DNA of 59,835 bases from Dimargaris cristalligena (lineage: Eukaryota), in assembly GCA_003614675.1 (NCBI GenBank), contig ML002246.1:1-59835 (forward strand). The letters are read 5' to 3'. A program made the position numbers and the translations under genes. Below, piece after piece: positions 1 through 59,835 of this stretch. The notes under the pieces were generated by a model, which saw only the letters and a program-made list of their open reading frames with translations, was not told the origin of the DNA and searched no databases. Position 1 is the first letter of the stretch, and each line of letters begins with the position of its first letter.

Positions 1-1300
1 CAAAGGATAGGTAATACTTGGGTAACTAATAAATTCAATGTAAAATAATAAAAGGAAAAAGGGAAAGGGAGAAAGCTATTTTTAAGTATACTTTAAATAG
101 GGGTACAGTTGGGGCAGGGGCAGTGTGAATGCAGGGGTATCATCCAGTCAGGGGTAGGGGTGCATTATAGTTAAGGGTATATAATATACTAATAGAAAAA
201 ATACTATACTAATAAAAATAGAGGAAAAATGACTATACTCATCAGGGGCAGGGGCAGGGGCTTATTCACTCATCAGGGGTGGACTTCCGATAAGTGTGAA
301 AAATAGATAAAAAATAAAAGTAGGTAAAAATATAGTAAGTTCACCACACTGGGCCCCAATCCCACAGACCCCATACAGTACCATATTGGGGACTATATCT
401 TGGTCCAAGTTCCCCATAGGCCCCTGTCCCTACAAGCCCCCTTTAAACGCCCCATTACTATTAAAGGCATCCATAGTAGTAATATATACACTATTACCCC
501 TGCAGTCTATGATAAACACCTCCCATAGGAGTGAGTATCTAGTAACCAGATTATTCTATTTGTCAAAGGCCTCAGTGATGAGGCTCCAGTAGGAGAGGGT
601 GATGTCAGCTTTTCTAATCCAGCTTAATCTAGATATAGTGATTATCTGTCCCTACTAGGCCTTATAGTACCATATTAACCTTCCCATGGTTACCCCTATC
701 ACTATGGGATCACCCTATATCACATAACTATTTCCCTTCTGGACTCCTTGGTTTACACTAATCACTCCTGGCCTGATCTGATGACTCTTCCAGTTCCCAA
801 TAGAGTCTTCCAAGCCCTCACAACTATCCAGCTGGCTTATTTATCATACCATCATCTTAGTAATATCCTCCTTCAGGGACCTCCCTTTAGAGTCACCCCC
901 CATGTATATATAACTGGGCCCCACTGGGACCAGTTCAAGCCTTAGCTTATTCTTACCCCCTAGTTTATCCTAATAAACTCTATATATACTCACCCCCCTT
1001 ATATTAACTAGTAAGTGTGCCCCCTGCACATCCCTAGCCTGAACCTGTATTTATAGCCTTTATTAGTTAGTACTATGCCCCTACCTAATGCTAGGACCTG
1101 TTTAGCTAAGTCTAAGCCCCATCTATTGTTAGAAGCCTACCCCTGGGACTCTTGATAAACTAAGAGTAGTTAACTTAGGTAACAAGTGGATTTCTCTTAG
1201 ATGTGACTGTAATATGATTGGGGCTTTGTCAAGGGAAAATCAACATCTAACCATTGCCTAATGAAATATGACACTTCTTGTTTAAAATAAAAAGGGGAAA
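1..1300. repeat. CpG-depleted, TA-rich degenerate repeat/transposon-like relic (family not identified; runs off the left edge)
   Basis: I counted only two CG dinucleotides (at 288 and 448) in the first ~1.3 kb, whereas CG is common from ~1320 onward. Reading frames are broken by many TAG/TAA stops. A short direct repeat ACTCATCAGGGG occurs at ~237 and ~268. No transposase or RT motif was recognised. Confidence 0.5.
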
Positions 1301-1761
1301 GATGTACACATTGTCCCGGTCTACAGGCCAGACTTCTCGGGTTTTAGTGTGAAGAGGTACACGTGATAAACCCCCCACCACTTTGGTGATGAGCTCAGCC
1401 TCACTTCAGCACTGGTCATTTACACTAAGTCCGCTCTTGGGGGACATGAGGGAAAGGATCATATATCTAATATACATGGAAATCTGCTGGAGACTACGGA
1501 GAAAAAAAAACCAAAATAGTACTGGTCCTCCCCTCCATTTCATTCCAAGGTACGAGATTAAGACGTCGCCTGCACACCTTCCAACTCTAAACTGTTGCTT
1601 TATTTTATTTAACCTTGCGAACCTGAACCCACCTACCATTCCCAGTTACGCTTAATCTCTATTCACCGATCCGGTCCTCGCTCGCATCGCCATACCCCTC
1701 TAGCACATACCCCCCTTTCCCCCGAAGCTCCCGTTGAACCTCTGCCGCTATTGCCGCCACC

Positions 1762-2938
1762 ATGGGTGATTCCGTTGACCTAAAGTCGAGAAAAGTCAAG
1801 AAAGAGAAAAAGGACAAGAAACAGAAAGACAAGAAATCGAAGAAATCCAAGGCGGTTTCCTCGTCCGAGTCTAAACATACTGGTAGGTATTGTAGGAATA
1901 GGAACCCATTTACCCACTTTAGTGGCAATTATCTTAGTCGAATACCCTCGACCACCTACGAAGAATGCCGATGTAGCCGTGTTCACGGCACCAACCCAAT
2001 CTATTGTTACCATGCGTATTACCTGCCCAGTTTTAAATCAGCGATTACTATACCTGTGTATCGATTTGGGTATTCCGGTTCTACCAAAACCACCGCCCCA
2101 CAGATTCCGACTCCAGTCGCAAACGCAAGCGGAACGCATCCCCGGCGGATAACGTTGAGATTTGTAACAAGGAGTCGCCCAAAACCAATCCCAAAAAATC
2201 AAAGAAGAGTAAAAAGGATAAATCTGATAAAGAAAATCGCAAGAAAGCCAAAAAGGGGGCTAATCTGAATACCACCAAGGCACCGGCTCCGGAACAGTCT
2301 GACAAACCTAACACTGTCGAAGAGTCGAACCCCCCGCCCGCTCCGGTGAGTAACCTAATCCCTATTTATTTGCTAGATTTTGGCAATGATTGTGCCTGGA
2401 TCATTTTAAAAGTGGGATCTTCTCTTTATAGCAATTCATTGATGTCGTGCCACAGTGACCCACACCCCTTCCATTGCCCCTTCCCCGATGCTTGGCACCA
2501 GTATTGAAGGATTGCCCGCTAGCCCAACGGGGGCCGTACACTATACTAACCACCCAGTGCCTTGGTCCTTTGGTCCTAACGGTCGCCATTGATCTATTAT
2601 ACTGCCTCGTACATTTCGGTCCCGGCCAGATCCCCGAAGACGACCCCTTTGTGACCAAATCCAGCTGGACGGATTGGTCTCAGGCCGATTTTGGTGCGAA
2701 TGACAAACGCAAGAATAAGTTCCTCCGGCTTATGGGTGCCAAGAAGACCCCCGAGGTCAACCCGACCAATCCCAAAAAGAACCTTTTGGGAACTCTAGCG
2801 GGCGCCGGCAGTTCCGATACAACTGCCAGTCTCAGTCGGAGCGCTGTCGCCAAGGTTAATCAAAATTTGAGCCAGCAATTCACTCAGGGTTTGCAAATGC
2901 GCAAGAATCGCCAAGGGGGTTTGGGATTCAGTGGTTAA
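1762..2938 (+). CDS. Lysine-rich protein with C-terminal SMAP (small acidic protein-like) domain; KNOP1/C11orf58-like, probably nucleolar
   Basis: Predicted exons 1762-1882, 2104-2345, 2630-2938 (GT-AG). The N-terminus is K-rich (KKEKKDKKQKDKKSKKSK). The C-terminal WSQADFG..KRKNKFLRLMGAKK...LSQQFTQGL...GGLGF matches the SMAP signature. Confidence 0.8.
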
Positions 2939-3350
2939 TTCCCGGTAACTTTAATATCCTACTAGAGAGAGCACCCCTACTTAGTTTTTCCTCCGCCTAT
3001 TGTCATGAACCCCTCTTTATTTAGTTTAATGGCTACTCACTTATGTTTGCACCGTTTTATCCAACCAACCTTCAGTAGCGTAAAGGGGAGCGTCGTGGAA
3101 ATTTAACCTTATGTATCATTAAACCCCCCCCCATTATTTATACATGCTTTAAGCCATACTTGACCCGTTTTGTAATATACTATCTATTTGATTTGTTTAT
3201 TGTGACCCAACGGTAAAGGCGATGTTCGTCCGAATGCAGAGAGACGGTATGGGTGCGCTATGAATTGACTTTCTTTCTAGTCGTATATATTGTGAAGAAG
3301 TCGTGATCAGATACCATATACTATATAAGTTAAAGAACGGAGTGAATGAT

Positions 3351-4352
3351 TTACATTTGAAGCTTGCCCATCATATTCGTCAGATTTTCGCCATCGGTCT
3401 GCTCCGTAGATAATGGTGGTCTGGAGTTCCGGGGCCGTCGATTCGAGCGGTGGGATTTGGAGGAAACGACGGGCTTATCTGGCTCATTTAAGGGGGGTTT
3501 AGATAGAAAGCGGCGTTGGGGGGCAAGTGAACCCTGGTCTAGGTTATATTTCGGATGATGGCTACTTGGGTTTTTAGATTTAGGGTGGGGTTCCGAGGGT
3601 CGCCGAGGACCAGTGGGCCGGTTTTGGGATGCTGAGTGGTGGTTGGGGATGACCAGTGGCGTCTTTGACAGGGGTTGAACAGGTGGGATCCGCCAGTTGT
3701 CTACAGCCGAATTAGCGGTGGAGCTGGTTTCCGACCCCGAGCGATTGGCTCTAGTATTATTGCTGCCAGTCGCTGTCTGGTCGCGGGAAAGTGGGGGGCG
3801 GTTACCAAATAATGCCGCTTGAAGGGCGGAAGCCGCTAGTGGGTTACGTACTCCCCCTATTCCACCGGGCTGCTTACGAGTAGGGGTAGCGGGCTGAAAA
3901 CGGGGTGACCGGGTCTGGCTAAGAGCGGCGGGTAAAGTCGTAGTGGCAGTAGAGTCGGTTGAGTTTGAAGTGCTCCGACTGGTGAGATCGCCATGAGGGG
4001 AGGTTGGCTCAAATGTTGGCGGATCAACAACAGCCCCCGGCCGAGTAATGATGGCGGACAATGGTGAATGGTTGTTGTTGTTGTTGCTGCTGCTGCTGTT
4101 ATTGACGGTCGAGGAACGAATTCGACTTGTCGCAGGGGATGCAGGCGCCGAGCGAGGGCCACCGCTAGCGTGGGGTGGTCGGTACCTTGGCACATCTTCG
4201 GGTGGCACATAGCCTGCCCGGACGACCCGCTCTTTACGAACGCTGCCGTCAGCGCGTCGACTGGCTGGAATCACGCGAATTTGACCTTGCTGGGTGTCTA
4301 ACGAGACAATACCCGATGAAGACGAAGTGGGAACGGGCGTGTGGTCGGCCAT
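3351..4352 (-). CDS. PYM1: Partner of Y14 and mago (PYM1/WIBG) family protein, with Mago-binding N-terminal domain and disordered tail
   Basis: Single ORF with ATG at 4352. IPASRRADGSVRKERVVRAGYVPPEDVPRY is the Mago-bind motif, and the remainder is S/T/P/N low complexity. Confidence 0.8.
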   Translation of the reverse strand: MADHTPVPTSSSSGIVSLDTQQGQIRVIPASRRADGSVRKERVVRAGYVPPEDVPRYRPPHASGGPRSAPASPATSRIRSSTVNNSSSSNNNNNHSPLSAIITRPGAVVDPPTFEPTSPHGDLTSRSTSNSTDSTATTTLPAALSQTRSPRFQPATPTRKQPGGIGGVRNPLAASALQAALFGNRPPLSRDQTATGSNNTRANRSGSETSSTANSAVDNWRIPPVQPLSKTPLVIPNHHSASQNRPTGPRRPSEPHPKSKNPSSHHPKYNLDQGSLAPQRRFLSKPPLNEPDKPVVSSKSHRSNRRPRNSRPPLSTEQTDGENLTNMMGKLQM

Positions 4353-5252
4353 TCTCAACCAAGGGTCGGCAATTAAATTCAGCCAGGAAAAGAGTAAGGG
4401 TAAGAAAAGAACGAGGGAATGGGGGTTTGTAGCACGGCGGTTTTGGTTCCTTGGTTATCATCGAGGTTATGGCGGGGTTCTGGGTAGCAACTGTCCAATG
4501 GGAAAAATAATATACAAATTGGCCAGACCAGTCACCCGGGCGGCCAAACACGAACAGGCATTATAATTGGCAATGGAGTTGAAAAGGTATGACTTGGGGT
4601 TTCTCAATAAGGCTATAGTTGGTCAAGTAGCTGGGACTGATTTAACGCTTGTGCTACGTACGGCATTATCCTAAAGGACACCACTATGGGGTGTGGGCAG
4701 AGTGTGCTTTGTACCCAGCGGATTCAGATTCCGCCCTGGTCACGTGGAGTTTCGGGCCCAGCGATTAGGAAGGTGGTTAAGGGATGAAGCAATAGTCTGT
4801 TCCTCCCCACTCTTATCCACAACTGAGGAACAGCCTCCGTAAATGCTGTTATAGTATTGACCTTAAACTGTCAAAGGACTGGCCTTTTTTCGCTTGTCTT
4901 TTGCCTACTAAGAAATACTCGCTGCTTCGTCGGCCCGAAACCTCTTCCCCATGCCCTATACTATATACAGCCTACTCTTTCTCTTTGCGCTACTGCTCTC
5001 GTCTAAGCCTCACTAGTCGTCGCCAGCAACCTATACCATTTGCAAGCTCCATCACAGCAATTGGTTATTTTATATATATATACCTACATACAAAAAAACC
5101 TCCGCACAACCCCCCGTGGGCATTTATAACCTTCGCCCCCGCTCACCTGTATACTAGTCTAACTAAATCCCATTGACTTGGTTGACACCTAGTCTAGCTG
5201 GTGTTGCGACTTGTCGGAAGCGAACCCAGCGTTCTAAATACCCAACGTACCC

Positions 5253-8200
5253 ATGGACGAAGCGACTCAGCCCACGCAACCCACCCAGGAGACACCCTCC
5301 GACTACTCCCGCTACGGCCCGACTGGACTTGAGCCGTCCAACCCCACTACTGGGACCGGTCGGGGGCTGTCGGTACCGATTGTGAATACCCTCGTGGCTC
5401 GACTGGTACCACTCAAACCCGCCGTCCCCGCCGCTAACTTGCTACTAGGGAAGCTAGTACAGGGCTACCAGCTCGGCCGTGACCCCACTAGCGACATCCG
5501 AGTTGTTGATCTCGCCGTTAGTCAATCCCATTGTCGCATATTTACGGTAAGCATATAGGTGGTGGGGTGTTGACGGTGGCCGCAGTCCTAGGGGTTCGGT
5601 GATTAAATCAGATTCTGTGCGCACTGTTGTGGTACATGGCATTATTTCAGGCTGATTTGGGGGACCCTGTAATTGGCCACTGAATAACTAAGGTACTAAA
5701 CCATTGCGCAACCTAATGCCATTATTTTTCGCACATTAATTCCACTAGGATACCACCATCGCCAAATTTAACCCCGACCAGCCCCTATCCGTATTTATTC
5801 AGGACATGAGGTAAGTGGCCATTCTCGGCTCACCCAGCTCTACTGCACTAAGTACCTGCTTTGTGGTTTTCTATTAAATAATGATAGGAACACCACGGTG
5901 CCACTTTACACCCAATCCGTTTATGCGCCTGCTACGAGTTTCTAGACAAGCCTTGCAGCATCCGTAAATGTGCCTTAGCCATTACGTGTATTCAGCTCCG
6001 ATTGACCCATGTGCCTCACTTTCTACTCCATCTAGCCTAAACGGGACCATTATCAATGGAACTATTCTAGGAAAAAACAATCGAACTCTTCTTATGCATG
6101 GTGATACTATTCGAGTAACCCAACGTACAGCCGAGGATCTGTCCCAGGATGCAGGTAGGTCCGACGCACTCCACGCCTTTATATTGCCAAATATACTAGA
6201 CTGTTTAGAATTCAACCTAGAACCACTATATCCACTGAACCCGTGACCCCCCGGGGGCATCACACCAAACCCTCGAATTTACATGCTAAATTAAATCACA
6301 GCATTAATGACGCCTGCTTATGTTTTATAATACCTACGCATTAATGACCAAACGCCGATATTTAGACTACATTTATCAGTCAATTTCTTTGGGTGCCGAC
6401 ACTAGTCCCCAGATGCTCTCAGATTTCGTAAGTCACAATTCTTTACTCATGCAATATCCGTCGCTAACATAGGCCCCCGCTCGAGCACTGGGGCATCCAC
6501 CAAGACTCTCGACTCAAACTCAATCTGGCCAACACTTATATATTCCTCGTTTTGTAAATGACTATACCCGAACGCTTAGCAATGTCCCGAGCTCCTACGG
6601 AAATACGACGTCAAGCATAGCGTGGGATCGTAAGTAATCTATACCTGGCCCGGTCTTGCAATATTTGATGATTTACCTTATTAATGCCCAATATTGTCGT
6701 TAAATAGAGACGTTCATCTCACCCCTGCCCTTCTTGGTCCGACTCTTTTTATAAATTGTATATACTGACAATCCTTCAGAGGTAATTTTTCGGTCGTCAA
6801 ATTGTCAATTGAAAAGTCCACGGGGAACCGCTACGCTTGTAAAATTATCCGAAAGCGCAAATTCAGCCTACAACCCAAAGTGCTCCAATCATTTACTCGG
6901 GAGGTACGTTTCAAATCAGTGAGCCCAGTTCATATCCATACAAATGTGGCTCAGACAATCGGCCAATACTGGCCGATGCTTCATTGTGGTTAACCCACCA
7001 AGTTTACCCCCTGCACTATCAATAAGAACCATTGATTTACGTCGCTCTAACCCCGATGCACATTCTCGTATTGATTTGTCTTTGATCAACCGCTTCTAGG
7101 TCGCAATCCTGAAAACCATTACACACGTAAGTCTATGTGGCAATAAGAATAGACCTACGACTTACCATATACTTGGCCCATGAATAGTTTTGACCAGTAC
7201 TCTACTATTCCAAGTGGTAGTGGTCGATAATGCCCAATGTTATCAATCTAGCTAACTCTCTATCACTTCATGTATTACATATGCTCAATACCTGCTCTTT
7301 TCCCCATTGCCGCCGGGCTCATCCGTGCCCCAGCCTAATATTATATTTTACCATGAAGTGTACGAAAACGATCAGTACCTCTGCATCCTCACCGAATTTG
7401 TTCAGGGCGGGGACCTGCTCTCGTACGTCACCGACAGAGGCCATCTAACCGAGGACGAGGGGCGGTGCATATTTTACCAACTGGCCTCCGCCATCGAGTA
7501 CCTACACAACAAAGGTATCACCCATCGCGATCTTAAACCCGAAAATATTATGATGGCGGAGGACAATTCGCTGGTTAAATTGACGGATTTCGGCCTTGCT
7601 AAACACCTCAACGAAAATACATTCGTGGCTACCATGTGCGGCACCCCCAACTACCTCGCACCCGAGATTATTGCCCCTCTCGACGGGAGTCCCAAGTACA
7701 ACAAGCTGGTTGATATGTGGTCCTTAGGGGTGATTTTGTACCACATGCTAACCGGCCAGCTACCTTTCGAGGGCCAGAACCAACAGGAATTGTACCGCCA
7801 AATTACGTCGGGGATCTATAATGGCAGCGACCCCCAGTATCGTCGGCTCAGCCCGGAGGCTCGGGGACTGATCGCCGAAATGCTCAAAGTCCAACCGCGG
7901 GAACGCCTACCCATTGACCAGGCCCTGATTCAGCCCTGGCTCTACATCGGGCCGGCCCGGTCAAGCTGGGGATCCCTCCGGGTACTTAGTGACGGAGAGT
8001 TAATTCGGAAGGATCCGTTGCGCCAGGCGATTATTACAATTGGGCGGGGCCTGAACACCCAACTACAGTTGGCTAATGCGTGCATCAGTAAACTCCACTG
8101 CGTGGTACTATACAATGGCCGCACGGTGCTGCTCAAGAACTCGAGTCGGAACGATATAGAGGTCAATGGGGTGACACTTGATACTATGCGGCTCGTGATT

Positions 8201-9780
8201 CTCAAAGACGGAGACGTGATTGAACTCTTCCCCGATCGTAAATCTGGCCAAGGTAGGTGCCAAACACAACATTATATATATATAACTTATGCGAAAGGAC
8301 CACACGCCTAGTTTATAGGTTATGGTATTAAGAAGGGGGGAGGTGCCATAAGAGCTAGAATCAGAAAGAGGAGATGTTTTCCGCCAACGAATTGCACTTG
8401 GGTCGCGGCTACTTACGGACTATCTTTCCACAACCGCATACTTGTCCTACTATAATATTTTTCCATTATAATTATACTACTTAACCCAACTGCCAGGCCA
8501 ATTAAGACTGGAATTACGCTTACAAACCGAGAGGACATCAGAATCCCCCCCACCTATTCAGGGACCCAATGGACACGCCACTCACTCCCGATCGACCACC
8601 GTTAGCCATCGCCAACGATCACGAGAGCCCCCTGCATGCGACCGAGCACCTGCATTACCCAGTCTTAAACGCCCATCAACCGACGAACTGGACCTTGATA
8701 CCCATCATTTCAAAATCCCGTGTATACGGTATAGGGAAGCTAAGTTGGATACCACCCTCGTGCACGAGTCTAAATCTGCCCAAACCGGTACTACTGCCGT
8801 CCCCGACTCCAACTCACACTCACATTCCCGGTCTTGTTCCAATGTATCCTCGGCTTCCCTCGGCGTGGACCCACATCCTTGGTTACACCTAGTCTCGTTG
8901 GTACCCACCAAGTGTCCGGATGTACGCATCACCACCCCGCAGGCCATACTCGGTCGCGCGGCAGTGTGCCATCCCAATACCCGGTACAAAACTACTGTGG
9001 CGAGTAGCCGACATTGTTACATTCGGCGAACTAGACCAAAGCGCAATGAAATCCCCCCCGATGACAACATTCCCATTGATGCGTGGTCTAACTATGAACG
9101 GGATGGTATGAGCGACGATGATGGGGATGGTATCAATAATGACCATGATAATGACGATGGTGATGGCGATGGTGAAGATGGTGACGACGATGATGAGGAT
9201 GATGATAATGTCTATGCAGTTGATGGAACTGGTGCTGGGGCTGGTGATCGTCGGGGGCGGTCCGCCAAAGTATTGGGCTGGATTATCGATAATAGTAGTA
9301 ACGGTACCTACCTCAATGGAGAGCGGATTCCTGCCCATTTTTGGTATCCCCTGTGTGAAGGCGATTGGATTACGGTGGCCTATCATCCGGACTGGTACCA
9401 ACGGCTCGGCAAATATCACGGGCATAACAATAGCCATGCGTCCGAACCACCCGGCTTGACATCGACCTCGGCTATCGGTAAGTAACCTCATTCAACTCCC
9501 TCCTTTTTGTGGCTACGGTTAGCTGAATATATCATGGCGATGCATTCTACTAGATACTTTAGAGGGTTAGCCATATTCCTACTTGGTCGGGATTACAAGC
9601 ACAATAGCCAAACATATACGCCACTGCAAATAATGACCAACGCTATGTAACCACCTAATTGCCCAAACTAACCATCATACCATGTACATATGTGTACATA
9701 CCTATGTGCGAATAACTGGATTCAATTTAACGGACAACTACTATTCTATAGATATCGGGTACAAAGTCCAGTTTAAATAG
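5253..9780 (+). CDS. RAD53: Rad53/Chk2/Cds1-family checkpoint Ser/Thr kinase: TQ cluster - FHA1 - kinase - FHA2 - FHA3
   Basis: Predicted exons 5253-5546, 5749-5810, 6036-6154, 6366-6427, 6580-6629, 6780-6903, 7100-7126, 7334-8252, 8497-9477, 9752-9780, all GT-AG and frame-consistent. N-terminal ATQPTQPTQ. FHA1: LGRD..VSQSHC..DMSLNGT. Kinase: GSGNFSVV, YACKII, HRDLKPEN, DFG, CGTPNYLAPE. FHA2: IGRG..ISKLHC..SRND. FHA3: LGRA..SSRHC..SSNGTYLNG. Confidence 0.85.
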
Positions 9781-10591
9781 TCCCATATTCAGAAACTCCA
9801 CGATGGATCGCAACGCTTTATTCCCTAAATTATACGCCCCTTATAAAAAATATAATACATGTCATTCGGGATTTATCTTTGACCCCAATTGACCAATAAT
9901 TACTTATTGCTCAAACGCCATAATAATACGATGATAATGATTTACTTTACCCTTAAAACATCGCGCAACTATAGGAATTTTGACCTTTTTCACTCCCCTT
10001 TTTTGTACTGTGTATTCATCTTCCCCATGTAGCTAATCCTGATAATAAACATAGTAATGTGTATTTGACATTCGGCATTCGACACCACACCCATTAACCA
10101 CATATGTACAACTGAATTTCGATTGTGAAATATACCTAGTTAATTTAAATATAGCGAGTTCGTTTAAAATATCGCATTATTTTTTCCATTCCGTAACAGC
10201 GAAAAATATGAAGAAGTTCTTAATAATACAAGTATGTCGAGTTTCTCAGAAAACTATAAAAATAAAGCGAATAATAAGATAAATGTGACTGACAATCGAA
10301 ACTGAAACTAATGTTCGAATAATTTAAAGCGTCCATGATCTATAAGATGACATAATAAATATAACCACTCACACAGACATACATATATCAAATAAACCAA
10401 ACGTAAAGCAAAGATCCTGAAAGTCGGGCATTAATTAGGCGGCAACACAATGTCCAAAGTAGGGGCCGCCATTTATTGGGGGTGGGTGCAAAAGACATGA
10501 GAGTCGCGGGCTTCGGAAAGGTGGTACTGCGCGGTAGGATGGGGTCATTGGATCCACATTACGGGTAAACGGGTTTCATTTTTATCTTCCA

Positions 10592-13500
10592 TTAGAGACG
10601 AGGGGCGGAAGGGCGGTCACCAGAGGAAGGATTCGAGCGGTTCATGCTACGCACGGATGGCGCGTAAGAATAACGGATCGAAAGGGAGGATTGGTGGTGC
10701 TGGGAGTAAGCAAACCCAGTATTGGGCTGCGATTTACCCGATTTCATAAAATAGAGCGTCTTCTCCTTGAGTTTATGCATGGCTGACCGGAACGGGCCGC
10801 GGTGCTTGGTGGTGCGCTGTCGGCGGATCGACGGGTGAAGCGAAGTGATTGTCGACATGCGCCGGAGTTGGTTAATCAGAGCAGGGTCGCTCTGTTCCCC
10901 CATATCGTCATCGGGATAGGCGGCGACAGAGGACCTACGGTCACCCCCACTAGCAGGGGACATATGGCTGAGGTGGGGCGAGTAACCAACCAGACCGGGC
11001 AACCCAACATGGGACCCGGGGGGTGTCGTACCCCGGTGAATCGAGATGGAGTCGGGGGTATCGGCCACCATGGCCTGCGGGGCAGTCAGCGGGATACACT
11101 GCGGGGACAAGGGCGCGGATTTCTTGCGGATCAGACTGTGAGCAGAGTGACCAACTGGTTCCCGGTCAGGGCCATTCGCTGTTGCACGACAGGAATCACG
11201 CACAGAGTCGGGAGTCGGGCTGGGGCGACTGTACAAGCGGCTGTAGAGGTGGACCACTTCGCGTACAATGTCCGCGTCGCTGGGGAAGAAGGTCTGACTG
11301 ATAAACTTGATGAAGAAGCGCGGCAACATGCAGAGAATGAGAACGATAGCCAGCACGAAGTAAAAGTTGCCCTGGGTGTAGATTTGCACGTCCATATGGT
11401 AAAGCGCCGAAACATCCAACTGGCAGTAAATGCCCAGGAACAGGGAGAGGGACAGTGTGCTCAAGGTCACCACGACCGGAATAATCCAGGTCCAGTTCAT
11501 CGTGTTAAGGGCCACGTAAAGGTTGGCGGCACAAACCACCCCAATCGAAATGATGGTACCCACTTCATTGAGCTCTGTGTCGTCGAGACCGGATGAGTGG
11601 GCCGAGGCAGTTAGATTATATACATAAAACGGGATCAGCACACAGACTAGCGACTGATAAATGCCGTCAAAGATGTGCATCCAGAATCGCCGCATATTGA
11701 ACTCGGTGCCCTTAATACCACCCATGTAGAGTTGAGGAACAGCCATGGACACATCCGCCGCGACGTCCTGGTCCAGGACTCCCAGAACCAGCACGGGGAT
11801 GGAGGTGAAGGCCAGGTTGTAAAACATCATAAGGGCGTAGTCGAACAAGAAGGTCAGGGAGAATCCGCACCAGAGCTGGAACCAGAACAGGGCAAAGGTC
11901 CAGATAATGTTCTTGTAGAAGAAGATCATAATCATGTTCGCCACCCGAATGTAGGACCACCGGCCATGCACTAGGAGTAGCTTCTGCAGGTACCGGAATT
12001 GGGCAATCGAGTAGTCACTAGCCAGGACGGCCTGCAAACCCTCCTCGCCCGCGATACCCACACCGATGTCGGCTTCCTGGATCATACTCACGTCGTTGGC
12101 ACCATCACCAATCGCCAGGCAGAGGACCTTGAGGTTCTGTTTGACGCACCGTACGACAAGAGCCTTCTGCAGGGGAGATACGCGGCAGCACACCACCGCT
12201 TCGCACATCTGGGCCACCTGGAGAAAGAGTTTTTCCAGGGCTGGCTCCAAGGCGTACTTGAGCGACTCGCCGTCAATGATGAGAGCCAGCGGCTTATTGT
12301 TGCCCTCGGCGTCCAAACCGGGCTCTTCTTCGACTCCGTGTGAAGGATTCAGGCCGGAGTGGATGCCACCACCCGAAGAGTGGCTCCCAGAGTACGGCCC
12401 ACGGATTCGCCCCTGTTCGAAACCGAACTTGTCCAGGGCTTCCTGCAGCTGAGTCTGCGTGGAGGTGGTATCTGTCCCCGTGACCACAATGAGCTGCATG
12501 CCCTCATGCAGGAGATTACATGAGAAACCAATATTGATGGCCGTTTCGGTCTTGTCACCGGTTAGTACCCAGATTTTGAGACCGGCGCAGGCAAGCTGGG
12601 CAATGGCTTCGGGAACACCATCCTGCAGACGATCCTCAATGGCAGTGCCGCCCACGAGGGTCAGGGAGTGTTCAATCTTTTCGGATACGTCATCAATGGC
12701 CTCCTCACGGCCATCCAGGAGATTGCAGGCCTCCATATAGTCGTGGGCCCACGCGTCGTACTCTTCGTCGGGGATGATGCGGTAGCCCAGGCATAGGGTA
12801 CGGAGACCGGTAGTAGCGAAGTACTTAAGGTGCTCCAGGGTAGTCTCCTTGACTTCGACCTGGCCCGCGCGTAAACGCTGGAAGATGATACTGTCGGCCC
12901 CTTTGGAGAAGAGCACGATGCGACCATCCGAGCGCTGCACAATGACCGACATACGCTTGCGAGTACTGTTGAACTCCAGCACATTCAGGAGCTTAAACTG
13001 CTGGGGTCGCCCCAGGAATTCACACCGGATAGTATCTTGCTCGCGCCCCAAGAAGGTGAAACCAGAGTTGCGGGCGGCCGAGACTAAAGCGGCCTCGTCG
13101 GGGGACTGGGCCTTGTAGATGATTTTGTTGGGGTTGTCCGGGTCGGGGCGCTCGGCAAGTACGGAATGGCACACGGCCAGAATGGTGAAGAATTCCACCA
13201 CCGCACGGGCCTGACCTCCGTCAGCGGCCAAGTGGCGAAACAATTTAACGTCGACAAAGGTCACGTCGTCGTGGTCAAAGTAGGGGTTGTCAAACATAGC
13301 CTGCATGTCGTGGAGCATGAGTGACTTGGTCTGATCAAAGGTGGGCTTGCCCGAGCCCCAGGGCAAGGACGGGTCGACAGGACTGCGCACGGAAATGTGG
13401 GACATATTCAAATGAGACTCGGATGTCGACACCTGCAGGGTCTGGTTGGGGGGGAAATTACCGTGGTCAATTATTCCGGATCGGGTGCTGGGGTCCTGCG

Positions 13501-15226
13501 AGGCTTGGCTGGAATTAAAAAATGCCGAAGGGGAAAGCAGGGCAGAACCCTGCTCATACACGGATGGATTGAGGGGTAACATCTCAGAGGTTTGGGCCTG
13601 GCCATCATCCTCATTCTCGTCGGCCGCCTCGGGGTCGAACAATTCGCCGTACACGGTACCACGGATCGAGCACTGACGGAACTCCATGACATTCTGGGTC
13701 AAGGTACCGGTCTTGTCGGAGAAGATGTACTGTACTTGGCCCAGGTCGTCCGAGATGTTCCAGGTCTTGGGCATACAGGGCCGGTCGAGTGGGGGGAAAT
13801 ACATATCCAGGTCACAGTAGATAAAGTAGGCCTGGATGGTCTTGACCAACTCGATACTGATGTACAGGGAGATGGGAACGATGTTCTGGAACAGAATAAG
13901 GCCGGACCAAAAGGTCAGAAATCCGACAAAGGCGGCATTGTCCGGGTCGGTATCGAAGTTGGTCTCGAACAACGTCTGGGAAGTCTCAGTTTGGGTGTAT
14001 AGGAATCCGCTAGAAATGGCGCAGAGCAGACACAAGATAAACAGCAGGACGAAGTTCAGGGCCACCTGAGTGTTCATGATCTTTTCGATGCGGCTACGCT
14101 TATTGGGGGTAACGCCACTGTTGAGCACAATCTTGGATTCGGGCCCGGTAAACAAGGCGAGACCGACAACATAGTCGGTATTGCGTAGAATACAGCCACG
14201 TAGAAGGATGTTGTCAATGGTAATGGGTTCAGCCCGGGGGACCTTGGGGAATTCGGGGGACTGGTTGGGGTCCACGCGATGGTTGTTGGTCATGCTACCC
14301 TTGAAACTGTACAGATTGGTATTGGGGGCTTCACAATCCACGGAGATTTCGGTAGAGCGCAGGTCGTCCACCGATTGCCAGGAGCTGGTGGAACCCATGG
14401 CCTGCCGTAGCTTGAGGTTGGTTTCACCGTCTAGGTTTTTGGTTTCAATAAAGCACAGGCCATCCTCGTCACTGGTACTGAGGATGAGTAAGTCGGCCGG
14501 AATATGCTGGTCATTGCGAACTAAGACGAAGTCCCCCACCTGGAGGGACCGCCAAAGAATCTTGGACCACTGGGAGGAGTGGTCCATCTCGCCCCCACCC
14601 ATGGCCAATTTCTCGTGTGAGGCGGCGACCTGGGAGGACCCGGGCGAGTCATCGGCGGGTCGGAGGGTAGATTTGGACCGATTAAGGACCGGGTAGGGCT
14701 GGGGCGCACCAGGTAGGCTGGACTGTACCCGTTGCAGGAAATTGAGTTTCAGGGTAGAACGTCTGGTGTTGAAGTTAGTCCACCTCCGTAGAATGAGGGT
14801 CTCGGCATTATTGACCTCGGCGTCGGACTGGTACCGCTTGTAATCTTCGTAACCGTCCTTGAGGGAGGTGACAAAAATGATAAAGCAGAGGGCTAGGGCA
14901 GACAGTCCGGCGGAGCCTTCGGCCACGGCCGGAATTAACTGCAGAATGATAAGGAATAAGAAGTATTGGTTAGCTACCCGACGGAACTGCTCAAACAGAT
15001 TTTTGGGAAGAAAGGTCAATAGGGTGTATTTGGTGGTGATGACCTCGTTGGGTACATAGGTCCGGAGGGGATTCCCATGGTCGTCCAAGTCCGAGGTGGG
15101 GAGTGGGAGATTGACAAAGAGACGTCGCTCGTAGCCAAGCGAAGCTTGTGCTTCGGTCTTCTCTGGGGAGTCGGCGGGCTTTCTCCGCCCCCACGATAGT
15201 ATCCGATCCCAAATACCGGGGACCAT
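10592..15226 (-). CDS. DNF1: P4-ATPase phospholipid flippase, Dnf1/Dnf2-like (intronless, 1544 aa)
   Basis: DGETNLK actuator motif, PISLY in TM4, WNISDDLGQVQYIFSDKTGTLTQN phosphorylation site, SPDEAALV, LTGDKTETAINIG, AIGDGANDVSMIQ, six C-terminal TM helices and a GFAYS tail motif. Confidence 0.95.
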   Translation of the reverse strand: MVPGIWDRILSWGRRKPADSPEKTEAQASLGYERRLFVNLPLPTSDLDDHGNPLRTYVPNEVITTKYTLLTFLPKNLFEQFRRVANQYFLFLIILQLIPAVAEGSAGLSALALCFIIFVTSLKDGYEDYKRYQSDAEVNNAETLILRRWTNFNTRRSTLKLNFLQRVQSSLPGAPQPYPVLNRSKSTLRPADDSPGSSQVAASHEKLAMGGGEMDHSSQWSKILWRSLQVGDFVLVRNDQHIPADLLILSTSDEDGLCFIETKNLDGETNLKLRQAMGSTSSWQSVDDLRSTEISVDCEAPNTNLYSFKGSMTNNHRVDPNQSPEFPKVPRAEPITIDNILLRGCILRNTDYVVGLALFTGPESKIVLNSGVTPNKRSRIEKIMNTQVALNFVLLFILCLLCAISSGFLYTQTETSQTLFETNFDTDPDNAAFVGFLTFWSGLILFQNIVPISLYISIELVKTIQAYFIYCDLDMYFPPLDRPCMPKTWNISDDLGQVQYIFSDKTGTLTQNVMEFRQCSIRGTVYGELFDPEAADENEDDGQAQTSEMLPLNPSVYEQGSALLSPSAFFNSSQASQDPSTRSGIIDHGNFPPNQTLQVSTSESHLNMSHISVRSPVDPSLPWGSGKPTFDQTKSLMLHDMQAMFDNPYFDHDDVTFVDVKLFRHLAADGGQARAVVEFFTILAVCHSVLAERPDPDNPNKIIYKAQSPDEAALVSAARNSGFTFLGREQDTIRCEFLGRPQQFKLLNVLEFNSTRKRMSVIVQRSDGRIVLFSKGADSIIFQRLRAGQVEVKETTLEHLKYFATTGLRTLCLGYRIIPDEEYDAWAHDYMEACNLLDGREEAIDDVSEKIEHSLTLVGGTAIEDRLQDGVPEAIAQLACAGLKIWVLTGDKTETAINIGFSCNLLHEGMQLIVVTGTDTTSTQTQLQEALDKFGFEQGRIRGPYSGSHSSGGGIHSGLNPSHGVEEEPGLDAEGNNKPLALIIDGESLKYALEPALEKLFLQVAQMCEAVVCCRVSPLQKALVVRCVKQNLKVLCLAIGDGANDVSMIQEADIGVGIAGEEGLQAVLASDYSIAQFRYLQKLLLVHGRWSYIRVANMIMIFFYKNIIWTFALFWFQLWCGFSLTFLFDYALMMFYNLAFTSIPVLVLGVLDQDVAADVSMAVPQLYMGGIKGTEFNMRRFWMHIFDGIYQSLVCVLIPFYVYNLTASAHSSGLDDTELNEVGTIISIGVVCAANLYVALNTMNWTWIIPVVVTLSTLSLSLFLGIYCQLDVSALYHMDVQIYTQGNFYFVLAIVLILCMLPRFFIKFISQTFFPSDADIVREVVHLYSRLYSRPSPTPDSVRDSCRATANGPDREPVGHSAHSLIRKKSAPLSPQCIPLTAPQAMVADTPDSISIHRGTTPPGSHVGLPGLVGYSPHLSHMSPASGGDRRSSVAAYPDDDMGEQSDPALINQLRRMSTITSLHPSIRRQRTTKHRGPFRSAMHKLKEKTLYFMKSGKSQPNTGFAYSQHHQSSLSIRYSYAPSVRSMNRSNPSSGDRPSAPRL

Positions 15227-18200
15227 TGGGTAAGGATAAAAAAATGGACAATACTACGAGGAAATATTTAAAGAGAGGAAAATAGGAGCGTCGGCACAGA
15301 GAGCTCTAAGTTTTAGACAATAAGGGGGGAGGGTGAACGTGGACCCCGCTCAAGGGGTGGGTGAGTCGTTAAAGAAACGTTGGCAAATAGAGGGAAGCGG
15401 ACTCGATGAAGTCGAATAGCGGCACTAGAAGGTACAGTGAATAAGGAGTAAGTTAAATATCGGAAAGGGCATACGCTGATAAGTTTTCTAAAACAATACT
15501 TCTCGTGACGGAGTCAGAGAGCTCAAAACGGTGAATGGACGCGAATAAAGGAGGGGGTAGTTTGACAAGACAAAAATAAAGACACGAAAGTATTGGCGGG
15601 GTCTAATAAGACACCAATTGGTCCGAGTTCCGGACTGGAGAGGAGCGAGTTGTGCGGGGCAGGGGGGGGATAAGTAAAAGGAAAGGAAAGAAAAGGAGGC
15701 CAGACTAGAAAACAGCTAGGGGACACGCCGGGGGGGAGCCAGGCAGATGCATTAACCTTGCAGAGGGGAAGCGGCGTTGGAACAGTGGGGACTGAGGGGA
15801 GTGGTGGCGGGGCTGAATGAAGGGGGAGAAAATTAAGTTGACCAGAAAAGGATGGGTCAGAAACAAAGGGGAGAAATAGAGAGTAAGTCAGTCGGTCAGA
15901 TAGGCCGCCAGGAATATACAGAATATACGGTAGGGAAGGACAGAGGGGAGCGTGGCTCGGGTTGCACAAATCGTCTGAGCAAGGCAATATCACAATACAA
16001 CTCAAATAGAAACAAAAGGGAAAAGTCGCAAGAGAGCGGGAGGGGGCACCTTTAAAAAGGAGTCTCCAGGTAGGCGCATATACTGTTGCCTCGCGGAGTT
16101 TCAACTACACTCCAGAGGGGGGCTGACGTAATCGACGGACCAAAAGGCTGACCGTGAAAGCGCATATATTGAACGCCACCGCCAAGAGGGAAGGGGAGCG
16201 AAGAAGGGTGAGGAGCTAGTTAAGTAGGACCGACGGAGGGTAAGCTGGGGGGGAACGTGGACGAGACTCAGGGACAGCAGCAATGAGCGACTAAAGTAAA
16301 GCGGACAAGGTACTAGTGGAATCAAAGGGAATTAAAGATAGGGTCACGGTAATAGAGGGGTATGTGGATGAGATAAAGTGGGAAGCGGCGAGGTCCAGAC
16401 CGGGGCACAGTCGGGGGCGATATTGCAGCAACGGTTCATAGATATAAATAGACAAAGACTGGGCAGGTCATCTACGAGGTACAGAAAGAAAGGGCATATA
16501 CAGTAGATGAGCGAACATAAAGGTAGGACAACCAACACAAAAAGGATGCTCGAGGCAAAGTCATTAGGGAGCGAAATCGCAGCCGTGGAGTTGGGAGACC
16601 ACTAGTCTATATATAGGTACTTTTACTATTACTAGTGGTGGTAGTGGTAAGCCACACGGGGTGGATGGGATGAAGCCAATCTACGCGGTACATTAATATA
16701 CAGGTAATGCTCACAAAGAAAGCCAGGATTCAAGGACGGGCCCGGGCTGAGCCACTAATTGAAGAGCAGCGAGGGAGCACCCAAGGCCAGGGCAATCCGA
16801 GGCCTCCTTCCTTCCCCACCAACAACGAAGCAGGGCACTTGGCGGGCTTGGGTGCAGTATTCCGCCCAGAGGCCTACGTAGAAAGAATAAAGAGGTATGG
16901 GCCAGTCTCCTCCCTTGTGCAGCGAGATGTTGTGTCCCACCCTGTAGCTGAAGTGGTTGGGCATATTCACGTTTAACAAGAATAGCGCGGCACTGTTCCT
17001 CCCGTTCCGCAAGCAGGGCAGCGGCAAAAGTCTCCGCCCATTGGCTTCGGCAAATTCACGTTTGCAGCGGCAGCAGTAAACCGGAACGAAGGAGGTCGCT
17101 CGTTCTTGGCCGTGGTTTTCTTGGCCCCGTTTTTGCCCCTTCGACTCACAGGCACCCACCCGCGAATAAAAAGGCAATCTATAGAAAATAGAATTCGGCC
17201 CGGACTGAATGGACAAATTGGCCGAGTAAATATGGAAACCGCCCAGGACACCTCCAAATACCTCACCCCGTCGTCGCTGTTGGCCAGCGTAATCCCCTTA
17301 GGAATGGCCTAGTAATGGGATTTCCCACTACTCCTTGGGCTAACTCTAATCATTCGGTCCCTTTTGGGCCAATGGATGCAACTCAAAGGCAATCGGTCCA
17401 AACACCAACGCACTGGCGGGCCTTTTCCACCAATACCGTGGATACTGTTTCGCACACACTTCAACCGACCCACCACCACCACCACAAAGGCGGTTTTATG
17501 GGACTACTTGGCATTTATATTCTAACCCATGCATTAGAAACATTCCTAATCAGTGGCTATAGAACAGACCCATACACACACGTATATATATATACTCCTC
17601 CGGGTTAAACTTTGGCCGGGTCCGAATGGGGGATTTTTATCATAGCAGTGTGGACAACTCGGCCGTTATCAATCCATTCCCATCCACTTTGGTCTATCAG
17701 GCGACGCAGCGCCGTGAGTCCGTTTCCTTCTACAGCCAAGGTGAGGCCAGATGGGTTAATCAGAATCCAGCTGGTCTTGTTAATTACCCATATCCCATAT
17801 CCATAATTCGCTCTTGTCCGCTAGATTCGGCAGCTGGTGTTCGCGGCCTGTTGATCGGATGGAGTGGAGATTAGCCTAGGTAGAGCTCCCCTCTGGTGTA
17901 TTTCTGCCTTCTCATCAGGTACTGACACCGCCTAGTTGTTGTGGCAATTGGGAGGTAGGTCCAGCAACAATCTGCTCCATTGTTATGGTGATATCTCTGA
18001 ATATACCCAAAGCCGCCGCTTGGAACGACGTGGTTAATTCAGGTGGTACGTAATGGTCGGTCCTCTGCCACTCCATCTAGAAGTTAGCCATCCTTACTAC
18101 GCCCCCGCTCCACTTTTAGTTGCCAAGCACACTACAAAAGGGACATCTGTTCTTCGTCTTCTTTGCTAAGGTCCCTTCGTCGTCTACCCCTCTTGGCGTT

Positions 18201-19290
18201 TCACCATTCATAGTAGCCGCAGTGTCACCACCCAAGCAACCATCATAACGTTCACAGTTCCAAGTTGGTCATCACGAGTAACTGAATCTTTCCAGAACTC
18301 CTATCCGTCGACGCCTTCTTGGCTGGCAGGGGGCTCTATACGTACTCCCTTTTTTACTAAAAACCAATATTCACGGAGCACATACATACATTGTCAGCTA
18401 CTGGCCGATTTACCTTGCTAATTATTCTCACTGCTGTGCAGGTCCCTCGCCCTTTTTTGACTCCCCCTCCTCTGTGCCTCCATCATTATTATCATCTGAG
18501 CCTTACTTGTTAAGATCAAGTCTTTGGGCCCTACCACATCACAACTCTCCCCACAGTTGTGTAGGCCTAATTACTATTCTCCCCCATTGGCCACGGGGTC
18601 CGCCCTCCCAGCTCGTGTGAGAACACGCCTCCCCTTTGCCCCTCATTTCGTAAAACTTCGACTTAATTGGCGTGGCTATTAGTATTCCCAGTGAATGCCA
18701 GGAGCGGGAAGTAAACACCCACTAACCCTAAAAATACACCCACCCACTGTCCATCGCCATCCTAATTCACCTCTGTCCACAGAGGATTAACCTAAATAGA
18801 TGTGCCAATGGATCCCCCCACCTACTTGGCAAATTAGTGGTATCCCCGATAATTTGATAGCCCTCGCTTTTCTTTACCCAACCCCCCTCCTCTCTCTCGA
18901 ATATTTCTCATTGGCCACAGTGGAATATCCTATTTTGTCTATTACGCTTCGACCGGCCTGTAATCGCCGCAGTGGTTTTAAAGATACCGCTGGACTAATC
19001 GACTATTAACTGCCAAAAAAACTAATATATACAATTAGCCCAGAGAAATAGCCGCCCGTGAAAAAGCCAATCCCCTCAGTTACTAAATATGGGCATTGCT
19101 AAGCGATGGGCTTAAATAATGCAATGCTTGATGGCGGATTTCAATGGAAATCCGTACACCAGAGCGATAGCCCCAATACACCCTTTTCACTATTCAACTG
19201 AGTGGGTTCCACCAAATGCCTTTTTTTTTTTACGTGCAACAACAGATATCGTGCTCAATAAATCGAACTAAATAGCTTATAATTATGTAT

Positions 19291-19292
<2 letters not shown>

Positions 19293-19320
<28 letters not shown>
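19293..19320. repeat. (TA)n microsatellite
   Basis: Direct reading of the sequence. Confidence 0.9.
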
Positions 19321-19329
<9 letters not shown>

Positions 19330-22229
19330 ATCTAGAAAACTGGTGTCATGTGGGTATGCTGCCCGGGTTATATTGCTTGGCCCTTAGAGGGTTACGTGCG
19401 TAAACAGCATTACTAGGCAAAAGGGGCGATTGACTGCAATCTATGCAAGCCACTACCTCGACAAGGTGCTGGATACATTTTGATCAAACTGTGGCCAGTT
19501 GGTGAAGTAACAGTCAACTGTCTGCCCCAGTACTCGTCTTAGCAGTGCCGCATTTGAATCGAGTACTTTCACTAACATAGTCGATGGCCACCAGTGGTTG
19601 CTCATGCTGTCAAAGACTCTGCTCGAATACACATACCCCGATAATAACTTTTAGAGGGAGGATAAACACGAACAAGGGGTGAGGCCGACCTCAATGAATG
19701 GCAACGGTATGGTGGATGATGGAAATCAGTCAACCCATGTTGCAGCCATGATGGTTGGTGAATTGGAAAAATAGTTGAGATTAACGCTTCATAGTGGTAA
19801 TATACACCAGGAGAAAAATAACCAGTATCTAGAGTAGGGGGCGATTTATTACTGTGAATGTATCCCGGGAATCTAGACTACCCACCTGAAGAAATACTAG
19901 GCAATGACGATAAACCGAAGAGCCTGGTAGACATTAGAAGAATATTTCCAATAGGACTACATTAGAACCGAATATTATGACATAATTACTCCCTAAGTGG
20001 AAAATGTACGTCACAGCCTTCGTGATGGTACATAATACGCCCTTTGACTACAGGATCCCAGGGGAAAAACAGGGGGGGAGTGGCGCGTTCGCCTATAATT
20101 TTATCATACTGGGCCTCATTTATTAAGTAAAGAACACTTTACGCCCTCTATGCCAAATCATACTCTATCCATTGGAAGGAATGGCTATATTTGGCACGAA
20201 CCCAGGCTCCCCATCAATATTGCCCGTAGACGCCATTGTAGAGCCGGAGCCTAGCCCTATTTCTAGAATCGGGAATGGTCGAATTCTTACCATTTTATCG
20301 GCCGAATAAGCATTTGATAAGTGCCTCCGTCGAGTCCGGGTATGAGTCTCACTGATTCCGAAAGAACTGCAGCCGCAACCCCCGAATGCTCTCAAGGGTA
20401 GGTAACAGCTTTTTGTCATAGCATAGGCTTGGGTTTGATTAAGCGGGCAGTTTCATCAACCTGCATAGTAAAATAGGGAACGCGCCGACTTAAAACTGCG
20501 GCAAATAAGACACATGCTTCATATACGCCGAAAAGGGTCACTGAGGGGTCCTATCCACCGTATTTCAATTAATCGGGTTGACTTTACGAATGTTTCCACC
20601 AGGCCAACCAATATAAGAAACCTCGAGTCGGTATCACAAAACCATACATCCAACCGCCCGTTTCTGGCGATCTCCCGAAGGGCGGATTCTAAACTCAATT
20701 ATTACACTGTCCAATTACTAAGATAAACCCGGAGGCCATGCCAATTAAAATATAAAAAATAATTGATTACTACAAATAGTCTAGTCAGCCAATTTCCCAT
20801 TAATCTTTGCGGGTCGGCGAACTTGCTTTAACCAAAAAAAAAACCCTGGCTAGATTAGTATGGGTAACTAACATAAGTGACATCCCTAAAATAATATACT
20901 CCTCCGGCTTTTATGAGACATGTATTTTAAAGGTGTAATAGGTCAGTGTGTCACTATAGGCCCGCCTGCCATTGTTGGATTTCGACTACTGTCTAGGGAC
21001 GGGGGATTGATGTGCAAATAAAATGGCTTGGCGATTTTCATTGACGAGGTGATGCAAGAAAGACGATGGTTGGCCTGCCTGAAGCGGAAGGATCTCTGGT
21101 GTCGATGCGCTCCGTAGTAGTGGTAACTTGATAGGCCTGATCTACAACTGTTTACCTTCTTTATGTTGGGAGTGGAAGGAAAACAGTATCCGTCGCTAAC
21201 CATAATATGGCCCCGGCATTATTCGGTGGAAAAGCAGTTAGTCTATCATGTAAGCACTAGAAGATGCACATACTAAGGTGAACAGTCCAGCGTCAATAAT
21301 AGTACTATTTTATTTATAATGTCCCCCCAGAATTCGAACAGATGTATAAGTTTGGCCGACGGAGACAGTCCCCCACTTATTACTGCAGTTGCCCCGAAAT
21401 TAAAGCCCGCCCACCTTATCGGTATTTTAAATACCCTGGGAAGTCGCGCGCGTGGTCTCCTTGGCAAAACATACCCATCACATGCTCATAGATAGACCTA
21501 TGGGATTATCTTCTTTATTGAATGTTGACCGCTCATCGCCAGACACCGCGGATGAATACGCTAGATATTCGTAGGTTGGCGCCGGGCTGATCGCGCCTCC
21601 ATCTCTGCGACTATCTTTAGATTTGCCCCCAAAAACTTGTTCGATAGGGTCGATGTAATGGGAAATCCCGGTAGCTAATATTCAATGTAATCGACAGTGG
21701 GCTCTCATATGGCATGGCCGGTCCATCTCGTAAGTCGATTCCTTCATTCATGAAATCGACGCCAGCGAGGACTTGGCTTATTACAGATTAGAGTCTAGAG
21801 TGGCATGCATCGTTATAATGATTAGTTAATGGCCCCAAATAAGCGGCAGTGAGCGACCAGGAGAGTCTCCGCCTACGATAAACTGCAACCCACTTGGTTA
21901 TTACCTTATTACATCTTCTGATGACCCGTTCCCCGTATTGAATATATTCATCAGGCATATATAGTACACTCTATCCCAGTTTAGATCCCGGACCCATCCA
22001 ATAAATTGCTATTGGACCAAACGCTATTTCCTCGAGTCACACCTCCCACTTCCTCAGAGCGCCCAGCTGTTACTGTGAGCGGTGAAATGCCAGCGAAAAT
22101 AATACATATGGCGCATGTTACAGGAGGGGGTATTTCGGCCATACCACAAGTATATACTAATTCAAAATTGTTGATCGATTCATATTTCTTCACAGCTGCA
22201 CCTATACGATAAACCGCCTGTTTACCCAT

Positions 22230-23390
22230 ACGCAACGACTACGGGTGATTGGTAATTCCCAAAGTATTTTGTCATTTTTGGTCAATTCCAGTGTATACTT
22301 CAATGCCAAAGCCGCCGATGCCATCACCACTCTGATACAGTGGGACCATATTTCAACGCCAGTTTCTGCGTAGCCCAGTTAAATCACCAAGGTCATCTCG
22401 AAACGATGGATTCCCGGAGCGAATTTCTCCCAGAGACTGGGTGCGTGTAGTCGCCTGAGATAAGTCCTACCTGTAGGTGGCAGTGTTCAAGCACAAGCAA
22501 AGTCACGGGTAAGAGGGTATTCTCACCCAAGGCTGGGGCAAGAAATGCGCCCCAATAATCGTTGATATCCCGGCTCCATTCTGAGTATTGCGTAATTTCT
22601 CGTACTAGAGAGGAACCGCAGTCTCCGTCATCCCCTGGGCATTGCCATAAACTATAGTCAAAATAATCAGTATATGATGGGCTGCGCTACCATAGAAAGC
22701 TGTCGCTTGTCAAACTCCATCGAGGTTGTTGGCGACTTGTACCTCGGACTGGGTTAGAAGCTCCCGCAGTTTTTGATACATTGTAAGTCTTGGAGAAGTG
22801 CTGCTGAGAATGGAAGGAGTAGGGCTGCTGTTCCCAACAGTGGCGGTGTAGATGAACCGGAACGGTATAAATAACTGTATTTCGAAAAAGAGTTTCCTCG
22901 GGTTTGGAATGATTTCCCTATACCTGCTGGGGATGGTTTCACTATGATCCTGAAGTAACTGGATCAAGCGGTTATGCCAACTGCCATTTAGGTTATCCTC
23001 ACCTACGTTTCCGTCGGCTACCATGGCAAAGAGATCGGCGAGTGAACCAGGGACAACTGTAGATGCCAGTAGAAAAAGGTATCTGGTTGTTAATAAAGGT
23101 CCGACGCACTAAAGAGCAGCGTCTCGAATCACCGGGTTATTAGCAGTTGGGCACTTGGCTGGTAGTGATGTGTAAGGCCTACCAAAGTCAAGTGTTATAT
23201 ATCTGAGTGTACATCCATTACATGGTGCGATAGTCTCGAAACAGGATTAGGATCGCTTGATGAACTCGTGGGGTTGGGATCGGTAAGGAGAAATCCAAAG
23301 TGATGGTGTATTCAATTTCGATATTCATGGCAGATCCCCTCATCCACTGTGGACAATACGCCATCCCAGATAGCTATTGTCTGACCATCT
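22230..23390 (-). pseudogene. Decayed NRPS condensation-domain relic (frameshifts and stops); may extend to ~20.2 kb
   Basis: Manual minus-strand translation across frames gives, in correct order and spacing: GQTIAIW..SAMNIEIEYTITLDFS..RVHQAILILFRDYRTM (cf. AQxRLW..SAYNI..RL..AL..L..RHxxLRT), TDYFDYSLWQ (cf. QYADYAxWQ), DYWGAFL..LLPVT (cf. YWxxxL..LPTD) and QKLALKYGPTV/VVMASAALAL..KILWELPITRSR (cf. LARxxGxT..VLLAAxxxLL..IVIGxPVxGR). No intact HHxxxDG was found in this span. Confidence 0.5.
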
Positions 23391-24577
23391 ATTCCCGTAT
23401 AATTGGTATAGAAATATCACGGATTGATGTGAAGGGTTTCAAAAGTACCGGAACCGCCAGGCTGGCCGTTTACCTGCGTAAGTCCAGGTGCCTTGAAATA
23501 TCTGGATTCTACCAGTAAATTCGGTTAGACTTGTAACTAGGTTGGCATTCACTACCATCAGATTGATCATGGCCGCATCAACCTGGTCCAATGTGCTCTC
23601 GCAATTAGATAATGCAGCATCCGCTCATGATAGGTATAGCTTTGCAGTGTGTGGGTGTGGCAATAAGAGGATTGCGTAGATAATATGGCACATATCGGCT
23701 CTGCCTAAAATCGCGTGTTGCTGGGGATTCGACGAAAACTATACTCTACTATTTGGGGTCATTAAATCCAGCAAAGCACATGCTGGGTATTGGGACCATG
23801 GTGGTAATGTGACCCCCTAAAATTCCCAGGATAAACCATCCAACACCAATACAGACTCGAGTTCACTGATATTTTAGTTCAAAATAGAGAAGAACTCCGC
23901 CAATAAGCGCCATATTAACGGTAGGCCGGGGCATAGGACCAAACGTATACTATAAAGACATGCCTTTTGAATGGAAGGAACGTGATATGAATGGAATATG
24001 GTAGTTAACTTGACGGTGGTTTCTCTCTAAAACTGCACAACCACGCCACCATTCCCACTTCCATATATATATATTACGCGTTGAGTGTCGACAGGGCTGC
24101 TACAGTTCACGGTATTGCAGCAGCGTCCTTGGGCTGGCAAAAGGACGAGTAGAGAATACTAAAGCAAACTAAGAACAGGGGGGTTATGGCTGGGAAATTG
24201 CCCCTAATAAAAGGATAGCACCGGACGGGGACAATAAAGCCAGCTGTAAAGCTGAGAGGACCCGCACATTCAACACCCACAGTGCCCCTTGCCAGCATTA
24301 TATATATATATTTTTTGCTAGTAAAATTCTTGACCCTGGCAAAGCATCCCTTCCCTCGCAAACCCGTTTTATTGACATTCCGCCTGCTTCATTTATTCTC
24401 TCTCTCGACCAATTTTTACCTTCACAGTGTGGACATTCCCCTCCTCCGAACAGAAGAAGCCGCTTACTATATTTTTAATTTCATTATATTTTTTTAAAAA
24501 GATACAATTCATTGGTACTATTATTACCCTTTCCACCGGTACTTCTACCCCGCCAAGCACTGCATTGTTCCCCTAGC

Positions 24578-26913
24578 ATGTCTCCTCCTCAACAAGAATC
24601 TTCCGCGGCTCCCCATTCGAAACGCCGGCGCCTAGGCTCCGCCTCGGCCGAGGACCCCTCCTCGGTGGCCTGCTTTCCCCGGAACGAAGATTGTTCCATG
24701 ACCATCGCCTTTGCCCCCCCTTCCGCCGGCCCGGCCCGAGCCGAATCGACCGTTTCCACGGCCATGCTCACAAGCCCTCCGACGCCGACCACGCCGGGGG
24801 CCCGACCCGATCAGCCCCGGCAGTCCGCCCCGGCCGTACCCGCTGCGGGCAACCCCAACCCTAATGCTACCGCCTCGGACCCACCCGCGGAGCCCAATGC
24901 CACGCAACTGCTTTTCACGGCCCTGGACGAGTCCCGACGGGAACTGGCCCTCGCCGACGAGGATTCTAAAATGCGGATAGTGCAACTGCTTGATATAGCC
25001 CGGGAGGCCCTGGAAAAGGAAATCGCGGCCTATGGCCGCCCGGCCACCGCGACGGGAACGGGAACGGGAAGCGACTTGCCTCTCCACCAGCTGCTCTTCA
25101 ATGAAGGTATCTGCCTCATGGAATTAGCCACCCGAGTGAATTACCTGCCCTATATCGAACAGGCCATCACTAACTTCAACACGGTCATAACCGGAACCGC
25201 TTCGGGGACTTCGCCCCCGGCCTCCGCCCAGTCTATCCCCATGACCGACCGTCCGGCAGCCCTCGTCATGGATACCTACCACGAATGCGGTAAAGCCCTT
25301 CTGTTTAAGGCTATTTTGCGCGATCTCGAAATCGACAAGTGGGTCCGGGAGCGGGCGGGATATAATTCGGACTCTAGCATCGCTAGCGACTATGAATCCG
25401 ACCAGGGATTTGGCCCCAAACTCGACGATTCGGACTCGAACTCGAACTCGGACCCTGGCTCGGATTCGGACCCTGATCCCTCCTCTAACTCGGACCTGCA
25501 ACACGCCAGGGCTCATCGTCGGTCCATCCCCGAGACGAACAGCAGTAGCAGCACTACCGGAGTAGGGATCTGGCCCCGGAAACCCTCCCTTTACGAGCAG
25601 ACTGATCAACAAATGGGTGGGACTTCGGTGCAAGAATTATTACATAATGCTTCCCGTCATTTGAATCAGGTAAGCCCGCTCTTTAGTTATTTTATTTTGT
25701 GGAATCACTAGAACGCCAACCGGATTTTTAGGGTCAATTTTTTTATTTTCTAAGAAATAACAACAACAAACCCAGCAAGAATATGGGGGAATTGGCAAGC
25801 TATTAACCCGATGGGGGTAGTGTTTATGAGGCCGGGTCACATCTAATCATATGTTTTTGCCCATCCACCTTATTAATGATGCTAATCATAATCTTACCAT
25901 CACTTAGGCCGTTGATTATTACTCCCGGACATGCTGCGATAACGTCACCTATATGCCACTTCTAATTGCCCATGGCCTAACCAACTACCTATCGGAGCAA
26001 ACTACCAAATGTTAGTATTTCTACCCCTCTTATATATATATATGGCTTCGGATGTTTATTGAAAACTGACGAACAGACCCCACTACATGAATTGGATTTA
26101 TAGACTATGGATCAGTACCAATCTCACTTTGTAATCTAATCCGCTTTTCCTGTGCTTACCGATTCGACTCAACTCGGCCCATTCTGCTATAACTGTATTT
26201 GACTACAGTGGTGGCCACTTATATTTACACAGAGACGATTCGCTTCTTGGAGAAAGCCACGACACTGGACCCCAAACTCCAAGTGGATACCCCCGGGGTG
26301 TTTCTGTACTGCCGAAGCCAGTTCTTTGTGGTACGCGAATACCTGGCCCCAACTAGCCCACGGCTGCTTGATCCCACGGATGCCAAGGTAAGTGCCGACG
26401 ACATTGACCTTTTTCCATTCCATTATAGAGTGTATCACTACGAGCGAAATTTCAGCGAGCTCTTACGCCTGTGCCAACCCGGTTATTCATATATATATAT
26501 ATAATGATTTGTGTGTGGGTATGCATGTATGTACGTATGGTGAAATATCATTCTCAACTCGACTCAACCCACGCTGGCTCCTCCGTCATCCTGTGAACTC
26601 TCCCTACCGACAGGCACAGTTGGATGACGTGATCAGCCGACTCATAGATCTCTCCGACCCCGCCAGCAACCGGGATGGCAAGGGCAAGCAGCCCGAAACC
26701 ACTGCCCATACCCAACTTAGCGCCAACATCCTTAAACTGTTGGGCCATGTTTATATATACACGAGTACACTGGAGGAGAATGAGGACTGTCTCATGGATC
26801 GCTACGAACGAGGAGTTGAGACCCTGAAGAAGGCCCTGGCCATTAACCCCCATGATGGCGAATTGCGGGCCCAACTAAGTGATTTGGCCGTATCTCTGGA
26901 CTCCGACGATTAG
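24578..26913 (+). CDS. Hypothetical alpha-helical/TPR-like repeat protein with S/D-rich insert (possibly Nro1/Ett1-like; not confirmed)
   Basis: Predicted exons 24578-25669, 25908-26010, 26209-26387, 26614-26913. N-terminal NLS-like KRRR. The C-terminal LKLLGHVY..YERGVETLKKALAINPHDGELRAQL is TPR-like. Confidence 0.65.
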
Positions 26914-27849
26914 TAGCACCTACTTATAACATGGCCTCTTATTTTGATACACCCTCAAACTTGATTATACCAATACCGACATTTATACCACTTGATTGAC
27001 ATACGCTCCATATAACTAGTATTTGAAAAAAGAACTCCCAATCTCATCGCATCCATCTACCCTGAAGTGACCAAAATTAAGCATTGGGGGGCTTTTCATC
27101 TGATCTTGATTTCCATGGGATAAACAGTTCTGGTCATCTTGGCAGCGAAGGAGACGCATTAATCGTTTTATAATATGAACGACTGACTATAAGTCCAATT
27201 ACCGGGCTGATTATCAACACACTTCAATAAATAGCTTCTTCGGGTTCTGGACTATACTAATCGCTGCCCAGTGTTCAGCACCCCGCTTGCCGATACAGAG
27301 AGAAAGCAGCGGCCTTCTGCTCATGGGCTGATTGGATACGCTATCCCCAACAGAGATATATATAAGACATTTAATAGGGCCGCGAATAGTGTCGACGGCT
27401 AGTATAGAGGAAACGGAGAAATAGGTCAAACAAAAGGCTTCATCGGACTGGTGTAATGGAGGTGGTGTTTAAGTGTCGACCATAAACGCATAAAATGGGG
27501 CATCCCTACGAATAAGATGCAAGAGAAGCTTCAAAGAGAGCCACCCAGGACCATACCCGAGAAAAGGGGCGAGCTAGAAATTGATGTAAAGGAAAGGGAG
27601 GGGGAGGTCACCAAGGAGTGATATCTTATTTTTTTTCCGAAAAATAGGAGGTCTTTTGAAAGACCGGTTAACGAAAGCAGACTACCGCGTTGGAATGGGT
27701 TGCATCAAATAGAAAGAGGGGGGGGTAGAATGATAGAAGTTTAGAGTATACGGCTGTTAACCAGGATAAAAGGAAACAAGACCAATAGTATAAAGCCATT
27801 GCCCAGTCAAGCAATCGATGGGTATATGATGTGGTGGCAGCCCGACTAA

Positions 27850-28847
27850 TTAATAGCCCATGTTAGCAAGGTTAGTGGCCACGGTGTTCAGATTAATATT
27901 GGCCTGGCCAGCGGTCAGCTTAGAGTCGTAGATGCCCACGACGATGGCTTGTTTCGACTTGATGCAGATGACACCGGTGTCGTTCTAATGGGGTTTTAGG
28001 GAGGGAAGGGGATCGATGGAAGTGGTATAGAACAAAGGTTAATAAGCATAAAGGTTTACGAAAATGGGCGAAACAGTGGGTAAAACAGTTGAGTCAGGTG
28101 AGCAATCATCTTCCCCTCCATCAAAAAAAAATGGGGGAATGGAGAAGGAAGGGCAAGTACCCCACCGATACAGCATCGGCTATTTGGTTGGGTCATTGGA
28201 AATAAGGAATATATATATGCCTACCTTTTTGCCCATCAGGGTTTTGTCGTCGCACTGTAGGGCGAAATATTTAATGCCATTGACTAATATACCGTTGCTA
28301 CGGAGGTTGGTAGGATCATTGAAACCGTCAGCAAGACTGCGGATTTCAGTTTCCTTGATCTATTGAAAGGAAAGGAATGTATAAGGGTAGCCCAAGGCAT
28401 GGAAGGGGGATAAGTGCCGGAGAAGCGATTAAATGGATATTGGGCGAAACCAGCTATAATACTCACGAAGGGGCTATGGACAGGAGAGGACCACGGCTCT
28501 CGGAAAAAATATTATAGGTGGCATCAGTAAAAACGATACTAAGGGGGGGGGTAAGCACTGGAATGCCGCAGACCAAATATCACCCATCCCACTTTGCCGG
28601 TCGGAGTTGGCCTCGGCTGAATGCGCGCATTGTGGACCTCACGCATATATATAAGCCTCCGGGACTAACTTCTCGACCAACAGGCCCCAACCTGGGAGGT
28701 GGGAGAATTAGAGGAAGTTGGACGGGGGGTTGTGGCACTTACCTCACAACCGGGGGTACTGGCCCATACGCCACCCTGCTGCCCGCAGATAGCACCGCTC
28801 TGGAATCCGGAGCGAACAATGTTATCGGCCCAAGGTTGCCACGACAT
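27850..28847 (-). CDS. PFY1: Profilin (124 aa)
   Basis: Exons 28847-28743, 28359-28225 and 27984-27850 give MSWQPWADNIV..GAICGQQGGVWAST..FNDPTNLRSNGILVNGIKYF..LMGKK..GVICIKSKQAIVVGIY..AGQA..VATNLANMGY*, which has typical profilin length and motifs. Confidence 0.93.
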
Positions 28848-30051
28848 GATGGAAAAGTAATAAAGATGGAGGGGATGAAAGGGCGGGGGGGAAGGAGTGA
28901 AACGTACCGGGAGTTGCGGAACGGAAAGGAAAGGAAAGGAAAGGGAAAGAGAGGAAGAGAGAGAGAGAAGGTTGAGGAAGGTTGAGGTGGCCTGAGATAT
29001 ACAGCTGGACGGTTAATGTGGCTATAAGTGTGCGGGTGGACTATGAACTGTGGGAGATGCCGTAGTATATATGCGCATATGTGAAAGGACTATATTATCT
29101 ACGCACATTCCTTTCGCCTACAAGTGACATATTCCCCGCCCTTGCTTCGCCGGCCAATCAACCCTGTCAGCAGGCAATCCAACTCAAAACTGAAGGAGGG
29201 AAGGAGTCTCCCTCCCCCACCGGCCCCCATCATCCCTATTGTCCCCGTGAATCACCACAACGCTAGTCTCTCCCCCCACACTCTTCCTGGCCCATCGTCA
29301 ATTCTTGCTCTCTCCTCCCTTCGCTATCTACCAGGCAGCCGCCGACCTCAGGCAAGTTCAGCACGGAGCTGCTCCCACATTAGGGGGAGAATGGGGATAC
29401 TTCCGACCCCGTATCATACCGGTCGGGCATATCGATTCTACTTAGCAAAGGCCGAGCGACATTGTCCACCAAGATACACAGCGCTGCATCTGATTAAAAT
29501 ATTGTGTACATAGACCCCCAACTTCGGCCAAATTCCCCACAACTCAACCGGCTCGACAAGTGACCGCCAATCACCAACCTCTCCATCCACGTAACGAGGT
29601 TTAGTGGCAACCTTGTAAAACATACATCATCGAACTAAACACCTCTATTGAATTTCAAGTATTTGGATGGAAATAGATTTTACTTAAGATGGTCCACAGA
29701 TAAAAATGCACTGGATAGCTAAGGACAACGGGTGCCAATAAAGTTAAAAAGGACCCTCCATTACAAACGAAAAGTCGGTCATGAAGGACTCTGAAACGGA
29801 AGTAGATGGTAATGATGATGATAGACCCGGAGGCATAAACAGAGAAGCCAGGCATCAAATCCTCAAGGACACCAAGTAACAAGGAGCGAAAAGAAACAAT
29901 GCAGATAACTGGGCAAGGATTACGTGAATTAAATGGAAGTGGAGGTAGGTCAAGGGAGCGGCATATATACATACATATATATATATATAACCCAATAATA
30001 ATGTGACCAGTGGGTTAAACCGGGTGAGGTGTGGCGGACTAAGCCCATTCT

Positions 30052-31182
30052 CTACACAATGGCGCTGACGGTGGTCTGCTTCTCGGGGCACCGGCCTCCC
30101 CTGCACTTGCACTTCTTGCCCTTGACGGTGGTCGAAACAGTCTCGGCGCTGTTCGAGCTGCCATTGTTGGCTCCCGGAGCGGAGGGGCTAGTAGTAGTTT
30201 CAGGGTTCGCGGGAATTTCATTGTTTCTAATATCTTCAGTATCGCTACCCCCGGTGGTGGTGGGAGCGGAAGAGGCGGAAGCCAAAACCGAGGCTGAGGT
30301 CGAGGTCGAGGCCGCGGCAATGTTCGACGAGGAGCTAGTGTTGCCCGTGCTGGGAGTGACGGCCCCGTTGGCCCAAGTAGGGCGGCCACGGCTGGGCTCA
30401 ACATTATGGAAGGCGGGGTCGAGGGTAGCCTTCGATTCATCGGGGTCATGGGCGTTAGCAGGGACCTGACCACCGTAGGTGCATAGCTGGGTACTGTCAC
30501 ACTTCCAGAAGCGGCAGGTATCGCTGTTGGGTTCCATGATATCGCCACCGGTGAAGGCCACGGCGGGCTTGGCAGTGGTCTGCGCCGCACCGCCCTGGAT
30601 GGAGAAATCGGAACACGAGTAAAACTCGCCGAAAGCGGTATCCTTTTCGCCAAACACGATACCGCCACCGTGCCAGAGCCACTGGATGGTGTACTTGCCG
30701 TCGGCCAAGTTCGAGGGCATCTTAATCTTGGTGTAGCACGTGTCGGAACCGGAGCCGGTCAGAGGACCCCAGAAGTTGAGGTTGCTCGGGTCGGTGGCCC
30801 CGCAGTGGGCTTCGTAACACGACCCGCCAACGATATTGGATTTAAAAGCATCCCAACTATCGGACTGGTCAAAGGGCACGATGGCGAGGCGCACGAAACC
30901 GCCGGGGTGGTTGAGCCGCTTCCAGCTCACGGTCACCTCGGAGTCGCGGGTATAGATGGGCTTGGGCATATTCCAGTTCACGGCCGACTTGACGTCGTCA
31001 CAGGGGCCCTTACAGCCCTGGCCCACACCGCAGGTGCCGTAGAACTCCAGGTTGCCACGGGACCCGGCGGTGCCGGGACTACCCGCCACTCCGTTGCCGG
31101 AAATTTGGTAGAGCATACCATGGCCTTCGGTGCCACTGAGGGCGAGGGCGGCCAGGCCGAAAAGCGTAAATAAATGATTCAT
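30052..31182 (-). CDS. Secreted His-brace copper protein, lytic polysaccharide monooxygenase-like (paralog A), with S/T-rich linker and basic Cys tail
   Basis: Signal peptide MNHLFTLFGLAALALSGTEG followed by His21. Second His in WKRLNHPGGFVRLAIVP. YTIQWLW...GEFYSCSDFSI resembles the terminal strands of LPMO folds (QWxW...FYxCxD). Single exon. Confidence 0.75.
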   Translation of the reverse strand: MNHLFTLFGLAALALSGTEGHGMLYQISGNGVAGSPGTAGSRGNLEFYGTCGVGQGCKGPCDDVKSAVNWNMPKPIYTRDSEVTVSWKRLNHPGGFVRLAIVPFDQSDSWDAFKSNIVGGSCYEAHCGATDPSNLNFWGPLTGSGSDTCYTKIKMPSNLADGKYTIQWLWHGGGIVFGEKDTAFGEFYSCSDFSIQGGAAQTTAKPAVAFTGGDIMEPNSDTCRFWKCDSTQLCTYGGQVPANAHDPDESKATLDPAFHNVEPSRGRPTWANGAVTPSTGNTSSSSNIAAASTSTSASVLASASSAPTTTGGSDTEDIRNNEIPANPETTTSPSAPGANNGSSNSAETVSTTVKGKKCKCRGGRCPEKQTTVSAIV

Positions 31183-34100
31183 CGTTGGATAATATTATAA
31201 GATTATAAGAGGATGGATTCAAGTAAAAGGATTAGTAGATAATACCCGTATTAAAGTTACTGATAATGTTGTGGCCGTGGGTCGTAGACAAGTGGCCCAA
31301 GCGAAATTAATAATTGCAAACACGCAGAGAAAGAGAGAAGCACAGGTACACGCAGTGTACAGTGAAAGGTAGTGGGCGGCAGGCTACAGAAGTAAGAAAT
31401 AGAGAATAGAAGGAGTGGCTAAGAACAAAAGCAGCTCTTATTATAACCAGTTGGGTTGAAACAAAAAGGTTCAATAATGGAACTAAATAAGATTGTAAAT
31501 AACGTAACAAGAAGATAATCGACTAGCGATAGGACTTCCGAGATGAGGAAAAGATAATAAAGAGGTCTTGGTGGGCAACACTAGAGTTGCTTAAAGTAAG
31601 TAATATAGTTTAATGACACGCGATAAAGGGAAAACACCAAGTAACTAATTGGGGGTGGGTGGGATGCGGGCTACTTATATACCCAAGCCACACGCCACTA
31701 ATGAGGGGCGGCGAATTCCAATGCTGCCCCTATTAAGGATTGCCCATGACCTATAGCCTCACCTCCAATTAAACATGGGAGCCGACAGCGGGCGGGAAGT
31801 GGTCAGTCCATAATTAGAAGCTAGCTCGACAAGGAAAGGGGAGATGGGAGGGGGATTGCCTCACCAGTAACCAGGCCGGATTTTCCCTTCAACCTTATGT
31901 TCCATCTACCTCGTCTCTTTCTCCTCTTTCCTCCATTCCCCCCTTTTCGACCCGTCCCCCTCACCTAGGAATTTGTATTATGTGTCTTTGGATTAGCCGG
32001 CCCCATAAAGTGAGGAGGGGTTACTAAAATGGCCGTTGTGAAGTAAAATATTGGGCAACACACCAAAGTGCAAAAAAAGGGGGGAGGAACAATAAGGGGA
32101 TTAGTAAAGGAGAAGCTATGTGAGTGAGTGAGTGAGAGTATACTATTGAATGAGGAAAGATGGCAATGAATGCCCATATTGGCCATAGCTGGGACCAGCC
32201 GGAGAAGGAGAGTCGGCGGGGGGCGACAATCCATGACGTGCCCTCTAGGTCGCTCATTTTCGGACCTCATTAGCCGGTTACATTCCTTTTGAGCAGAGGG
32301 GAGAACCTTGTGCTTGTGCTTTATGGTAATGCTGTTCTATTCTACTATGGCTTTGTTCGTTCTGTCGTATTGCCAATCACACCCACAAACACATATATAT
32401 ATATGAATGTATATATACACGTGCATACTGTCTCAATGGGTAATAATTGGTCCGGATTATTGGGTGGGCAGTCCCCCTCCCCCCAGCAGTAACAGCCAGT
32501 AATGCTAGCTAATGCAGGTCGCACCGATTGGTTTAGCCAACTGCAGCCACTCCCCGCCCAGCAAAAATCCCGGCATGGAATTTCCGCCATTTTGCCTTGT
32601 CCGCATTTCGGTGTAAGCGGCTATTGGTGAGTGTGCGCAGTCGACCGGTGAATTTCTCTCCCCCCCCTCCTACTGTAATATAGAGCAGGTGGTTTGTGTG
32701 TCATGGTTAAAAGAATTTAGGGGAGACTAGGAAAGGCATAGAAAACACTGGGGCACGGCGTTATAATATTGCGATTCAAGTGGGTGAGATTCCATCCAAC
32801 CCTTGTAAATGGCTCGCCTGTGGTCACACTCTGCCAATGGAGAGGGCGGAGTGAAATTCGAAGCGAAAGGTGAGTGTGAGGGCTATAGAGAGGAGGGCGA
32901 ATCATGATTTGCGCCCATCATGTCACTCCTTCTCTCGTTCGGCTGGTCTCGCGTTGTCGGTGACTCGGCCAGGTCATTTTTACTATTATTGCTCTAGCCC
33001 ACTTGTATGGGGGGTATGGCTCTTACCCGTGCCAATCACCACACTACTCTATGATTATTATGATTCCAGTTGGGCTGCTTCACTAGTTATTGTATTATTA
33101 TTATTATTATTATTATTTGGGGGAGGGGGCTAATCTGCCGCGAGGTACCAGAATGTACACCCCCCATTACTACTGACCAGTGTGAATTAGCGAGGCACTC
33201 TAATTGGTGTGGCCTTTATTACTATCGCTTTGTAATAAGTAAAATGAGAGAAGGGGGGGGAATAACCCTACTATATTATACACATCTGCCCCATCTATCC
33301 ATTGTGAGTTGGGCATTCACTGGCTATCCAATGGGGCGCCCCTTAGACATGCGACCTGGGCCAGCCAGAGAGGTACCTACCCGTGGCACTCTTCTTCTAA
33401 GTCGACTGAATTGTTCCGGCCCAATTAAAACACACCCGCTATCTCTATCTATAATCGGGGCCAATGGTGGTCCCCCGTCCGACCGTTAAGTCCATATATC
33501 TGCTTTCCAATAGCCCGATTCAAGTTGACGGGGGGCTATTAACCGCCAAGAGTATGATGGGTAGAGGGAGAGAATAGCTGTCGACGAGTCACCATCGTTT
33601 CTCAGTCCCAGGTGTGTACCACACCACACCGCCCTGTGCACCCTTGCTACCAGGCGAATCAGCCGAAAATTGCCACTATATGGCAGCCCGGCTCGAATTC
33701 AGTGCACTAGGGCCAGGGTTAAAAAAGGTGTACCACAATGTAAAACCACCTGATTATGGAGAGAAATAATGCCGCCCCTAGTATTATAGTCAAAATGTTA
33801 TCGACCCCTTCGTCTACTCAACGTGCCACACACACACACACACACCCCTTGATGACGATGGCCCGTATTACCGTCGTATCTCCCAATGGTACCACCAGTG
33901 CGGCCATTAATTATCCGTCGACCCTGCGGGATTGGTCATGATATCTACTAAGCACTAAATGACAACATTATTGTTGGAAATTCATTTCCCCCGTCTCACC
34001 AATTCCTTTACTATGATTGGCTCGTCCTATACTCGGGACTATATTCAAATATTTACTATATCATTCTATACCCGGGACTTCGTCCTAGTCATTATTACTA

Positions 34101-35044
34101 CTAATTCCAACTCAATAAAACCTACCGCGGGCATCTAGCCTTGCCCCTTGCGGTTCTTTCTCTCTTCTTTAAAACATTTTAGTTGTATTAGAAGGTACTT
34201 GCGTTTACTATCAAATCCATATTTCCAACAATTACCCCATCTATATTAGTTAACAATTGGTAAGTGAAACGAAATAGAAGCACAGCTCCAAAGGTGGCGA
34301 AGGGATTGTCGGGTGACGTATTGCTGGTTGGATACTAATCCCGCTTCTTGATTCTTCTTATACGGTTTCCACTATGACTGCATCATGGCAATCGTCTTTA
34401 TTGACGGGATGTTCATATTTCAAGTAGTGCGATATCAATCATTTTCCCGCTGCAAATCGAGTGTGATTATACCCTCCATCACCAGGGCGATGGGTGATGT
34501 CGCCTAAACACCCACTGCCTTCCCCCCATCAGTCGCACATATCACACCAATCGAACCGTTGCTGCGGGGTCGTCATCCCCGGTGGCAGGACTCGGGCTGT
34601 GGTAGCTAGTATCAACCGGCGCAAGTGGAATACCTAAAATGAAATGTTTATTGAGGTGATCGTATAAACCCGCGCCAATGTCACTGAATAAAATAGATCA
34701 CGGGTTAACTGATAAGTAGTTTAGATGGTGGACTAAAATAGTTGCCTATAAGCTGAGAGGCAGACGCTAGTGCCACTGAACGTGTGGCAGTATTTAGAAA
34801 ATAGATATCAAATTATTACTATTTTTTAAATAAGAATAATAAAAGAAAAAAGAACTAGAAAACAGCTACTAAAGGCTCGTTTACGCTCAGTCGCTGCATA
34901 AACGGCGGAATAAAGGTCGGGCTAGAAGGCCCAACGTCCCATAGAGATATGGAAAGCCGTCCTAAGCTAAACCCAAACAAAAAACAAACACACGAACGGT
35001 CCCAGTGAGCTGGATGCGATTGGGCCAATGCTCTGGGTAGATAG

Positions 35045-35067
35045 GTAGTAGTAGTAGTAGTAGTAGT
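35045..35067. repeat. (GTA)n microsatellite just downstream of LPMO-like paralog B
   Basis: Direct reading of the sequence. Confidence 0.85.
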
Positions 35068-35105
35068 CGCCGGTAGTCCGGGGGGATTTCTAGTATAGAC
35101 AGAGG

Positions 35106-35888
35106 CTAGAACCCAGCGGGTTTACCCGTCATGGATTTGCCACGCGCACAAGGTTCCAACGATTCGCTCAAGAGATCGCCGGACTTGGGGGAAGGCATAC
35201 GGCCAGCAAAACTACATACACCGACTTGGTTAGACGACCAGTATTTACACACGTTGCTGGTAGGGTTCGAGTAATCCTTACCCTCGAATACGGGTGCCAC
35301 TTTCCCAACGGCAGTCGGCGTCGTGCCACCCTTTACTACAATGTCGGCACAATTGTAGTACTCTCCGAACCCGGCCTCAGGCTGCGCGTAATACACCCCT
35401 CCACCGTACCATATCCACTGCAAGGTCACCACCGTTTCATCTTTATAAAACGCCGGCACTTCCACCTCGGTCCAGCAGTCTCCCCCTCCTACCCCATTAC
35501 CGTACCCGAATTCGTCCGGCTTACCCGGGTCGGGTCCGCAGTGCGACTCGTAGCACGAATGTTTGAGTACGTTGGTATTAAAATCGTCCCAACTGTCCGA
35601 TTTTTCAATGGGCACGAGGGCCAGGCGGACAAATCCGCCGGGATGGTTCGCGCGTTTCCACTGGACCTTCAGTTTCTGGCCGCGCGCCACGTACACTTTT
35701 TGGTAGCCCAGGTCGTTGATGCGGGTGGCGCTACGGAGGGATTCACACGGTCCCTTGCAGCCAAGTCCCGCACCGCAGGTAGCGGTTCTGGGCCCGTTGC
35801 TGCGAGGTATCGGATACCCGAGTTGGCTATGGGCGACCGTCAAAGTAAGACCCGCGAGAAGGGTTAAGAGGCGGGGAATGGTCCACAT
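35106..35888 (-). CDS. Secreted His-brace copper protein, LPMO-like (paralog B, no linker)
   Basis: ATG at 35888. Signal peptide MWTIPRLLTLLAGLTLTVA followed by HSQLGYPIPR (His1..PxPR, typical of LPMO N-termini). Also WKRANHPGGFVRLALVP and LQWIWYGGG..FGEYYNCADIVV. Clearly homologous to 30052-31182. Confidence 0.78.
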   Translation of the reverse strand: MWTIPRLLTLLAGLTLTVAHSQLGYPIPRSNGPRTATCGAGLGCKGPCESLRSATRINDLGYQKVYVARGQKLKVQWKRANHPGGFVRLALVPIEKSDSWDDFNTNVLKHSCYESHCGPDPGKPDEFGYGNGVGGGDCWTEVEVPAFYKDETVVTLQWIWYGGGVYYAQPEAGFGEYYNCADIVVKGGTTPTAVGKVAPVFEGKDYSNPTSNVCKYWSSNQVGVCSFAGRMPSPKSGDLLSESLEPCARGKSMTGKPAGF

Positions 35889-38695
35889 CACCAACGACTG
35901 TTTAGCTACTTATAAATGTCCAGTTGACGACGAGTTAGAAGTGTTTTTGGGAGCGAAAGAGGCAGAGTCGGCTCAAAACCCCTTTTACTTGGTGGGTTAA
36001 TCGTGATGATAAAAAAATGTGATTACCCGTGGCTTGGGTACTAAAGGTAGAAATTTGCTTGAATCTGTTAAAGAAACCAGTGAATAAACGTGAATAAGAA
36101 TCGTAGATAATATGAGAAAGTTAGAAAGGCATTAGTCGTTCAGAGGTGGTGGGTTAAGAGGGAAGGAGAGAAGGGCCGATTGTTGACCGTTATTTATAGT
36201 TGCCCACTCCACGAGCCCCCCAATTCAGGTGTTGGTAAACCAGCTGGCTCCGGTGCAGAGACTATCATTTGACCCTTCGTTAACCCACCCACCCAACGTC
36301 TTTCCAGATCAACACTTGTCAACCAGGGGAAGTTGGCGGCCCAGGCAATGATGATTGCCAATGCACCAAGTCCGTCAACAAAACGCTGTAATTTGCCTCG
36401 GAAACCAGGGGGCGGGGAGGTGGACTAGGATGAGCTACAGTACCGGAGCCGCAGGAGAGTGAATACGATGGTCGACCAAGGTACGCCACCCGACTTACGA
36501 GAGCTTCCGAATCACTGAGAGGAGAGGGGTACCGCGGTAGCGGTGCAGGTTCTGTGTATAATAGTAGTGGTGAAGTACGGCCAGTATATATACATTTATG
36601 TATCTTATGTATCGTCGATAACCGGTACCTCGGCGGTTAACGGAACAAGTCTCGTAAAGAACAGTCTGTTGAAGGAGCGATAGCAGTCATGTCAAATATG
36701 GATGTTCGTTAGTGGTGCTGAGTTTACAAGTAACAGTCGTTGTAGTAGGATACGGCGGCGGAAAGATAACCCGGCTCCGAATAGAGGGTATAGTATGGGC
36801 TATACAGTCTACCCTATTCAGACTTGGGTATTAGCGAGTACAACCAGATTGTTCACCCACCGGGTCTAGCTATTTGCGGTTGCGTCAGAAGGACTGTGCA
36901 TAGTCCTATAAAGCAGCATAACATACATGCAACTGCACCTTACTAACTAGGCCCCTCTACTACCAAAATAATAGGGCGGTATTGTAACATGTTGGCCGGG
37001 GTTTTCAACTTACGCTATCAGGCCGATGGTTGCGGAATTGGTTAATGTGATAGGGAGGTGGTCGGATTATAATAGTACAGTTCAAATACAGGAATTTATT
37101 TAGGATTCAGGAGGATGGAACTAATACCAAACATAGAGCGCTGGAGACCCAGAGGGGGTAGTGTGTAGAGGAGTATGTTTTGTTGGTAAACTGAATAATA
37201 ATGGATGCGCCAGCTCTGTGGTGCCGGTAAAAACATCCCAATTATCAGTCCGTTATACAGCTAACAGCAATTGAGATAGAGACCCATACATATAGATTAG
37301 GTCATAGAAGGAGGAGCACCCACTACCGAAAAACTACCAAGTATTAAATAGCAATGAAAACCTACCAAAATAAGGGGAAACAGTCAGCCGTGGTATGGAT
37401 TTTTTTATACAAGAAAACAAGGTCGGTCAATCCCCGAAACGTCCTAACGACTTAACTATATACTGCCGAGCGGGTAGGTCCCGCCGTATCACATACCCTC
37501 TTTCATTTTCGGCTTGGCAACAAACTCGCTAATTTTCCAAGGCAGGAAAGAGGGCGAAAGAGGGAGGTTACGATTTGGCTGGAAATAGTCACGCCCCAAT
37601 TCTTTTAATAAAGACAGGGGGGTCCGACCTTGGTCTGGGTACCTCCTACAAGCCAACTCGTATAACCCACCATTGTTGCATTGGATATTTTCCGCTTTCC
37701 ATTGGGGTGTCGGTGATTGGAAGAGGACCAAGGGGGGGGGGGTATCGAGCTAGTGCTGCCACTGTCACGGCCACCACTACTGCTGCTGCTTCTACTTGCA
37801 GGTTTCCTATAGATAAATATCTATGAGTAAATGAAGTTCATTAGTATCGTATGGCCGCTCCCAATTGGGGGCTGGTGACCTGGGCTTCGCTAGTTAATGG
37901 TTCCGGGAGACTAAGTTGCGGTTTATACATCACATCCCTCTTTGCCCTCCACTCCATGGTCTCTAGGACTCGAAATACTCTCCGGTCTTGACTAAGCTGG
38001 TCGACTAGGTCCATCTATATCCGATACTTAGTCGTTTAGTCAGTTGGGAAAGAAATAGGGAGGGGAAGGTCCGCTTGATGCCAGGACCGATAACCACCCT
38101 CTAATACGTATATCATTGACCATATACCCCTCCCGCCTTAATTATGGTTGTATAGGTATAAATAGCATGTAGGAATAGCCGGTATTCAAAGGGCCAAAAC
38201 GGAGTATTGGTGAGCATCCTCACCCATCGGTCAAAGCAAAAAGCCCATTTTCCTCCTACATATCGCGCAAGGGTTCTCGGCAAACTCAATAACCATGGCC
38301 GCGTATATACGGCGTATCCTATAGGAGCGAGTAACTCTACTGGACCTCTCTAGCGAGGTCAGGGTAGGCTAACGAAAGTCGTGATTATACTGGGTGTATA
38401 TGATATATAGTCCAATAGTTTACTATGCAAATATATTATTAGTAATGTACGCTTATATAGTTGTTCGCAATAATAACTTATAAAAGTAACGATGTGGTAG
38501 AAATAATGAGTACGGCGCCAGGGAAAAGGAAGTGAGAAAGTGATAATAGGCGATTGTAAGAAGAGGTGGAAGGGGGAGGCAGTTACAAAGCCAAACACAT
38601 TAAACAGTAGTATTTATCGAAGGGGATATATGTGTATTATATTATGCGGAAGAAAAAGAGGGAGAGAAACACAGGGTGTGTGTTTCTTTGTCCAA

Positions 38696-41393
38696 CTAGT
38701 CGGAATCCACTTCCTCGAACTTTCCTTGCCGGACGGCCTGGGCCATGGGGTGTTCGAACTTAACCATACCCGTCCGATTTAGCCGATCGAACAGAACCAT
38801 TAATTTCTCGGCCTCCTGTTCCTTTTCCTCCTCCGACATGGGCGTGTCCCACAGCGGCTTATTACTAGAAGTCGACGGTGACGATCCATCGCCCGTGGAC
38901 GACCGGTGGTAGGCACTGCCGGCCTTGGGCATACGGGCCTCCGGGGGAGGTTGGTTCAAGTGGACTTCGCCATGGCCATTATGCCTATCGCTCCCGCTGA
39001 ACAGACGGCCAGTGATGGGGTTAATGGTATTCCGGGGACTACTACCATTGCTACTGCCTTGCTGGCTGGCCTGAAAACTCGATTCGGAAAAGGCGATGCC
39101 TTGTTCCACTAGGTAACCAGCGATGTTACCGTAGCCAATTTCGGCTACCAGTTGATTGACGTCGTTATTCCAGAGGTTGTACAGGAGGTTCCCGACACTC
39201 TGGGAGAGTGGTGTGGGCATGGGCTGGGCCAGGATAAACACCAATCGGCCGCCGGGGGTATCAAGGGATTCCGGGGCTACGTCTCGGTTACTATGAGGTA
39301 GTATATATGCAAATACAGGCAACGTGAATAATATAGAGGATGTAGGGGGGAAATAAGTGAGTTATGTCAGCAAAATAACTAGGGTGGGTTTACGGAGACA
39401 TCACATTGACGTCATTTTCGATGAGATGAATCCCTGGGTATAAAAGAAGGATAACACTAAGCCATCTAACCATGTCAGTCGCACTTACCGATCTTCTGGG
39501 AACCAGTGGTTGCGCATGTAGAGTCGACTTGGAATATGAGCCTGGCTAATGGAAATCAGAAGCCACAGCAGGGGCAGCAAAGAATGGGCGATGTTTTGGT
39601 TGAACGATGAGTAATACAACGACAGTGAAGGCGTGCCACCGCTGCTAGCGTCGCTCGCCGTACTATCGGTCGGGTGGTCGTCATTGATCGAGAGCATGCT
39701 CAGCGCATGGTCACAAAACTCCACCAGCCGTGTAATCAAGGCCAATGAGCTCTTGAGGGGGAAAAAGGCATGGGAGAAAGCGTGAGGAGAGTAACACAAC
39801 AGGACCGAAATGGCATTACTGTGAGGAGGCGGTATGCCCAGAGCCTGACGGTCCATGGGTAGGGTAAGGATCACTTCCAAGGTAGGGCGGAGCGGGTAGC
39901 CGAAGGTGTGGGAGTCGGCCACCGCCAGCTGGTTTTCGGCCAGGGGATAGTTCGTCGTGGTGTCGGTGGGGGCCGATGATGCAGAAGAAGCTTCGTTGAG
40001 GAGCGAGGCCCGGGAGGTGTTGGAGGACGAGCCAAAGGGGAGAGCGGCCCGGAAGGGAGAATCCGGGGTGGCGGTGCGTAGGCTAATGTAATCACTGGCA
40101 ACATTGTAGCACACCTTCAGGAGCTCCCCAATGACCTGGACGGAAGTGTAGGGGTCGCTAGTAAGGTTGGCCGAAGCCGCACCGCTTTCAATTCGTCGTA
40201 GATGGATGTTGAGAAGTTGAGATAAAAAGAGATTGATATTGCATTCATCAATGGCAATGCGCACGACTCTGGGCTTCCGGAGGGTCAGCAGGAATAAGAT
40301 CCGGGCAATGAGAAAGTGGCAACGAGGGGAACAGTCGGCCAACTAAGCAATGGGGAGTGATGTTGGTGAGGGATTAAGTGAATAGCAAACAGAGCGATAT
40401 TCAGTGAGATATTGATGCAGTTAGGACGGGTTAATTGGTGAATAGGAGGGAGGAGACTATGGGGTGACATGACGCACTGTCGGAAAATGAGCACGGCGTT
40501 TATTAATAGACCAGCGTTGTGCTAGTAGCCACAGTGGGATTTAACATGTAAAGTCCTTGAGGCGCCTTGCAATGGGGGGATATGCGTGGTGAGTAAATGG
40601 ACATTGTCGCACACCCGTTCGATAGACCGAGTGGATAGAACTTACGTTGACTAGATAGCTTAGGCGTTGCATAATATGTAAATCCAGGGCGATGTCACGG
40701 GTAGACTCCGCGGTAAGGAACATATTGGCCAAACACGTCAAGGCTTCGCAGGCCCGTTCGGTGTTGGGGAAATGGAGGCCCTGACCTTTACGAGGCTCGA
40801 TACCGAGGCCGGCATGTAGCATGAGCATTTGGATGCCCTAGGAAATAGGCGAATGACAAAGAATATCCCATTTAAAAGGGTTCATTAGTCAGTGATACTG
40901 GTGCACGGACCCTCCTATAACCGAGAGAGAGAGAGAGAGAAGAGCTTAATAGTTCAAAGGGGGAGACTACCTTCATACTTCGGCGGAAATCGAAGATATG
41001 ATGAAGGAAGGGAAAGCGGAGATGGTATCTCAATGTAGCCCAAAGGACTATCTTTTTCGTTGAGAAATCCGTCATTATTGGAAAGTGGTGGTGGTGGGAG
41101 GGGAGAGGTATTACAAAGAAATACGAAGAACTCCTCCCTCCGTCCGCTAGCAAAGTCATACCCCACTCCAACTCCTTTTTTCACTTTCCACCAAGAGAGA
41201 TACTCACCTGCTTATTGTAGAGCTGTTCACAGCCAGTGGGGTCCCGACCCATCGTTTTGAGGTCAAACAGGGCATTTTCGATCCGGGACTCGGACCATTT
41301 GGAGTAGATCTTGTACTCGGACAAGGCTGCCACCAGCTCCCGGATGCGGGTCCGTTTCTGGTCGGGGGTAAGCGTTTGCATGGAATGACTCAT
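38696..41393 (-). CDS. RIC8: Ric-8/synembryn G-alpha chaperone and guanine nucleotide exchange factor
   Basis: Predicted exons 41393-41208, 40837-40646, 40342-39489, 39290-38696. Hallmarks: LKTMGRDPTGC, EALTCLAN, IGYGNIAGYL, INPITG, MSEEEKEQEAEKLMVLFDRLNRTG, HPMAQAVRQGKFEE. Confidence 0.92.
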
Positions 41394-43848
41394 TAGGTAG
41401 GTGGTGGACTGGGTATTAACGCACGCAAACACACATAGACACACGCGTGCAAAGCCGAGGTTATGCTTGGTAAAGAATATAGAGAACGACGACCAGACGC
41501 GCTTAAAATGGCGAGTTAGAGGGCGGCTGATGTGCAATAAACCCGGCGCTTTAAGGGAATGAGTAAAGGAGACGTCAAGTCGGGTGTGCCAAAATGCGAA
41601 AACTTCGAATAAAAATATTTTCTGGTAAAATAAAATTATATATATATATATATATATGTATATATAATGGCGCAATAAATTGGTTAAATGTGGGGGTTGG
41701 AGGGGATTCAGCTTGGGTTTGTTGGCGCTGGATATAGAGGAGCGTAAACGAAGTAAAAAAAAGGACTGTTCAACAAGGATGTGGTAATGCCGATTGCGCC
41801 AAGTGGGCCAGGCGGGGAGATATAGCAGAGAGAGAGAAAGAGAGTATATGGTGGAATATCGCCCAAAAAAAGGAATAATTATGTACAGAGGAAGCAGGCA
41901 CAGAAAAGGGAAGAGAAAGGGGGAGAGTGTCCAATAATGTTATTATAGAAGTCCCCGGCGGCGGGGTGACTGGATATAACAATACCTGCTGCTGCCTAAA
42001 CAATTATTGATTCGTCGAAATAAGCCTCCTAAATAGAAGAACATATACTACCAATAGTCTGTATAGAAGGAATGTCGGGTGTATAGAGCGGGTAAACTGT
42101 GGTGCGTACGTTGTATTAGCTAGTCCTTGTGGTATATGAAAGTGCAACAAAAAAATGGATAGTATAAGAAAGAACAGCACGAGTGTGAATGCTAGGAGAG
42201 AACCCTAAAGAGGTGGTGAGGTGAGTGTTTCATTAGGCCTTTTCCTTTCTCATACACCAACGAACGGACGGATCCATGGGTGAGGCTGTAGAATTCACTC
42301 CCTGTTCTTCCTAAAACAATGGCCGCGCCCAAAGAAGAGGGTTTTGGGCAGAGAGGGCGGGGTGCACCCAATATGGACTTACGGTTAGTACAGGTAAATA
42401 TCCGCTTCGGAAAATCGACTGGGTCAGCACATGATATGGTCGATGGACTCGATGAAGGACGTTTATGCGAGTCAAAATTAGGACAGGGATATGAACGAGG
42501 ACAAGGACAGGTACAGTATTGTATTGTATTGTATGATGTTGTATAAAAAAACAGCCCGCGAGGAGAGAGGAAAAGGATCAGCTTAAATAAAAGTATGTGG
42601 ACCAGTGAAAAACTAACCAGTCTGATTGAGGTAACTTAATTTGGGGAGGGATGCACACAACAAGCGGGAGGGGGAACCAAGAGACGCCTCCACGGGGTTT
42701 TATAACAACAGCCATAGTTGCCCCACAACCAGATTGGAGGATGTACACCGCCGGTCCTGTCTTCCGTGTTTCGTCAGGCTTGGTCCAAGCACCACACCTG
42801 GTGCTCTTCAATAGGATGGGTTAGTCGCCTCCTTTAATCGAAAACCCCTTTGCTCACATATTCACATTCACACTCCGGCTCCCAGGACCGTCTTCGATTG
42901 CCATAGGACGGCTTAGTGGATCCCGGCAGAGTGGTGGCGATTGAGAAAGCTGGGGGGGGCTGCTTGCCTTAGGGGAACAGCGCCCCCCTGGGCCCCCCGA
43001 AATACCAGCTAGTAGCAGTAGTAATACTCCAAAGCAATTCGATATGTCGACCAGAGACATGGATCACACTTACCTCGGATGTGCGATACAGACGGCCTCC
43101 TAATCAATTGTGGGTGGGACAAAGGGGCGGCGGTGGATTATCGGGAGATATATTTCTCGCCCCTAGAGGCCTCACACAGCCTCCTTCGTCCCTCAATTAA
43201 CCAACACAGTGTGGATAATCATAATGTCCCCAAGTAGTCTATGTTCCTTTTAATAGACATATTAGGAATCCCCACCAATCAGAGCCGAGGTCACGGGGGG
43301 TGATAGAGGAGGCACTTGATTTTATAGTGGGCATTAGGATCGCCCGACCAAAATATCCATACAACAATGGTCAAGATTAGTTAATTGGTTAGTTCATTAT
43401 ACAGCAGACCCAATCACATTAACCACTGACAGGAACCGTCGCACTATACCCACCCCAGTCTTCTATTATAACTCGCCCCGTCTCTCCTCTAGTTACACAC
43501 TTGGACTGGCGCTATTTTAGGACATCGGGCTAAAATAGGATATAATATAGTAAAGTAAAGTAGAGTGGTTGACCGACACCAGAGTCCTATCTCTCTCTCT
43601 TTTCGGGGGTCTATGTCGACCATCGCGATTCCCATCTCTTGCCCTATCAAATAACCAACAATGATGTACAAGGGTGGGAGTTAAATGTAGCAAGCCTCCA
43701 CCTCCCCCTCCATTCACTCATACGGGCGAGTAAAAGGCTCCGAACCTATAAAGGAACTGTGTTTATGTAATTGGTAGAGGTATTTTGAAAGGCAGAAAAG
43801 ATTAGCCCCAGTTAACTCAATTGGGGTGTGTTTTTTCAATACTAGGGC

Positions 43849-43856
43849 TATAAAAA
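43849..43856 (+). promoter_or_regulatory. TATA-like box upstream of the structured element
   Basis: TATAAAAA ends ~29 nt before the 5' arm of the terminal stem, and no credible + strand CDS follows. Confidence 0.35.
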
Positions 43857-43884
43857 TGATATCGTCGGCCGCTTGGCTCATCTA

Positions 43885-44110
43885 AGTGAATAGCGAAGGT
43901 ACCCGGTGACTTAACTTGGACCTTGTGCTAAAGGATTTCCCTAGCGGGGCACGCAGCATCGCGCTAGTTAAGTTACTTCGGTGGAAGTTGCCGCATACCA
44001 AATGGTGGGTATGTCTTACCAGGTTAGCTTTCCTTTCATACCCTGGCAATGTGGACGTGTGTTGGAGTAGTCTATCCCGTCTTCGGTTAATACTATATCC
44101 TCTTTTCACT
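43885..44110 (+). ncRNA. Candidate structured ncRNA (~225 nt, family unidentified)
   Basis: Nested complementary segments: AGTGAA 43885-90/TTCACT 44105-10; CGAAG 43894-98/CTTCG 44081-85; GTGACTTAACT 43906-16/AGTTAAGTTAC 43966-76; GCTA 43927-30/TAGC 43942-45; GTTGCCG 43987-93/TGGCAAT 44044-50; GGGTATG 44007-13/CATACCC 44037-43. Most G-U pairs favour the + strand. Confidence 0.4.
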
Positions 44111-44400
44111 ATTTAAGTAGACCAGGTCTGCCTCATTCGATGATTGGTGACAGAGTATTGCTGTTACCGAATTATTCGTTGGATCGCATTAACCAATCGG
44201 GCCTCCTCCTCCCAATGAATCTAACTGTCTAATTTTTCTACAGGGGGATTAGGACGAGTTCCCAGGACTGTGCTTGAAACTTTTTCACTACCCATTGGTT
44301 AGCGGCTTTAAACTACATATGGGGACAGGGAGCTATTGGATTTTGCAAGGAGGTTATTATTTCAAGAGAACTTGGTCGACTCAGAAGCAATCAGCTACAC

Positions 44401-46646
44401 CTACTCTTTATAGGGGAACCTGGTTTCCATGTAATCATGCGCCCGCTGAAAATCGGCCCAGCACTCGTCGTAGATTCGGGCGGCCTGGCCGTTGGGTTTC
44501 GCGAGACACCGGAGTACTAGCCCGGAATGTAGTCGGAATTGGCTGTATTGGGTCAAACCCTCGCCGCCAGGTGCCCCCGGCCCGGTCGTATTGGACGAAC
44601 ACGCAAACAGGGCCCGTAAGGCACACCCCAAACTGGCGGTTGCCGGGGGCTCGGCCAGCCAAACGGGCGCATTAAGTACATCCGCAAAAATTTGAGTAAT
44701 GGCCGGATTGATTGAGGCCCCGCCCAAGGCCATAATACGCTGGGGGTGGTCCAGACCCTTGCGCGCCAAGTATAGCCGCATATGAAGGGCCTGGCTTTCA
44801 ACCACCGCGCGTACATTCCAGGCCGGATCCGGGAATTCCGAGAGGGGAGTAAGGGGCGCCGTTTTCAAAGGAGCAGACACTTGCTGTCCGTTTCGGGGAC
44901 TCGACTCCACGGGCCCGCCATTTAGGCCAAACCGCTGCACCCCGTGGGACCGGGGTAAAATTTCGGGGCTGAGGTAGTAGAATCCCAGATGGTGGAGGAG
45001 ACCGGGTGGAGTACATTCCAGTACGTCGGCAAAGGTAGACCAGGAACCCCCGGCGTATTGGTCACGCACCCATTCACGGGTCAGGGACCCATTGCGGAAG
45101 CATAGAAGAGCAATGTAATCGGACGAGGTGGAGGTTGCCAATGGGTGACACAATATGTGGCCGTCGAGGTTGTCATCCTCCTGGCGATTTCTACTAGGAA
45201 ACGCACAGGGGAACATCACAGTGTCGCTGGTACCCAGACTAACGATGGCGTCGCCGGGGTTGGCTGCCAAGGCCAGTACTGAGGCCGGGTTATCGCCAGT
45301 CCCAGCCAGCAGGCGACAGGCGGAATTAATGCCATATTTGGTCTGCCAGTAGGGCGCAGTCGACTCGCTTATTACGGACTGTGTGGCAGCTGGTGTACCC
45401 AGTTTGTGAAGTAGGCTGTCATCTGCGACAATGCGAACAATGGTAGGTGACCACTCTTTACTCCGGATATCCAGAACATTCATACCGGATCCATCGGCGT
45501 AGTCAATAGGAGCAAAATCACCTAGCAGGAGCGTAGTAAGGAAGGAGCTAACGAGACTGATGCGAGGAGTGGCTTGGTAAAGCTCGGGGTTGGTTTGGTA
45601 AATCTATGCACCCCCGACCGACGGATTTATCGAGATGAAACAAATAAACAAGTCAGCAGGGTGTATAAATTAAAATGGGTGATCCTTGGAATCGATAAAA
45701 GCGGGAGCGAACTCCATTTTTTAGTTAGCTGTTAATCAAAATGGGCCTATGTAATGGTGTGCCCTCCCCCTGTCATTAAATAAGCCCCTTGATAAAAATG
45801 TCGGTATAATATAAAAGAAGCATTTGTTTTAACCGGCCCGATGGCCAGCCAACTTACCTTGGCAATCTGGTTGATTGTAAACCGCTCGTAGGCGATAGAG
45901 CCAGTAATACTAGCAAGTTTAGCGGGACCTCCGATTTGCCGTTCTAATTGCCGACACTGCGAGCCTGTGCTGGTGTCCTGCCAGATGGGGCTGTCGGTAA
46001 TCGAAAAACAATCGCCCAGTTGGTCTTTTAATGGTAGGTTGGTGTCCAAATGGCGTAGTCGGTGCTGGGCCTTCTCATTCCAATACACACTGCTGTGTTG
46101 CTATGGAGTACGCGGTAGGCAGAAATAGTGAAGTAACTAGAAAGAAGTTAAACCGGGTGCGCAGTCAGTCCGTAGTGGGGATAGATCCGAGATATTTGCC
46201 TAGCTAAAAATCCAGACTATGTTGCTTACCTGGGCGCAGCAGGCAATAGCGGCTAGCTGGGCCAATTGAGGAGCTGCCGCAGCCGCTAGTTTGAAAAATA
46301 GCAGATCTAGGGCCTCGACCCACATCAACGGATGGGCAAAGGCTCGGTTTACATCGGTATAGCAGCCACCCTTGGTACTGCACAGACAACGAAGCCGGTA
46401 CACTTAATTAGTGAGTGGTATTGAGTTCCGGCGGGTATGGTGGAGTCCTTTTACCACCCTTATTAACTGCACACGGAATTTATCACCCCAATGGAAGGGA
46501 GTGTCTATTCGTTCAGCTTACCTGTATTGGGGAAGTTCTTGGTCAAAGTCAACGTCACAAGTCAATTGGGTGGTACCGGCCTGGTCGATGAGGGTAGCTT
46601 TGAGTCGCTGGGTGCTGAGGTCGAGGCCCAAGTAGTACGCTGGCAT
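44401..46646 (-). CDS. XKS1: Xylulokinase (FGGY carbohydrate kinase family)
   Basis: Predicted exons 46646-46522, 46377-46230, 46100-45858, 45603-44401. Motifs: YLGLDLSTQRLK, MWVEALDLL, AQQHSSVYW, SPIWQDTST, TGSIAYERFT, TGDNP, VSLGTSDT, LCFRNGSLTRE, GGASIN. Confidence 0.95.
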
Positions 46647-46827
46647 TGCACCTCCGAGCAGGGCGGTGCTGGGTGTGTGTATCGACGAAGTGTTAGGGGG
46701 AAACGCGAAAAAAAGGAAAAGCAATAATTCAGGGTTACACGGGAATTCTCGTTCAAGCCAAGTCCGAAAAGTCAAGTTTAAGAGAATGGAGGTAGGTGAT
46801 AGTGGTGGGGCAGGGTGCAATGGGGGT

Positions 46828-46831
<4 letters not shown>

Positions 46832-46858
<27 letters not shown>
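46832..46858. repeat. (GA)n microsatellite in the divergent XKS1/TVP15 promoter region
   Basis: Direct reading of the sequence. Confidence 0.85.
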
Positions 46859-47587
46859 GAATGTGGGCGGATGGGAAGCAGTCGCCGCTTATTTTGGCGC
46901 GTTGAGAGTGGACCGTACCGCAGCCAATCAGGATCGAGGCATTATGTCACCGTTTGGGCCTGTCCTGCCCTAACGGACTTTGAAATCCGCCTATAATAAT
47001 AATAAAACAGGCCAATCCACCGGGTGAAGAAGATGAATATATGCGTGACACTCCCCCCCCCCGTTGCTAGTCGTTGATCCAGCGATGGTTGAATGCGCCT
47101 GTACCCTGGCCTGTCACATACTGACTGTATGCGCGCGCGCGTCGCGACGCATATAGACAATATTATTGATATTACCACCTCGATATATATTATTCAGTCC
47201 CTCCCCCCCTGGGCGCGGCGGAGAATGTGTCTATTGTTTCTTCAGTCCTCTCTCCATTTTATCTCGCCTGCCCTCCATCAGTTTATCCAGCCTGTATTGT
47301 CGTAGTTCTGGTCTTCGTTCCTTTCCTTCTCTTTACTCGGTAACTTTATTATTTTTGCAAACGTCCGTCGCCTCGGTTTAGTTTCTCGGGTTCCACTTCG
47401 TTGTCGACTCTATTCTATCGACTCCGGAGGCATACTATCCTCTCCTCTCCCAGTGTACTTTAGCCTACCCTTTTCCCCCGTTTTTCGTATTCACCCGGGC
47501 CTCGAACTCGGCTTGACGCCGTCTCAAGCCGCTTCCACTCTTTTCTGGGACCGCCCTCCTCCCTGTATTGTACTCCATATTTAAACC

Positions 47588-48052
47588 ATGCCCAACCACG
47601 GCTACGTCGGGAATGACACCAGCCTCAGCTGGCTCTTCCGCATTCTCAATGTCATTGTCGCCGTCCTGATAGCCGTCGGCGGCGTGATCTTCATAATCAC
47701 CGGCCGCTTCCAACCCATCGTTGTGGGCATCCTCCTCCTCATTTTCACCGTCCTCATCCTGGCCCTCGAAATCAGCCGACCCTGGGCCCTGCAGAGCAAG
47801 TGCGAGTTCCTGTTTATGTTTATCGGCCGTGGTCTGCTCTACATTTTTCTGGGTATCCTGAACCTGGCCCCCGAACTCTATCACTTAATCTCGGGTGGTG
47901 TAGTGGGACTCATTGGGCTGCTCTTCTGCATCATGCATTTTACGAGCTTCGAACTGTATGCGCGTGACCCCCATGCCCCGGCCCCCGTCCATCCGACCGT
48001 GCGCTATCCCGCCATTGACTCGCGTTATGATTTACCCGCCGCCTATGTCTAA
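47588..48052 (+). CDS. TVP15: Tvp15/COPI-associated Golgi membrane protein
   Basis: Single exon, 154 aa, 3-4 TM helices. FRILNVIVAVL...ILALE...FLFMFIGRGLLYIFLG matches the family signature. Confidence 0.85.
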   Translation: MPNHGYVGNDTSLSWLFRILNVIVAVLIAVGGVIFIITGRFQPIVVGILLLIFTVLILALEISRPWALQSKCEFLFMFIGRGLLYIFLGILNLAPELYHLISGGVVGLIGLLFCIMHFTSFELYARDPHAPAPVHPTVRYPAIDSRYDLPAAYV

Positions 48053-48808
48053 ACACCTCCGTTAGACGCGGTACCATTGATAAATCCCGAGTCCCGAGTT
48101 ACTCGACCCTTCCTTCTACATCCTTCATCAAATTGCACCGAACTGATATTAGTTTACGCGTTCCTTTGTTGCTATTGTTTTTTTTTTCAAGCTCTCGCCT
48201 ATTTATTACCGCTTGCTTCACCCAGTATAATATTTGGTGGTATCAAATTGATTTTTTATTTTGAATCCTGGCAGAGCCCCCTTTTGCTAGTCCTATTTCC
48301 TCTAGCACCGTTTTTATCTTGTCTACTAAGTCTTTTTTTTGTTTGGTTTGTACTTGTCTGTTGATTAGCCCAACACAGCTGTTCCATTATATATTTATAC
48401 ATATTCCACTCCATATACATATGCAGTATCGCTTATCTGTTCATACATTAAGTCCGACGTTCGTCTTATCACGCCACTATCGCTTTCTGTTGAATCCATA
48501 ATAAAGTCAGGTTTTTTTAAAACATTTTGCTATACCATTCTTATATAGGTGGGTCAATGTAACCATCGATGGCCAAAGTCAATATTGTTATGGGAGTTGA
48601 AAGGATCACCATCAATAATTATTTTATATATAAAAAAAATAGGTGGGCAGGCGCATATCTGTTCAAATAGCTGGATTGTAAACTAAGTTGAAAGACAACG
48701 TTGAAAAAAAAAAGGAAAAGCGAGGTTGGTGAACACTATTAGACTTAGGGTTAGCCAAATGCCCATCTCAGCGATGCCTTTATAGTCGCAGCTATGTGAA
48801 TGGGTCGT

Positions 48809-49972
48809 TTATTCCTTCTGTAACTGCTGCACTTGGGTAAGCAGTTTCTTCTCGACAGCAGTACGCATGAAACTGAATATTTTTGATACACTCTTCCGGC
48901 AAATTTCGTGGCAGGCATTATACTAGGTCGGTAGGAAAGTGAGTAGGGATATGGATACGGAGTATATTTGTGGCTCGGTTAGTTTCCAAGTAAAATTAGT
49001 CGAGTGGCCATATCATACTAATGGTATACGTAAATATATAGATGTGACCTAGTTTTGCGGATCAGCCGCTAACTGCTATTAATCCAAACTTACCTGTTCT
49101 GGCGTAAAGCTCCCTATCGAATCATTAAAGAGGGCGCCTTGCATTTCGGAGTCGAAGGCGAAGATATGGAAAGAGGTCGCAGTCTGGGAGTTAAACCACA
49201 CAAAACAAAATGAAATCGAAAGAGTTATAAAATATTACATGATTTAGTCGTTGATGGGAAGTAGATTATGATTTGATGACATTAAACAGGCTACGCATGG
49301 GAAGAAGGGGTTTCGGACTGGATTGTATTGAAAGTGGGCTTACCTCAATTTCGTGTTCAGTGGGATCCAGAAGGAGAGTCCCCTGGTCGTCAATGGCACA
49401 GCTCACGCTGCCTACTATGGTACGCATCGGTACGCCGGCGTCCATGAGGGCCATCGTAGCCGCATTGAAGGCTGCGGAAATCTCCTAATAAGTAGAAGGG
49501 TATAGTAAACACGGTCCAATGGATTATGCCGGCGAGTTAGTAAGGCTATACATCCTAGGGGTGATGAGCCAGTCGACCCATTAAAGAGACGGGCTAGGTG
49601 TATCTATTAGCTATTGCAACGGAGGGACAGGTCAATAAGGTCGCCGTCGAAAATATAAATCGATGGAATTATAAAACCATAAAACTTACCGAGCCGTGGA
49701 CGCGACTTTCCTGTAGTTCGATTCGAATGAGGGTATTGGGGTGAAGGGCGGTCAGAACGACGCCTTCAAAGGTCCGGCGAACGTTGAATTCGACCCAGCG
49801 ATCCCGAACCCCTAAGCCCCCCCGACATACAGCAGCCATTACACGAGTTAAGATAATACGTTAGTATGTTGGGTTGATGATGTAGTTACCTAATCCACCA
49901 CGTGTCACCCACCGGAACCATGGATATAGGGAGGTGCACCTATATGAGCGATACTCGGGTCAGTATCAGGCC

Positions 49973-50013
<41 letters not shown>

Positions 50014-50270
50014 TTGACTGGGGAGAGAGGTCAAGGCTACTTACCGGATTGGCCAGTCAGGGGCTTGTAATTCACTTCAATGGTGGCCCGATCGACTTTT
50101 TCATCGCGAATCTTGATTTCCATGGGACCATAGACGGCGGCGAGGGTGGAGGTCTTATCCAGGGCAAATTGGGCGGAACCATCGGGGCGGTGGAGCAGAC
50201 CCTGAACTATTTCCAAGGGGCGGATTTGGTCGGCTTGGCGGCCATCGGGGCGGATGCTGGTGGTGGTCAT
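48809..50270 (-). CDS. RRP46: Exosome complex component Rrp46 (RNase PH-like)
   Basis: Predicted exons 50270-50045, 49811-49690, 49484-49344, 49183-49094, 48922-48809. Motifs: RPDGR..GLLHRPDGSAQF..AAVYGPMEIKIRDE..ATIEV, LHPNTLIRIELQ, NAATMALMDAGVPM, LLDPTEHE. Confidence 0.93.
49977..50010. repeat. (TA)n microsatellite in RRP46 intron 1
   Basis: Direct reading of the sequence. Confidence 0.9.
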
Positions 50271-51125
50271 GGTAAGGGAGTATGTGAATGATGTAAATGT
50301 ATAGGTGGATAATGGCACTAGACTAGAAGGGATTCTTTTGGGCTGCCAAGTCAGCGGATTCAGCTAGTTCGTTTGCGGCAGAGACTGGTGTACCTGAGAA
50401 TGGCTAATATATAAAAAAAAATCGCGCCCTTTCTCTCTCTCTCTTCCAGATATTTGGCCAGGTTAGCTTGGGTTAGACAGCCAATGGGATGGGACGAGGT
50501 GGGGAAATCAGCTGTTAGCCGAAGTAATTTAAATTCCCATTCGGTAGGCGGACGGTGGAACTTGGGTGGGCGGGCGGTTGTTAAGTTCCAAATTGGCAAG
50601 CGGGGAGACATATATAGAAGATATAGTTGGCCTATTATGCTGCTATTCTATTATAGTTGTGTTTACTACTACTACATACATCATTATTATCATAGATTGT
50701 TGAGTGAAAAACACTCGTCAATACAACAGCGGGCTTTATAAAGGCCATTAAAGAAGTGTCGAGGGTTGTTTCTACTTATCAAGCACATATTTACATTCCA
50801 AAAGGCAAGATAATATAGGACAAGGGAAGGAAAGGGCTTCTTCCTTCTTTCATTGACATGAGTGGTGAAAGAGATATAAGCATCCCCCCACCCCCTAACC
50901 TACACCCACACTCTTTTGCCACCACCTCACTTCACTTATCCTTACTTGTCCTCAATATAGGCTGTTCTTTTATTCTTCCAATCGTGCGGGGTGTGGGTTC
51001 AACTAACCTTCCTTTCTCCCCTATTTTACCACATTCCAACTCCTCCTCCTCCCTCTTCTAAACCCAACCGCATCCCTCGTTCTCGCCTATTTCTCTCGCT
51101 CTATACCACCCACCCCTTCGCTGCC

Positions 51126-53291
51126 ATGGAGTCTTACGCCTACCGCCCTCCCCCAGCCGTTGAAAAGGACAACTACTATTATCCTCCCGAGAAGTCGGCC
51201 TACGGTAAGGTCCTCCTCCTCCCTCACTTACTCTCCCTTATCCACCACTACTAGTCGGGATGGGTACTAGTCCCCCCCCTGTTACGGTTGACCACATAGC
51301 AGCCCCTCCTCTCCCCAGTGCGGATAAGCAGGCCTGGCTGTTTCCCGACACCTCACCTGTTAAGTTCAGGTCGCAAACACGTCCTGGCGGGCCCATCGCT
51401 CCCTTTTACGTCACAACTCAGCGGCATGGGTTCCTAGGCCCCTACGACTTCCCAAACAACTAAACACCCATAGTCTAACACCCTCTCCCCCCCACTTCCT
51501 GCTATACTCACGACTGTGTTACACACTCGATATCTGGACCGTGCGATTCATGTATATTTGACCTATATATATATATATATACATAACCGCCTTCAGTAGA
51601 TGTAGTCGACAGTCGTCAGAAAAATGCCATCCTGCAACGGCTGGTTGCCATCAACCAGGAGTTCTGCACGAACCGCCAAGGGTAAGTCACCAGCCGTCCC
51701 TTTTCATAGCCCACATTTGTCCAGCTGCTCGGCCATTAGCCTGTTGGAGCCAGATGGGATGGTGAACCGGCCTATAGACTGATGGTGCACCTTGTAAATG
51801 TATCTATTATATCCACTCGGGTCTGACCAACCTACAGAATATACGAGGATAAAATCAAAGAAATCAACCTGAGTGTCAAGGAAATCTGCGACGGTAAGTC
51901 TTATTACGCCCCCCCACATATGTACATCTCCCTCCACTCCATAGTCGCCACCGTATTCATGCATTCATGCGGGCCCCTTCATTCAAATGAGGTCAGCTAG
52001 CTCCTTCCCCCCTTAATTCCACTTACCCTCCTTGGATATAGCGCGAAAATACTTTCATTGGAGAGGCATCTATACCTCAGTTTAATGCGTGAGCAAACCA
52101 CTAATCCCTCCATTGGGCTGTATTTATTACTATTCTCCTTATTCTTATCCAACCCAGGCACCCATCCCACCTACCTGGACAAGGTCAAGGTTTTACGTAG
52201 TATCCGGGATGCTGCACTGACCAAGGCGGAGCTCCTTTGCAACTATCAGCTCGGGGGTGCTTACAAGCTCTACAAAGATGAAATCGTCCGGCTTGAAGAA
52301 GAGTATAATGTAAGTTATCCAGGCTCGACGGCGACCTTTGTCGGTTCAGTAGTACACACCATACCCTTATTTTAATTTATTAGATACAAATCATTCATCG
52401 CTGGTCCCGCGTCTGCTCGGTTATTTTCCAAGGGTCCACCCTTGTCTGTCAAGTTTATACTGAGCTAACTTTTATATCCAAATCCTACTCAACCACTGTA
52501 TCTTTTCCAGGCCGAGAAAGAAGAGCTCCGCGAACGCCTTCGAAACAGCATCGAAGACCGGCTCAAGCGCCTTAAAGAAGACCGCGACATTCTAGATATT
52601 AACCAAGGTACATTTTCATCCCTTCCATCATTGCTATGCCAACGCCTCCCTTTTTTTTAAAAAAATCCCCCATTCTGGCGAAATGACCATCGCCGCAATA
52701 ATATGATTGGTGGTCCCATATACTTCACCAATATTTGATTACCCTTTTCCCTTTGACTTACGTATGTCCTCTGCGCACTATCTTATGATTGGAAAATTCT
52801 TTAAACCAGACTTTCCGGGGGATGCCGGTCCACGATCGAATTCGAAGCGAAATCTTCGTAAGCGGGGGCCAGAACCAACGGACCAGAAAACCTCCAAAAA
52901 GAAGCGCCAGGTTTCCGTTACTCTTAGTTATGCGGTTACTGAAGAAGATGCCCAGGAGGATCTCTCCTTAATGAAAAAGGTACGTTGCACTTAGTATCCC
53001 CGATCTTAGATGGGCCTAGTCCACTTTCGATAATCTTCATGTGGTATTCTCATATTGGGATTATGCCGATCATTAATGGGTAATTCTCAATACAGCCGAG
53101 GTTTAAACTAACTAACTAACCAACCAACCAACTAACTAACTAACTAACTAACTAACTAATCTATCCCGCATTTGACAACCTACCCCACAATCACTTGTAA
53201 TCACGTGATTCTTTATATACGGATTCGGTTCCAGCAGCCAGCATCAGCGACCCCTCAGGCTAGGAAACAGGGATCTAAGTCTAAGCGGTAG
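51126..53291 (+). CDS. SDS3: Sds3-like (Sds3/BRMS1/Dep1 family) Sin3-HDAC complex subunit
   Basis: Predicted exons 51126-51204, 51597-51681, 51838-51893, 52158-52309, 52511-52607, 52810-52979, 53235-53291. Motifs: EFCTNRQGIYEDKI..ICDGTHPTYL, EEEYNAEKEELRERL..EDRLKRLKEDR, KRNLRKRG, EEDAQEDLSLM. Confidence 0.85.
53106..53159. repeat. (AACT)n/(AACC)n compound microsatellite in the last intron of the Sds3-like gene
   Basis: Direct reading of the sequence. It generates many ACTAAC branch-site-like words. Confidence 0.85.
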
Positions 53292-53713
53292 TCCCTCTTG
53301 CACATCACCGTTCATTCTCGAATAAAATCACATTCCTGTTTTTTTATTAAATCTTTATTTATTTTCTAATTATTATTTTAGCCTGTGAACTTTCCTTTTT
53401 AGTGCCATCCTTCACCCTTTAAGTAATCGCAACTTGCGTCTGTAGGCTTATTCTTTATATACATATACTTCACTTCACTTCAGTTTCACTATTCCCCCAC
53501 TTTACAGGAAGTGCCATCATCGGTTAATTTTTTTTATAGTTATTTTGCCCGAGTTTCAATACCATGCTTTTATAGAAATCCCAAGAATACACATAATGTA
53601 ATTTGTCTTTCCGGCACGTCAGTATAGTCATATGAGATACTAAAAGGCGAATTTGTAGGGGGGTGGGCGAAGAAAGGCGTAGAGTATTGGGGGCATGGTT
53701 CAGCATGGCTGGA

Positions 53714-55452
53714 TCACTCAAATTTGCCAACAACTACTCGACAGTGTTCCCCAGTAGCATGGACAGTAACAAGGTCACCGACTGTAATAACTTGGCCTAG
53801 TCATTAGATAGTTATCCAGAGATGCATAATATAATAATCAAATGGAAATGTCGTGAGGGTTTTGATTTAAATGTGTGAATTGGTCGGCTGAACTCTCCAG
53901 GCCGGTCTCTATAGATACGTATACATATATATATATCCATCAAAGGGGCAAAGCAATCAAGAGCAGTACTTACCTGTGCGAACGGGGACGCAGTTCATAC
54001 CGAAACAGCCTCGGTATTTATCACCAGGGTCCACCCGTCGGTAATTCACCAAAGTCTTCAACGGTTGGTGTTCCAAACTGGCAATTCCCGTATCGGGGTT
54101 ATTATTGGTCATGGGGCAGCGGGTGCAGCGCGAAGTCACCATCAGAGTGACTGCCGATGGAGCAGACGTACTCGCATTCGTATCCGCATCGACGGTTATT
54201 TTTTCTTCGCTACTCGAAATGGGTGGGGTAATCTTTCTCGCCAGTGCGCCCGCCTTAATCGAAATGCGGTGCCAAGTATCTTCCTCAAAGGGTGCAATAC
54301 CATCGACCATAATATTAGGCCGAAAGCGCCGGATATCAATCGGCGTCGGCAGGTGTTGATTCACATCCACCAGCGATGCTTCGGACGCCAACAGAATCGG
54401 CGAGTCATTGCTGAACATCACTCGCCCGGGCCATTGCGGGGGAGGAGGTGTCGTCGTAGAGTGGGATGCGCTACTGGGTGCGAAATACGAGAAAATACTA
54501 CGCCAGCCGCCCACTGGCCTGGGTGGAAGTGTCGTAGCAGCGGGGTCACGGTTGCTACTACCGCTATCATTATCATCCTCAGGACTTGCTAGGGCTTGTT
54601 GTACCTGCTCGGCCGTGGGTGGACATGTCTTGGTCGCTCGCTTACCCTGGTCAAGGATATAGCGCACCAGGCGGACTCGGCGACCTAAAAAAGTGGATAA
54701 CCAGTCCGCCACTTCATCCCCCTCATCGTAGGCGGGGGTATCGTCGCCCCATACGTGGACTTGGACCTTCTTCAATCCCGCTAATTCCACCTCAGTTGGG
54801 TGTAGAGGCAGTATCATGGATGAGGTTGTAGTAGTGGTAGTAGTAGCGGGAGTGGTCAGCGATGTCGCTTCCGGGGCTTCATCCGTGGTTGGAGTAGCCG
54901 GAATGGTGAGGATAAGTTGGGGGGTGGTGGTATCTCCACTCTCGAGCTCCTCCATACCAACAGTTCCCTCCAAATGGAGACCGCATTGCAGCGCGGGGAT
55001 ACCGATGATTTTAGGCGTGACTAACGCTAAGCGCCCTTCCTTAATTTGGGTCACAAACTTGTACTTTTCGTCGGTGACCATCCATAGGCGGTCGTATTGG
55101 AAGCCGGCTGGTTTCATTAGGGTTTTTATGGAGTGGAGGGTGAGAGTATGGAACACATATGGGTAAACGAAGTCGGGATATAGGAAAGTGTGAGGGCGGG
55201 GTTAAGGCCTAATTGACTGGCGGATGCCGCTATTTTTCTATGGGGCATATTTGAGATAAAACGTACTTATTCACCATCCATTGAACACGGCTCGTTCTCC
55301 TCATACCATAATGCATTTAAAAAAACATATTGCGAAATATAGAACTACGGCGGCAGCGACTTACTTTCAATGAGAGTGGCCTGAGACACCGGTAGGCCGG
55401 CGCACGATTTGATCGGGTAGAGGAAAAGTCGACTAATTTGGATGGTGGCCAT
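53714..55452 (-). CDS. MOSC-domain molybdenum-cofactor protein (mARC/YcbX-like), copy 1
   Basis: Exons 55452-55365, 55107-53974, 53796-53714. Motifs: LFLYPIKSCAG, GFQYDRLWMV, YDEGDEVADWLSTFLGRRVRLV, RRFRPNIMVDG, PFEEDTW, RCTRC, YRRVD, FGMN. Confidence 0.92.
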
Positions 55453-56284
55453 AGTAATAGGATGCAAAATGTAAAGTGTTAAATAATTGAGCTGTAAGTA
55501 TCCGGCGGAAAAAGCGGTTTAAATAGTAGTATGGTCGAGAAAGTAGGCAATATAGCGTCTTGTTGAATAGAGAAGGAGCAAATATGGGGTTATTTTATAG
55601 GTGTCCTCAAATCACGGAGTCGCCTGACTTGTACTTCTCTCCACACAATCCCTGTTTCATTCCCACGTTGCCGTCTTTGACTACAGCGGGACGGGAACAA
55701 ATTCCTGGGGTACGCAAAGTCCCGGAGAGACAAGAATCACCTCATCCATTCGTTTTCTAGCGGAGGTTTTCAGGCTTGCCCATTATATTATTAATTGAAG
55801 AACGGTCGTTTTAAACTCATGTGGGGGTTAGCACTATGAGTAAGGACTATTAAACGAATATTATGACGAGCTGTGAGTCATTTGAAAGCGAGACATTATA
55901 ATATCTGCAGTTATTTAAATGGTCGGTCCGATATATAGTCCTGGCGGGTTCCAATCTTGGCCGATTTTCTGCTTTGGTCGCTGGGAATTTAAGCCGCATG
56001 AAACAATGGTCTATGGCGGGTCAATGTTTAGCCTCGCCTCCATGGGGGTATGAAAACTTTGCACAACCGCTGTCGTAAGGGACAAGTAGTATCACCGGTC
56101 GAATTCTTGTAATCCGCTCTGAATAAGTCGCTGACTTCCTGGTCTACAAGTACTTTATTGATATGAATACCCTCAGTTTAGCCGAATAAATGTAGGCACT
56201 ATTAAAATATATATCTCGTAAAAATGAATTCGTCCTGATAAATAGGGGGCTAGAGCGATGGAGGAGTGTCTATTGTTGACATGT

Positions 56285-58030
56285 TTAAACAATCTCTACA
56301 CGACGGTGTTCCCCAGTGGTTTGGACAGATACGATATCCCCTACGGAAATAACCTGGCCTAAGGATATTAAAAGTGCCATTTTTGGATGCCGGAATGGTA
56401 ATGGAGGAGGAATAAGTATATAAACTTAAGTTAGCCGTGAGTCATGAGCGCGGCTATATAAACATTGCGATAAACCCTACATGAATCAGTCTTTTATAGA
56501 GCCACTTACCAACGCGGATCGGAACACAGTTCATACCGAAGCATCCCCGGTATTTGTCACCGGGGTCTACCCGTCGGTAGCTCGCCAGGGTTCTCAGCGG
56601 CTGGTGAGTAGGCCTTGCCACACCCGTATCAGGATCCGTATTAGTTAACACGCAGCGACTGCAGCGGGACGTGACCAGTAGCGGGGTGGTGGGCCCGTGT
56701 TGCTCCGGCCCGGCAGCAGCTACCCGCCGCTGGTGCTCAGAAGGCGGGGATGTAGATGAGGATGAGGAAGAGTCGGGGGAAATAGTAATCTGCCGCCACG
56801 TTTCCTCGATAAAAGGCGGCATCCCGGCTACGGGGCTGTGCTTAGGGTCTTCCGGCGGGGAGGCCCCGGGGCCTACTAGAATACTGGGGCGAAAGGTCCG
56901 GATATCTACAGGTACGGGGAGCCGTTGGTTCAAGTTGGCTAGGGAGGCCTCCGATGCTAGTAAAAAGGGGGCTTCATCGGTCAGACTAATCCGGCCCGGC
57001 CACTGAGGCGGCGGAGGAGGAGGAGGGACCTTCATTGATAAATGGGGAGGGTCCCCCTCGGAGGCCGCAGCCACCTGAACCGCCCGTTGGACTTCGGCTT
57101 GGGACGGCGGACAAATAATCATCCGCCTTTGACCTTGCTCCACGGCATAGCGCACCAGACGTACTGGCCGTTCCAGGAAAGTAGAGAGCCACCGGGCTAC
57201 TTCGTTGCCTTCATCGTAAGCCGGTACAAGGTCTCCCCACACGTCGGCATGCACCAGGGACAGACCTGCTAGGTGGCCGGGGGAGGGGTGTAGCGGAATC
57301 GACACTGTCGTTGGGAGAGAGGGCGAGCCCGAGTCGCTATTGCCACCCGGCCCAGTCCCTGCCGATATAATAAACCGGGCGCCTTCCATAGCCTTTGGGC
57401 CAGTGGAGTCGGGAACTCTTGAGTCATTAGGGGCCGCAGATGTCATTGAAAGGGTAGGCTGGATAAGTACCAACCGTCCCAATTGGCGCTGCGTCAGGAA
57501 CTTGTAATCCTTGTCCGTAACCATCCACTGACGATCGTACTGAAACCCGGCTACGGTAGTGATACGAGTATGGGTTTTGGGCAAAGCACCAACAAAGACC
57601 AGGCAAGCGGTAATATTAGCCGAAAAGTTCATGATAATTGGAGGTGAGATTTACGCAAAATATACGAGGGTTGGCCCAGAAGAGCTGAATTATCGGTGCC
57701 GACTAAGTCTGAGTATTGCATAAAGACCCTGGCCACTTCAGGGTTCTTCTCTAAAGGGTTCATATGAGCCCGAATTTCATCAACAGGTTCCTTCATGGTA
57801 GCATTCGCCATGTAAATCGATGGCCTCGAATATCTCTGAGATATACTATCCATATGACCTCTATTAGTTTTATCAATATCCATACGGGACTCTCTCTCTC
57901 TCTCTCTCTCAAGGCTAAAAGCAAACACACCGGCGGACTTACTTTCGGTGACAGTGGCACGGCTAACCGGGATACCGGCGCATGACTTGACGGGGTAGAG
58001 GTAGAGTTGGCTTACCCTAATAGAAACCAC
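56285..58030 (-). CDS. MOSC-domain molybdenum-cofactor protein (mARC/YcbX-like), copy 2; start codon uncertain (GTG at the position of the paralog's ATG)
   Basis: Exons 58030-57943, 57550-56510, 56358-56285, with the same intron positions as copy 1. Motifs: LYLYPVKSCAG, GFQYDRQWMV, RTFRPSILV, PFIEETW, RCSRC, YRRVDPGDKYRGCFGMN. Confidence 0.85.
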
Positions 58031-59188
58031 ACTTAGAAAAACTCCGCGGAATACGGGGTAGGTGACGTATCAATATGACTGTGAACCTTATAAGGGGGGT
58101 TTTGTATATATAACAAAATAATAGTCACACTAGATAAAAAGTGAAAGTAAAGTAGCTCAAGTGATAAGTGAGAGAGCAAGTTGGACAGACCAGTGAAGGG
58201 GAAACGAAGCGGCAGTTGGGGGCATACCCAAATACTGCCCCCCCTCCAAACACCATGAAAAAGGGATCCTTCACACGAGTAGCCTGAAGTGCCATGTACG
58301 TGGGGTATGGGCATCGGCTTAGTCCGTGGCATTTCATATTCGCCCAACCTCCCCCATACAGTTGGACCAAATTAATTTCCTATGGTAGGGTATGGGAAGG
58401 GAAGGGGCCTCAATTCCCATCAGTTGGCGAAGGATTGGCGGGCTCGAGTATTAGACAATGCATGTAATAAAGCCAGGCCCTCTATTCCCTCAGTGGCACT
58501 GGGTTGACAGTCTGGATTAAGTAAATGGCCGAAGTGTGAGCAAGTTTATCTTAGTTTACCATCCCTTCACACTTAGCTGAGCGAGATAGTTGAAACCCAG
58601 TAATGTCCAGGCCCATTAAAATAGTCCGATAACAATAGTGCATTTGAGAAGGTTCATGGATGTTGCCATTATGTATTGAGGAGGGGGGTACAGGGATATA
58701 CAGGCTATTAAATGGTATAAATAATCAAACAGATTCACTGTAGGATTGAGATGGGCGTGTCCTATATATTTCCCTGCGTTATTGAATAGTTTGTCAAGCA
58801 GTATAAACCGGATAACTATAAATGAGGCTGCAACAATTCCATTTCCACACCAACATCACCTCAATAGGTCAATATATTTAATAGGGGTGTATTGCTTTGT
58901 CATTGAATAGCCAATATAAATAGATACAAGTACTCAGCCAATACGAGAATGGTGCGCGGATAACAAAATGGCGTTAATAAGGTAATGAAAAAAAGAGGAC
59001 AGATCAAATCTCGATTTAATCAATGTGTATTTGAATTAAAAATGTCTTACAGAATCACCACACAATCAAAACCCAAAAGGGGCGAACCACTGCCATATAA
59101 TAATTAGTAGGAATAGGGGATATATAATAGAATAGCGGCTGTCATCAATATAATATAATTAAAGGGCCTAGTTCGTTGGATAATTGGA

Positions 59189-59835
59189 TTAATCCCACTC
59201 TTCGTCGTCGCTTTCATCTTCCGAATCTGGCCATGCGTAAATAGGGTTCAGAGAGTCAATATAGTCAATAGAAGTGGTTTGATTAGACAGTTATATGGGG
59301 TTACTCTGTGGTATACGGAGGGGTTGATTGACATGAGTCGGTAAACCTGAAATGCTATATTCGAGGTAGGCTTACCTGAATTGCCCAAGGTGGCTTCCTT
59401 CTGTTTCTTGAGGAAAGCCAAGGCATTGGCCAAATTGTCGCCACTGGCTGCGCCAGGAGTGGGAGAAGCAGGCTCGGTTCCGGTTTGGGTGGGCGAGGAC
59501 TCGGCCTAATTGGTGGGATAGGACAAGTAATCAAAATATAGCGAAAAAACGAGTGTAAGGAAATGATAATGCCATTCTATGTTGACTAGACTAGAGAAAG
59601 AGTGCGTTCCTAACAAACAAACCCAGTTTCCTCGAAAATGGGGAATGGATGTGTGAGAGAGAATACAAACTTACCTTGCGGAGGTTGTTTTTGCTGAAGT
59701 TGGCGATACTCGCCAGAAGCGCCGATCGGCCTTCCGTCTCGACACCAGCGGGGAGCTCGGGCAAACTTGCAGGGGGGCCAGGGGGGGCGGGGGGCGGAAG
59801 GGGAGCCCCAGTGGGTGGCATTGGAGGAGCTGCTG
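59189..59835 (-). CDS. LAS17: WASP/Las17/Wsp1-type Arp2/3 activator, C-terminal part (polyproline-WH2-C-acidic); 5' end lies outside the window
   Basis: Exons >59835-59675, 59505-59376, 59226-59189 give PPTGAPLPPPAPPGPP, WH2 GRSALLASIANFSKNNLRKA, central LANALAFLKKQK and acidic tail SDSEDESDDEEWD*. Confidence 0.85.

Follow-up and report, generated by a model that had tools for sequence, protein, structure and literature searches.

A gene pair of Dimargaris cristalligena encodes predicted secreted LPMO-superfamily copper proteins of a probable family-level clade

Introduction

Copper reactivity in the lytic polysaccharide monooxygenase (LPMO) families AA9 and AA11 is tuned by a second-sphere Glu or Gln. 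AA11 is a CAZy family of fungal, chitin-active LPMOs found mainly in Dikarya, with structures 4MAH/4MAI, 7P3U (AfAA11A) and 9EXJ. Excerpts of PMC12186267, the source of the residue numbering, give the copper site of AfAA11B as His1, His61 and Tyr141 and call a Tyr-Glu pair unique to AA11. They also describe histidine-brace proteins without peroxygenase activity. In excerpts of three further papers, AA11 genes are reported in Dimargaris and other mycoparasites (PMC6784888), across Kickxellomycotina (PMC9866270) and, as an enriched class, in secretomes of Zoopagomycota and Mortierellomycotina (PMC9391592).

Here we analysed two genes, A and B, on a 59,835-nucleotide contig of D. cristalligena (ML002246.1, assembly GCA_003614675.1), the whole of which we call the window. 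An earlier note had read their products as secreted His-brace proteins of a possibly unclassified LPMO family.

Results

A and B are divergent paralogues

The open reading frames of A and B are co-oriented and lie 3.9 kb apart, and each begins at the first ATG past an upstream in-frame stop. Their products share 41% identity over 206 aa in BLASTP, and the E-value of 3e-56 excludes chance. Both can be aligned from end to end, in colinear order, to homologues of similar length (94% coverage between B and a 269-aa Tieghemiomyces protein), which supports the intronless reading. The description of the pair as co-oriented, intronless paralogues about 4 kb apart was thus borne out. Using both proteins as tblastn queries revealed no further copies in the window, and the family HMM found no relic in the gap between them (31183-35105). 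In the tree, A falls inside one Dimargaritales clade (100/100) and B inside another (98/94); we read them as old paralogues and not as a recent duplication. The genes adjoining the pair are housekeeping genes.

B consists of the predicted catalytic domain alone. A has three additions: an inserted loop, a linker rich in Ser and Thr, and a tail that is basic and Cys-rich. The insertion, of about 12 residues in the alignment, lies just after the first His, so that A lacks the P-x-x-R conserved there in the family. A shares 54.7% identity over 380 aa with Tieghemiomyces protein P0205 and 58.5% with a Dimargaris xerosporica protein, and its Cys-rich tail is kept in the orthologues from both taxa. 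B is best matched in Tieghemiomyces parasiticus (60% identity). AlphaFold modelled A with a mean pLDDT of 71.6, residues 21-275 being confident, and B with a mean of 82.5 and a pTM of 0.82, although the loop adjoining the first His of B (residues 31-40) was poorly modelled (pLDDT 48).

Table 1. Coordinates of genes A and B and of their predicted features in the window.
Feature	Position	Strand	Basis or remark
Gene A, 376-aa putative secreted LPMO-like protein	30052..31182	-	ATG-to-stop ORF; stop codon 30052-30054
A predicted signal peptide, residues 1-20	31123..31182	-	hydrophobic leader, ends TEG directly before His21; heuristic
A His21, predicted mature residue 1, first brace His	31120..31122	-	codon checked
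A His92, predicted second brace His, in NHPGGFVRLAIVP	30907..30909	-	invariant column in alignment A3; codon checked
A Phe187, axial aromatic position (FGEFYSCSD)	30622..30624	-	codon checked
A predicted catalytic beta-sandwich and conserved C-terminal extension, residues 21-275	30358..31122	-	pLDDT mostly 80-97
A predicted disordered linker (37% S+T) and basic Cys-rich tail (KGKKCKCRGGRC...)	30055..30357	-	pLDDT <50; composition
Gene B, 260-aa putative secreted LPMO-like protein	35106..35888	-	ATG-to-stop ORF; stop codon 35106-35108
B predicted signal peptide, residues 1-19	35832..35888	-	hydrophobic leader, ends TVA directly before His20; heuristic
B His20, predicted mature residue 1	35829..35831	-	aligns to His1 of AA11 chain 4mah
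B His82, in NHPGGFVRLALVP	35643..35645	-	aligns to His60 of 4mah; invariant in alignment A1
B Gly175, site of AA11 Glu / AA9 Gln	35364..35366	-	A2-profile alignments
B Tyr177, axial aromatic (FGEYYNCAD)	35358..35360	-	aligns to Tyr140 of 4mah

Shared motifs and a predicted leader ending before His

All motifs claimed for the pair were found in the translations. Written as A/B, they are TCGVGQGCKGPC/TCGAGLGCKGPC, the NHPGGF-containing NHPGGFVRLAIVP/NHPGGFVRLALVP, SDSWDAF/SDSWDDF, SCYEAHCG/SCYESHCG, QWLWHGGG/QWIWYGGG and FGEFYSCSD/FGEYYNCAD.

Leaders were called with our own heuristic, based on small residues at positions -3 and -1, a rule that both proteins follow. The predicted cleavage junctions are MNHLFTLFGLAALALSGTEG|HG in A and MWTIPRLLTLLAGLTLTVA|HS in B. 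Among the 154 Met-started relatives carrying the aligned His, a signal-peptide-like leader ends right before it in 144, and at position -1 every one of the 154 has G, A, S, C or T. The heuristic therefore agrees, for A, B and most relatives, with the claim that His directly follows a signal peptide.

Sequence similarity to AA11 is confined to the C-terminal block

At curated cut-offs, no Pfam model matched A or B (searched to E of 1) and no NCBIfam model matched the six family proteins scanned. In profile-to-PDB searches, the best link was to AA11 at 32.2 bits (9exj, E 6.3e-7; also 4mah and 7p3u), with AA9 close behind at 25.7 bits; both links cover the C-terminal block only, that to AA11 spanning profile positions 122-198. 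AA16 chain 7ze9 was weakly matched in both searches (E 0.0071 and 0.0043), and neither returned AA10, AA13 or AA15 chains at E ≤ 10.

These results bear on whether A and B are simply divergent members of AA11, in which case they would already have a class, would figure in published CAZyme tables and would be no novelty. The likenesses are several: A and B are fungal and predicted to be secreted, His1 follows the leader, the second His sits in an H-x-G-G context, there is a W-x-W strand, the axial Tyr position precedes a conserved Cys by three residues, the last strand is followed by G-G in the family, and chitin is the likely substrate. For lineages of the A/B family, published CAZyme tables list 'AA11' genes, as reported in the three papers cited above. 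However, beyond the C-terminal block the proteins differ from AA11. Their N-terminal half carries H-S-x-L-x-x-P-x-P-R-G-N, C-K-G-P-C and R-x-N-H-P-G-G-F-V-R, a conserved Cys-containing extension of about 70 residues follows at the C-terminus, and an X278 domain is lacking. The Tyr-Glu pair of AA11 is Tyr/Phe-Gly in the A/B family. The distribution differs too: excerpts of PMC6784888 state that AA11 occurs only in mycoparasites, with an expansion in Thamnocephalis, yet the A/B family is present in non-mycoparasites discussed there, such as Linderina and Coemansia, while Zoopagomycotina (Thamnocephalis, Piptocephalis) contributed none of the 101 family matches. We consider membership of AA11 a possible but rather unlikely explanation.

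AA9 is resembled in another way. Ten of 106 relatives match the AA9 model (PF03443) at E ≤ 1e-3, and relative P0145, at 31 bits, exceeds its 27.8-bit cut-off. A and B themselves, in contrast, have no AA9 match at E ≤ 1, their family has Gly where the Tyr-Gln pair of AA9 has Gln, and the modules joined to their relatives are chitin-related, not CBM1. As for LPMO_10 (PF03067), A and B gave no match; the best score in 10 relatives was 17.9 bits, short of the 23-bit cut-off, and the best E-value in 26 members of alignment A1 was 2.1e-4. UniRef nevertheless names several relatives 'Chitin-binding type-4 domain-containing protein', a likeness to AA15, AA10 and AA16, or 'Lytic polysaccharide monooxygenase'. 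Since these names come from automated pipelines, recognition of the proteins as LPMO-like is not new.

The predicted fold is LPMO-type with no family favoured

Predicted structures were compared using Foldseek against the PDB and, independently of Foldseek, a VIA search of 48,161 chains. Foldseek returned 28 PDB matches for B at E ≤ 1e-3, and all those listed were LPMOs; the best was AA11 9exj (E 6.5e-6, TM 0.43/0.56). In VIA the top 24 entries for B were LPMO-type, including X325, fusolin and NIS1, and the first unrelated row had a Z of 6.4. AA11 7p3u (Z 10.9, rmsd 3.1, 156 aligned) again came first for B, but it tied with AA15 5msz (TdAA15A; Z 10.8, rmsd 3.7, 147 aligned, and at 22% the highest identity listed), followed by AA13 4opb (9.8), AA10 4oy7 (9.4) and X325 6ibh (9.2). 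For A the top 22 rows were LPMO-type, with AA9, AA15 and AA11 tied at Z 10.1; the tool quotes a background of 7-8, which a Z of about 10 exceeds only moderately. The AA9 alignments span B 20..260 and A 21..272, including the C-terminal extension, and for A the alignments to AA9 and AA11 run over 21..273. In these models, then, the proposed AlphaFold and Foldseek check placed LPMO-type structures at the top for B, and VIA did likewise for both proteins.

Six families tie at Z of about 9-11, so that none of those known is singled out; AA9, AA10, AA11, AA13, AA15 and X325 lie at roughly the same distance from the clade. The earlier claim that the proteins do not fit AA9, AA11 or AA16 patterns is supported, given that no Pfam or NCBIfam cut-off was reached, no structural favourite emerged and Gly replaces Glu/Gln.

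A conserved putative copper site lacking the second-sphere residue

Alignment of the family profile to AoAA11 of Aspergillus oryzae (4mah) pairs B H20 with residue 1, H82 with residue 60 and Y177 with residue 140. The wider profile A2 aligned to AfAA11B (9exj) places the columns of B W158/W160 and Y177 on W129/W131/Y141, an alignment that takes in only the axial Tyr of the three copper-site positions; the same Tyr column also aligns to the AA9 axial Tyr. In the structural alignments, A residue 21 pairs with chain residue 1 of AA9, AA11, AA13 and AA15 structures, and B His20 with residue 1 of most LPMO chains. Over 191 aligned relatives, the first-His column holds H in 158, Q in 2 and a gap in 31, and the axial column Y in 157, F in 24 and W in 4. 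Relatives had been selected by the second His, whose conservation thus provides no independent evidence. Phe occupies the axial position of A, as it does in chitin-active AA10s according to excerpts of PMC12186267. LPMO-type fold matches, His as predicted mature residue 1 and three positions conserved family-wide support the proposed His-brace assignment.

The column two residues before the axial aromatic holds G in 118 of the 191 relatives, A in 28, S in 14, P in 11 and T in 5. With Gly in place of the canonical second-sphere Glu/Gln, the clade could be a copper binder and not an enzyme, and A and B might then be non-catalytic histidine-brace proteins of the X325/Bim1 type that acquire or handle copper at the cell surface without cleaving polysaccharide. 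BIM1-like_dom (PF20238) is the only Pfam match on B below E 0.01 (E 1e-3, 20 bits) and is weakly matched by 7 of 26 relatives, LaX325 (6IBH) is among the structural matches of A as well (Z 8.0), and the Ser/Thr-rich linker of A resembles wall-associated proteins, suggesting a possible cell-surface location. However, the score on B is under the 27-bit cut-off, A has no such match, catalytic LPMO families score equally well or better by structure, and by eye neither protein has a hydrophobic GPI-type C-terminus. The fusions described below also point to work on polysaccharides, and we regard such a copper-handling role as improbable.

An LPMO-like fold without copper, serving a structural, chitin-binding or effector-type role as in the NIS1-like effector fold, would account for the match to the Magnaporthe NIS1 effector (Z 7.3-7.4). 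NIS1 scores below all catalytic LPMO families, though, and conservation of the N-terminal His, second His and aromatic across distant lineages is hard to explain without a copper site, making this reading very improbable.

Some relatives carry chitin-related modules

Unlike AA11, the relatives come from Kickxello-, Mortierello- and Entomophthoromycotina, from chytrids and Blastocladiomycota and, in at least one case, from an amoebozoan. Extra modules among 106 representatives of at least 300 aa were Chitin_bind_1 (CBM18) in five, GH18 in two and CBM_2 in one, so that only 8 of the 106 carry a chitin- or cellulose-related module; A and B carry none. This low number, the bare state of A and B and their housekeeping neighbours weigh against the reading as chitin-active LPMOs. 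P0152 (1515 aa) joins the family domain to a plastocyanin-like copper domain and GH18, and P0158 (985 aa) joins it to GH18. The natural CBM18 and GH18 fusions support chitin as the probable substrate, which had been named as plausible.

Discussion

We consider it probable that A and B are secreted proteins that bind a single copper and belong to the LPMO superfamily, that they fall into a family-level clade and that chitin is their most likely substrate. Signal-peptide cleavage would expose His21 of A and His20 of B, which together with the NHPGGF His (A His92, B His82) would form a histidine brace holding one copper, with Phe187 of A or Tyr177 of B below it. The flat beta-sandwich face would hold a polysaccharide chain, in which, by family resemblance, Cu(I) with H2O2 or O2 may oxidise a glycosidic carbon and so nick the chain. 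The clade lacks the Glu/Gln that AA11 and AA9 have two positions ahead of the axial Tyr, so its second copper sphere must have another make-up. Judging by the domain fusions of relatives, the substrate would most likely be chitin, whether from the wall of the fungus itself or from a host or prey organism. On our best reading, the A/B clade is old and family-level, with members among early-diverging fungi and in one or more amoebozoans.

Two intronless paralogs in a housekeeping neighbourhood

The earlier note had described two intronless paralogs, which we call A and B. Both were recovered as minus-strand open reading frames, each starting at the first ATG past an in-frame stop. The intronless reading holds because both proteins are colinear from end to end with homologues of similar length. 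A and B align with 41% identity across 206 residues (E 3e-56), and all of the motifs quoted for them were found in their translations, confirming the original observation. Searching the window by tblastn with both proteins revealed no further family copies. A third paralog between the two genes was considered and rejected, as tblastn and the family HMM gave nothing better than E 0.4 there. The genes near A and B are of the housekeeping kind (Mago-binding, kinase-FHA, P4-ATPase, Ric8, FGGY and two MOSC genes). The two MOSC reading frames lie next to each other and make up another tandem pair within the window.

Features of the window discussed in the text
Feature	Position	Strand	Description
P4-type ATPase	10592-15226	minus	uninterrupted 1544-aa ORF; phospholipid-translocating ATPase (flippase)
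Gene A	30052-31182	minus	ATG-to-stop ORF, 376 aa
Linker and tail of A	30055-30357	minus	residues 276-376; 101-residue disordered linker, 37% Ser+Thr, then basic Cys-rich tail (KGKKCKCRGGRC…)
Gap between A and B	31183-35105		3.9 kb; no ORF >101 aa, no decayed family copy
Gene B	35106-35888	minus	ATG-to-stop ORF, 260 aa
MOSC gene	53957-55117	minus	MOSC_N + MOSC
MOSC gene	56454-57632	minus	MOSC_N + MOSC

The mature proteins are predicted to begin with histidine

Under the heuristic signal-peptide rule that we applied, a leader needs a hydrophobic core, a small residue at both -1 and -3, and a Met lying 14-40 residues upstream. A and B each have a leader that fits the -3/-1 pattern, with His as the predicted +1 residue (A MNHLFTLFGLAALALSGTEG|HG, B MWTIPRLLTLLAGLTLTVA|HS). 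Among 154 relatives that start with Met and carry the aligned His, 144 passed the rule; every one of the 154 had G, A, S, C or T as its -1 residue. By this rule, the proposal that His directly follows the signal peptide stands for both proteins. In structural alignments, residue 20 of the B model and residue 21 of the A model pair with residue 1 of solved LPMO enzymes.

Both models resemble LPMO structures

The LPMO superfamily shares an immunoglobulin-like beta-sandwich, common to AA9-11 and AA13-17. An AlphaFold model of B, made with 26 aligned sequences, reached a mean pLDDT of 82.5 and a pTM of 0.82. Foldseek returned 28 PDB matches to it at E<=1e-3, with LPMOs accounting for all among the matches listed; the best was AfAA11B (9exj; E 6.5e-6, TM 0.43 on the query and 0.56 on the target). 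When the model was aligned to 48,161 representative PDB chains, the top 24 rows were of LPMO type and the first unrelated row had a Z of 6.4. Most of these alignments begin at model residue 20, paired with chain residue 1.

Selected rows of the fold search with the B model
PDB entry	Family	Z	rmsd (A)	Aligned residues
7p3u	AA11	10.9	3.1	156
5msz	AA15	10.8	3.7	147
4mai	AA11	10.3	3.8	162
4opb	AA13	9.8	2.9	141
5acf	presumably AA9 (our reading)	9.8	3.8	166
4oy7	AA10	9.4	3.0	139
6ibh	X325	9.2	3.3	129
7ze9	AA16	8.6	3.4	130
5no7	AA14	8.1	4.2	164

The model of A had a mean pLDDT of 71.6, with a core (residues 21-275) mostly above 80 and a tail (276-376) below 50. Its top 22 rows against the same chains were of LPMO type, led at Z 10.1 by two AA9 chains, an AA15 and an AA11, and residue 21 again paired with residue 1. 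From the fold searches for A and B we infer an LPMO-like fold; as regards the fold, the check by AlphaFold and Foldseek that had been suggested came out in favour of the LPMO reading, with LPMO-type structures heading the lists. Judged on the models, no solved LPMO family appears clearly nearer to A or B than the rest, and the fold scores seem to fall well short of the level expected within one family. In the ESM Atlas, the protein's own cluster scored 0.97 and the next rows 0.86-0.89, a level that the tool rates as leads only.

The predicted copper site lacks the second-sphere Glu or Gln of AA11 and AA9

We aligned a 26-sequence profile with AoAA11 (4mah, residue numbers counted along the printed alignment). 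In this alignment B His20 pairs with residue 1, His82 with His60 and Tyr177 with Tyr140. A broader profile of 106 sequences, compared with the PDB, matched AA11 best (9exj at 32.2 bits, E 6.3e-7, spanning profile positions 122-198 only; 4mah at 28.9 and 7p3u at 28.6 bits), followed by AA9 chains, of which 8b7p came first at 25.7 bits. No AA10, AA13 or AA15 chain appeared at E<=10 in either profile search, and the AA16 chain 7ze9 was a weak match within that threshold. In the alignment with 9exj, the W-x-W of the family lies on W129/W131 and its Tyr on Tyr141.

The available portion of PMC12186267 gives the site and second sphere of AfAA11B as His1, His61, Tyr141 and Glu139, and describes the Tyr141/Glu139 pair as unique to AA11; the second-sphere pairs it lists are Tyr-Glu for AA11, Tyr-Gln for AA9 and Phe-Glu for the AA10s shown there. 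AA11 thus has Glu two residues before the axial Tyr and AA9 has Gln, whereas A and B have Gly there: B Gly175 and A Gly185 stand opposite Glu139 of 9exj and opposite the AA9 Gln of 8b7p. The axial residue is Tyr in B and Phe in A, the latter a further difference from AA11.

We then counted these columns in the 191 of 237 proteins that carry the [N/T/H]-H-x-G-G motif, leaving out the 46 that do not. The first-His column held H in 158 rows, Q in two and a gap in 31, and the axial column Y in 157, F in 24 and W in four. Two residues before the axial position, G was found in 118 rows, A in 28, S in 14, P in 11 and T in five. Taken together, predicted fold, alignment and conservation make the reading of A and B as LPMO-like histidine-brace proteins well supported, and the second sphere of the clade is, as predicted from the alignments, unlike that of AA9 and AA11.

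A and B appear to fall outside the families they were compared with

A gave no Pfam match at E<=1, no NCBIfam match and no phmmer match at E<=1 among all PDB sequences. For B, NCBIfam likewise returned nothing, and its Pfam matches were BIM1-like_dom and two weaker ones. The X325/Bim1-like family (PF20238) has a cut-off of 27 bits; B scored 20 and A was without a match. X325 is defined by an extra Asp ligand on copper. By eye, neither C-terminus carries a GPI-type signal: B stops at the domain (…GKPAGF), and the end of A (…EKQTTVSAIV) has no long hydrophobic stretch. AA9 (PF03443, cut-off 27.8 bits) did not match A or B at E<=1, and P0145, a distant relative, scored 31 bits for AA9, over that cut-off. 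LPMO_10 (PF03067, covering AA10/AA15/AA16; cut-off 23 bits) also matched neither protein; it was found at E<=0.1 in three of 26 relatives (best E 2.1e-4) and, in a separate scan, in one of ten at 17.9 bits. Weak Pfam matches among the 26 relatives were to DUF7492 (14), BIM1-like (seven), AA9 (five) and LPMO_10 (three). A motif search for AA11-type motifs gave no match among the 237 proteins.

The clade appears distinct from all families it was tested against. The suspicion voiced in the earlier note, that the shared motifs do not fit AA9, AA11 or AA16, gained support: A and B stay below the Pfam cut-offs, and Gly replaces the Glu of AA11 and the Gln of AA9.

Several other matches were set aside. 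Those to Orthopox_B11R, zf_CCCH_4, AtDEF-like, KASH and HTH_92 in Pfam lie far under their cut-offs and were put down to chance, and the NCBIfam model sce4755_fam matched one Basidiobolus relative at a sub-threshold 17 bits (cut-off 75). Some family members (relatives P0028, P0031 and P0038) are named 'C3H1-type domain-containing protein' in UniRef. This appears to be an artefact of annotation; zf_CCCH_4 reaches only E 0.087-1.1 in these relatives, in a Cys-rich region close to the N-terminus (residues 40-51). DUF7492 (PF24320), the commonest weak match, is an uncharacterised Pfam family of Zoopagomycota and Ascomycota, and falls on the W-x-W…Y-x-x-C block. A literature search for 'DUF7492' returned no papers. 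DUF7492 could itself be a further LPMO-like family that has gone unrecognised.

The family is spread over early-diverging fungi

A word-indexed protein search found 60 relatives with B as query and 101 with the 26-sequence profile; in none of the 101 did a precomputed Pfam domain cover the core. All named matches were early-diverging fungi: Dimargaritales (Dimargaris and Tieghemiomyces, the latter with 60% identity to B), Kickxellales (Coemansia, Linderina, Kickxella), Harpellales (Smittium, Furculomyces, Zancudomyces), Mortierellaceae, Entomophthoromycotina (Entomophthora, Conidiobolus, Basidiobolus, Massospora), chytrids (Rhizophlyctis, Borealophlyctis) and Blastocladiomycota (Paraphysoderma, Blastocladiella). 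An exhaustive search of 1.84 billion representatives gave 345 clusters at E<=1e-3, 129 of them at E<=1e-10, and names for 20 clusters added Dispira, Allomyces, Catenaria and the amoebozoan Nematostelium gracile. The N. gracile protein (P0107, 498 aa, outside the window) belongs to the family and carries two CBM18 stretches. The family thus reaches beyond fungi, and since P0107 comes from a transcriptome, at least this member is transcribed. In UniRef, several relatives bear the name 'Chitin-binding type-4 domain-containing protein' and two from Rhizophlyctis the name 'Lytic polysaccharide monooxygenase', so automated pipelines had already flagged relatives as LPMO-like.

We computed a maximum-likelihood tree from 40 core domains (44 names had been selected, of which four were absent from the core alignment). 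In it, A grouped with proteins from Tieghemiomyces, Dispira and Dimargaris xerosporica in a Dimargaritales clade (100/100) nested within a Kickxellomycotina clade (95/95). B joined a different protein from Tieghemiomyces and one from Dimargaris verticillata (98/94). Given these separate clades, the duplication is an old one. On a single 72.7-kb contig, Tieghemiomyces carries three family genes whose locus tags are consecutive; the clustering of family genes is thus conserved.

A departs from the family norm by an insertion of about 12 residues right after His1 in place of P-x-x-R, by its 101-residue Ser/Thr-rich linker behind the core, and by its basic Cys-rich tail. The tail is kept in the Tieghemiomyces and Dimargaris xerosporica orthologues, and may hold the protein to an acidic polymer of the wall. 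Basic tails also end other relatives (Rhizophlyctis, Linnemannia).

Domain fusions in relatives point to chitin

No binding module was found on A or B. We scanned with Pfam 106 representatives of at least 300 aa, out of 150 among the matches listed. Chitin_bind_1 was present in five (best E 5.5e-17), Glyco_hydro_18 in two (E 5e-83), and CBM_2 and a plastocyanin/azurin-type Copper-bind domain in one each; other matches were to AA9 (10), DUF7492 (four) and, singly, PKD, EGF, P-domain, PAN and CDC45. P0152, a metagenomic protein of 1515 aa from outside the window, combines the family domain (residues 30-206), the plastocyanin/azurin-like Copper-bind domain (384-479) and a GH18 chitinase (770-1138). 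In P0158 (985 aa), the family domain is accompanied by GH18 at 487-837.

Chitin, chitosan or glucan had been proposed as substrate, and it is the chitin part that gains support, from the CBM18 and GH18 fusions of relatives. Chitin would thus be the best-supported substrate, with these fusions as its sole basis. The cupredoxin-like domain of P0152 is a possible built-in electron donor for the LPMO-type domain.

A probable new family and its significance

Genes called 'AA11' are reported for these lineages in three papers, among them PMC6784888 and PMC9866270, as far as their available portions go. One of the three, in its available portion, places AA11 in mycoparasites only. The present family occurs in non-mycoparasites named there, which argues against its having been counted as AA11 by the CAZy team. 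A literature search, which says nothing on AA18-AA21, found no paper describing the family. We conclude that the clade is probably a family-level one outside the named AA families.

A wider joint reading, which we put forward tentatively and rate somewhat below an even chance, is that A and B belong to an unnamed AA family of chitin-active LPMOs that predates the split of fungi and Amoebozoa and survives in early-diverging lineages, has a second sphere without the Glu/Gln of AA9/AA11, and in some organisms is coupled to a GH18 chitinase and a plastocyanin-like electron-transfer domain. If true, this coupling hints at an LPMO with a built-in redox partner, and the natural fusion that joins the family domain to GH18 and a cupredoxin-like domain provides a concrete hypothesis as to the physiological electron donor.

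To our knowledge, every new LPMO family so far has broadened the known substrates, organisms and copper-site chemistry. The clade appears to lie between AA9 and AA11 by sequence and, on the models, equidistant from the solved families. It ranges over Kickxello-, Mortierello- and Entomophthoromycotina, chytrids, Blastocladiomycota and at least one amoebozoan. Given this placement and its spread over deep fungal branches, the clade could show what early fungal LPMOs looked like. With Gly at the position of Glu/Gln, it would also be a natural test of how important this second-sphere residue is. The closest relatives of A and B belong to mycoparasitic Dimargaritales. Either the wall of the host or that of the fungus itself could be the target of the pair.
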